The notes beneath the pieces were generated by a model. It saw only the letters and a program-made list of their open reading frames with translations, made no database searches and was not told the DNA's origin. A stretch of DNA of 61,333 bases, counting the filler, from Bipalium vagum (lineage: Eukaryota): NCBI GenBank assembly GCA_037834085.1. It is 3 parts of 3 records of this genome, joined end to end, with 100 filler letters (N's around TTAATTAATTAA, not from the genome) between each part and the next. Parts side by side here need not be neighbours in the genome. Positions count along the whole stretch, not along the records: positions 45,077 to 61,333 come from JBBMKC010120170.1; 2 more parts are not named here. One strand, written 5' to 3'. Shown here piece by piece: positions 1 to 61,333 of the stretch. Position numbers and translations under genes: made by a program. Positions within the stretch are counted from its first letter, which is position 1; the number at the start of each line of letters is the position of its first letter.

Positions 1-62
<62 letters not shown>
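1..62. repeat. (AAT)n microsatellite
   Basis: About 20 perfect AAT units at the window start. Confidence 0.95.
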
Positions 63-64
<2 letters not shown>

Positions 65-199
65 TAATGATAATAATAATAACAATTATTAACCATAATT
101 TCTGGAAAAGAAAATTAATTAATTTGTCATTTAAAATTAATTTTTTCGAAAACGTACAAAAATCTGACATAATTTAAACAAAAGCTGTTTATTCAATCA

Positions 200-2110
200 A
201 TTAATATTGTGTGCCTATTGATTTTCTTTCAAATATGATTTCGGCTGGACTCCATCCTAAAGATTTTTGAAATGTTGCATTTAAAGCAAACCAAATTTCC
301 GGTAAAATATTTTCTCAGTCGTTCGCTCTTCTCATAGCCCTTTTAATATTCACACAATTCATACTGCTCGAAACCGTCAATCTATTATTCCGTTAATGTT
401 ATAGTGGTATGGGCTCGATAAACAAAGTTTTGTACTGATCTTTGTGATTAATGAATTAAAAACTAGATTAAAAACCTTTCCCCAATCGACATGTATTTCC
501 TCCGGTGCCCCATATTTATAGATTCATTTTCCCATTATTATTCTTCCGATTGTTTTTAATCTTGTTTCATTATTGGCGTAAACAAAATGTATCTACTCTG
601 TTGATTTTTAATGCCAAGTACGTATCGCCTTCTTCGAAAGATTTCTTTTAAAGGACCGGAAATATCTTCACATATCTTTTGAAATGTCTCCTCTACTGAC
701 AGTTTTATCGTATCTTCTTTCGTTTTTATTGACTACTTTATGTTTCTCACAGATCTCGCAATGTCTTTTAACTTCAGTTGCTTTTCCATTTAAAACATGT
801 GTTAGGGATCTATGTATTTTTTCCAAGAACATTCATATACTGCTTTTTGAATTCGTATCTTTACCTCAATTGCTTTGACCAAGCCGTCTTCAAAACTGAA
901 CTTCGTCGTGCTTCTCTTTTCAATACCTTATTTACTTTGGCTTATTTTCTTTTCGTTATTCTGCGATATTGTTTCTACATTTTAGTGTACTAGATTTATT
1001 GCTCTCGTCTTCTTTATTTTGGAGCTTAGGTTCTGTGAGTAGGTGCCACATTTCTTCCTCGATAACATGTCTGAATTTGTGAGCTCCAGGCAGCTAAGAT
1101 AATTGATTCACATCTGAAATTGTGATGTGATTGGCTTTTTAGCCTTGAACATGAGTTCGATATTTATGATCTATTCTCACCAGAAATATTTTTCGATGTA
1201 GATAGAGCTTGAAATTATTGTAAAAATAGCATTGTCTATAACTCCTTTCTTGTAATGCCATACCCTTTTTCATGGTTATTCATCGCATGCGAATCATTGG
1301 CAATCACTCTCTCCTATCCAATACGGTTCCAATCACTTCAAAGCTGGTATCAGTATCTAAAAACTGTTCTTTTATTATCTGGAAAAGCTCGCATTTGAGT
1401 TTTTGTTAAGGCTTCTTTTAATTATTGTAAGACTACATTACACGATCCAGTCTTGAGGAGTCACTTGTCATTCTTTTCACACAATTGTTCGAACACAAAG
1501 TTTTTTTCCATATTCGTATATAAATTTTCAATAGTAATCACAGATCGTGGAAGCTTCTTAAATTTTAAATACACTTTGGCCTTTTGAAAGTCTTGATTGC
1601 TTCAAGTTTCACTGGGTCTAATCTGGTTCCCTGTTTGATGATTATATGACTTAGGAATTTCATCTCTGTTGTCAATAGATGACATTTCTTCAGATTCTCT
1701 CGAAGATTCTCTCTCTTTTATTTTCTTTATAACTTCATTTAGTATCTTTCGATGATCTTCCATGTTTTTTGTACAAAAATGTCATCTAAATAGACCATTG
1801 TGTATATTAGACCACCTAAAATCTTCGTCATCAACTCTTCTAAAGTTCCTGGGCCACCGAAAAGGTATCTTGAAAGACATTCTTCTAAAGAAAACGTGGC
1901 CTTCTTATGTCGAAAAAGCTGTTTTTCTGTGATGTACTTGGCAATCATATATTTGATACCCTGTTCTTTAAAACTATTCAAAGTTAATATCATAATTGTA
2001 TCTCTATTACCATTTTCTTTTTTTATAAATATGGTTAACTTTTCTATTTATTTCTTTTCACCTGGCTCTTTATAGATCTTTCTAGCATTTTCCAGGGGAA
2101 CCCACTTAGC
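200..2110 (-). mobile_element. Decayed Ty3/gypsy LTR-retrotransposon pol (RT, RNase H, integrase)
   Basis: ORF 1739-1993 contains MTKILGGLIYTMVYLDDIFV (RT YxDD). RNase H-like LDTDTSFEVIGTVL near 1340. Integrase C-terminal-like FALNATFQKSLGWSPAEIIF near 240-300. Order RT-RH-INT; many stops and frameshifts; boundaries approximate. Confidence 0.8.
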
Positions 2111-2289
2111 TGTCAAAAAACCACAAATTTTGCAAGTCAATAGGCCATGCAAACGACTGAGTCCAATTAGTTTGTCTGTCTAGAACATAATTTATTTCGT
2201 TTGCCCGAAAAGGCTTAATACTGATCAGTTTTTAAACATTGGACATGATTTGTCAAAATTCACCGTACAAAGAGCTCTCAAACTGGTAA

Positions 2290-3031
2290 GAAGAGAAAAA
2301 ATGTAGATGCTAATGTATGCCAATATGACTAATTGGTGACCGAAAGGTTTCGAAAATTTTCAAATGGTGATTTTGGCTTGCCTGATAGCGCTCGAACTGA
2401 ACGCCCGACAGGGTTTGATAAAGACACTCTAAGAGCACTGGTGGAAACAAATCCCAAAATGAATAACCAGGAAATAGCAAAAACTCTTCAAGCTACTTGT
2501 TCAACAGTTCAAAGTCATTTTAAAGAAATCGGGAAGGTTTACAGGCAGGGTATATGGGTCCCACATCTATTGTCGGAGATGAATAAAGATCAAAGGCGTA
2601 CAATTTGAACATCTCTTTTGTGCAGACAAAGAAATGATCTGTTTTTAAGAAGGATTGTGACTGGTGACGAGAAATGGGTCTTGTTCAACAAGAAGAAGCG
2701 CACCAAGCAATGGTTTTCTCCAAATCAATTAGCCGTACCAATTCTGAAACCATCCCTAAAGAAGGTATTATTGTACGCTTGGTGGGACTGTGGTGGCATA
2801 ATTCATTTTAAACTATTGAAATCAGGAGAAACAGTTACGGATGAATTGTATTCCCAACAATTGGATAGATTACGAAACCAATTGTTCGTAAAACGACCAG
2901 GCTTGGTTAATCAAACAGAAAAGGGGTAATATTGCAACATTATGACGCAAGACCTCATGCAGCAAAATTAACCAAAGAAAAAATAAGGCAGCTAGACTGG
3001 GAAGTTTTACCACATCCCCTATATTCTCCAG
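2290..3031 (+). mobile_element. mariner (DD34D) transposase remnant
   Basis: FRKFSNGDF, WVPHLL, RIVTGDEKW, LQHYDARPH and PHPLYSP motifs across broken frames; truncated at both ends. Confidence 0.9.
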
Positions 3032-3195
3032 TCATATATTATAAACATTTTATAAAGATACTGAAATATAATAAAAAAGAAAGTCAATGAAAGAAATGTT
3101 CAACCTTAAACATTAAACATTTTAACTTAAACGAGGAACCGTTGACTTCATAAACTCTTATTTATTTTAAACAAACATTTTCACTACATCGATGA

Positions 3196-3715
3196 CACTG
3201 GTCTGCATTTGAAAACTTTTTTATGCGGTTTGAACGTATAAGCAGGTTTTTAAAGGAAATTTTGCGCTAAGTTCAAATCAATAATACGTTTGTCTCAGTC
3301 ACGTCTAGTTTTTATGATACAACAATTTGAAATTTTATGTATTATTAGATAAAAACACAAGGATTATATGTACAATACTGTTTATAATTGTCAAAAAATC
3401 TGCAAAGTAACAATAATAATTTATTATAGATTACACGGTGGAAGAAAGGGCTTCTTCAACGACTTTCGATTGTGTTGTGCACAGAATCATCTCGTTTGAG
3501 GCACCAACAATAGTCGGCAAGCATGTTCACATCCCAGCGGCCCTGATACCTTTCTTCCATAACACTAATGTCTTGATGAAATCGCTCTCCTTGTTCTTCG
3601 CTCATGTCACCACAGTTGTCAGGAAAGTAGTCCAAATGTGAGTTGAGGAAATGTATCTTTATAGATATACTTGCACCAAGAACCTTGAGACTCTGAAGGA
3701 GCTCTTCCACAATTA
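3196..3715 (-). mobile_element. Chapaev3-like (CMC superfamily) DNA transposon, 3' fragment
   Basis: ORF 3456-3710 KIHFLNSHLDYFPDNCGDMSEEQGERFHQDISVMEERYQGRWDVNMLADYCWCLKR is the typical Chapaev3 transposase C-terminus; CACTG terminus at 3196. Confidence 0.75.
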
Positions 3716-5395
3716 TAATTGTAAAGAAACAGTATATTTATATATATATTTAGCCTAATTTCATCGATAGGGTTTTGAGAGCAACGATTACCATCGAATA
3801 AATAAATAAAAATTCACACAGACTTTCTGATGGAAAGGCATTGTGAAACGCTGTCAATAATTTTCATTCTAACGAAAGGAAAATAATAACAATAAAAATC
3901 AATTTAAACAAAAATTATCCCAAAACGACTCTACTGACTATTATTAAAAATATGAATTAAAACAAAAAATAATCTAAATTAAACAACATAATATTTTTTC
4001 ATCATTTTAAAAAAAATATTTAAAATATTTTCCCCCATGATTTATCGAAATGATTTTTTATTTATTTCTAAGTGATCCCTTTTAATTTATTTAGAAACAA
4101 TTTTGGAAATATTGCTCCGAGCAATGAAATATCAGTACCAAATAATAATAATAATAATGATGATGATGATAATAATAATAATAACATTATTAATATATCT
4201 TAGGAGAATGTTGGTGAGCTGCTTTTCGTGATCGTTTTTCCAAATTAATCTGAAAAATCGAATTATTCCCATAATGGTTAATTGTAAAATCGTTAATATG
4301 TCTTTTCGTTTTCATTATCTAAATGCATTCAACAATGAATTTGATATTAATTTTTATAATGTCCTCGATTCAGCCTCGCTGCTCGTTACCATCCCCACGG
4401 GTTATCCAGGACCGATATCCCTCACTTTGTTAAATTAAATTGTAATCTATAGCAACATCAAGGAGCTCCATGTCTCATGTCAAATATGGAGTTCAGAATA
4501 TTTAATCCGAAATGAAAATTTTACGTTGCCTAAGAAAATAATTTGACTTTCATTATTATAATACATTATCATTTGAATAATTATCATTAATACTATCCGT
4601 GCAAATATGCAACGTATTATCATTACGTAAATCAGTGAGTTTTGATTTATGAACAAAATATTTAACAATTACAAATAATAATTAATAAAATATTATGTCT
4701 TTATTTAGAAAAACAATTTTTGAGTTAAATAAAAACAAACGGAAAAATATTAAAATAGTGAAAAAATTATACAAATAAATTATTTAATAAATCGAAATTG
4801 TATCATATGATAATAATTAAATTAAATTAGTTAAAAATAATTTCAATTAAAATCCGGAAATTTTAATAAAAGTTATTTATTTAAATTTTATTAAATAAAA
4901 TAATATTAAATCCCAGGAAAAAAAATTAATTTTTTAAAGAAAAAGAAATTTTGTTATTTATTAATTCTGTTAAAAAATGTAATTTTATTTTATTTTATTA
5001 TTTTTCATTACCATAAAATTTATTTATCGAACATCTATTTTTTATTAAGTGTATTATAGATATTTTTACTCAAAAATAAATAATTTGTTTATTATTATTT
5101 ACTTACTATTAATCAGTAGATAATTTTGTATAAATATTAATTTTAAAAAAAATTATTAGTTGAAAATATTAATAAAATTTAAGTGAAAATATATTTTTTG
5201 ATGATTAATTGATTAATTAATTAATTATTAATAATGTCAATAGTATTGAATAATTATTTTTAACGATTAGTTTAATTTTTAATAAAATACTAAAATATTT
5301 AATTGAGTTAAAAGATGAAAAAAATAATATAAAAATAACTGAAATTTGTTTTAAATGACAAATAAGGCACATTCTTTCAATATCTTTATTCTATT

Positions 5396-5471
5396 CTACC
5401 AATCTAAAGAATATTTATCATTCATTCTTTCCTGGATAGAGTCCTGTTCAACTTTGAGTTTTTCTACAGAC
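5396..5471 (-). CDS. Candidate downstream exon of the TCF/LEF gene: (R)SVEKLKVEQDSIQERMNDKYSLDW*
   Basis: Acceptor aatttttag at 5472; open in the phase-2 entry frame. It either ends at TAG (5396-5398) or splices at tg|gtagaa (exon end 5400). Phase fits the donor at 19414. Confidence 0.5.
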
Positions 5472-5559
5472 CTAAAAATTTATTAATATTGTTAGTACTT
5501 GTGCTTTAATTCACCCCAATTTACCTCTATCAAACTCTTTACAATTTTGCTTTTAAGAC

Positions 5560-6200
5560 ACGAATTTGTGATTGTTTAAATTAAGAATGTTTTACATTTA
5601 TCTCCATTGGCAGGGTACAAAGAAATCTGTTTGTGATTCGTTCAAGAACGAGGGATACTTCACAATGCGCGACTCTGTAGAAATAGTAACCGATGTACGT
5701 TTTGCGGTGCATTAAAGTACAAGTACCAAATATTTTTATCTTACGAAAAAGATGTTATACATTTAGTCTCGCACATTTTATTTGATTAGAATTTTGTATA
5801 TGAAATGGTTTTGACTTACTTACCTAAAAAAGTAAAAGAAAGCAAAAGGTAAAATCAAAGAATAATTGGAAGCATGACAATGGAAATATAAGGATACGCA
5901 CTTTTTCTTGTTCTGCGTTTCTTTCATCATAGAATGGCATCCAAGAGCTTACGTAAACCTAATTTTATTGATCTCACCAATAACGTCAAATGTCTCATAT
6001 TTGTCTTGAAGTCTCTGTTAATTTAGTCTAGCAAATATTTTTATTGACATAATCAAGTGTAAGTGTAAGGATTGATTACCTGTAATGGTTCGTAAGGTTC
6101 GTGAGAGACACTGACCGTATCATAAACGCTTTAAAGCTTCAATATTCAACATACATTTCTTTTTCGGATACACTTTCAAGTAATCCTTAAAAGTTGTTAT
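5560..6200 (+). mobile_element. Degenerate non-LTR retrotransposon C-terminus (restriction-like endonuclease type)
   Basis: Broken frames resemble the Cys knuckle, YLPKKVKESK and RKPNFIDLTNNVKCLIFV (cf. RPD..IID endonuclease motif). Confidence 0.4.
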
Positions 6201-6374
6201 CTCAGAATTACAATGGCCTAAGACATTTAATGTTTAATAATAATTATAATTATGATGATTATTTTAATATCAAAAGGAAAATAATGTGTTGGATGAAGAA
6301 AAAACAAATTAAAAACAGATGGAAAAATCAATGAGAAGAATCCTGAACCTTTAGAATGCCTTTGATAGCCAAAA

Positions 6375-7514
6375 ATTATCCTCTGGAATAGGTGCTCCAA
6401 AATTTCGCTGGATAAATCAAATATTCGAGCAATTATTTATTACGAATGGAAAAATACCAAAAGCACAAATGAAACTGTCTCAAAACTTAACGAGGTGCTT
6501 GGTGAAGGATCAATGCAACTGCGAACAGTGCAAAATTGGTTCAAAAAATTCAATAGTAGTGATTTTTCATTGGAAGACAAAGAGAGGTCTGGAAGTCCAA
6601 AAGATTTTGAGGATTATCAAATTATAGACCTTCTTGAACAAGACAGATCAATTAGTGCTATTTTTCTGAGTTAAATATAAGCGATATAGCCACAAGAAAC
6701 CGACTAAGAGCATTAGGATTCACTTGTAAACTCGAAAAATGGATTACCCGCCAACTAGCTAAGAAAAACAAGTTGAATCGCATTGAAATTTGTTCAAGAC
6801 TTCTCGAAAGAAACCGAAATGATCCTTTTCTCGATCGGATAATCACTTGCGATGAAAAGTGGATCTATCATGACAACATAACCAGACGAAGATCGTGGTC
6901 GTTGAAAGGAGAGCCTCCGCAAAAATTAAAAAACGAACCTTACACGAAATAAGGTTCTTTTATACATTTGATGGGATTCTCGTGGAATTATTTTTCAGGA
7001 GTTTCTCAAATCCGGGGAAACCATTAATTCTGATGTATATTGCGACATGCTAAGAAGAGTTCATGCCATTATGAAGGAAAACCGGAGCAGTTTGATAAAC
7101 CGAAAACAAGTAATTTTCCACCAAGATAATGCAAAGCCTCACAAATCAATGAAGATATTGAAGGTTATTCAGGAATTGAACTGGGCTCTAATGGAACATC
7201 CGTCATATAGTCCCAATATCGCTCCATCCGATTTTTTGTTCCGGGTATTACAGAATCATTTGATAGGTAAAAATTTTAAGAGTTCCGGAGGTATAAAGAA
7301 TGAAGTTCTTTCTTTCTTTCATTCAAAAGATCGAGATTTCTTTAATACTGGGATCAACAAACTTCTAAATAGATAGGAGGCAGTAATAGAAAAAGATAGG
7401 GAATATCTGGATGATAAATTGTTTAATAATGTCTTATGATTAATGAATTAAATTTAACTTCAGTCTTAGTTTAGTTTTTAATTAAAAAACGAAAAAACTT
7501 AGTTCGTTACCTGA
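6375..7514 (+). mobile_element. mariner element, 5'-truncated; same family as 40592-41877
   Basis: NWFKKFNSSDF, RIITCDEKW, FHQDNAKPH and HPSYSPNIAPSD motifs. 3' TIR cttagttcgttacctga followed by TA. Confidence 0.92.
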
Positions 7515-7519
7515 TATTT

Positions 7520-8050
7520 ATTTACAACAATAACACTACTGTTCAGAATAAATTCCATCACCTTCAATGATTTTATGCCACCTATCTACTAGAATTCTTA
7601 TCTGGTCAAAGTACCATTTTCTTTTTTTGATTCGAAAAACTCTTTATGTCACCTCAATTTAAGCTCCAGATTCAAATCGGCGTCCTCTGAGGAAGTGTTG
7701 CATAATGTGGTGCAGCAACAGGACTGTAGACAGGATGAGGTAAGATCTTAACTCCTTCCGGGTTTTCAAATTTTTCTTGGAATATCCGAACAGTGCGTGG
7801 CTTGGCATTTTCCTGGTGAAATAATGCTCGCTTTTGACGAAGGAGGACAGAATAGTCTAACTTAAGTGCATCATAAACACGATCAAGCTGCTGGAGATAA
7901 AGTTCTGCATTTATGGCTTTATAAATTAGAACCAGTACATAATGAAGAATTACTTCAAAATTCCACAGAGGAAGAACTTTCTGCAAACCTGGATGGAGGT
8001 GTGATTGAAGACAGATATTTTCCTCTTGGAACAGACATAACACGAATAAT
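7520..8050 (-). mobile_element. mariner fragment (C-terminal half)
   Basis: ORF 7672-8043: YLQQLDRV..LFHQENAKPRT..ILPHPVYSP. Confidence 0.8.
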
Positions 8051-8159
8051 GTTTCATTTTAAATATATAATAACGCGTTTTTATCTCTGTTTCAATATAT
8101 ACATAGTTTAATCTGAAAATTATTTTTTCATGTATTTTAGAACGATAAATAAAAGATGG

Positions 8160-9135
8160 ATACAATGCAAAATAGAGCAACGTTCTTGTTCCATTTTAAA
8201 CTTGAACGAAATAGATCTGAAGCAGTTTGTCGATTTACTATTGAATGCACTTTTTAGTTTTTTTTGCAGAAATTTCGTGCAGGTGACGATAGATCTGAAA
8301 AGGAAAAGGTTTCGATCGCCATTCGGCAGTTAACCAAGACAATTTGAAGGCTTTAGTTGAAGTAAACCAATGGACTACTGTTAAATAGCTTGCGTATAAT
8401 GTTAAAGTAAGCAAAACAGCGATATCTAATAATTCGAAGTGCATTGAAAAGTCGTTAAAGCTATTAGAAAATGGATTTTGAACAAAAATCAAAAAATCGC
8501 CATTTTGAAATATTGTCTCATTTCTCAACCATATTTTGACGTGATGAAAAGTGGATATTCTATCACAACCGCCGACACTTGACTTAGTGATTGGATTGAG
8601 AACAGCTTCCACAACACTTTCCAAAGCTAAAACTTATCTGCAGTGTGTCTCATCTATCACAAGGTTTTGAATCCGGGCGCTACAATTTTGACTGTGTCAA
8701 ATTGACGAGAAGCACCAAAAACCTCTGCTTATGTGTCAAGCATTGTATATAGAAAAGAACTAATTCTCATCAACGACAAAGCAAGACCGTGCGCTTCACT
8801 AATCATGTAACAAGACCGTCATGAGGTGAGCTATGAAACTGTGCGCCACCCGGCATATTCAACAGATCTATCGTCTATCGATTACAATTTATTCAAGTAT
8901 TTTGAGAGCTTTTTGTGAAAAGAGTTTCAAAAAGCAAAGAGATATGAACAAACCTTCAGCGACTTCATTGGTATCAGAAATGTGGAATTCAATGCTACCA
9001 ACATAAATAAACTTGCATCTCTTTGGCAAAATTAAATTAATTCTGACGCTTCATATTTTAAATATTTTTTTTTATCTGAGTTGTTTGTTTAAAATTAAAG
9101 ATTTATAGCCGTAATTATTTCCAAGGCAACCAAAT
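8160..9135 (+). mobile_element. Decayed mariner element
   Basis: RKFRAGDD-like N-terminus, degenerate TxDEKW, LINDKARP, RHPAYSTDLSSIDY; TIR-like 3' end (ttatttccaaggcaaccaaata). Confidence 0.75.
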
Positions 9136-9614
9136 ACATCTTTGAGATGGAGATCAGATATCCGAGGTTAATAAACGCCAAGCAATAATTGCTGTGAATA
9201 TGTCTCCTCAAACAATATTGGATTCATGGAATAATAAGCAACAAAAAAAGAATATTCTTGCTTAAGGTACGTACAACTTCATTAAAGGAATCAATCAATG
9301 CAGATGGAAGATTCCAAGTTTATTGATTAAAAATAGTTTTAATTCAGCTTATAAAAATGATGTGAATTGAATGAATATTTCCATTACATTTTAAAAATCT
9401 AGATTAATCAAAGTGCTCATTTTACACAGGTCATTAAAACATGTGCTTAGAGGAAAGCTGTTATTTTGAAAGACCAACATCAAGAGGGCTTAGGCGATTA
9501 ACGGAGAACAATGTCATATCTTATATAAGATCTGCGTCCAACAACCAGACCGGTCTGGAAAAAGACTGACTGTATAAATTATTGTACAAAAATTCTCTTC
9601 AAACAATTTTGGGA

Positions 9615-9693
9615 TGAGGGCTGTCAAAAAATAGTTCGCTTTTATATTTGAAATACAACTAAACCAAAAGCGAAATTTTTGGGACAGCCTACA
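9615..9693. mobile_element. ~80-bp mariner-type MITE
   Basis: Imperfect TIRs gggctgtcaaaaaatagttcgctttt / aaaagcgaaatttttgggacagcct around a short AT spacer. Confidence 0.5.
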
Positions 9694-11590
9694 TTATTGT
9701 ATATATCGGTTTTATCCAAACCCAGAAATAAACTTGTTGTTTGTCCACCTTTTATAAAACATGAGAAAAAATTAAGAATAAGATATGATACTTAAATACC
9801 GAAGGTATCACAGCCGAGGAGATATACTTGTCTGTCAATTTTGTATGAAAATATTTCATTTAAATTTATATATAGATTTAGAAACTGAATAAAAGTAGAC
9901 TTTGTTTAAATGAAGAACTAATGAAAAATATTTTAAATTTAGGCGTGAATCTAGATTTGAAAATTGATTTAATTCCGTGTTATTATGACAATGCAAATTC
10001 CTCTAAAGCTGTAATTAGTAGAATCAAGCGCCAAAGAAATTTAATTATTTAGGTACTCTTATGGTAAAGGCTTTGCATTGCCAAAAATTGAAAAATCTAA
10101 TTGAATCAGAAAATAGAATATATGAAAAAATGGTTCCGTTTTACTTCCAAAGAGTTGCAAACTGCAATCCTATCCTTTACAACGAATAATTGAGTTAATG
10201 TTATCTGTTAAAGGAAATCCTTTCGAGAACAGAATACAGGGAAATTGTGTTATTTGTCATTATTAATATCATTTTTGTCAATTTTATTCCTCATTTACTT
10301 TTTCCTTGGTACTGACATCTTCTGTATATAACAAAGGAAAAAACAATTCAAACAATTAATCTAGAAAGATTATTTGCTTGAAAAAACCTTTAAAAAGCAA
10401 AAAGCTTACAATTCATCTTTTTAATTCTTTACTCAATTTCCTCTCTTTTTTTTACTCTTGATACCATAAGTGACTCTCTCAACCGAGGTTTTCCATTGGG
10501 AATAGAGAATCTTCACAAGCTTATTTGGAATGTTCCCGATAAAAATTGATTATTTTTTTGTTAATTTAAAAACAAATTATTTTTATTTCTCAAAAACATT
10601 TTCCGTCATCGTGAATATTACATCAGATAAACAATAAAAGTTCGGTTCCAAAATTCAATTAAAAAGATAAAATTTGATCGCAAAATTAACGCTTGCGAAA
10701 CCCTATGCCAGGCAGGTGAATTTGAATAAGTTAATAACGAAGTTTAATTGGAATATTTGGATTTCTAGTTCCAACATCATTAAATTATAATAATTTAAAT
10801 TATTAAATATAATGAGTTGAGCTTCATTTTCTCTGATTTTCCGTAGATGATGCCGCTTGACGTGTGAAACGGAACAGGGAGAGAGCTTCGGTATGGGGTC
10901 ATTAAATCTGTATTGAATGTCTTTAAGTTTTGTTTCCATTATAATTTTGTATTTTTTTTCCATTTATTATCATTACTTTGATTCATTGGAAATAAAATAA
11001 AACAATGTGAATATTGAAAATATTAAACTTTATTTATTGTTTAAATTTTACATCAAATTGATTTACAATGTGAGTAATGTTTATTAATTATTTTTGATTT
11101 TTTTGTTTATATTCATCGGTTTATTATTATTTCATTAAATTTAGTTCATTTTCGAATTTTAATTTATGATGAATTTTAAATCAAATAATATTGATTGTGT
11201 AAAATGGATAAAAATGTAATAAAAAATTATACAAAAGAAAATACGCATTTGTAAAAAAATATTATAAAATCTCTACACATGTGAGGTTTGAAGAGGTGCT
11301 TTTATTGTTTTCCTATGGTATAAAAGACAAGAATCAATTTTGAAGACAAAAGGGCATTTGCACTGACTTCTCCTATCAGCATTTAAACTTTTTATGAAAA
11401 AACCTTTAGGTTATCAAAAAGATTTCGTGTTTTGAATAACTTTTTTATACTTCTATAAAATTTCTTATTTTACCATGGAATATTTTTTCTGTCACATATT
11501 TTATTTCCTATATATAATATTACAATATTTTAATATTCTATAAAAATTAAAGATATTCGAAATATATTATCCTTAATTATTTTCATTTTG

Positions 11591-11591
<1 letters not shown>

Positions 11592-11667
<76 letters not shown>
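11592..11667. repeat. (ATT)n microsatellite
   Basis: About 25 perfect ATT units. Confidence 0.95.
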
Positions 11668-11668
<1 letters not shown>

Positions 11669-12096
11669 AGGATGATAATCATGCATTAGGAATTTTTAAT
11701 TTTAAAACCCTTTTTACATTTATAATTTAGGACTTTATTAATATTAGAATTTTCAAAAATAATAACTGTATTGTGCTTCAAAATTATCACCCGACCTTGA
11801 AAAAGATAAAAAAGCATTCATTTGATAGTTATTCTGGAATTTTATTACCCCAAACATCATTATCATTTATATATAGGTAATATTATAGATTTTATAATCA
11901 CGTTGATTTCTATATAGTATAAAATGGCTAATATTGCTAAGAAATATTATATTTATCTATATTTAGAAAATGTAATTAAAAGTTTTTTCTTTTAAATATA
12001 GTATGAAATAAGTATTTTTTTAATATTTAATAAATTAACGATCTTAACATTTAAAGATATTTTCTAAAGATACCAAGGTTTAATAAAAAATGATAA

Positions 12097-12135
<39 letters not shown>

Positions 12136-12169
12136 TTTATTATTTTCACTTTTACTAATGAGTTTTACA

Positions 12170-23882: not shown

Positions 23883-24999
23883 GAACATTCAAAATCTTGT
23901 TTTTAAATTGACAAAAATTTTTAATGGTTCAAATTGTACTTTTTATGATATTAATGTTTAACTTTTTTTATTATTACACTTGAAAATCGCAATTGTGCTC
24001 ATTTTTTGTCTTAGTATCTTTCATTATTTGTTGTAAACAGTTATCAAATTATTTTTTATTAAAATATTTGTTTATTAATTTATTACTAATTTTAAATTAT
24101 TGTTAATTGATAAACATATAAGACTCAGAACTTTTCTTGTTACAGTTGTTAGCACACTATCTAATTTTCTTTTACAGAAAAAGTCAGATTAACTATTTCA
24201 ACTTTTCAACAGTTAACAGAAAAATTTGTAACGGTATTGCATTTGAGTTGTGACTTTCAATCTATTTATTTCTTTTAAACAAAAAATTCAAATCAAACAT
24301 CACTATTGAAAACATTGTAATGATGTCATAAGTTTCACTAATCATCATATCAAAGCTGAGAATAACAAAATTTCTGATTTCTAGACTGCTATATTTCAGA
24401 TTTCGATTACATCTGAAAATTGGTTGAAATTATTTTATTTTTTGGATTTATATATCATAATTTCCGTTTGCTTGACTGAAGCGCTTTTGATTTTTCATTT
24501 TATTTAAATAATTTTTATTTTTTCTTCGATTAATATTTATCTTGTTGATATTTAATTTTCATACATTTTGATATTATAAAGAAGTAATTTAGCCAATAAC
24601 GGTTATTGAATAACCAGTTTAATTTATAAAAGTTTTAATTAACAAAATGAATCGAAATTCTGGCAATAGTTAAATTTAAATTAATAATTTTAAAAATACA
24701 GTTATTTAACATATTTCAATTATAAAACAAAAAGAATTCATTCGTATTTAAATATCGAAAATGAAAATTGTTAATTTTCTCAACACAAAAACTGTCGATA
24801 TATATATATATATATTTAAAATCAATTTTCCGATCAAAAATGAAGCATCTATCTGTAAAATTTGTTATTCAATATTTTTAAATAATTAAAGAAAATTGAT
24901 AGGCCAACATCAATTTGCTTGAACTGAGGGAATGATCAGAAATGTTAATTTGGAAGACGAACTACTCTATGGAAGGTGTTTTAATTTAAAAGAAATCTG

Positions 25000-25620
25000 T
25001 TAGAAATATTCTGAAACAGACGTGTGTTCTGGCAAGAAATATTGCTGATATTACATAGGATTAAATTAAGTGCCTAACTGGTTTCCATTTCTGCTACTGA
25101 GTTTTGTATGTATTGATGGTGAACAAACTGGCAATGTTGTCAAAGTTTATATAATGGTGTAGGAAATTATTTTTTACCGTTATTACTGCAAGCAAGGCAT
25201 GCAACCAAATTCTAATTTTGTTTGATTATTTACTAATAATCAAAGAGAATGAAAAAATGAACTAACAATAAGAAGAGCAGAAAAGTTGGGATCAGAAAAA
25301 TAAATGCTTCTTCTATTTATTGTTGATTCAATATGTTCTAACTGGAATTTCATTGAAGTAGTGCCACTTTAACAAAAATCATTTTTCATTGATATTTCTC
25401 AATTAAAAATTGATCTCCATACATATTTGGTTGGTTTTATAGGAATAAATTTTTCTGAAAGTCACTAACCATTTATCTCAATTGTTTATTTGCTTTCAAT
25501 CGTGGAATTATTGCGGAAAACGTTTCTGAATAATGGCTTGCAGCTGTATCAGGGCTAATGGTAACTTTGTTTTTATTTAATGAATGATTCTGGAAAATTA
25601 CATGAACCTTTTTTGATATT
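25000..25620 (-). mobile_element. Heavily decayed pogo/Tigger-like remnant
   Basis: YGDQFL (cf. DQIFNxDE) and VACLACSNNGKK (cf. LACSADGxKLP). Confidence 0.3.
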
Positions 25621-28600
25621 ATTAACTTTTGATATTAAAAGGTCTTAAGTCTTCCGTATGATATTCATTATTTATTTTAGTAAAATATATTACTTCCTCT
25701 ATGCCTCTGTACGTCTTAATTTAAAATATTTCTTTTTTATAGGTATGTATTTTTTTATACGTCAATGATACCTATTTTTCTTTTAATATGTTTATGAAAC
25801 TGATATAATATATAGTAATTATTATAACTAATATATAATTATATTTTTTTATTTTAAATGTTTTTTCTATATTTCATTTTAATATTATATCAATGAATCG
25901 ATTACCATAATTCTATTTATATTCAATAAAATTAAAAAGTCGTCAATAGTTTGCTAATTGTGTATCTAATTTTTGAATAAAGAAAATTTTGAAAATTATA
26001 ATGCCTTTCATATGAATTACAATTTGGACGATGTCGATTTTTTTAATAAATTTTAACTTCATACAGTATTGTATCCTTTGCATTTTAAATGCCTGAAACT
26101 GCTATTTGTAAGAATACAATATTTTTGCAAAATTTTCAGCTCCAATTCAAAGAAAAGCAGTATTAATAGAAATACATCGTTTATATACAGTTAATATAAT
26201 GGAATTTTAGCCGAAAGACCATTTCAAGACTTTCAATTAAAAAATCTGGGTTTTGGATCTAAATGATTAGGCGCAAGGAAAATTCTCCAAAACATTTGAA
26301 GAAGTTATTGAATAAGTAAAATTAACTGTTTTACAAAATATAAAAAATAGTAATTTCAAACACTCCATATGATATAAGAAAGATTCAGAATGTAAATTGG
26401 TACCTTCTAAATTAATGGAAAGAGGCAAGCGGCAAAGATAAACGTTATGAATGAAAAAATTAGGAAAATAAATTAATCATTTATGACTTACCTGATTTGA
26501 CCAGCAAATAATAAATTAAACAAAAATAATCAAAATAAAATAAATCAGAGTCACGATAATGGTTCGTTAATAGTGTTTGTAGGATGTAGATGAATATTAG
26601 TAAGGTTTGGAACCATGATATATGGTCTGGTATCTTCCATAATAACGAAATTACATGTATATTTTAATTGCTTACGACTACCACATTCATCTTTTATAAA
26701 TATTGAGTGCTCAATGTATATTTTACCAATTCAATAATAAGATTTAAATAATGATTATATTTTTATTACATTTATATTGTAATTTTTTTCTTCATATAAT
26801 ATAAAATTTAATGTAGAAAATAAAGAGTATGTTTCCACTTTGAACACGATATTTAATAGGTGAAGAAAAGGTAATATAAAAGAAAAAAAATAATCTCATT
26901 GATAATTTTTTTACAAATAAAAAAACCCTTGAATATAACAATTTGTTAGAGATATATAGTATAGTACAGCGCAAGTTATTTTAATAATGACTAAAAAATT
27001 CTTTATTAAAATCCCTAGGAGAAAAAATTCTTTTCGAAACAAAAATGATTAAAAGTTGTATAACAGCTTAAAAATTATAGGTAATTTTCATGTGGAATTT
27101 TTTAATACATTAAAATAAAACGATTTAATTTTTATTTAAAAAGTTTTATGAAGAATTAAATTACTTACAAGGATGTTACTCAAATGAAACTCAAATATTG
27201 AACAAATATAAAAAGCAAAAATTGTATTTTTAATAACTTAGGAAAACGCGGGAAACATTTAACCTCTGTTATGAATTGAAGTTCATAGAGAAAAATACCG
27301 ATTAAAATCTAAAATTTATAAAAATTTTATTAATAAACCAATTTAAACGAAACAAAAATTGTTATTGATAATATTGAATATAAATTTTGTTATTGATTTT
27401 TTAATAAATAAGAATTCAGGTTTTATGAAATAGGATACTTGAAATAACAATTTTGCCACAGGATATGCATTATTTATAAAAGTTAAATAAGAAAATATTA
27501 AGTAATATATTAATTTTGAACTATTTTAAATTAGAAATTGAGAATAATTAAATTTTTTATCTAATTAAAAAATTATTTTAATTTCTAAAGGGTGAATCAT
27601 ATTTTTATCACTTATTGTCACACTCAAACAAATATATAATATCTTTAAATCTAAACAAGATATAAAATCTAATAAATAAATAAGTAAACTATTAATTAAA
27701 TATTTTTATTTATTTTTATTTGTCAAATATCTTTATCATTTCCTTGTATTGTTAGGTAATTTTAATAATTAGAAATGTGAAACTGAGAAACATTGATTAG
27801 TTATTTATATATTTATTATTTTTTCATTATAAAAATTATGGATTGTAATATTTGATTTCAAATATAGAGATAATTATATTATTTATAGAAATTTATTTTG
27901 AAAACATCATAGCAGAAATATTGTTAAATATAAATAACTAGTATGTAAGCCAACTTATTGGTTTTTCTTTGCCATTAGTTTAACTAACAGTTTAAAGTCT
28001 AATATTTAAATGCAATATCAATAATATTTAATACATATATAGCCAAATATTTTTAATATCTGTAATACACGCAAGTAATAAAAGATTAATTAATTAGTTG
28101 TTATTTTAAAGAATGAATTATAATTATGAATAAATAATAATAATAATAAAAAATTATAAAAGATAATAATAATAATACGAAAAAAAATAATAAATAAAGA
28201 TAATAAGTAATAATAAAAGGAAATATTAAATTTCCAAATTTTGTTGATCAATAATTTTCTTATGTAAAAAAATTATCTAAAAATGAAAAACTTATTTTTA
28301 AATTTATTTTACATATAGTTATGAATTTTTAAAATAGTAATAAAATGTTAACATGTCGAAAATTACCATAATAGTGTCATCAAAATTATATTTATCTACT
28401 GATAAGTTATGGATTGAAATGTGTTATAATGTTTAATTATATTTCGCTCTTGTGTCATTAAAAAAAGAATATTTCTGTTGCTTTTGAGTAAAATATTTCA
28501 TTCTAATCCTTTGAGACTTATGTGTCCTTCAATTAGAAATTATTTCCACTAGGGAATAGTAAACAAGCTTTTTATCAATCAGTTTTTAGTAAAGTCTGTT

Positions 28601-29280
28601 TTAATAAATGTTTTACTTAAAAAACTAAAATTTTATCCAATTATTAAAATATTTTAGACTTTCATTTTAACTATTTATTATTAGGAATTTATGTAGTGAT
28701 AAAAATTTAATAAATAATATAAAAATTTATGAAAATAAACAATGATGTTTGTATGTAAATACCAAAATTTTAAAACGACTCATGAAAAAAACAAATAAAT
28801 TAATAATAATAATGTACATAAATCATCATAAAAATTTGTTTACTGGTTATATTTATTAAAATAGAGCAAGATAAAAATTTAAAGTTCATGATAAATAATT
28901 TAGATGTTTAACAAATTCCCAAGTTAATAATCAATGACCATTATAAGGTTTGACAATGTTTAATAATAAAAATATATAATTTAGGCTATTAGAAAATCAA
29001 TAGAAATTGAAAGCACTAACTAATTATTAATTATACTAGTTTCATTAAAATTTAGGATTTAACCTCATAAAAATAGCAGAAATATTTATTACAATTTTTC
29101 AATTTTTAAATTACTCAAGATTTTTCTTATGGTTAGGAATCATAAACAGATTTATTTTATAAATATCTGTTGCTTTATTTAACTGACAGATTGTAGTTTT
29201 ATCTGTATTAATAAGATCAGTATTTTTAAAGTAATTAATATTAAAAATTAAAATAAAATAGGTTTTTAAGATAAATAAAT

Positions 29281-30340
29281 ACTGGGTTGATAAATTCTTA
29301 TTTAGTGAAAAGTTTTAAGAATGGTGGATTCTGCGTTCGAAGAAATCTTTATCCTTTAGTATAATGCACAAATCTATCCAATTTTTGATTTCATCGTAAG
29401 ATTTAAATGCGTGGTGGAAAATTAATGTTGCATGGAACAAACTAGATAGAATTCAAATGATAAAATCTCTGGATAAGTAAGATCTCCCAACCAAATGTTT
29501 TTGATGCTTTCTTTACTTCTATGCAGCATGTGGTCTGGCGTTATCCTGTTGCAAGATAATGTTATTGTGTCTTTAAGCACATTGGGGTCTCTTGACATCT
29601 ATTGTTCGACTTAAATCGAGTAATTTCTGCTGGTACCATTATCCAGTTACAGTTTCGTTCGGTTTCAGCCGATCATAGTTCAAAATTCCCATTTGATTCC
29701 ACCAGATACATTGTATTGTTGATTCGACAATTCATCAGAAAATTTCAACGATTTCCCTCGTTTAGGGTTTTCATACTAAGCCCATTGTTCCTATTCGGTT
29801 ACAATTCGAAGCAAAACTTAGTGTATAATAAGAAGGATTTCGCAAACAGTTTTAAAATCTCTTTTACCTTTCTGTTGGTTCATGCAGTAACCTTGGTTTT
29901 GTACTATTTCCATTGAGTACAAACGCTTGCAACAGTAGATCCGTGAAAATTTATTATTCGTGCTATTTCTTCAAACATTTTGCAGGGATCTTCTTTCTTC
30001 ATCTTCAAACTTCTTTAGTTGATATAAACGTTCTTTATCCTGTATGTTGTAGTCACCAGTCTTAAATCGAAGGATATCTAACAAGCTTGTAACAATAATC
30101 TATAGGTTTCTGCCTCTATTTTCCTCATATTGAAGTTAAATAATACTGTCTCCCAAAAATGATCTACGGTATATAATTTTGCATTTCCGCCTTAAATAAT
30201 AACTATGTTAAACAAATTAAACAAAAAAATCGATATAAATTTTACCTGAAATATTAGTTCAGTTTTATTTGCGTTGAAAAATATGAAATTTGTATTATAA
30301 ATTGATCTATCACATAACGATGAAAATTAATTCCCATCTA
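29281..30340 (-). mobile_element. Decayed mariner element
   Basis: FKTGDYNIQDKER, LQQDNARPHAA and GWEIL motifs; TIR-like ends. Confidence 0.75.
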
Positions 30341-30989
30341 TAATATGTTCAATGTTTTATGAATAATTTCCGATACAATTATTTTCCTGTGTAGTTTGTG
30401 TTAGTTTAAAAAAAAATTCAAAAATTAGAAATCAGTTTAAATACTCAGTGTGAATATTAACCTAAAAATTAAATTTAACAATAAGCAGTAATTCCGAGTG
30501 TTTCGGAATTAAATCGGATTTGAGTAAATGATATAGAGGACAATCAATCATTTATTATAACTTCATCAATTAAAGTAAATAGAAAAAATAAATAAAAATC
30601 AATATCAATCAAAAGAGATTTATTAATTTTTGTGATTTCGTTTTTGTGTAACGCTGTTCTACAAATTCTCTTTTTATATCTATTTATTGATCTATTTAAC
30701 CTTGGTCATTGATTTAAATTGAGTTGAAATTTTTAGTAAAAATTAGTCAAATTAGTGATGTGGTCTCTGACAAATTTACGTATTTTATTCAAATTTTGAC
30801 TTCAAATTATCATTAATGATATTATATTGAATGTTTCTTTTCTTTTATATTTGTCGCAAAAAGTAATATGATGCTTTTTGACTTATTTTCCAGCCAGAGA
30901 AGAATTATATATAATAAGAATTATAATACTAAAGTAAAGTCTCATCATCTGATCATTTCTAGTTTAAAAATCTAAAAATTTAGAAATAT

Positions 30990-31830
30990 AAAATTAAGTA
31001 CACAGCATCTTAAATCAAAAATTATTCCCCACTGCTATTAATGATGTTCAGCCATCTTACAGGGACACCAAGATTCTTTTTGTTCAAGAATTCAGGCTTC
31101 TTTGAGTCAAAGTAAATGTTGACTCAACTTTTAATGTTTTCATTATTTTATTTCTCACTCATTTCTACTGTATGGACCTGAACAAGTACTAATCCAATGG
31201 TACCATTTCCGGAATATAATGCGGATTGGGACAACTTCCAAGCCTAATTCCTTGCTTTTCAACTGTTTGATTTTTACTAAATGTGGTCGAACATTGTCTT
31301 GTAACAATCTTATTTCTATGGTATACATTCCTTAACGACGAAGAGCATTGTTCAAGTAGCTTAATGTTGACAGCACAGTTCTGCAGTTATTGTTTCTCCT
31401 CGATCAAGAAACTCAACAAACATTGACCTTGCATATCCGATCAAACCACTCTTTTACTAACATAATATTTGACTTTTGTTGTTGATATAACCTGATCCCC
31501 TTTGAAAAACATTGCGCTTTGAAATGTGGGTTATCATGAGAAATTCACTTTTCATGCCGATATGTTTTTTCAAACCGATGTAGGTTGTTACAAATAGTCT
31601 TCTGAGAACATTCAAACTTACAGGAAAGCTGGCGTGTGGATTGTTGAGGAATTGACTCAATGCATTCCTTTAAAAAGTCACAATTTAGTGTCAAAGATCA
31701 ATGGTCAAATTCTAAATCCTACAGACTCACCTCCTCGAAATTTCTTTAATCAATGTTGACTGACGTTCATATATAACATGGCGACCAAAACCATTGCGAA
31801 GCTTCGTGCACGATTGCGCGCATTTAACTG
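30990..31830 (-). mobile_element. Decayed mariner element
   Basis: LLQDNVRPH and YFDSKKPEF motifs, plus N-terminal WLKKFRGG. Confidence 0.7.
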
Positions 31831-32258
31831 TAATAAAAAAAATTAGAATTTTAAATTAATACATAAGTTTATTTTAATAACAAACAAATTCACTATTCTC
31901 TATCATTTTAAATTGATAATCATAAAATTTGATTTTATTTATTTATACATTATTTTTAATTGAAAAAATTTATATTCCTTCCTTAAACAAAATTGATATT
32001 TTAATATTTTTCAGAAAAAGCTCTAGGCAGTCATAACTGTTCAAAATCCGATAATCTTTTGTCAGGGAAAGGCAAGTCAAATAGTTATCAAGGTCTTAAT
32101 TGGTTTTTTATAAAATTTGCTTTTTTAGAAATAAATATTTTCTTAATTCAATATCAATATAAACTTCGTTCGTTTAATCTATTTTCACCATTATGAGCTG
32201 AAAACAAAAAACAAATAATTAATTAATATTAATTCAATTAAATGTAATATTTATATTG

Positions 32259-32268
32259 ATGACTTTTG
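32259..32268 (+). CDS. GRIP: Probable first coding micro-exon of GRIP (MTF + G)
   Basis: ATG ACT TTT G followed by a consensus GTAAGT donor; phase 1 matches the exon at 33278. Confidence 0.5.
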
Positions 32269-33277
32269 GTAAGTGATAATTGTCACATTATTTATTAATA
32301 CAATATATTATTTTATCATATTGTTACATATTATTAATTATTTATTAATGACGAAACAATTTAATTAATATTTTTTGTTGTTATTGTCTTTTTATTAATA
32401 TATAAAAAATAAAAAATAATTGCTATTTCACGAATATAAATATATTTATATGAATTAGAAATATTATAAATTTCGGACAATAAAAGATTGAAAAAGAAGG
32501 GAAATATTTTAAAATATCTATAAATTAAAAATAAATAGTTAAAAAGTTTTCAATTACTGGTAATAAATCTTTAAAATAATTACTTTATTTCTTGAAATGT
32601 TTTAAAATTAATAAAAATAAGAAATTATATAAATGAATTTAAAAATAAAATTGGTTCTTTCTTAAAATTTATGAAAAAATGAAAAGGAAAAACTAATAGG
32701 AACTCTAACTACAAAATAGTTGGTGCAATGTTGTCGTCTGTAACTTTTATTTATATTCATTGATTTAGCTTATTCAAAAAATATGTTACATTAATATCAG
32801 TAAGAAAATAAGAAATCACTTTAATTTAACACTCACTATAGTATAATTCTATCATTTTAATCATTTTAATTTAATTTCATTAATCATTTCAATGTTAAAT
32901 GTATAATTATAATTGATTAAATTCATCAATTTTTTTTAGTGAATTGTGAAATCTCATTATTAAGTTCACTTGAACTTTCTTGGGTTGGTTAGTTTTACGA
33001 TTAAAACCTACCAAAATGTGAACCATTCATTTTTGATTTAAATTTACCATTTTATCTCACTTTCAGTTCTAAGATATTTCTTTCAATATTTCAAATAAAA
33101 TTGTAAATATTAATTTTTCTAACTTTTATTTTGTAATTTTCAATTTTTATAATTTCTATTTTTTGTGATAATTAATATTTTAATAATAATTTTCATATTT
33201 AAGCTTAATTTAATTTTCATTTATAATAATAAAATTTTTTAAAAGTAATTATATAGTAAATTAAAAAAAAATTACAG

Positions 33278-33410
33278 GAAAGATAAGTCGCATAAGTGTG
33301 GACATCACTAAAAAGGATAATGAAACATTAGGATTAACAGTTTCTGGAGGAGCTGATCGAGGAGAAACTCCTGTTATTGCAAATATCAGACCTGGTTCCA
33401 TAGCCGAAAG
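33278..33410 (+). CDS. GRIP: GRIP (glutamate receptor-interacting protein) exon, PDZ1 N-half
   Basis: [43 protein letters not shown](R) vs GRIP1 [34 protein letters not shown]; ttacag / gtatt splice sites. Confidence 0.9.
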
Positions 33411-33708
33411 GTATTAAAAAATTTGATTTTGTTTAAATCACAAAAATTAGTTATGCTATCTTCGCATATTGAAAAGTCCAATATGAATTTAATAATTTTT
33501 TTCAAAATAATTTCTGTAATGGTTAATTTTGTACTTAAACTTTAATAAAAATATTTTGTTAATTATTATAATAGAATTTCTGTAATATTTAATTACTTCA
33601 AATTTTTAGGCCAGAAATGAAGATATTCAATTTTATGTTTGGTTCACTTAATATATTTTAATGTGAAAGTGATCACAAGAGGATTAATTGGTATCAGAGA
33701 AAAATTAT

Positions 33709-34450
33709 AGTGGGACACAAAATAATTTCCAAACCTTGTAAAATTAAGAAATCTTGTTTATTTTTAAAGGACATTAAACTTAAAATTTTTTTTTAATTGA
33801 TGATAGTACAAGGTATAAAAACATATTTTAACAACCTTGTATCATTAAATATAGGTTGGAATTAAATTAAATCAAGTTCGTGTATATAATTAAATTTTTT
33901 GTTGACAATAGTTAATTGCTGCACTATTTTAATTAATTGATTAAATTCTACCACAAAATTGTCTCGGAAATTACAGATGGCTCGGAAATAAGATTCATAG
34001 GAATGAAAGTAACACAAGATATTATTTTAAAAATGGTGATAGTAAAAAAAGAAAAATGGTCCAATACTTACCTTTCTAGTAAAACTGAACAGATTGATTA
34101 TTCCCAAAGCCTTTCAATCGCTTTAAATTGCTACAATTAAAAAAGAACATTATGTCAATGTAAGTAAGGAGACTATCTTGCGTGTTTTATACAATTCCAA
34201 AATGTTATATCTTTACAAGAAAACGGTAGTTAAGTCACTTCTGAAAGTCGAACACAAAATGAAGCTTTTATATTGTTCGAAAACTAAACTTATGTGGAAC
34301 GACGAATGGAAAAATGTTATCCGGAGTGACGAGATCTTTAATGATTTGAGCCTGTTACAATTTCAGTAGGAAGGAAGTAGAGTCGAAATATTTGATTATC
34401 TTTTAATTGTGACAGAAATTGTGATAAAAATAAAGTTCGTCATTTGAACT
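33709..34450 (+). mobile_element. Decayed Tc1-like element
   Basis: Terminus tagtgggacacaaaataa; WNDEWKNVIRSDE motif. Confidence 0.55.
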
Positions 34451-37400
34451 GATTATTCCCTTTCTTACACCAACTGGTGAAAAAGAGTCAGATTGAAAGA
34501 TATATTTTGGTGTTAACTTCGATCGATTCATCGAGTATTAATATTTGTAACTTTATTTAGTATACCAAAATCTTGTAATATTAAGATAACTTAGATTATA
34601 ATTTTGGAACAAAAGAAATGTTATTTTAGAAAAAAAGAAATTTAATTTTAAAAGCATTGAAAATTACATAATCTCTGATCATTTATATTGATTTATACTA
34701 ATAAATTGGTTCATTTCAAATTCACATCCAAAGTTACTTATTTCTGTTAATCATTAGAATCCGATCTTTTATACATAAAATTAACATGAAATTTTAGAAA
34801 ATAATTGATAAATCAATAATCTCAACGGGTTCATATAACTAGGAATTATTTTAAAAGTAAATGTACAAAATATATGCATTTCTATCTCCTGAATAATAAT
34901 AAAAATTTTATTTTAAGCTAACACTATAAATTTTGTTTAAACAAAATTATGTTATTATTATATTATTAATATTATATTATAATATTATAAAATATTAATA
35001 TTAATATTAAAAAATGTCTCGAACTTCATCAGTTAGTGGTATATACACTTAAAATCTAGTAAAAATGAAATTTCCCTTGTATTTTTTTTTCATGATTTCA
35101 TCAAAACTCTAATGATTACCCCCTTTTTACAACATCTGTAGTTCTAGTTAATTGGAAATGTTAACTAATACGTGTTCTGAGGAGGCACTGTGTACTGACT
35201 ATTATGTGTGTTAAATTTTTGAATCAATGCAAAATATTAATTTAAAAATAAGGTTTGTTGATTTAATTTTTGAATATTTTTTCGTTTTAGTTATTAATGA
35301 TATTAAATTTTATTCTATCTTTACAAATTTCTCTATTGTACGTAGTGCGCTCATTAAGTACATAGACTGAACAATAATATATAAAACCGATTTTATTTAA
35401 ACTTTCAATAACAAACATGTAGCAAATCTATATTTATTTTTCAATATAACTACTAACTTCACACATTTTTGCAAATTTTTAGAATTTGGTTTAAGGGAAA
35501 ATTGGTGGATAATACTTTTTGAACTGGAATCCGCTTTATTAATGAATATGATGGAAGATCTAACTATTCATTTTTAAAATTTTTAATCCTTTGCTCTTTT
35601 ATTATAATGATATTCAAAAATGAATTTTTTCTTTATGTATCTTGATTTTTATATTTTCGTGCAGATTATTCACTGGTGGTTCAAAAAATTATGCCGAGAG
35701 TGAAATTAACGGATGTGAAATTATACAGTGTTGACTGTATATAATATATTTTTTAAATTTCTTCTCTTTCTTTAAAATTCACAATTTATTCTTAGGTTGT
35801 TCTGTTTTAGTTCTCCTTAAGAATATCTATCGGTGGGTGAAAATTTAATAAACAGAATTTTTCCTAATTCTTTGTCGATTCCCTGAAAATCTTTTGATAT
35901 CAAATCAATGTCATTTTCTTGTTTGAGTGTTAAATTTCGTGAAAAGTAAATTTTAAATACCTCTGTCTTTTTCATTTACTTCCAACTTATTTAGTATTAT
36001 TTTAATATATCACGATATGAATACCGATGAAATAAAGTTATTTTTTTATCATAATTTATTTTCCTTGTTTTTATTTCGGTGTTTAAGACTTTCATTTAGG
36101 TTTCTGCAGTTTTTATCAATATTAACTCACCTGGTAACATTTGCATAATTTGTCTAATTAATGTTCTTCGCCCACTGTCGTCAGTGAATCATTCAGATTG
36201 ATGAATAACCCCTAATGAATATTATCTTATTTGGGAATTTTATAAATAAATAAATTGTTTTAAAAATAATATAATCAGTGTAAGCGAATAATTTTTAACA
36301 CACTGTTAAAAAGTATCTGAAACGTCAGTAATCCAATGTAATATCTTGTATGATGTTTCATTTTTAATTACCAATTAATGGCTGCTTAAACCTATATAAA
36401 ATTGAAAAATTACTTTGTTAATATCTAAAAGCTTAAATTCGATATTTATTTCATAAAAGACAATGTCTAGAAAAATGATATTAATATTAGTTGTACAAAT
36501 ATGACTCTGTCGGCTTTTAATGATGCTTATTAATTGTATCATAGAAATATTAGGATTACCGTTTTAATAATGCTCCACCATTGTTGTAATTTTGTTTAAA
36601 TATATTGATTTATAAATATTAATCATATCAATTTGAAGCTAGTATTTCGTTTAATATGGTTATGCTCGTAAATTAGGTATCTAATACAAACATTAAATAA
36701 TTTTTATTTAATTTTGATACTTGTATTTTATAATCAATAATCCATTGTGCTGGCTGATATTTGATCTCATCAGTAGGTAGAGCGAGAAAGAGAATTTAAT
36801 TTATGATAATAAATGTTAAATTTATATATTATTGAATAAGAATAATTTTAAAACTGAGATTTAAATTCGGTCGTTTCATGTTAGAAAACTTTTATTTTTA
36901 ATTTGATAATTTTCACTGCAGTTCATTTTTGATTAAATGTTCTGCATACATGTCCTGTGTAGCAAAAATCAATAGCTGATCTACAACCGATCAACTTTTG
37001 ACTTGTTTTCGACTCTGTATCAATTTTTTCATAAATTCATTCCTGCCATTATTATAGATTAATTTTAATTTTAGGCGTTATATATCATTTTAAATTTAAT
37101 AATCTCAGCAAAGCATGCAAATAAGGAAAAAGCTCCGTTACTGACAACGTTTTCTTTTATTGACTGATCGATATTTTCATCAAATTTTCTTTCCATTATC
37201 AATTTTAATTTATACACAAATTCAATGTCTATTTTTTTCTTATTTTTTTTAAGTGTATAATATATTTATTGACATCAATTTTTAATGTTTTTTTGAAAAA
37301 CAGCCATCATATGTTATTTTCGTTTTTACTGATTATTTTAATAAATAGAGAAGCTGTTGTCAATTTTGTTCAGTAAGTAGATCTTTAATATAAGTTTTAT

Positions 37401-37605
37401 TTTCAATAATAAAGAAAATCATTTGATTACATTGAAGTATTAAAAAATCGATTGACCAAATTTATCAATAAAATAAATATCAAATAATAAAATTAAAATA
37501 TGATCATTTAAAAAATTAAATAATTTTCGTTAAAATATCTCACTCTTACAAAATTACAAAAAATTATTTTTTTTATTGTTTATTAGAAATTGTATTTATA
37601 TTTAG

Positions 37606-37751
37606 AAGCGATATTTTTTTAATTGGTGATCATATTATTTCTATTAATGGAATTTCAACATCATCCCTCTGTCACCAGGAGATTGTTAGCCTAGTGAAGT
37701 CGTCCAAGCCAAAGATATCTTTAATAATTGACTATGAGTTACCTGAGAAAA
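37606..37751 (+). CDS. GRIP: GRIP exon, PDZ1 C-half
   Basis: SDIFLIGDHIISINGISTSSLCHQEIVSLVKSSKPKISLIIDYELPEK vs GRIP1 SDQLDVGDYIKAVNGI..HDEIISLLK..LEVEYELP; phases 2 in, 1 out fit both neighbours. Confidence 0.9.
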
Positions 37752-38828
37752 GTAAATTATATTATTTGGAAAATAATAATTATTAATAAATGAATATTAT
37801 AATTTTTTCTAATAATTTAATTAAAATTTAATTTAATTAAAATTTACAAATTATTCACATAAATATTATTATAAAAAGTAAAAATGTCATAGTTTGATCT
37901 TAAATAAACTTAGATTCTTAGATAAACTTAAAGAAAAAGAAATGAAAAATATATTATATAAATAATCTTAAACTTCACGACAAACAATGAAAAGATTGCC
38001 ATATTTTCAGTGCATGATTTTAAAAATTAAATAATTAATTTTTAAAAGTTCATCGAATAATTAAAAATTTCTGGAGCTTAGTTCAGGTGATTTATTATTA
38101 ACAGTAACAATGTCTAGAGCTTATCAATAAGCTCATATTTTTAGGAGATTGAGTCCTAAATCTTTTCTAACACGTAAATTCTTTAAGGAGTATTTACTAT
38201 ATGTAATAAATTATTGAACGACAAAATGAAAAAATAACATGAGTCCATGTGATTTAGATTTTACAAATTTAAAAATTATATATTTTAACTTCTAATATAA
38301 ATATATATTAAAAATATTATATATATAAATTTTATAATTAACTAATAGCAGCAAATTGAATACAAATCTATTTAATTAATGAAAAATAATTTTTAAATAA
38401 TATTCCATATTTATCAAAATATTAACACTAAATTAAAAAATTAGATTAATAATTATTTAAGTGACAAAATCAGTATAATGAATAATTTCCTAAGATTTTA
38501 ATAAAACGAACTATTCAATTTTCTTCTTATTTCAAAATAAAAATAAAAATATTACGAAAATATCGTATTTACAATCAGAATATTAACTTTAAAAAAGAAA
38601 ATTTTCCATTTGCAAATAATTCTTGATATTATTGAAATATTTGACCTAGAAGATAATTGTTGAAATATATTTTACCCAATCAAAAATAATGTACAAATAA
38701 TATCAGATAAAATATTTCTTTAAGAATAAAAAGTACAAAAATATCCCATTATTATTGCAAATCAACAAATTATAACTTTTGATTATTATTTTTGTTATTA
38801 TATATTATAATTCCATAGCCCATTTGTA

Positions 38829-40553
38829 CAGTGCTCCAACTAATTATTGCCGCACCTTGAAAATATAATAAATCTTAACTAATTTAAATTTAAATAAATT
38901 TTTTTGATTATTGTATTATGCATGACATATTTGTAAGATTTTAAAATAACTTTTGGCTAAATAATCAACTATTTACTTAACATAAAACTGATTTGTTATA
39001 ATATATCAAATAATTAATTCCAACTAATTATTGCCGCACTAATTTAAAAGTGAAATTATTTAAATATAATTATATAAATTAAACGTTTGTAGATTAAATA
39101 TTAAAAATAAGTACTTCTGAATACTAAAATTTTATAAAAAAATTATTTAGTAAGATGAGTAAAATTGCAAGATTAATCAACACCGAGAATGGAATGATCT
39201 ATGCCTACCATGACGCCGGGAAATCGAACAGATGGATCGGCAGTAAGTTAGGGAAGAATGAAAGTAGTATAAGATACTTTTTGAAGAATAAAAATAAAGA
39301 AAAGAAGAGACGGGGTCCTAAGGCGAAGATTTCCGCAGCAACAAAGGGTTCAATTATTAGGAATGCCAGCAACCAAAGCATATCCTGTGCGAAAATATAA
39401 ATGATATTCAACCTAAATATGTCCGTAGAGAGTATTACATAAATCTGGGACGATCCGATATAAGATGTTGGTAAACCACCTTTGAAGCCACAACATAAAA
39501 TCAATCGTGTCTGCTGGGCTAAAGAGAAAATATCGTGGGTCACCGAATGGGAAAAGGTCATCTGTAGTGACGAGAAGAAGTTTAATTTGGATGGACCTGG
39601 TGGTTACACATATTATTGGCTCGATTTGGGGAAGGAGGAGATATCTTTTTCGAATAGACACACTGGAGGAGGTTCCTTGTTGATTTGGGGTTGTTTCAAT
39701 TACCACGAGAGGTCGACTCTCGCGATTATTACCGGCAGGCTAAATCAATTTGATTATCAAATTCTTTTAGGAAAACATTTACTTTCCTTTATGAATAATT
39801 TAAGCGGAGACAAACCAATTTTCCAACAGGATAATTGTCAATGCCATGTTGTACGCTCCACTTCTTAATAGCTACAAGACAAAAATATCCATGTTATGTC
39901 TTGGCTGCCCTATTTACCAGACCTGAATCCCATAGATAATCTTTGGAGGATACTAACACTTCGGGTATATGCTAATGGGAAAAAATATGAATCAATTTCA
40001 GAGCTGTAAAGAGAGGTAATTTGCTGTTGGGAAGAAATCGATAACACCGTCCTGCGAGCACTGGTAAATTCTATGCCAAATAGAATTTATGAATTGATTT
40101 ATTCCCATGGAAGTTCAACTAAATATTAAAAATCGAAAAATAATTCAAAATGTATTTTTTTTGTTATGATATACGTCTTTTGTAAATATGCGGCAATAAA
40201 ATATTGGTATTTTTTAGTTAATTTTTCATTTTTTTAAAATTTTTTTCATTATATTTTTTTTGTATATATATTTACAACAACGCCGACAACAATGAAGACA
40301 GCTCCCCATTAGACAATTGTGATGAAGATCTATTATGAGCTATTGATTTTAGGAATAACTATCTGTGATACTTAACCATATTCAGTGATATTATCTTGTA
40401 TAAAGATCTTAATTGTATTTATCTAGCTAGTAAATTTGTTTTTGAAATAAAATTTTGTATATATTACTTATATATAAATATTAATAACTTTGTAGCTTCT
40501 ACAAACAAAAAATATGAATTTTCTTAATGCGGCAATAATTAGTTGGAGCACTG
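38829..40553 (+). mobile_element. Full-length Tc3-like (Tc1 family) transposon with IR/DR ends; disrupted transposase 39155-40129
   Basis: 26-bp TIR cagtgctccaactaattattgccgca at both ends with TA TSD. Inner repeats at 39019 and 40189. Motifs CSDEKKFNLDGPGG, FQQDNCQCH, PDLNPIDNLW; stops and frameshift. Confidence 0.95.
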
Positions 40554-40591
40554 TATAATTAGAAATTTTATTATTTTAAATTATATTAATA

Positions 40592-41877
40592 TCAGGTAAC
40601 GAATTAATTTTTATCGTTTTTTAATTAAAAACTAAACTAAGACTGAAGTTAAATTTAATTTATTAATCATAAAATATTATTAAAAAAATTAATCATCCAG
40701 ATATTTCCCATCTTTTTCCATTACTGCCTCCCATCTAGTTAGAAGTTTCTTGATCCCAATATTAAAGAAATCTGGATTTTTTGAATGAAAGAAAGAAAGT
40801 ACTTCGTTCTTTATACCTTCGGAACTCTTACAATTTTTAACCATCGAGTGATTCTGTAATATCCGGAACAAATAAAAATCGTATGGGGCGATATCAGGAC
40901 TATATGGTGGATGTTCCATTAGAGTCCAGTTCAATTCCTAAATAACCTTCAATGTCTTCATTGATTTGTGAGGCTTCGCATTATTTTGGTGAAAATCACT
41001 TGTTTTCGGTTTATCAAACTGCACCGGTTTTCCTTCATAATGGAATGAACTCTTCTTAGCATGTCGCAATAGACATCAGAATTAATGGTTTCCCCGGATT
41101 TGAGAAACTTCTGATAAATAATTCCACAAGAATCCCACCAAATGCATAAAAACTTTGTTTCGTGTAAAGTTTCGTTTTTCAATTTTTTGTGGAGGCTCTA
41201 TTTTCAACGACCACGATTTTCGTCTGGTTATGTTGTCATGATAGATCCACTTTTCATCGCAAGTGACTATCCGGTCGAAAAAACGGTCATTTCAGTTTTT
41301 TTCGAGAAGTGTTTAAAAATTTTCAATGCGATCGAACTTGTTTTTTCAGCTAGTTTGTGGGGAACCCATTTGTCCAGTTTAAAAGTGAATTCTACGCTTG
41401 CAGTCGGTTTCTTATGACCATATCGCTTATATTTAACTCAGAAGTGGCTTGCTTTGCACTAATTGATCTATTTTGTTCAAGAAAGTCCATAATGTGGTAA
41501 TCCTCCAAGTCTTTTGGCCTTCCAGATCTCTCTTTGTCTTCAATGAAAAATCGCCACTATTGAATTTTTTGAACAAATTTTGCACTGTTCCTTCACTAAG
41601 CACCTCGTTAAGTTTTGAGACAACTTCATTTGTGCTTGTATTATTTTTCCATTCGTAATAAATAATTTCTCGAATTTAGGATTTGTCCAGCGAACTTTTG
41701 GAGCACCTATTCCACAGGATAATGGTTGATAACATTAATTATACAGTAAATCTGAAACTCACTTGTTTAAGCAGCAAACTAAAACAAAAAAAATTTAAAT
41801 CAGTAGATAAATGAGAATCACGGGGGATAACAAATTTAAACTACTGATAAAACGAAAAACCTTAGTTCGTTACCTGA
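40592..41877 (-). mobile_element. Full-length (1286 bp) mariner element, inactive
   Basis: TIRs tcaggtaacgaa.. / ..ttcgttacctga with TA TSD; WVPHKL, IVTCDEKW, HPPYSPDIAPYDF; frameshifts. Confidence 0.95.
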
Positions 41878-41966
41878 TATAATTAAACAGGTTTATATCA
41901 TTGTTTATATTTATTTATATAGTATAATACTTGACAATTTAATTAATATCATTTTTTAAAATTTAG

Positions 41967-42135
41967 CTGAAGTACAAAAAGATATAAAAGTTAAACAAGC
42001 GTCAATTACTTTACCTAAGCCTATTGATAATGATGAAGGATTTGGATTTGTGGCAAGAGGAGGATATTGTAAAGATCCATCAAAGATGAGACCCTTGACC
42101 ATTATGCATGTAAGACCAGGATCAGTTTCCGAAAG
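41967..42135 (+). CDS. GRIP: GRIP exon, PDZ2 N-half
   Basis: (T)EVQKDIKVKQASITLPKPIDNDEGFGFVARGGYCKDPSKMRPLTIMHVRPGSVSE(R) vs GRIP1 [40 protein letters not shown]; atttag / gtaaat. Further GRIP exons are not seen before the join. Confidence 0.9.
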
Positions 42136-42837
42136 GTAAATAACAAATTTAAGTTTCTGAATTTTATTTCTATTTTAACTTGAGTTTTATGAAAATTATT
42201 TTGTACTAAGACTTAAATACTAAAAACTTAAATATTTTTACAATTTGTTCTAACCATAAAATCAATAATTAACATTTTGAAAAATTACATTTACTTTCAC
42301 ATTAAATTTCTTTTAATAAGTATATATTTAAAACGAGGACATAGTAATTATAAAATCTTTCTCAATATAAATTTCAATTAAAATATTTTAATGCTTTGGA
42401 ATAATGTTATAGCGCGTCAAAACATATGGAAATATAGAAGTCTTGAAAAAAATTTCAATTGATTAAACAATTAATATGAAGTTTTTAATTTAGTTCAATA
42501 AAATCTTGTGAATGTCTAAAGTGTTCGAGTAATGTTTTAAATTGTTTTAAAAAAATAATTATAAATCTTATATAACTTGATTTGACAATATTCACCAAAA
42601 AATATTTAATAATATTAATTCTAAATAATTATTATTAAATGTAATAATATCAAAATTATGACACTGTCAAAATTTAAATAAGTTTCTCAAAATTAAAAAT
42701 TTATCGGTTTTGAATTCGTAATACTTTGATAAAATAGGGCTCATATTAAAGGCTTAAATCTAAAGAAAATACATTAGAAAAAGAAATATAAATGATTAGA
42801 GTTAAAAAGAAGAATCGATTATAATTATATTAAAATA

Positions 42838-43854
42838 TTAGGTGTGTGAATAAGTAACCGAAATCAGACAAAAACTTTCACCGTTTTAAAATGCTTGATA
42901 TTATATAAATAATACATATGTTATTTGAAAATATCAGTATTTATCTATCAAATTTAAATGTAAGAATGATTTGTTTAAATATTCTTCTTTAGTTAATCTA
43001 GGATGCAAAATTTTGCAAATTGGAGAAAAAGTAGCATTTGCGGAAAGTTTTGTTAGGGTACTTAATCTCCAAGAAGATTGTTACTGAGAGTCACCGTTTA
43101 TTAGAGGGATCAAATGGGAAAGATGCTTTGTAGAAAAACAATGTTTTGAATGGTTTCATCGGTTTAAAAATGATGATTTCAACATCAAGGACGATGATCG
43201 ATTTGGCCGCCCGATGGAGTTTGAAGATGAAGAATTGAAGTCTTTGTTCAGCCAAGATTCATGTCAAACGCAAGACTAAATGTCAATATCATTGTAAGTC
43301 GATCGTTCTACCATGGCCAAACGTTTACAAGCAATGGGTATGATTCAGAAACTAGCAAGACGGGTTCCATACGAATTTGGACGAAACGTCGTTTGCGTAT
43401 CTGTGGATCGCATTGTAACGGGCGATGAAAAATGGATATACTACAGTAATCATAAGCGAAAAAGATCATGGGAAGAGCCCGGCCATACTTCTACATCAAC
43501 AGCCAAGCGAAACATTCAAGGTCAAAGGTCATGCTATCCATTTGGTGGGATCAGTTAGGTATACTTTATTATGAGTTATTGCTACCAATTGAAACATTCA
43601 AAGCAGATCGCTATCAACTTCAATTGATGCATTTAAGCCAAGCAATAAAGGACAAACGCCAATATTATTCCAAATCGCATGATAAAATTATTTTGTTAAA
43701 TTACAATGCTTGGTCGCATGTTTCGAAACTAGTTACTAAATATATAGAAATCCTTGGATAGGGAATCTTACCTCACCCGTCGTACTCCCCAGATATTGCT
43801 CCTTCGGATTACCACCTGTGACTAAAAAAACGGTTATAATATTCACACACCTAA
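42838..43854 (+). mobile_element. Mos1-like (mauritiana) mariner with internal deletions
   Basis: TIRs ttaggtgtgtgaata / tattcacacacctaa with TA TSD; KRLQAMGMIQK, RIVTGDEKWIYYSN, KVMLSIWWDQLG, PHPSYSPDIAPSDYHL. Confidence 0.92.
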
Positions 43855-44230
43855 TATCGAAATGTTTTCTTTTAAAAAATCAAAGTTTCTAAATGGGATA
43901 AATAAGGTTAGATCAAAAGTTTATACATTTAATTAAAATATCCAAATTGTACTTGTACCATCTAATAATTCTTTTGTTCAGAATTCAACCAAAAAACCGA
44001 GTTAATTTTTTTTTCTAAATGCATCTGATGCTTTTAGTCTATTTTTCATTCATGAATTTATTTATTATTATAAAACAAATCTGAGAATAATATTTTTAAT
44101 TTCATAATATTTTACAATTAATATTGTTATAAAAGAATTCCCAAATTTTATATTGATAAATGAAAATTAATTTTTTTATAGTATGTCCCAAAAAACCATT
44201 ACCGAAAGATTTTTAAAACATGTCCATATA

Positions 44231-44976
44231 TTAGGTTGTCTAATAAATTCGTGCCGTTTTTTTCGATGTCGTTTTCAATGACATTAGATGCATCTATTAT
44301 TAATTTAATTTAATATTTAAATAGACAAATCAAGTGTTTGTTATTTATTAATAGTTGTTTTAACTCATTAGTTTTTAATTTAGTTTTACATGAAATTCAA
44401 AATGGATATCCAATTCAATTCAAAATCGGACACGTTCTTCTATACCAGTTTAATTGCCATGTTAATGCAACCCAAGCTGCCCGAAACATAAATACCGTGT
44501 ATGGAGAAGGTACCATGTGTTGTCGGGCAGCACAAAAATGGTTTTCTAAATTTAAGAAAGGCGATTTTAGCCTTAACGATGCTCCTCAATTCGGACGTCC
44601 ATCTCATTTCAGTGAAGAGTGTCTCAGCTCTCTTCTAAAAGCTGACAATCGCCAAACTATTTAATGGGAATTGCTGAAAAGAAATGTTAACGGCCGCAAT
44701 TTATGTGCAACAATTAAAACGTGTAGCCCTAGCTATTAAACAAAACAGACTAAATTCAAAGCATAAGTTGATTTTGCAGCATGACAACGCCCGACCGCAT
44801 GTTGCCAACATGACGATATCGGCCATTCAGGAATTTAATTGGGAGGTATTACAGCATCCCCATATTCACCAGACATCGCGCCTTCTGATTTTTACCTGCT
44901 TCGAGCAATAGCAAACGATCTCCGTGGTGTGACATTCGATAGTGATGAAGACGTCCGGATTTGGCTCGAAGAGTGG
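44231..44976 (+). mobile_element. mariner element, internally deleted, cut by the join
   Basis: TA + ttaggttgtctaataa TIR; AARNINTVYG, KWFSKFKKGDF, LQHDNARPH, YSPDIAPSDFYL. Confidence 0.9.
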
Positions 44977-45076
44977 NNNNNNNNNNNNNNNNNNNNNNNN
45001 NNNNNNNNNNNNNNNNNNNNTTAATTAATTAANNNNNNNNNNNNNNNNNNNNNNNNNNNNNNNNNNNNNNNNNNNN
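44977..45076. other. Artificial contig spacer N44-TTAATTAATTAA-N44
   Basis: Same 100-bp six-frame-stop linker as 21469-21568. Confidence 0.97.
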
Positions 45077-45222
45077 TAAATGTTTTTCGTTGTACCGTGA
45101 TATTAAACAGGTCGTGATATTAAGCGAGGTGATATTAAACGGGTTACACTGTATCACTTTAAAAGGGTCCGATTAATTATATCGTTATATCCAGAAAATC
45201 GTATTAACCAACTTTCACTGTA
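45077..45222. mobile_element. Two adjacent pogo/Tigger-type termini
   Basis: Three gtgatattaa(a/g)c subterminal repeats then ..ttacactg-TA (45151); second ..tttcactg-TA near 45220. Confidence 0.55.
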
Positions 45223-45463
45223 ATATATTTAGATAGATAAAAATGTTAATAAAAAACAAAGACATCAGTAATATTTATTTAAATGATGTACAAAAGTAAC
45301 TAATCAAAACTTACCATTTCTTTTTATATGACAATTCGCCAATATAATTTTCTAAATCATTATTTTAATTTGTTCCTATTTTCTCAATATAAATAATAGG
45401 GATGCACAAAGTTAAAAAAATTTCATTTTGTTATGTTATTTTTGATGAATAAAAATATTTTTA

Positions 45464-46060
45464 GAGTTAAAAAACTGATTTATGGTTACATATGTTAGTT
45501 AATACGTTTTAGAGAGAATATTGTTTAAATTGACTGACGAAGATCTTGGAAAGAAATATTTAAGACATCGAATAAATGATTCCAAAATGAAAACATAAGT
45601 CTTGATGACTTCAAAATGTGTGCCAGGCGGTCATTGGTGGAAAATCAAAATTTGATACAATTGATTGAATCAGATCAGGAGCAAAGTTTTGAAAAGTTAG
45701 CTCATAAGATGTCAGTCAGTAGAAAAATCATAAGAGACTATTTATTTGAAACCAGAAAGTCTTTTTGTCCATATATTTAGATACCATAGAAAATAAGTGA
45801 AAATCAAAGATCTTTAAGGATTCCACTTAAAAATTCAATTTTGATTTTTAAGGAAAAGTTATTTATGTATGTATAAAAATTCACATAAAGAAAACAACGG
45901 CTAAATCCGGATCAATCAGTGCTTCCCATTCAAAAACCAAATTTTCATATAAAAAAATCATTACTATTTATTTGGTGGTATTTTAAGGAACCATTGCATA
46001 TGATACTGTTGGAATGGGAACAAACGATTAACAATGAATTATAAATAATAGAAACAGAAA
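45464..46060 (+). mobile_element. Highly decayed mariner remnant
   Basis: LNPDQSVLPIQKPNFHIKKSLLFIWWYFK resembles the mariner K..LH.KKVMLCVWWD region. Confidence 0.5.
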
Positions 46061-46375
46061 ATGCACACTTCGAGATTTAAGGTAAAAATTTTGAAAAATT
46101 CACCACTTCACTTCCTAGATTGTCACATGTGTTAAATACTTCTTAAGAGATTAAACTTACAAAAGTTTAGAAGATACGAAATTGAACTGCTCTAAGTATT
46201 TTGATGAAAACCAACACAAATCTGGCATGGATGGGATTAATTCTTTGGTGAATATATCGCAAAGGTTATTAAAAATTATACCAATAATAAATGATGGTCT
46301 TCTTGATAATAAATAAAATAGTCTTGATTTTGACATAAAATCTTCTCATTACTTTTCTGCACCCTTAATATTATA

Positions 46376-46460
46376 CAGTAAAATCTGTCAATAATGGGCA
46401 CCACTGCGACCGAACATTTAGTCCAAAATATATAGGTGTACAAATTAACAGGTTTCACTG
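46376..46460. mobile_element. 85-bp pogo/Tigger-type MITE
   Basis: TA-cagtaaaatctgtcaa ... ttaacaggtttcactg-TA (16-bp TIR, 3 mismatches). Confidence 0.7.
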
Positions 46461-46723
46461 TATTTATAATCCTATAAAGACAGGAACGAATGGTTCAAAA
46501 CATCGAAGAATATTTTATTTCACTTCATTTAGAAGCGAAGCTCTAACTTTTATTTGATTTCATATTATTGTGTACTGTATAAAAATGTCAAATTTTAAGA
46601 GATACCCCAGAATTATTTACCATCATTCAATGTTTTAATTTACTCATTAGGAACATTAGGAAATATCTGAAATATTATTTCAAAACAATTTTGCAAAAAT
46701 ATTATTTTAATTAATTTGTCCAG

Positions 46724-46912
46724 AAATTACAAAAGGAACAATTTAATCGAAGACAACGGCAAGATAGGTGGAAAAAGGATGCTTTAGAAGACAGGGATAT
46801 GGATTTTAAGAAGGACAGTGTTGATAAGCCTTCTCGTCCCAATTTAGACCGTTCAATTTCCTTAGAGTTGAAGCCTGCTGATGTGAGATATGATGATCTT
46901 TTTATGGAGGAG
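46724..46912 (+). CDS. Internal exon of an unidentified gene (KLQKEQFNRRQRQDRWKK...RPNLDRSISLELKPADVRYDDLFMEE)
   Basis: tttgtccag acceptor, gag|gtaagt donor, 189 nt open, coding-like composition. Confidence 0.75.
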
Positions 46913-47163
46913 GTAAGTACCATGTATTTAAAAACACGTTTCAAAATATTTGAATGTTTATATTATTACTTCTTTTCGAGAATCATGAAAATAAAATTAT
47001 AATTATCATTATAAATGTGTATAATTATAATAATAATTACTTAGTAATTAGTAATAATAATTAACAGTCAAAAGAAAATAATAATTAATTATAATAAAGT
47101 CAAACTGAACCGGGTCTGTTCTCAAATATTTATTATAAAATTAATTAATATTTAATTTTTTAG

Positions 47164-47208
47164 GAAATCTTTTGTCCGAGCACAAATATCAATTCAATTC
47201 CGACAAAC
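47164..47208 (+). CDS. Penultimate exon of the same gene (EIFCPSTNINSIPTN)
   Basis: ttttttag acceptor, gtattt donor, 45 nt, phase 0 at both ends. Confidence 0.55.
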
Positions 47209-47251
47209 GTATTTTATTTATTTATTTTACGGATAATTCTTATTTTTCCAG

Positions 47252-47332
47252 ATGATCACCTTTAAACCGCAAATATTTTCTAATGAGGATGAAACGGAAA
47301 ATAATTCCAATATTGATGAAACCACCAATTGA
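47252..47332 (+). CDS. Terminal exon of the same gene (MITFKPQIFSNEDETENNSNIDETTN*)
   Basis: tttttccag acceptor after a 43-nt intron; TGA at 47330-47332; aataaa ~20 nt downstream. Confidence 0.6.
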   Translation: MITFKPQIFSNEDETENNSNIDETTN

Positions 47333-47989
47333 GTTACGAAAAAAGAAATTTTAATAAAATATGTTTCTATTTTAATTTTTTACTTTAACTAACTATTTTA
47401 TTCAGTAACTTTTCATTTTAAAAGCCAAAGTTAACAAATATCATTATTAATATTTATAGTCTAGTTATATATTAATACTTTAAGTGCTAATCCGACTCGT
47501 TTTATTTTAAATGGTTAGGCTAAATATTAATCCTGTGTGCAAATCAAATTTAAATAAGGAATAAGAAATATCTGTAGAAAGAAAATAAATTTTTTAATCA
47601 AAACTTAATTACTGATATACAATTGGTCAACAAGATGCTGGATAAATACTTAATTATTGATGTCAAAGTCCCATTTGAATTTGAGGTCTCTGTCAGAGTT
47701 AATGACGAACCAAACAATTATAAGTATCAGATTATACTGGACGAACACAAACTAAATTGGAAGAAAATATCAGAAAATTTATAATCGGATTCTGATAATC
47801 GTGTACCCCGTTAAAATATCAAACACTCAGAGTATTATGATTTAAAAAACAGTAATCTATATAAATATATAAAAATTTAGGTCGTCATCATCACCCATAA
47901 TATTATGAAAAAAAGTTGTAACCAGAGCCGATACAATCACCTAAAATTTCCCATGTCAATGACGACCTATCCTTGATTTGAAAATAATA

Positions 47990-48660
47990 ATTTAAAGTAT
48001 GCTTTACAAAAGGCAAGGATGACTTTAAATATTTTTGTACTTGGTTAAAACTTTTTAATGAATCTTTAATTGAAGAACAAAGGAATATTGTTTTGACTTT
48101 GGATAATGTACCCGTACCCATAATATTGATTTATTGTTCATACCACCAAAGACTTCTTCAAAAATTCAGGCATTATGTCAAGGTATAAGTTGGTTTTCTA
48201 AGCAGCAGGATAAAGATTCTGTTCAGAAATTTAATTTTTGAGTCGGAAACCACAAATACTGATCATGAATTGGGAGTTTAAAATGTTAAATTTATAAACA
48301 CAGTTCATATCACAACACAAGCATGGGAGAATGATTCTATTGTGCTAATTATTAATTCCTTCAACCATTCTATCAAAAATGCAGATCGATTAAACCGAGA
48401 TAACAATTAATATGAGCGATCATAATGACTTTCCGCCATATGATCCATTATAATATGACGATAATGACTTTATTTCAAAGATTAATGCGAAAATTTCAGA
48501 TGGTAGTTACTTTTTAAAGGAACCAGTACAGAATTTTACGATTTCAAAATGATGCATATTTTACAGTTCAGAAATAAGACATTTTTTTCTGAAAAATATT
48601 ACTGATAAATTGAAAATAAATAAGTTAAAGATAAATTTTTAGCCGACAGAAAATCACTAA
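47990..48660 (+). mobile_element. pogo/Tigger DDE_1 transposase remnant
   Basis: RNIVLTLDNVP and FIPPKTSSKIQALCQGI (cf. LPPNTTSKLQPLDQGII). Confidence 0.65.
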
Positions 48661-49908
48661 ATCTTACGACGATTGATTACGCAATTATGAATTAAAAACG
48701 TTTTGTTTTTTCATTGGATAATAATAGACAGATCTGACTGTAACTGGTTTTATTTTTTGTATTTACGCAATAAAAATGTCAGCAAATGTCAAAATGTTAT
48801 GCAATTAATTATAAGGAAGAAAACAACTAACCGAAACTGCATTTCAACCAGTTTGTCTCATAATAGAAACTCAAATAAAACCATGTTCGTTCTTAGTGCC
48901 AGTGAAACGATATGATTCACGGTCAAATGACTTTAATAATATAAAAAATAATTCAAACTGAGCACACAATTTATACAAATAATCAAATAGTTTTAAGTAA
49001 TAGTCAATCGTGAATCAAATCAAATGAAATTTAATGGCATAAAATATCGAAATGAACAGAAACAATAGCTTAGTTCGAGACCCACGATGTCTAATGCTTA
49101 CAAAACAAAATTCCTTCCAGGCTGCATTAACTGCCCACTAGAGCAACTCGTCTTGTTAGAGCTTCAACGACATACTGCAGTTCTCTGCTATAATTAGGAC
49201 TTATTTTAGAGGTTCTGTTGGATTCCTGTGTTTTACATTTATATTAAACGTCACATTAATTTTATTTATTTTTTTAAAACATCGACATTTAGGCCTTTTA
49301 ATTAACAAGAAAAATAATTGATTAGTGACAATTTCATATTTGTAGCATAATTATGAAGACATCAAATAGTAACTGGTGGAACGGATATTTATCCCAGGTA
49401 TTGATAAGTTGTGAAAAATATGGACAAATGTTTCATCTAACAATGGGAAATATTGTTTATTAAAATTTAATAATATGTTTTCAAAAAAGTGTTCTGATTT
49501 CTTAAGAATCCGCAGAATTAACTGCTACATCTAATAAATATTCATTTTACTTTAAAGATACATGATATAATTCGAATCAGCTTTCCTCTGTTAAGGTAAT
49601 TAATTTAATAATATTTGATAATAAATAATATATAGAATATAAAATGGAAAGATTTTATTAATAAAAAATAAAATATTCATATACTGACATAAAGTTATTT
49701 TCTGATCAATATTTTGTGTCCCCACAATATTTCTCTTTTATTAATTATCTGAAATTTTATTTATATTTTAAAATTTGATGTTTCATTTCATCAATTGGCA
49801 GGAAATAGAAGTAACATTGATATTGTTTTTTTCATAATTTCCGTCAATTTCAGTAACAAGTTTCTGTAAACAGATTCTCGTTAAAGCATCTGTTTTCTCT
49901 TTATTGTT

Positions 49909-50040
49909 NNNNNNNNNNNNNNNNNNNNNNNNNNNNNNNNNNNNNNNNNNNNNNNNNNNNNNNNNNNNNNNNNNNNNNNNNNNNNNNNNNNNNNNNNNNN
50001 NNNNNNNNNNNNNNNNNNNNNNNNNNNNNNNNNNNNNNNN
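49909..50040. other. Assembly gap (132 N)
   Basis: Plain N run with no linker. Confidence 0.97.
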
Positions 50041-50672
50041 AATTTTAAAATTGACACAAAATCCACTAGGATTTTATCAAAGTTACTTTTTAACTTATTA
50101 TATAAAATTTTAATAATTTTTTATTTTAAATAAAATAATAATTTTCTCAGTACTGTTTTCCAGGTTTCGGTTGTTGGTGATATTTGTCAGTTGGAATCGT
50201 TTAATAATTTATGAATAAAGGAAATTTCATTTACTCTGAAAACTGCCCGAACCCATTTACTTCCCTTTTATTAAAATTCAATATTCTTAATTTATTGACG
50301 TTATATTCCTTAAATCATACATGGAATTTTCAGCGAAGTCGGCCAAATGTGAATTTATGATGATCTATATGTAAATTTACAAAATTTAATTTTTATGTAA
50401 ATTAATTAAAACAATAAATATATTCTGAAGATATCATAATTATTCGTTTTCATACGAAAATCCCACAATAGGTCAGATTTAAATAATTATTTTAATTTTT
50501 TCTAAATATTTATCAATTTAATATTTTTATGCAAAATAACAAATTACCAAATATAAAATATTATTTTTATTTTATTAAAAAATAATACTTTCTTTGCCTA
50601 TTTTATAAGTTAAAAATGTTGAAATTAAGAAAAATAATAATTGAATATTTTATTGAATTTATCCTTACTTTA

Positions 50673-51322
50673 CAGGGTGTATAAAATGTACGTATCAGAT
50701 TGTGGGTCAATTTAATTTTAAATGTTTTGAAAATTTTTTTTTTTATGAAAAATTATGTAAGCGTTTAATTATTTAAAGTTAAAATGATCAGAATCAGATA
50801 AAAAAGGAACCGAAAAAAATTTTCAGATTTATAAAGAGCGTCCTATGATATCTGACGAAATGCTGCTAAAAAGAACTAAGTTTATGAAAAAGAACATAAT
50901 TTGTCTTAGAACAAGATCAAAATTAACTTCTCAACAGGATGGAACTCCTGCTCATAAATTATTATTGAAGTTAGAATTTTTTTAAACAGTACATTTAACA
51001 GAAAGTGGCTTGGGAGAGAAGGACTATTTAATTGGGTTGCTGGATTACCAGATTATTTTTCAATAGATTATTTTCTTTGGAGATACCCAAAATAACAAAT
51101 TGGGCAGCTAAGCTATCACCACAAAATTTTAAACATTCTATGACATTTTTTTCATTCATAAATTACAATATTGTATTAGTATTAATTGATGCTCTGTTGA
51201 AAAATATTAATTTTTTATAAATGTATTCAATATTTCATTGCTTCAAAGATTTATAGTGTTAACCTCAGTATATTTAACAGTATTAAATTTTAAAATCCGA
51301 TACTTACATTTCACACACCCTG
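50673..51322 (+). mobile_element. Internally deleted DUF4817/DD37D-type element
   Basis: TIRs cagggtgtataaaatgtacgtatcaga / tccgatacttacatttcacacaccctg; QQDGTPAH, KWLGREG..W, DYFLW. Confidence 0.8.
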
Positions 51323-53492
51323 CATCTCAACGCGTTAAGTTAAAAATTGCATAACGCTTCGTTTTCGAAAGACCGAAAATTGTTCTTAAGTAGAAAATTT
51401 AAAACTGGTTTATTATTTATTATATTATTGTGATGAGAAAATATCATCAGGTAATTCAGTTTTGTACTGGAAAAAATTGATTTTCATATTCTTTAGTTGA
51501 ACCTAAATTGAGAAAAGGGAGGGTTTTTGTTAAAATATTAAACTAATATTATAAATACGATTTAGTAATATTATTAAACGATATTTTATAAGATTCGATA
51601 AAGGATGAACATGTTTTCCGAATGGATATTCATTATACATTTATATTTTCAGTTCATTGACAAAAGGGAAAGGTGAATAGATTTATTTCACTTTCACTGA
51701 CAATTATTTTAAAAAAATTTAAAATAAAACTTTTTCATCTGTCTTAAAGAAAAATGTTAAATAAATAATCTTCTATCACCGATGTGATGACATTTCTTGT
51801 ATCCTTAAAAAGAATTTATACAAACGAAACGGAGTTATATTTCAGAAGAATTGAGAAATATTTTTCTTGTAGAAATTGTTTAGGGTGTAATGTATTTTAT
51901 CCATTAAACGTTTTTTTATGAATAAACAGCGGTCATTTTATAGTCTGTAATAAATAACGAAACCCACAGGTATTATAATGTCTATGTAATATTTCTTGTA
52001 ATAATATTAATGAAAAAAGTTAACTAGGTGACAAGTCAATCAAACATCGAATTAACTTAACAAATAATATGATGGGGTTTTCATTTTAAGGTCGTCTCTT
52101 ATCTTGTTGAAGATATGAAAAATGCAGGGACTACTTAAGTAAGCAGAAGTGAGTTACTTAATTACTTGGAGGACTTAAAGAAACATTATTTATTTATTAA
52201 TTCTTTAAATTGTTTAATTAAACAACAAAATTCCTCGGTGTTTCACAAGTCCCTGCTGAAGTTTTTACATTTATTTTAATTTTATAAAATATTATGATAG
52301 AGACAGAGATACAACGTAATTTTATTATGGTTGTTAATGTTACGAAAGACTGGCTGTTTAAATAGAACATTCTTCAGTTTAAGGTTTATTAAACTGTTGT
52401 TACTATCAACATGTTCTCGAGCTAAGTATAGATTTTATACCATAGTGAAAAACGGAAAAAACAAAAGATGTATAAAAAGATTTCCTTTTTAATTTGCTCA
52501 ATTTGTTTAACGGTAAAAAATTATGCATATTCAACCTGGAGTGATCATCAAAGGAAATAATCAAAGATAAAAATTCATGAAGTGAATCTTTGATCTTATC
52601 CTTAAATAAACCGAACACATTAATTATAAATTAATATTATTGTGTTAATTTTTACTCTCAAATAAAGAGATTTTTGTTTTCCTGCCTTTTCAACAGTTAT
52701 TATATCCTGGATGATATATACATTTTGATAAAAATTTCAATAATAAAATGTGCTTTTGACAATTATTATTAATAATAATAATTTTATTATTAATTATCAT
52801 TACTGCTTAAAGGAATCGTGATAATTTGTTTTAAAATGTTAAATTAATTCTCTCACGGTTAAAGCTGAAATTAAATATCAAACAGTCATTTTCAAAGGTG
52901 GTAAAATTTAGCTTTAATTAATTAAAATTTATGTTATAATTTTATGTTTAATTAAAATTATGTGTCTCGTTAATTATTTCGAAATTATTGACAATTTTTG
53001 TTAGGGGATATATATTTTAGCAAAAAACCAAAGTCTTGATAAAATAAAGAGAAAACGAGCAAATCTATGAAAACTTGTAATTTCGCAATCTTATAGGTTT
53101 TTTGTATTATTTTAGTAGGTTTTCCTAGATGAAATTTAAAACGATAATAATTTCCTTAATTAAATAATTTATCTTATTGAACAATCGATATTAATTTGTT
53201 ATTAACTAAAAGGGCTTAATACGCTTAACATGAATGAACAACAAAAGGAGAATCGGAATATCCATAATTACTTTCAATTGATATTTTGTATTATCTATAT
53301 TATATATATTCAATGATTAAAAAGTTAAACAAAATCATCCATATTGTAATGTAACGACCTCAGCTAAACATCAAACAAACTAATGGAAATATATTGAATA
53401 AAACAATGTATAACAAATTAATTAAGCGAAGCCTACAAAATGATATCAAAGTTACACAAATTGTGTTTGTTTAAATGCATCATTAAAATAAA

Positions 53493-53629
53493 ATGTTGTT
53501 TATAAATATTTTGCGAAAAATGCTAACTGTTTTAATAATTTTGATTAACTTTTTTCAAAGTTATAACCTGTTGGGAAGAAAATCCCACGATATAATAATA
53601 GGAATTCATTTCGGAGAAAAGTATATGAG
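53493..53629 (+). CDS. HSP70: Divergent BiP-like Hsp70, exon 1 (signal peptide + degenerate phosphate-1 loop)
   Basis: MLFINILRKMLTVLIILINFFQSYNLLGRKSHDIIIGIHFGEKYM(R). GIHFGEK occupies the GIDLGTT position. Donor ag|gtaact (phase 2) joins in frame to 57691. Alternative start ATG at 53520. Confidence 0.8.
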
Positions 53630-55607
53630 GTAACTATATTTATTTACTATTGAAATCTGTTCAATATTGTTTTTCGATAACAAAAAAGAAAAATGATGTT
53701 CATAAAAATATTCCATTAATCCTTAGCATAATTCTACTTATTTCTCATTAGTTTTAATTAATAATTTTCCAGCTTATATCGCCTTATGAAAATCTTTCTT
53801 CATAATAACTTATTTATTAATAATTATAATGGGATTAAATCTGAAAAAGGAAAACAAATTTTTGAATCTAAAAATACAATTTGATTTAATCTAAGTCTAA
53901 TAACGTTCATTGCAAAGACTGGCCTTCGAGTCTTCCCATGTAATGTGACGATTATCGTTAATATTTAACGCTCGTCTCTCGGGAAGCCGGAAATTAAATT
54001 TTAATATTTTATCCATATCGAAGCTGTAAAATCCGAAAGAAAAGTCTGAGAAAAAAGATTAATAATTTTTCTTAGTCCTTTCAATGACATTTTACAATTT
54101 TGTTTTTATTGATTAATTTGATCAATTGTTCGATGTTACAATTATTCGATAAAAGTGAAATGTGAGGTGTACCTTAAAGGGATCAATGTATTCCAACAAA
54201 TTGTATTGTGGTTAAACATGTTCGAATATAAATATTGATTAAAAATAAAATCTCAGGATCAACAAAATTTATATATATTATTGATTATTTAAATTTATAT
54301 CTTCAAAATAGGCTCCACTTTTAGGATTTACCTATTCCAACGAATAAATCGATTGTTGAATAATTTAATGTTTCCATCTTTTAAAGTGTGCACTTATTGT
54401 ATTGTAAATAATAAAAGTAACCACTGGTTCCATTCACTGGTAATACCGTAATAAAGTTTTCAGTCTAAGTGATTAAAATTTTTGAAAATCTTAAGTTTCC
54501 TGAACGATAAATACTGGGCTTAAACGGTAAAAGAAGTCAATCAAGCTTTTCTTATTTTTTTTGTTCCCCCTATAAGGATCGATATATTGAGTAGATTCAG
54601 CACATAGTGGAATGCTAATTTAAGATAAATAAATTTAATTTTGAAAATAAGTTATCCTTTACTTTTCTTTTATGTATTAGGTTGTTTAGAAATGAATTTC
54701 GGTTTTATAAATCTATTTTTTTAACGTTAGTGTACCATAATTTTGTGTTGTTTTAATATATTTTATATATCATTTTAAAGCGTGAAATTTAAATTATATT
54801 TAATAATAATTAAAATAATTTATGTTTATGATAAAAGACTTGCGTATTAGATAACAAATTTGAAGTATTATAAGACTTCTATAATATTGGTTGTCGACTC
54901 ATTGAGAAATACAATATAAACTGCCCAATAATTAAAAGAATACTAAAAATGTAACTTGTGAGTTTTCTTCTCTCAGGAGTTTGAGGACTATTGATTTTCA
55001 TATTTGTTGATAGTTTTTTGGTCATACTTTATTGTGAGATTATTGGAAGTTACAAGGTATATGATTAAATTTTGAGTGATTAATAAAATTTGTTGTTTTA
55101 AGTAATGTTACTGAAGGGATTTTTTGGATCACAACAAAACAAAGTTAGTAAATAGTGAGATTAGTACTTTAACACAGGGTTACAATATTTTGTTACATTA
55201 AAATATATGCTATTAAATTCAATTTTTTAGCCTTTTATTCTTTTGAAAGAGTAATTTCTGCATTTATTATTGAATAGATAGTTTTAAATATAAAGAAATT
55301 TCATACACTGCAAAATTTAATGAAAGGTATACATATTTTATTCGTTATAGTTTTACTATACAATTATTTCCTCTTAATATATATAAAATCTAATTATAAA
55401 TACTTAGTACAACTGTTGTCAGCACAATTAAATTTTATTAAACTATTATAAAAATGGGAAAATGTTTATTTTCCGATGAAGAGAAATTTAATTCATAACT
55501 GGTTTAATTCTTATTGACACAACCTAAAGTCTGAAAAATAAATTTAGATGGCTGGGAACTTTGGTGGTTCTATAAGGACCCGGACCTATGAATAATCTGA
55601 ATGAATC

Positions 55608-56634
55608 TGTTACGCAATTTTTTACTATGACCACTGTCGTAAGACTTAGCTCACAAAGCTTACTGATCCTTTCACTTTTGTCAGTACGTGTACGCAAAAG
55701 AATGAATCAAACAACTACGAGCAACACTATTGCTAAAATAACAATAACAAAATATTTCAAATAATCAATAAAATGCCTGCAATCAATCACACTGAAAATC
55801 AACGTCAAGAATAATAATCAATTAAATTAAAATCAAATAATTAAATACCAATATCAATTAAATGTCAGTAAAATTAAATATCAATTAATTTAAAAAGAAA
55901 AAGCACAAAATCAAGATAATCTCACCACTTTTGACGACAGGTCCAAATGGTTGTTTGCTGAACCAAACCCGGTTCGCTCAGAAACCACCAAACAGCATAG
56001 GACCAGCTATGAGCTCCTATCGCATAATATAATATAATATAATAATAATATAATATAATATAATAATAATATAATATAATATAATAATAATAATAATATA
56101 ATATAATAATAAGAATTTACAATTTGAAAATCTTCGGATAATTGCAACAAATTGTGGGTCTTTTGACAAAATAAAACCAAATCTTTTTGATTACTCTTCT
56201 GACAACCAAAAATAATAATTCTCGATCTTTCTTCTCACAACAAAATAATAATAATTCCCGATCTCTCTTCTGTGACAATCCACTGCGGATTCCAACTCCT
56301 TATATACCATTTTGATCAGACGACTAATCAGTCGTAGATCCGCTTGATTAATGGGGAATGTCGATTCCCTTTTTAAATCGATAATTCTAAATCGGTCCCT
56401 CCTTGCGGACCCTGGTCTAATCTTGGCAATTTAGGTTCGCCATTGTCAAGATTAGATCATTTTTGGAAATAATTAATTGCCATTTTTGTTTGAATGTACT
56501 TTTTAATTATTATTTTATTTCTGACCCTTTCGCTTTCTTAATAACTAATTGATGATAACCAATCTAAACCCTATTGCGGTCTCTAACATGCTTTTACAAG
56601 GGTTTACACGGATGTGTCCTTGGCTAACCCAACA
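55608..56634 (-). mobile_element. Solo LTR (1027 bp) in the Hsp70 intron
   Basis: TGTT..AACA ends flanked by 4-bp duplication aatc (55604-55607, 56635-56638). TATA-like ggtatataagg on the minus strand at 56298-56308. Internal (AAT/ATAAT)n at ~56025-56112. Confidence 0.7.
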
Positions 56635-57690
56635 AATCTGAATATCTTCCTTCAACTCTTCAATCAAATTTGGCAGCAATTAAAGAAGGAATTAAGAAAA
56701 TTATGATACTCTTCCGAGTGGGTTGTTGCCTTCTTGGCTGCGTTTCAACTGGTCTTGTAATTTAAGTTTATTCGAAATACATCAGCAGGTCACTACGTGG
56801 TTCGTTTCTAACATCATTGATTATAACTTAGTCCAGGGCATGTAATTTCAATTTTAGTTTCATATAAATTTACCCTTTGTATTTTGTCTTCAATCCTACA
56901 CTTTCTATTTCTCTAATCAAATTCTGAGAAAGATGAAAGTAGCATCTCTTTAAAATTGTTTATACTTGACATAGATATTTGATTTTAAATTTAATTTAAA
57001 AGTTTGTCTTTTTATGGACGATATAAAGGATATTAAAACAACGGCATTACTATTATTAAAAAACGAACTTACAATTTGAAAACACTAATATCAATAAACT
57101 ATCACTAAGTGAAATCTTGAAATTCGTTTATCTCAAATTACTGAAATCATTACAAAAATAGAATTTTGCATAAGGTTCAAACTTGTAAGATTTCATCTAA
57201 GCAAACCTGAGACTATATAAATAATTTCAATCTAAATTTAGTATTTTAATATTTTTTAAAATGTTTTTGAAAAAATTAATTTCAGAGATTTAAAATTTCT
57301 TATTATAACTTAGATTAAATATTCTTTAATTTTATTACTTTTTATTAACAGTACATACATTTACTGAATTGAAAATATTCTATTAAACTTAAAATGTAGA
57401 TTGTTTTTCAGCTTAATATAAAAATGTATGAAAATACAATCTGATAAGACTAAAATATTATTTGAGAATTACAGAAAAATGACGTTGATGAAATAAGAAT
57501 AAAATAATTTTATATTTAATTATTAATTAAACACAAAAATTTAATTAAAAGCTTTGCTTGTTTTTTTATCTAATACACATTAATGAAAATTGCTAATATT
57601 TTCTCAAGAATTTTTTCAGGAATAAATCGCATTTGAATAATTTTTAAAGGCTTTTATTTAATTTATGAAGTTAAAAAATCACTGTTTTAG

Positions 57691-59467
57691 ACTGTCGATA
57701 ATCAAAAGCGGATACTTAAGTATCATTCCAAATACTTTGGGTGATCTGAAAACCCCGATAGTTGTAAAATTCAAGAAAGATGGACGTGCTCTTGTTGGAA
57801 GAGAGGCAAAATATTCTCGAGAGGGATCAACGATTATTGATAATTTGCATAAAATAGCGGGGAAAACATTTGAGGAAATAATAATAATGAAGGAATATCC
57901 TTTTCAGTTTGAAATTTTCGGAAAATATAACAAACCACACATCCGGGTCACCTTGGAAAACAAAACCTTTTCACAAACCATAGAAGACATTTTATCAAAT
58001 GTCTTTAAGTATGCAAAAATTAGTGCTGAGAGTCATCTACAAGTTAATGTTAGTACAGCTGTTATGACATTTCCGGACCATTTCTCATACTCTCAGATAC
58101 TGTCTATTAAAGCAGCAGCAAATATTGGAGGTCTGTCTATAATTAAACATGTCACAGATTCAATGGCAGCAATATATGCCTATGAATTCAATGAGCAAGA
58201 TGAGGAAATGAATGTCTTGGTCTTAGATATTAATGAGGAAACTTTTAATTTGGTTGTCATTGGTTGTGACAATCATGGACAAGAAGTTATAGGATGGAGA
58301 TCCATTATACAATTAGGAGAAATGCACATGAGAAAACCTTTGGAAAGCTATTTAGTTTCAATGTATGAAATAAAGAGAGGATATATTTTGAGAAATATTC
58401 ATATTGTTAACAATATTAAAAGAATAGTCAAACATGCCATACACGAACTCAGCACGCAGAACTCATTTGAATTTTCTTGGGGTCTTATGGAGAGTAATTC
58501 TACGGATACTGAAGTGGTAAACATATCGAAATTTAATGAGTTGATTTTGGGGACTGTGGACGAGTTGCTGAGTACAATGACAACTTTTTTAAAAGAACTG
58601 AATCTTAAGCGATCAGATATTTCCAAAATTATTCTTTTAGGATCAAGTTTTACAATGAGAAAGCTGCTCTTAGAAATTCAGAATTATTTCTATGGAAATG
58701 AATTAACATTTGATAAAGGTTTACTTGAGACTCCAATAATAGGAATAGCAAAAATTGCATATTTATCAAAAGAAAGGAATGAACCCCTGAATGTTGTGTT
58801 ACCGGATCTTTTACCTATGAATTTGGGAGTCGAAGTTTTCAATGGAATATTTGATGTAATAATTGATAGAGGAACTGTAATACCCGTTAAGAAATCGAAG
58901 TTGTATACAATTACATTCAATAAGCAAAGTAAAGTGAGATTAAATTTTTTTGAGGGCGAAAAGACAATGACAAGATATAATGTTTATTTGGGAACAATCA
59001 CATTTAGAAGACCGGATGAAGGATTAAGAAGTATGATTTTATTTAATGTCCAAGTTAACATAAGGGTAAATGGTGAAATTTTCATCACTGTTGAAGATCT
59101 GTCAACAAATATAGTGAAAAGCTTAAAGATTTTGATAGATTGGAGAGAGGCCAGGGAGAACTACAACAGTCAGAACATACCCATGTCTGAAGAGAAATTA
59201 GAAAAAGACCGTCAAAATAACGAGTTTCAGGAATTGAAAAGAGATATCGAAAGTATTGCTTTTGAAATAAAAGCTCACGTGGAAATGAAAACTAATATTA
59301 TTGAAAAGATACAGTCCCCAATTGATTTAAAGATTTTGAAGGAATCTGCAAATGAAGTAATTCAGTGGTTTGAAAATCATTCGGTAAAAGATATGGATGA
59401 GTTAAGAAAATTGCAAAGTAGATTTCACAAAAATGTTAAACCAATTTTGTCCAATGCCCTTTTATAG
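57691..59467 (+). CDS. HSP70: Divergent BiP-like Hsp70, exon 2 (NBD + SBD + lid); ~637 aa in total
   Basis: Long ORF collinear with Hsp70: AVMTFP, DLLPMNLGVE, IDRGTVIPVKKS, FFEGEKTMT..N..LG, NG.I.ITVEDLST, VIQWFENH, VKPILS. Acceptor tgttttag at 57690, so the ATG at 57665 is probably intronic. Confidence 0.9.
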
Positions 59468-61333
59468 TTTAGACCTTTTTTGGTTTTATTGTTTAAATGT
59501 TTTTTATAATCTTTAAAAATTTATCTTTCACAGTTTCTATGAAAAGGTCTAGATATCCATGGTTTTCCAAATGAACTAAATGGTACTGAATATGCTGGGT
59601 ACGTGGATGTTGTATTTCTAGTGTCGAGTTGACTCAGATACACTCTTATTCTTTAGACCACTGTACATGATTGTTAATGACGTATTTTAATCTCTTTTTC
59701 ACTCCTCACCAAATCCGCAAATATAAAGTTAAAGATTTTTTTATTAATTTTTACTTTGCATGTAAAAATTGCATTCTTCATATTCATATTCTTCATTTTC
59801 AAAATGAAATACGTTTTTTCACAAAAAGCATCACAAGGTGATCAACCTTCTCAAAAAATCATTTAAAAGTTACATGTGGTATAGATAAAAATTCCTTAGA
59901 TTCGTAAAGAAAAAAAATAAAAACAAGTCCATGAAATAATCTGGATTAAACAATTAATGTATGAATACGAATCCTATTGAATCTGTTTTAAATAACGACC
60001 TTTAATGACATTTTTACACATAGTTTTTTAAAAAATTTATAAACCACTCCGTTTTTGCAGCATTTTTCTTTTTTTGATTAGAAGGACATTATTTGTCAGA
60101 TACATAAGTATGTGGAAAGAAGGCTTCATTCTCGATTACTATTTATAATTTGATCAGAGTTGTCATCTCTCATGATTTTTGATGAAGAAAAAAGTGAAGG
60201 ACCAAAAAGTGAAATTGGCGAGAAATTCAAAAAATTTTTGTAAAAGAAGAAAGATGAATAGTCAAAAATGAGATGCGTACTAGAGATAATTTAAGCAAGC
60301 CGACTGTACATAGTTTGATAGAGAAAATTGAAATCGGAAAAGTGAACAGTCGATTCATCCTATGTTTTTTGACAGCCTAAAATCGAGAAAATTGATTGCA
60401 AGTGTGCAAAGAAAATTTTGTTCATTATTTTTGGAAGAATATTGTACTATAATGAATGGGATATCATTGAGTCTTTATGTGCCAAATAACAACCATGAAT
60501 CTTGTAAATGGGATTTTCCTCAGAAAAGTCACCAAAAATGTTTCGAATCAGAGTGAACACCGCTAATAGTGATAGAGGTCATTTAGAAGAGAAAATATCC
60601 TTTTGTGTGCTTTACAATTTTAATAAAAAAAATTAGAACAAAATTGATTACGTCTTTCACATCATATTTGCACAATAATAATAAGAAGAAGAATAAGAAT
60701 AATTGCATCTCCTTCTTCTTCAAATCTAAATTAACTAAAGGAGACTGATTTTTAAAAAATTTCATTCACGGTTAGTTAAAGAAATTAAATAAAAAAATTT
60801 AATTAATAAGAATTTCAAATTGATATTTAATTGATCAATAAATTACATAGGGAAGAAAACAATAAAAATAAGTTAATAATTGCAGAGTAAAAAATGTGAA
60901 ATTAGAAAATCAATATTATTTGTGTAATTTATTGACATTATACAAATAAAAATTTTAGTTTTCTCCTGAAAATTTCACTTTTTTTTACAAAGTTACATTA
61001 ATTAAATCGATATTAAAAGAAACTTTTTAAAAAAATAACAAAATTGGAGACATTTTAATATTGTTCTTTTGTACAAACAAATAGCATTTTTATATAAACA
61101 AGAACAAAATAAACATAAGTCTATTCAATATCTATTTTATCCTCAAGAATATCCTCAATACATAACTTTATAATGTAGAATAAAGGTTCTTAAATATTAT
61201 AAGTGATATCAAGATATAGATAAAATTTCAGTTTAGCTATGCCTATTAAAATTTTAAAAATCAATTTTTAATCAATAAAAATTTATTTTATAACATTTAT
61301 CTTAAAATGGATACTGACAATTTATTTCAAGAA

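Follow-up and report, generated by a model that had tools for sequence, protein, structure and literature searches.

A candidate BiP-derived pseudo-ATPase in Bipalium vagum with a leader and no retrieval signal

Hsp70-related chaperones that depart from the BiP pattern

Several proteins with the Hsp70 fold, including Ssz1 and the Hsp110/Grp170 group, do not run a normal ATPase cycle. These proteins retain nucleotide binding, and their binding domains are altered or they carry long insertions; the hallmark of Hsp110/Grp170 is a long acidic insertion together with a C-terminal extension. Hsp70 and BiP found outside cells are usually put down to leakage of the normal chaperones, and how such proteins would function there in the absence of ATP is an open question. 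In tapeworms, the additional Hsp70 copies are reportedly of the cytosolic type.

ER and exported chaperones without a KDEL-type end are described in the available portions of several reports. HSPA13 (STCH), an ER Hsp70 with neither KDEL nor a substrate-binding domain, is secreted under stress (PMC9691929). In Trichomonas vaginalis, the Grp94 TV910 is an ER chaperone paralogue that no longer carries a retrieval signal and leaves the cell along the ER-Golgi route (PMC5973626). Hsp70-x of Plasmodium falciparum is exported through the secretory pathway; it is a classical Hsp70 that ends in EEVN and partners exported J-proteins (PMC6681276). In plants, the terminal motif is absent from truncated BiPs (BipT), and HDEL-less BiPs occur in 40% of the species surveyed (PMC10687569). 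Hsp70 families are expanded in tapeworms (PMC5327563), and the planarian Schmidtea has three bip genes, in an account whose available part makes no mention of KDEL (PMC8344900).

ER chaperones without KDEL are thus already known. The combination at issue here is BiP origin with the leader, binding domain and lid kept and both KDEL and the ATP site lost: our search of openly accessible papers, supplements aside, returned no BiP-derived, KDEL-less, ATP-dead animal paralogue, and one may sit unnamed in Hsp70 family tables. Here we describe a gene that would show this combination. If the reading below is true, a BiP copy that has kept its binding domain and lid without KDEL and ATP site would serve as a natural experiment on what an extracellular Hsp70 does when it has no cycle. 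Its value at present is that of a clear and cheap hypothesis from one orphan gene, not of a functional finding.

Gene model and descent from BiP

The window, by which we mean the whole 61,333-nucleotide stretch of DNA analysed, contains one long ORF, 57662-59467. The first-pass annotation had proposed that an exon about 4 kb upstream, outside the ORF track, supplies the leader of the protein. This is borne out when all 903 upstream + strand GT donors that are in phase 2 and have 12 or more open codons are compared, each being fused to the beginning of exon 2 and scored on a profile of 49 Hsp70s from which the protein itself was left out. The donor of exon 1 ranks top, with a gain of 14.5 bits against a mean of 0.4 (sd 1.0); an overlapping donor of the same exon reaches 6.5 and the next non-overlapping one 5.8. 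It is the phosphate-1 strand and loop, absent from the long ORF, that account for the gain.

Coding exon 1 (53493..53629, + strand, 137 nt) encodes the leader and a degenerate phosphate-1 loop. From the ATG at 53493, its frame reads MLFINILRKMLTVLIILINFFQSYNLLGRKSHDIIIGIHFGEKYM and runs open to the donor GAG/GTAACT at 53629/53630, which is the top of 10 GT sites in 53493-53720 and matches 7 of 9 consensus positions; a second in-frame ATG lies at 53520. The intron (53630..57690, +, 4061 nt, GT..AG) is of phase 2 and sits at the BiP first-intron position. It contains an AAT microsatellite near 56020-56110, and its repeats are unremarkable. The acceptor of exon 2, TTTTAG/A at 57690/57691, requires phase 2, which exon 1 provides. 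Coding exon 2 (57691..59467, +) carries the rest of the nucleotide-binding domain, the linker, the substrate-binding beta domain and the lid, up to a TAG stop, and a candidate polyadenylation signal, the first AATAAA 3' of the stop, matches at 59916..59921 (+). Joined at the DNA level, the two exons give 637 codons with a single, terminal stop. The two-exon model, with its junction 53629/57691 predicted from DNA, is real and well supported. A 3650-nt contig of sequencing run X1 shows zero differences over 57200-60000, and because it spans the intron end and the 3' flank as well as exon 2, it is DNA, perhaps the source of the window itself, and gives no independent support. An origin as a retrocopy was considered and is not needed, as at least 2 of 24 near-complete BiP loci (L007 and L031) likewise carry only the first intron.

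The surroundings are AT-rich (20-34% GC per 2 kb). Just upstream, on the + strand, lie small exons of a PDZ-domain gene, with approximate edges at 33280-33410, 37606-37751, 41967-42135, 46724-46912 and 47252-47333; one matches Pfam PDZ at E 6.4e-5, and the gene, which we take to resemble GRIP, seems to end after about two PDZ domains. A coding-exon-like stretch of another gene lies at about 25280-25570. There are many broken transposase fragments (2333-2929, 6369-7376, 39128-39868, 40689-41675, 43298-43761 and 44314-44960), presumably mariner/Tc1-like by their motifs. The gaps at 21469-21568 and 44977-45076, each of 44 N, TTAATTAATTAA and 44 N, are assembly spacer and not biology.

Exon 2 matches Pfam HSP70 (PF00012) at E 7.5e-61 (206.5 bits versus a cut-off of 20.6; profile positions 14-595 of 599), and cluster searches led from exon 2 to Hsp70 clusters and from exon 1 to nothing usable. 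The top PDB sequence match to exon 2 is BiP, almost free of gaps, at E 9e-62 versus 1.2e-49 for HSPA1A. Among 1.84 billion representatives, the top match is P0005 (27% identity), which belongs to a cluster named BiP, and the best 150 matches are 21-29% identical. As for close relatives, 7994 candidates yielded only two matches, both at 24%; 1641 short candidates and the metagenome and viral contigs yielded none. A structural model predicted from a 50-row alignment, on which it leans, has all Hsp70 elements at pLDDT 82.6, with a single-sequence prediction reaching only 37.9. The model resembles BiP and Hsc70 structures: its top Foldseek match is BiP (PDB 6asy and 5e84 are among the BiP structures), and in VIA it aligns to the GRP78 ATPase domain at Z 31.9 and rmsd 2.9 over 358 residues.

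The position of the intron is the strongest evidence for the proposed BiP descent. The codon at the exon 1/exon 2 junction aligns with the Cys that follows GIDLGTTYS in BiP. We scanned metagenome contigs for a GIDLGTTYS-type motif with a phase-2 donor, a pattern equally open to BiP and cytosolic Hsc70 genes, and obtained 95 loci, 77 of them distinct. All but one of the latter (76/77) begin with a leader of 27-60 residues that starts with Met, 72 have a leader with hydrophobicity of at least 2.3, and the short cytosolic N-terminus occurs in 0/77. RITP, which we take as the BiP-type motif in agreement with our PDB and protein-family comparisons, is found in 53 of the distinct loci versus none for RTTP, and xDEL ends in 17 versus none for EEVD. 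Because the intron position is in this sense BiP-specific, the leader, exon 1 and intron are probably the BiP first exon, inherited. The leader would then be ancestral to BiP, and the gene therefore a BiP copy minus its tail rather than an Hsp70 with newly gained export.

The two trees differ on the placement. In a careful 16-row tree, the protein falls inside the BiP clade at 97/98, on a very long branch; in a quick 39-row tree, it pairs with another long branch and not with BiP, which was flagged as a possible artefact. The BiP rows L035 and L065 are partial in both trees. We conclude that the gene is most likely a fast-evolved copy of BiP (HSPA5).

Exon 1 also encodes what the first-pass annotation had called a basic-then-hydrophobic leader, and the description holds. 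If the ATG at 53493 is used, Arg-Lys precedes the hydrophobic core of the predicted signal peptide, MLTVLIILINFF (53520..53555, +). The 9-residue Kyte-Doolittle maximum of the leader, 3.37, is the highest anywhere in the protein and at or above that of 66 of 76 BiP leaders. From the first ATG the leader has 36 residues and from the second 27 (the BiP median is 37), and its length, charge and hydrophobicity all lie inside the range of the 76 BiP leaders, its export function being a prediction. It would be cleaved, presumably after Gly28, which is our guess by the -3/-1 rule. By itself, such a hydrophobic leader is weak evidence, because 8 of the 163 ATG-started open frames in this AT-rich window (~5%) reach its hydrophobicity score. 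After the core there is one acidic residue, versus 2-9 in the BiP leaders, and the acidic N-terminal segment typical of BiP is gone. No transmembrane segment apart from the leader is predicted in the 637-aa protein, which has a predicted pI of 7.0, one Cys and five N-glycosylation sequons, up to all of which might be glycosylated in the secretory pathway.

That frequency of chance leaders is one reason to consider a cytosolic protein, with a non-working leader, a downstream start or an origin from cytosolic Hsc70. Diagnostic residues do not help here (over 35 columns, 8 are BiP-like versus 6 cytosolic-like, p 0.79), and in VIA the best-scoring rows are Hsc70, with BiP within 1 Z of them. The intron position, the leader length and the 16-row tree all favour BiP, however, and a start at the next Met (44) would delete the first strand of the nucleotide-binding domain. 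The protein has neither the short N-terminus nor the C-terminal EEVD of cytosolic Hsp70/Hsc70. We regard cytosolic residence as the least probable of the explanations discussed here.

Nucleotide site, substrate-binding domain and lid

By sequence, the canonical features of an Hsp70 ATPase (the phosphate-1, phosphate-2 and adenosine motifs and the catalytic Lys) are not intact. We used a working list of 24 nucleotide-site residues, and of pocket residues, based on Hsc70/BiP structures in general and not computed from any one of them. In the alignment to P0005, whose numbers minus one give those of human BiP, six of the 24 are kept: Y40, D225, T230, S301, G364 and S366. The changes include D35>H, T38>E, T39>K, K97>H and E202>D; G227-G229>N-E-E, D232>N, G256>E, E294>K and K297>I; and G365>S, R368>T and D392>L, all in P0005 numbering. 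In the same alignment, the phosphate-1 loop (53601..53629, +) reads GIHFGEKYM in place of GIDLGTTYS, and the phosphate-2 loop (58217..58255, +) reads LVLDINEETF in place of LVFDLGGGTF. The loss is not evenly spread: 5 of 21 well-conserved columns are kept in the site versus 43 of 76 elsewhere in the nucleotide-binding domain (Fisher p 0.013). Nor is it unique, because one of seven other divergent family members, the leaderless P0043, is equally degenerate with 6 residues kept; the other six keep 16-24 of 24.

Two positions can be compared with BiP mutants. In the available portion of the report, G227D decreases nucleotide affinity and stops ATP from driving peptide release, and T37G prevents the conformational change (PMC2171714). 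The protein here has Glu at both positions (human BiP numbering), and its catalytic K is H. It is predicted neither to bind nor to hydrolyse ATP. The first-pass annotation had suggested extracellular proteostasis; because the nucleotide site is largely destroyed, with 6/24 residues kept, an ordinary ATP-driven role of this kind is unlikely. The dead ATP site is, in our judgement, a more telling feature than the idea of secretion.

The binding domain and lid are kept. The substrate-binding beta domain (58808..59137, +) aligns with BiP without gaps (35/111 identical), and its pocket is still hydrophobic: V462 and V500 are kept, I427 is V and I464 is L, and three residues are bulkier, V430>F, F452>Y and I498>F (P0005 numbering), which might close the pocket. 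The helical lid (59138..59467, +) is likewise complete (22/107 identical) and stops with its last helix.

Such divergence could also mark a relaxed, functionless or unexpressed BiP duplicate in decay. The branch is extreme, at 6 to 9 changes per column in both trees; 43 of 70 near-invariant family columns are kept versus 51-70 in 49 other proteins; and UPR or heat-shock elements had no match within 1.5 kb upstream of the gene. Yet the 637 codons contain no stop or frameshift and are almost gap-free against BiP, the splice sites are canonical and lie where the ancestral ones do, and the losses are concentrated in the nucleotide site. Neutral decay is disfavoured because drift to 27% identity would break the frame, and 1000 shuffles of the letters of the 591-codon open frame each contain at least 33 stops. 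We consider decay improbable; judged by its reading frame, the gene is intact and not a dead gene.

C-terminus, fate and comparison with known systems

The protein ends VKPILSNALL, then TAG. The first-pass annotation had noted the absence of KDEL/HDEL and EEVD, and we find the same; there is no KKxx end either. The stop coincides with the end of the final helix of the lid, and the acidic KDEL tail of BiP, some 17 residues long, has no counterpart. Of the 22 BiP loci that reach the last helix, 20 continue in frame into an acidic xxEL tail, and the remaining two leave their contigs. In the 1.87 kb between the stop and the end of the window, no xxEL-type end occurs in any frame; looser look-alike ends such as KKxx occur in four segments. 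By descent, the protein is placed in the Hsp70 family and the BiP lineage, and it lacks two features of a working BiP, the ATPase site and the retrieval signal. One BiP-type gene among the loci, L047 (match 1495-1528, +), is more diverged, with 58% in the last exon, and has a REEL end with a short Asn/Ser tail; L044 also looks diverged and is incomplete.

The true C-terminus might differ, if read-through or a recent nonsense change exposes a tail that would allow surface display or if a retrieval exon lies beyond the window. After the TAG, the frame at 59468-59509 (+) reads FRPFLVLLFKCFL and then a stop, giving a hydrophobic peptide of 13 residues after Ser-Asn-Ala that resembles a GPI signal. 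Tails of this kind turn up in 92 of the window's 9290 stop-to-stop segments, and shuffling the local 3' sequence produced one in 151 of 5000 trials, a chance rate of 1-3%. It was, however, spotted post hoc in a T-rich flank (60% T), its spacer is non-polar, and the tail contains Lys. Potential splice donors close to the stop are weak, with 2-3 of 9 consensus matches, and in no BiP locus checked is the tail on a separate exon. The stop context is, we assume, not of the leaky type. A different C-terminus thus has a small probability, and surface display in particular, like the links to mucus and host interaction raised in the first-pass annotation, is unsupported by this analysis.

Proteins with a leader and without xxEL are known elsewhere, namely P0109 (a Tetrahymena protein annotated as an ER-luminal Hsp70), P0029 (Bolivina) and P0137; because these show both features, leader-plus, tail-minus Hsp70s recur in other eukaryotes.

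A simple chain of events would connect these features. The inherited leader would carry the protein into the ER, and without a retrieval signal it would move onward by bulk flow along the normal secretory route. If it cannot bind ATP, it would be unable to open and release its client and would be stuck in the high-affinity closed state, like BiP G227D. It might then hold one client stoichiometrically (1:1) through hydrophobic peptide segments, either serving a secreted product as its escort or holdase or forming a structural part of a secretion. The extracellular space has little ATP and neither ERdj proteins nor an exchange factor, which would explain why the ATP site has decayed faster than the rest of its domain.

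Secretion is the most likely fate suggested by the sequence. That the protein is a pseudo-ATPase descended from BiP which probably leaves the cell and binds its clients without ATP is a claim to which we give about an even chance. A more specific version is offered tentatively, and we would not lean on it: that a BiP duplicate became a dedicated extracellular ATP-independent holdase or secretion component, a full-length Hsp70 locked in its gripping state after motor and retrieval tag were lost together, possibly anchored at the surface via stop read-through.

The missing KDEL need not force export, because HSPA13, also KDEL-less, acts mainly at the translocon, at Sec61, according to the available text (PMC9691929). 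The protein could accordingly be a pseudo-chaperone with a dead ATP site that resides in the ER or secretory pathway, kept inside through BiP, a client or a membrane partner, where it would escort clients or regulate BiP and its co-chaperones, perhaps in one cell type (gland, germ cells). Consistent with this, the protein retains the linker Asp, the proline switch and a residue equivalent to BiP T518, and its J-domain Arg is substituted only by Lys. In addition, 40% of surveyed plant species have HDEL-less BiP copies, for which the available part of the report shows no function (PMC10687569). However, both acidic ends typical of BiP are gone, and there is no transmembrane segment besides the leader and no KKxx end to hold the protein back. 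We therefore think residence in the secretory pathway rather unlikely, although it is the main alternative to secretion.

Read as a probably secreted BiP copy, the protein shares some feature with each of the systems described above, and the match is exact with none; the statements on TV910, Hsp70-x, the plant proteins and HSPA13 follow the available portions of the reports. Like TV910, it is a genome-encoded paralogue of an ER chaperone without a retrieval signal; TV910, however, is of the Hsp90 family, with functional ATPases reported and no canonical signal peptide (PMC5973626). Hsp70-x, in contrast to the protein here, is not described as BiP-derived or ATP-dead (PMC6681276). The plant BipT proteins are, like it, Hsp70 paralogues without the terminal motif. 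HSPA13 is similarly KDEL-less but has no substrate-binding domain, whereas here the full domain and lid are present. Ssz1 (structure 6sr6, row 49 of the Foldseek matches to the model) and Hsp110/Grp170 differ from the protein in that it is collinear with BiP over its 637 aa, without the long insertion and C-terminal extension of Hsp110/Grp170. The closest system is BiP (GRP78, HSPA5) itself, which shares a leader exon closed by the same phase-2 intron, collinear domains and the top sequence and Foldseek matches, and from which the Bipalium protein differs in its 27% identity, its 6/24 nucleotide-site residues, its lack of both the acidic N-terminal segment and KDEL, and its five sequons.

Follow-up and report, generated by a model that had tools for sequence, protein, structure and literature searches.

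Few protein families are as strongly conserved as the Hsp70s, whose function is considered to require an ATP cycle. A 61,333-nt stretch of Bipalium vagum DNA (GCA_037834085.1), referred to here as the window, contains a gene for an Hsp70-like protein in which the motifs of the nucleotide site are rewritten. The locus raises the question of whether the gene is functional and, if so, what a full-length Hsp70 of this kind could do without ATP.

Gene structure and domain architecture

The gene is located on the + strand in the last part of the window (JBBMKC010120170.1; positions 45,077–61,333). Two exons generate a spliced coding sequence of 137 + 1777 nt, which corresponds to 638 codons with the stop and encodes a 637-aa protein. 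A protein search against 1.84 billion representatives identified one close relative, P0001, a 590-aa metagenomic ORF with 44% identity, and the two members are treated as a family below. The gene is composed of the following features:

53493..53629, + strand: exon 1, with the ATG at 53493, encoding the leader and the degenerate phosphate-1 strand and ending in phase 2 (..ATG AG)
53493..53576, + strand: predicted signal peptide MLFINILRKMLTVLIILINFFQSYNLLG, with a basic n-region, a 12-residue hydrophobic core and a small residue at -1
53630..57690, + strand: intron, 4061 nt, GT..AG (GTAACT...TGTTTTAG), 25.7% GC
57691..59467, + strand: exon 2, encoding the remaining NBD, the linker, the substrate-binding β domain (SBDβ) and the helical lid, with a TAG stop
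58790..58813, + strand: interdomain linker NVVLPDLL (canonical DLVLLDV), with the hydrophobic VVL and the Asp kept in both members
58814..59140, + strand: SBDβ, with the landmarks PxKKS, EGE, LG, R(G/S) and NG in the alignment
59141..59464, + strand: helical lid, with the C-terminal end ..KPILSNALL

The in-frame reference for exon 2 spans positions 57692–59464 (591 aa). In the 12.6 kb that precede exon 2, the + strand contains a single match to G[IVLM]x[FLIVM]G; this match is in exon 1 and lies directly 5′ of an in-phase GT donor. The donor reads ..TAT ATG AG/GTAACT, and the intron ends in ..TGTTTTAG at the acceptor side. The split codon AG/A encodes Arg, and the joined sequence ..GIHFGEKYM-R-LSIIKSGYLSII aligns to BiP without gaps. 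The two-exon model is supported by the in-phase donor and acceptor, which produce this gap-free alignment. The coordinates and the open frame of ~637 aa given by the earlier note are correct, with one small amendment: the end of exon 1 is position 53629 and not the in-frame TAA of the 46-codon ORF. The intron contains low-complexity repeats, among them an ATAAT microsatellite, and its ORFs, checked for Hsp70 similarity, show none. Heat-shock and ER-stress elements were sought across the window, and none were found.

The reading frame is open for 601 codons, and the runner-up run in the same piece contains 97 codons. Stops occur at 7.7% per codon in the piece and the average stop-to-stop run is 11.9 codons, so that the frame is open far beyond chance.

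The protein matches the Pfam HSP70 profile (PF00012) at profile positions 13–595 of 599 with an E-value of 3e-61 and a score of 207.8 bits (cut-off, 20.6), and the PDB match of exon 2 to BiP is at 3.6e-62. In the AlphaFold2 model, it adopts a complete Hsp70 fold with the expected order of secondary structures (mean pLDDT 88.6; pTM 0.73), and the pLDDT over the rewritten loops is 93–95. The SBDβ of the model consists of eight β-strands (residues 378–480), and its hydrophobic pocket and arch positions are conservatively kept in the alignment. BiP, Hsc70 and DnaK are the top Foldseek matches, each with a probability of 1.00, and the closest structure in rmsd is domain-docked AMPylated BiP (5.6–7.0 Å). 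Alignment and predicted fold thus bear out a recognizable linker and SBDβ, as had been proposed, and extend the similarity to the lid. The most conserved stretch of the family, PIDLKILKES.NE.I (13 of 15 residues identical), is found in the lid.

The signal peptide was called using hydropathy only (Kyte-Doolittle 11-residue means). The means reach 2.7–2.8 at residues 10–21 and turn negative from residue 19 on. The predicted signal comprises 28 residues, and 36 residues precede the GIxxG motif. At the C-terminus, KDEL/HDEL and EEVD are absent from both the 637-aa protein (..KPILSNALL) and P0001 (..NAFHF).

The nucleotide site and its conservation

All seven motif changes listed by the earlier note are present as written, as observed by translation at the following coordinates and alignment, with BiP as the reference for the phosphate-1 loop:

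53601..53621, + strand: phosphate-1 loop, GIDLGTT to GIHFGEK
57848..57865, + strand: catalytic-Lys motif, KRLIGR to HKIAGK
58154..58174, + strand: NEPTAAA to TDSMAAI
58226..58243, + strand: phosphate-2 loop, DLGGGT to DINEET
58313..58333, + strand: LGGEDFD to LGEMHMR
58637..58660, + strand: adenosine motif, VGGSTRIP to LGSSFTMR
58724..58753, + strand: PDEAVAYGAA to LETPIIGIAK

In the phosphate-1 loop, the Mg/phosphate Asp is replaced by His, and the two Thr residues are replaced by Glu and Lys. The remaining changes are given in P0004 numbering, with the residue of the 637-aa protein followed by that of P0001. The catalytic Lys is changed to His or Glu (K97 to H/E), and the catalytic Glu of NEPTAAA is changed to Asp in both members (E202 to D/D). 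The three Gly residues of the phosphate-2 loop are replaced by Asn-Glu-Glu or Ala-Glu-Asp (G227–229 to NEE/AED), and the Asp immediately after the loop is replaced by Asn in both (D232 to N/N; DINEETFN in the 637-aa protein). G256 is changed to E/S. In both members, replacements also affect two residues of the adenine/ribose helix, Glu (E294 to K/K) and Lys (K297 to I/Q), and two of the adenosine loop, its second Gly (G365 to S/S) and its Arg (R368 to T/S). Thus, the Mg-ATP/catalytic signature of Hsp70 (DxGTT, Lys, NEPTAA Glu, DxGGGTxD and GGxxR) is lacking in the 637-aa protein, and P0001 exhibits the same classes of change. Site residues D225, T230, G255, S301, G364 and E393 are retained, and residual binding of adenosine or ADP may therefore be possible. 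Based on the replaced residues, we infer that the NBD is unable to hydrolyse ATP. It is also very probably unable to bind the ATP phosphates because acidic side chains occupy the positions at which glycine loops cradle the β and γ phosphates.

The extent of the rewriting was evaluated using 104 columns that are invariant in eight canonical Hsp70s, from bacterial DnaK to vertebrate BiP. The canonical residue is kept at 49 of the 104 columns in the 637-aa protein and at 44 in P0001. At 45 columns both members are changed, and at 23 of these they share the same new residue.

P0001 contains the same degenerate motifs and terminates at the same position as the 637-aa protein. The pair is 44% identical in the NBD, 44% in the linker and SBDβ, and 41% in the lid. 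Approximately 485 amino-acid changes separate the two members with zero stops, in contrast to a neutral expectation of 35–44 (P about 1e-16 to 1e-20). Identity is 55% in the canonical-invariant columns versus 37% in the variable columns (Fisher p 0.002; NBD alone, p 0.015). The best-conserved 15-mers of the family include the residues that follow the rewritten phosphate-2 loop and the rewritten adenosine motif, whose LLGSSF is identical in P0001 and belongs to the second most conserved stretch. The rewritten states are older than the split from P0001 and have been conserved since, and the gene is under purifying selection. Given the replacements common to one distant relative, the protein appears to represent a non-enzymatic branch, maintained by selection, of a highly conserved family. 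The shared rewritten states, the equal identity of the NBD and SBD and the lack of stops agree with the earlier view of an intact, selected gene rather than a pseudogene.

Ancestry of the family

A BiP-like ancestry, as originally suggested, is plausible. Human BiP is the best match of both members (214 and 216 bits versus 173 and 182 bits for HSP70-1A), exceeding any cytosolic Hsp70 by 34–41 bits, or by 26–31 bits when the NBD alone is compared. Moreover, the 36-residue leader before GIxxG contains a hydrophobic core, as in BiP, whereas ~5–8 residues precede this motif in cytosolic forms.

Descent from a cytosolic Hsp70, with a leader that was acquired later or is not a signal peptide, is the less likely origin. 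It is favored by a maximum-likelihood tree of 22 slower-evolving sequences, in which the pair groups with cytosolic Hsp70s (SH-aLRT 98), and by the missing KDEL. The columns that distinguish ER from cytosolic Hsp70s split 1:1 and 2:2, and the HMM scores of the 637-aa protein are tied. However, the stem branch of the family is very long (3.7–4.9 substitutions per site), which renders the tree placement prone to long-branch attraction, and a clade of ER Hsp70s plus the family is not rejected by the AU test (p 0.23). In a 38-taxon tree, the family falls in an unresolved polytomy without monophyly with ER Hsp70s. The pairwise scores and the signal-peptide-like leader favor the BiP-like label, which the maximum-likelihood tree and the C-terminus do not.

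Proposed function and known Hsp70-type systems

With roughly even confidence, we propose that the gene encodes a functional, lineage-restricted Hsp70 paralogue that retains the full architecture, has lost its ATPase and acts as an ATP-independent, client-binding holdase or carrier in the secretory pathway. The NBD would serve as a fixed structural module, and the hydrophobic linker and SBDβ pocket would bind extended hydrophobic peptides without nucleotide-driven release, which would account for the putative holdase or carrier activity. The N-terminal leader would take the protein into the ER. As KDEL is missing, the protein could be secreted, transferred to a post-ER compartment or retained via a partner; it is possibly a secreted protein of the secretory pathway.

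BiP/GRP78/HSPA5 is the best-scoring solved relative of both members. It shares their domain order and length without large indels and, with the 637-aa protein, the hydrophobic leader before the first NBD strand, the hydrophobic linker and the SBDβ landmarks. However, the family is only 26–28% identical to BiP, whereas a vertebrate BiP (P0004) is ~65% identical even to a cytosolic Hsp70 (P0010), and the 637-aa protein lacks the acidic tail and KDEL and has most nucleotide-site residues replaced. Ssz1/HSPA14, the atypical Hsp70 type in the ribosome-associated complex, is similar in concept, as an Hsp70 that functions without an ATPase cycle as a structural partner. The Ssz1 adenosine motif has presumably drifted in a direction similar to LGSSFTMR, which we regard as a lead only. 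Ssz1 still binds ATP, and its SBD is truncated and degenerate. In contrast, the 637-aa protein contains a complete SBD and lid; Ssz1/HSPA14 proteins are also cytosolic and have no signal peptide. Membership in this group was rejected, given Foldseek ranks of only 48–49, 14–18% identity and absence from the best 60 phmmer PDB matches. HSPA13/STCH, a microsomal ATPase core of the Hsp70 type, is a secretory-pathway relative that has a signal peptide and no KDEL. Hsp70-13 (HSPA13/STCH) is reported to have lost the C-terminal domain (PMC12692333). On that description, membership in this NBD-only type is ruled out by the full SBDβ and lid of the 637-aa protein, whose degenerate ATPase site is a further difference. 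Hsp110/Grp170 proteins, with Grp170 as the ER member, function as holdases on an Hsp70 fold independently of ATP hydrolysis. They are much longer, with SBD insertions and an extended C-terminus, and need bound ATP, whereas the 637-aa protein has the canonical Hsp70 length without insertions.

A more speculative and, in our estimate, improbable reading is that the protein founds a family of nucleotide-free Hsp70 "pseudo-chaperones" that are secreted or located beyond the ER and have evolved naturally to mimic one Hsp70 conformational state without a ligand. The Glu of GIHFGEK and the Glu-Glu of DINEET would fill the phosphate site together with nearby basic residues and lock the NBD, linker and SBD in a single allosteric state, so that a foldase that once cycled would now bind constitutively outside the cell.

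A similarly unlikely alternative is that, instead of holding clients, the protein regulates the canonical Hsp70/BiP system or serves as its decoy. Its fixed NBD-linker-SBD arrangement would imitate BiP in one of its allosteric states and would either titrate J-proteins, exchange factors, stress sensors or BiP itself or provide them with a scaffold. Ssz1, an atypical Hsp70 that is a stable partner of a J-protein, offers an analogy, but the relation is remote (14% identity; Foldseek rank 49). The conservation of the NBD at the level of the SBD and that of the lid surface helix suggest protein-protein interfaces. In addition, both members retain a basic residue, Lys, just before NEPTAAA, at the position to which published work on DnaK and BiP assigns the J-domain-contacting Arg. 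The AlphaFold2 model has a defined interdomain arrangement nearest to the docked BiP structure, but the choice of conformer is driven by canonical sequences in the alignment. Partner genes are absent from the piece, and the hydrophobic pocket positions kept in SBDβ would be needless for a pure decoy.

Non-canonical binding of a nucleotide that is not hydrolysed but has a structural or regulatory role, as in Hsp110/Grp170 or Ssz1, appears less likely still. The predicted fold is of high confidence, and surviving landmarks of the ASKHA fold include the phosphate-2 Asp and Thr (D179 and T184) and the first Gly of the adenosine loop (G317), along with G351, E346 and S254. However, both members have lost the phosphate-1 Asp and both Thr residues, the catalytic Lys, all three phosphate-2 Gly residues and, in the adenine/ribose helix, E294 and K297, and two or three acidic residues are added to the phosphate-2 loop. 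The non-hydrolysing Hsp70s known to us keep their glycine loops.

That the gene is a pseudogene in decay, or a remnant of an Hsp70 left open by chance, is strongly disfavoured and highly improbable: the lost catalytic motifs and long stem branch would fit decay, but the 601-codon frame (mean run, 12 codons), the intact start codon, splice sites and stop position, a P0001 frame that is also open with the same ends, the missing stops and the site-specific conservation of shared derived states do not.

Literature searches for an Hsp70 pseudoenzyme of this kind found no description, and current protein databases seem to lack the family almost entirely (one relative in the 1.84 billion representatives). 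An Hsp70 of full length in which most nucleotide-site residues are replaced, but which selection has maintained in two or more lineages, would reveal the capabilities of the fold in the absence of ATP. The protein would also be a natural example frozen in one allosteric state, useful for studies of interdomain coupling, of J-protein and sensor binding and of extracellular Hsp70 biology.

Gene model and surrounding DNA

The piece of the window that carries the gene under study (45077-61333, from JBBMKC010120170.1) is AT-rich eukaryotic DNA with a windowed GC content of 16-34%. Stop codons account for 7.7% of codons in this piece, and the mean stop-to-stop run in the six frames is 11.9 codons. 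The longest open run spans 601 codons and the runner-up 97 codons. The 601-codon frame (57665-59467, + strand) matches nearly the entire Pfam HSP70 profile (E 3e-61), and its residues 11-596 match solved Hsp70 structures; the first strand of the nucleotide-binding domain (NBD) is missing from it. On the + strand of the 12.6 kb upstream of the long ORF, the pattern G[IVLM]x[FLIVM]G has a single match, at 53601, which sits within a 46-codon ORF whose ATG is located at 53493. A donor site (AG/GTAACT, 53629/53630) follows the 46-codon ORF, and an acceptor site (TGTTTTAG/A, 57690/57691) leads into the long ORF. The phase-2 join generates an Arg codon, and the junction, ..GIHFGEKYM-R-LSIIKSGYLSII, is collinear with BiP residue for residue. 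The predicted spliced product contains 637 amino acids, in agreement with the ~637 residues of an earlier note on this DNA. Exon 1 (window:53493-53627) and exon 2 (window:57692-59464) were analysed separately.

Features of the piece 45077-61333
45616-45780 (+): 54-aa ORF with a weak Pfam HTH_11 match (E 0.0019, below threshold)
49909-50040: run of 132 N, an assembly gap or masked stretch
50845-51130 (+): decayed transposase relic broken over three frames, ..SQQDGTPAHK.., then ..RKWLGREGLFNWVAGLPDYFSIDYFLWRYPK..
53493-53629 (+): exon 1
55577-56576: strongly negative GC skew within the 4-kb intron
56024-56116: intronic ATAAT microsatellite, 16 copies, 92% matches
56194-56271: intronic 36-nt tandem duplicate
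57691-59467 (+): exon 2
59521-59643 (-): slightly GC-richer patch just downstream of the gene
60077-60576: second slightly GC-richer patch just downstream of the gene

The transposase relic resembles what we take to be the end of a Tc1/mariner-type transposase (QDxAPxH ... WPxRSPDLxPxDFFLWG) and suggests an animal-type genome bearing repeats. The 54-aa ORF may be what is left of the DNA-binding N-terminus of a further transposase copy, and the intron region with the skew and repeats may be an inserted repeat element. The downstream patches could be 3'UTR sequence or belong to an exon of an adjacent gene; their short ORFs (40-64 aa) match no protein family. Pfam searches gave nothing significant for exon 1 or nine other ORFs of the piece. 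No tRNA or Rfam features were found in the piece, and no heat-shock (HSE) or ER-stress (ERSE) promoter elements were found in the window.

Hsp70 fold and nucleotide site of the window protein

The structure of the exon 2 product was predicted by AlphaFold2 using a 74-sequence alignment; the phosphate-1 loop and first strand, both encoded by exon 1, lie outside the model. The model (mean pLDDT 88.6, pTM 0.73) shows an intact Hsp70 fold with the full succession of Hsp70 elements. Blocks over the rewritten loops score 93-95; low values are confined to the linker region (57) and to where the lid begins (47-49). The top Foldseek matches are BiP, Hsc70 and DnaK (probability 1.00), and the lowest global rmsd (5.6-7.0 Å) is obtained with domain-docked AMPylated BiP. 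The predicted conformer is given little weight, since canonical sequences dominate the alignment.

The alignment also bears out the recognisable linker and substrate-binding β domain (SBD-beta) described in the earlier note. The linker (canonical DLVLLDV) reads NVVLPDLL in the window protein and YVVLPDIL in P0001, a metagenomic ORF that is the one near relative retrieved and the other member of its family. The SBD-beta positions that build the hydrophobic pocket and the arch of DnaK and BiP are conservatively filled (window protein, V/V/F..Y/T..Q..V/L; P0001, I/V/Y..F/N..Q..I/I), and the PxKKS, EGE, LG and NG landmarks are kept. A helical lid contains the most conserved stretch of the family, PIDLKILKES.NE.I.

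The nucleotide site is rewritten. Translation at fixed coordinates yielded GIHFGEK, HKIAGK, TDSMAAI, DINEET, LGEMHMR, LGSSFTMR and LETPIIGIAK, reproducing every motif change that had been noted. Exon 2 was aligned with eight canonical Hsp70s ranging from bacterial DnaK to vertebrate BiP, in which 113 columns are invariant; exon 2 covers 104 of these columns, and the window protein keeps 49 of the 104. The alignment supports the noted loss of the ATPase site, in that catalytic and nucleotide-contact residues are lost from the sequence and the losses are conserved in P0001.

Nucleotide-site residues in P0004 (BiP-type numbering reference) and their replacements in the window protein and P0001
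Catalytic Lys, K97: H in the window protein, E in P0001
NEPTAA Glu, E202: D in the window protein, D in P0001
Phosphate-2 glycines, G227-229: NEE in the window protein, AED in P0001
Asp after phosphate-2, D232: N in the window protein, N in P0001
Adenine/ribose helix, E294 and K297: K and I in the window protein, K and Q in P0001
Adenosine loop second Gly, G365: S in the window protein, S in P0001
Adenosine loop Arg, R368: T in the window protein, S in P0001

The roles of these positions in Mg-ATP binding and catalysis are presumed from the published structural literature on Hsc70, DnaK and BiP. In the phosphate-1 loop of exon 1, Asp is replaced by His and two Thr residues by Glu and Lys. Acidic residues are introduced into both phosphate loops, with two to three in phosphate-2 and one in phosphate-1. 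The window protein is a member of the Hsp70 family by sequence and fold, yet its ATPase site is not that of an Hsp70 ATPase.

The window protein differs from the known divergent Hsp70 kinds. It lacks the insertions or extensions that set Hsp110/Grp170 apart, and unlike Ssz1/HSPA14 it contains a full SBD, with 14-18% identity to the Ssz1-containing chains matched by Foldseek. Nor is it HSPA13/STCH, which is reported to have lost its C-terminal domain (PMC12692333). A literature search covering pseudo-ATPases and pseudoenzymes, KDEL-less BiP paralogues, atypical secreted Hsp70s and non-canonical expansions retrieved no account of an Hsp70 whose nucleotide site is fully degenerate in this way.

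The relative P0001 and selection on the gene

P0001, a 590-aa ORF from Metaclust for which no exact contig is on record, emerged when 1.84 billion representative proteins were scanned exhaustively with HMMER (44% identity, E about 1e-149 (9e-150)). The next match is at 4e-60, and all others exhibit at most 29% identity. A word-indexed search with exon 2 returned only P0001 and two generic Hsp70s, and a P0001-seeded search found nothing closer. No further family member was obtained with an SBD-plus-lid query aimed at short fragments or in two metagenome-contig scans, and an ESM Atlas feature search gave generic eukaryotic Hsp70 clusters only. Viral and prokaryote-genome scans yielded only generic Hsp70/DnaK (24-28% identity), and phage tblastn only DnaK-like matches (~25% identity). 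Two IMG/VR viral contigs, L001 (10001-11824, UViG 3300037312_001161) and L002 (GVMAG-M-3300009161-71, named as a giant-virus MAG), carry ordinary Hsp70 homologues that are 24-26% identical to the query and unrelated to the family. Identity as a giant-virus or closterovirus-type Hsp70 homologue was rejected on account of the 4-kb intron and the lack of any other long ORF in the piece, and because such homologues are known to retain the ATPase motifs. Two other retrieved representatives, P0010 and P0017, are fusions, P0010 having a GFP-like start (MVSKGEELFTG..) that runs into a canonical EEVD Hsp70; the public protein collection thus contains synthetic constructs.

P0001 starts one residue past the exon-2 boundary of the window protein and stops within two residues of its stop, and these ends are consistent with the same gene structure. 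The replacements in P0001 are of the same kinds (DIAEDS, LLGSSFSIP, FDEAPAIGIG and SRDAISAI). In comparisons resting on these two members, 45 canonical-invariant columns are changed in both, 23 of them to the same new residue, which indicates that the rewriting predates the split of the two lineages and has been kept ever since. The pair shows uniform identity from domain to domain (NBD, 44%; linker and SBD-beta, 44%; lid, 41%). Among the 15-residue stretches with the highest conservation are the rewritten adenosine motif (KRSDI..I.LLGSSF, 12/15) and the segment following the rewritten phosphate-2 loop (11/15).

The 56% amino-acid difference between the pair corresponds to ~485 replacements. 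With a nonsense share of 6.7-8.3% among non-synonymous point changes, derived from the exon 2 codons, 35-44 stops are expected under neutrality, whereas neither ORF contains one (P about 1e-16 to 1e-20). Identity is graded by column class, at 55% for canonical-invariant, 48% for intermediate and 37% for variable columns (Fisher test, p 0.002; NBD alone, p 0.015), and post-split constraint is therefore site-specific. The shared rewritten states, the absence of stops and the site-specific constraint together show, at the sequence level, a gene under purifying selection, in line with the selected protein proposed in the earlier note, and effectively exclude a pseudogene or relic.

Targeting, ancestry and predicted mode of action

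Exon 1 encodes a 36-residue extension ahead of GIxxG, with a basic n-region and a 12-residue hydrophobic core (hydropathy up to 2.8). Cytosolic Hsp70s have 5-8 residues ahead of GIxxG, and a 36-residue leader is the BiP arrangement. The C-terminus ends without KDEL/HDEL and without EEVD; KDEL, a feature of BiP, is also absent from P0001. Given the leader and the lack of KDEL and EEVD, the likeliest prediction is that the protein enters the secretory pathway and is not retrieved through KDEL. The window protein contains five N-x-S/T sequons and P0001 three, none at shared positions.

The designation "BiP-like" in the earlier note is favoured by the pairwise scores and the leader, which fits the ER form, and disfavoured by one tree and the missing KDEL. 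Human BiP is the best match of both members (214 and 216 bits vs 173 and 182 for HSP70-1A), also with the NBDs alone (about 124 and 134 bits vs 93 and 108). The stem branch of the family is 3.7-4.9 substitutions per site long. In a 38-taxon tree, the family falls in a polytomy within the eukaryotic clade of ER and cytosolic forms and is clearly separate from DnaK and the mitochondrial forms. A 22-taxon tree of slower sequences places it with the cytosolic forms (SH-aLRT 98), and a clade of ER forms plus the family was not rejected by the AU test (delta lnL 4.8, p 0.23). ER-vs-cytosolic signature columns and group HMMs favoured neither side. Derivation from BiP is probable, short of being established.

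The residues lost and the acidic residues in both phosphate loops suggest that the NBD would not hydrolyse ATP and probably would not bind phosphate. As an unlikely alternative, the protein would regulate the BiP system or serve as a decoy in it, via the conserved NBD and lid surfaces. Non-canonical nucleotide binding without hydrolysis would share the predicted loss of catalysis; it appears slightly less likely still. We infer nucleotide independence and function for the window protein, as we do its BiP ancestry. In the preferred reading, that of a nucleotide-independent chaperone, the NBD would serve as a fixed structural module, and the conserved linker would join it to an SBD that is still competent. 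The protein would then act, in the ER or beyond it, as a holdase or carrier that binds clients independently of ATP.
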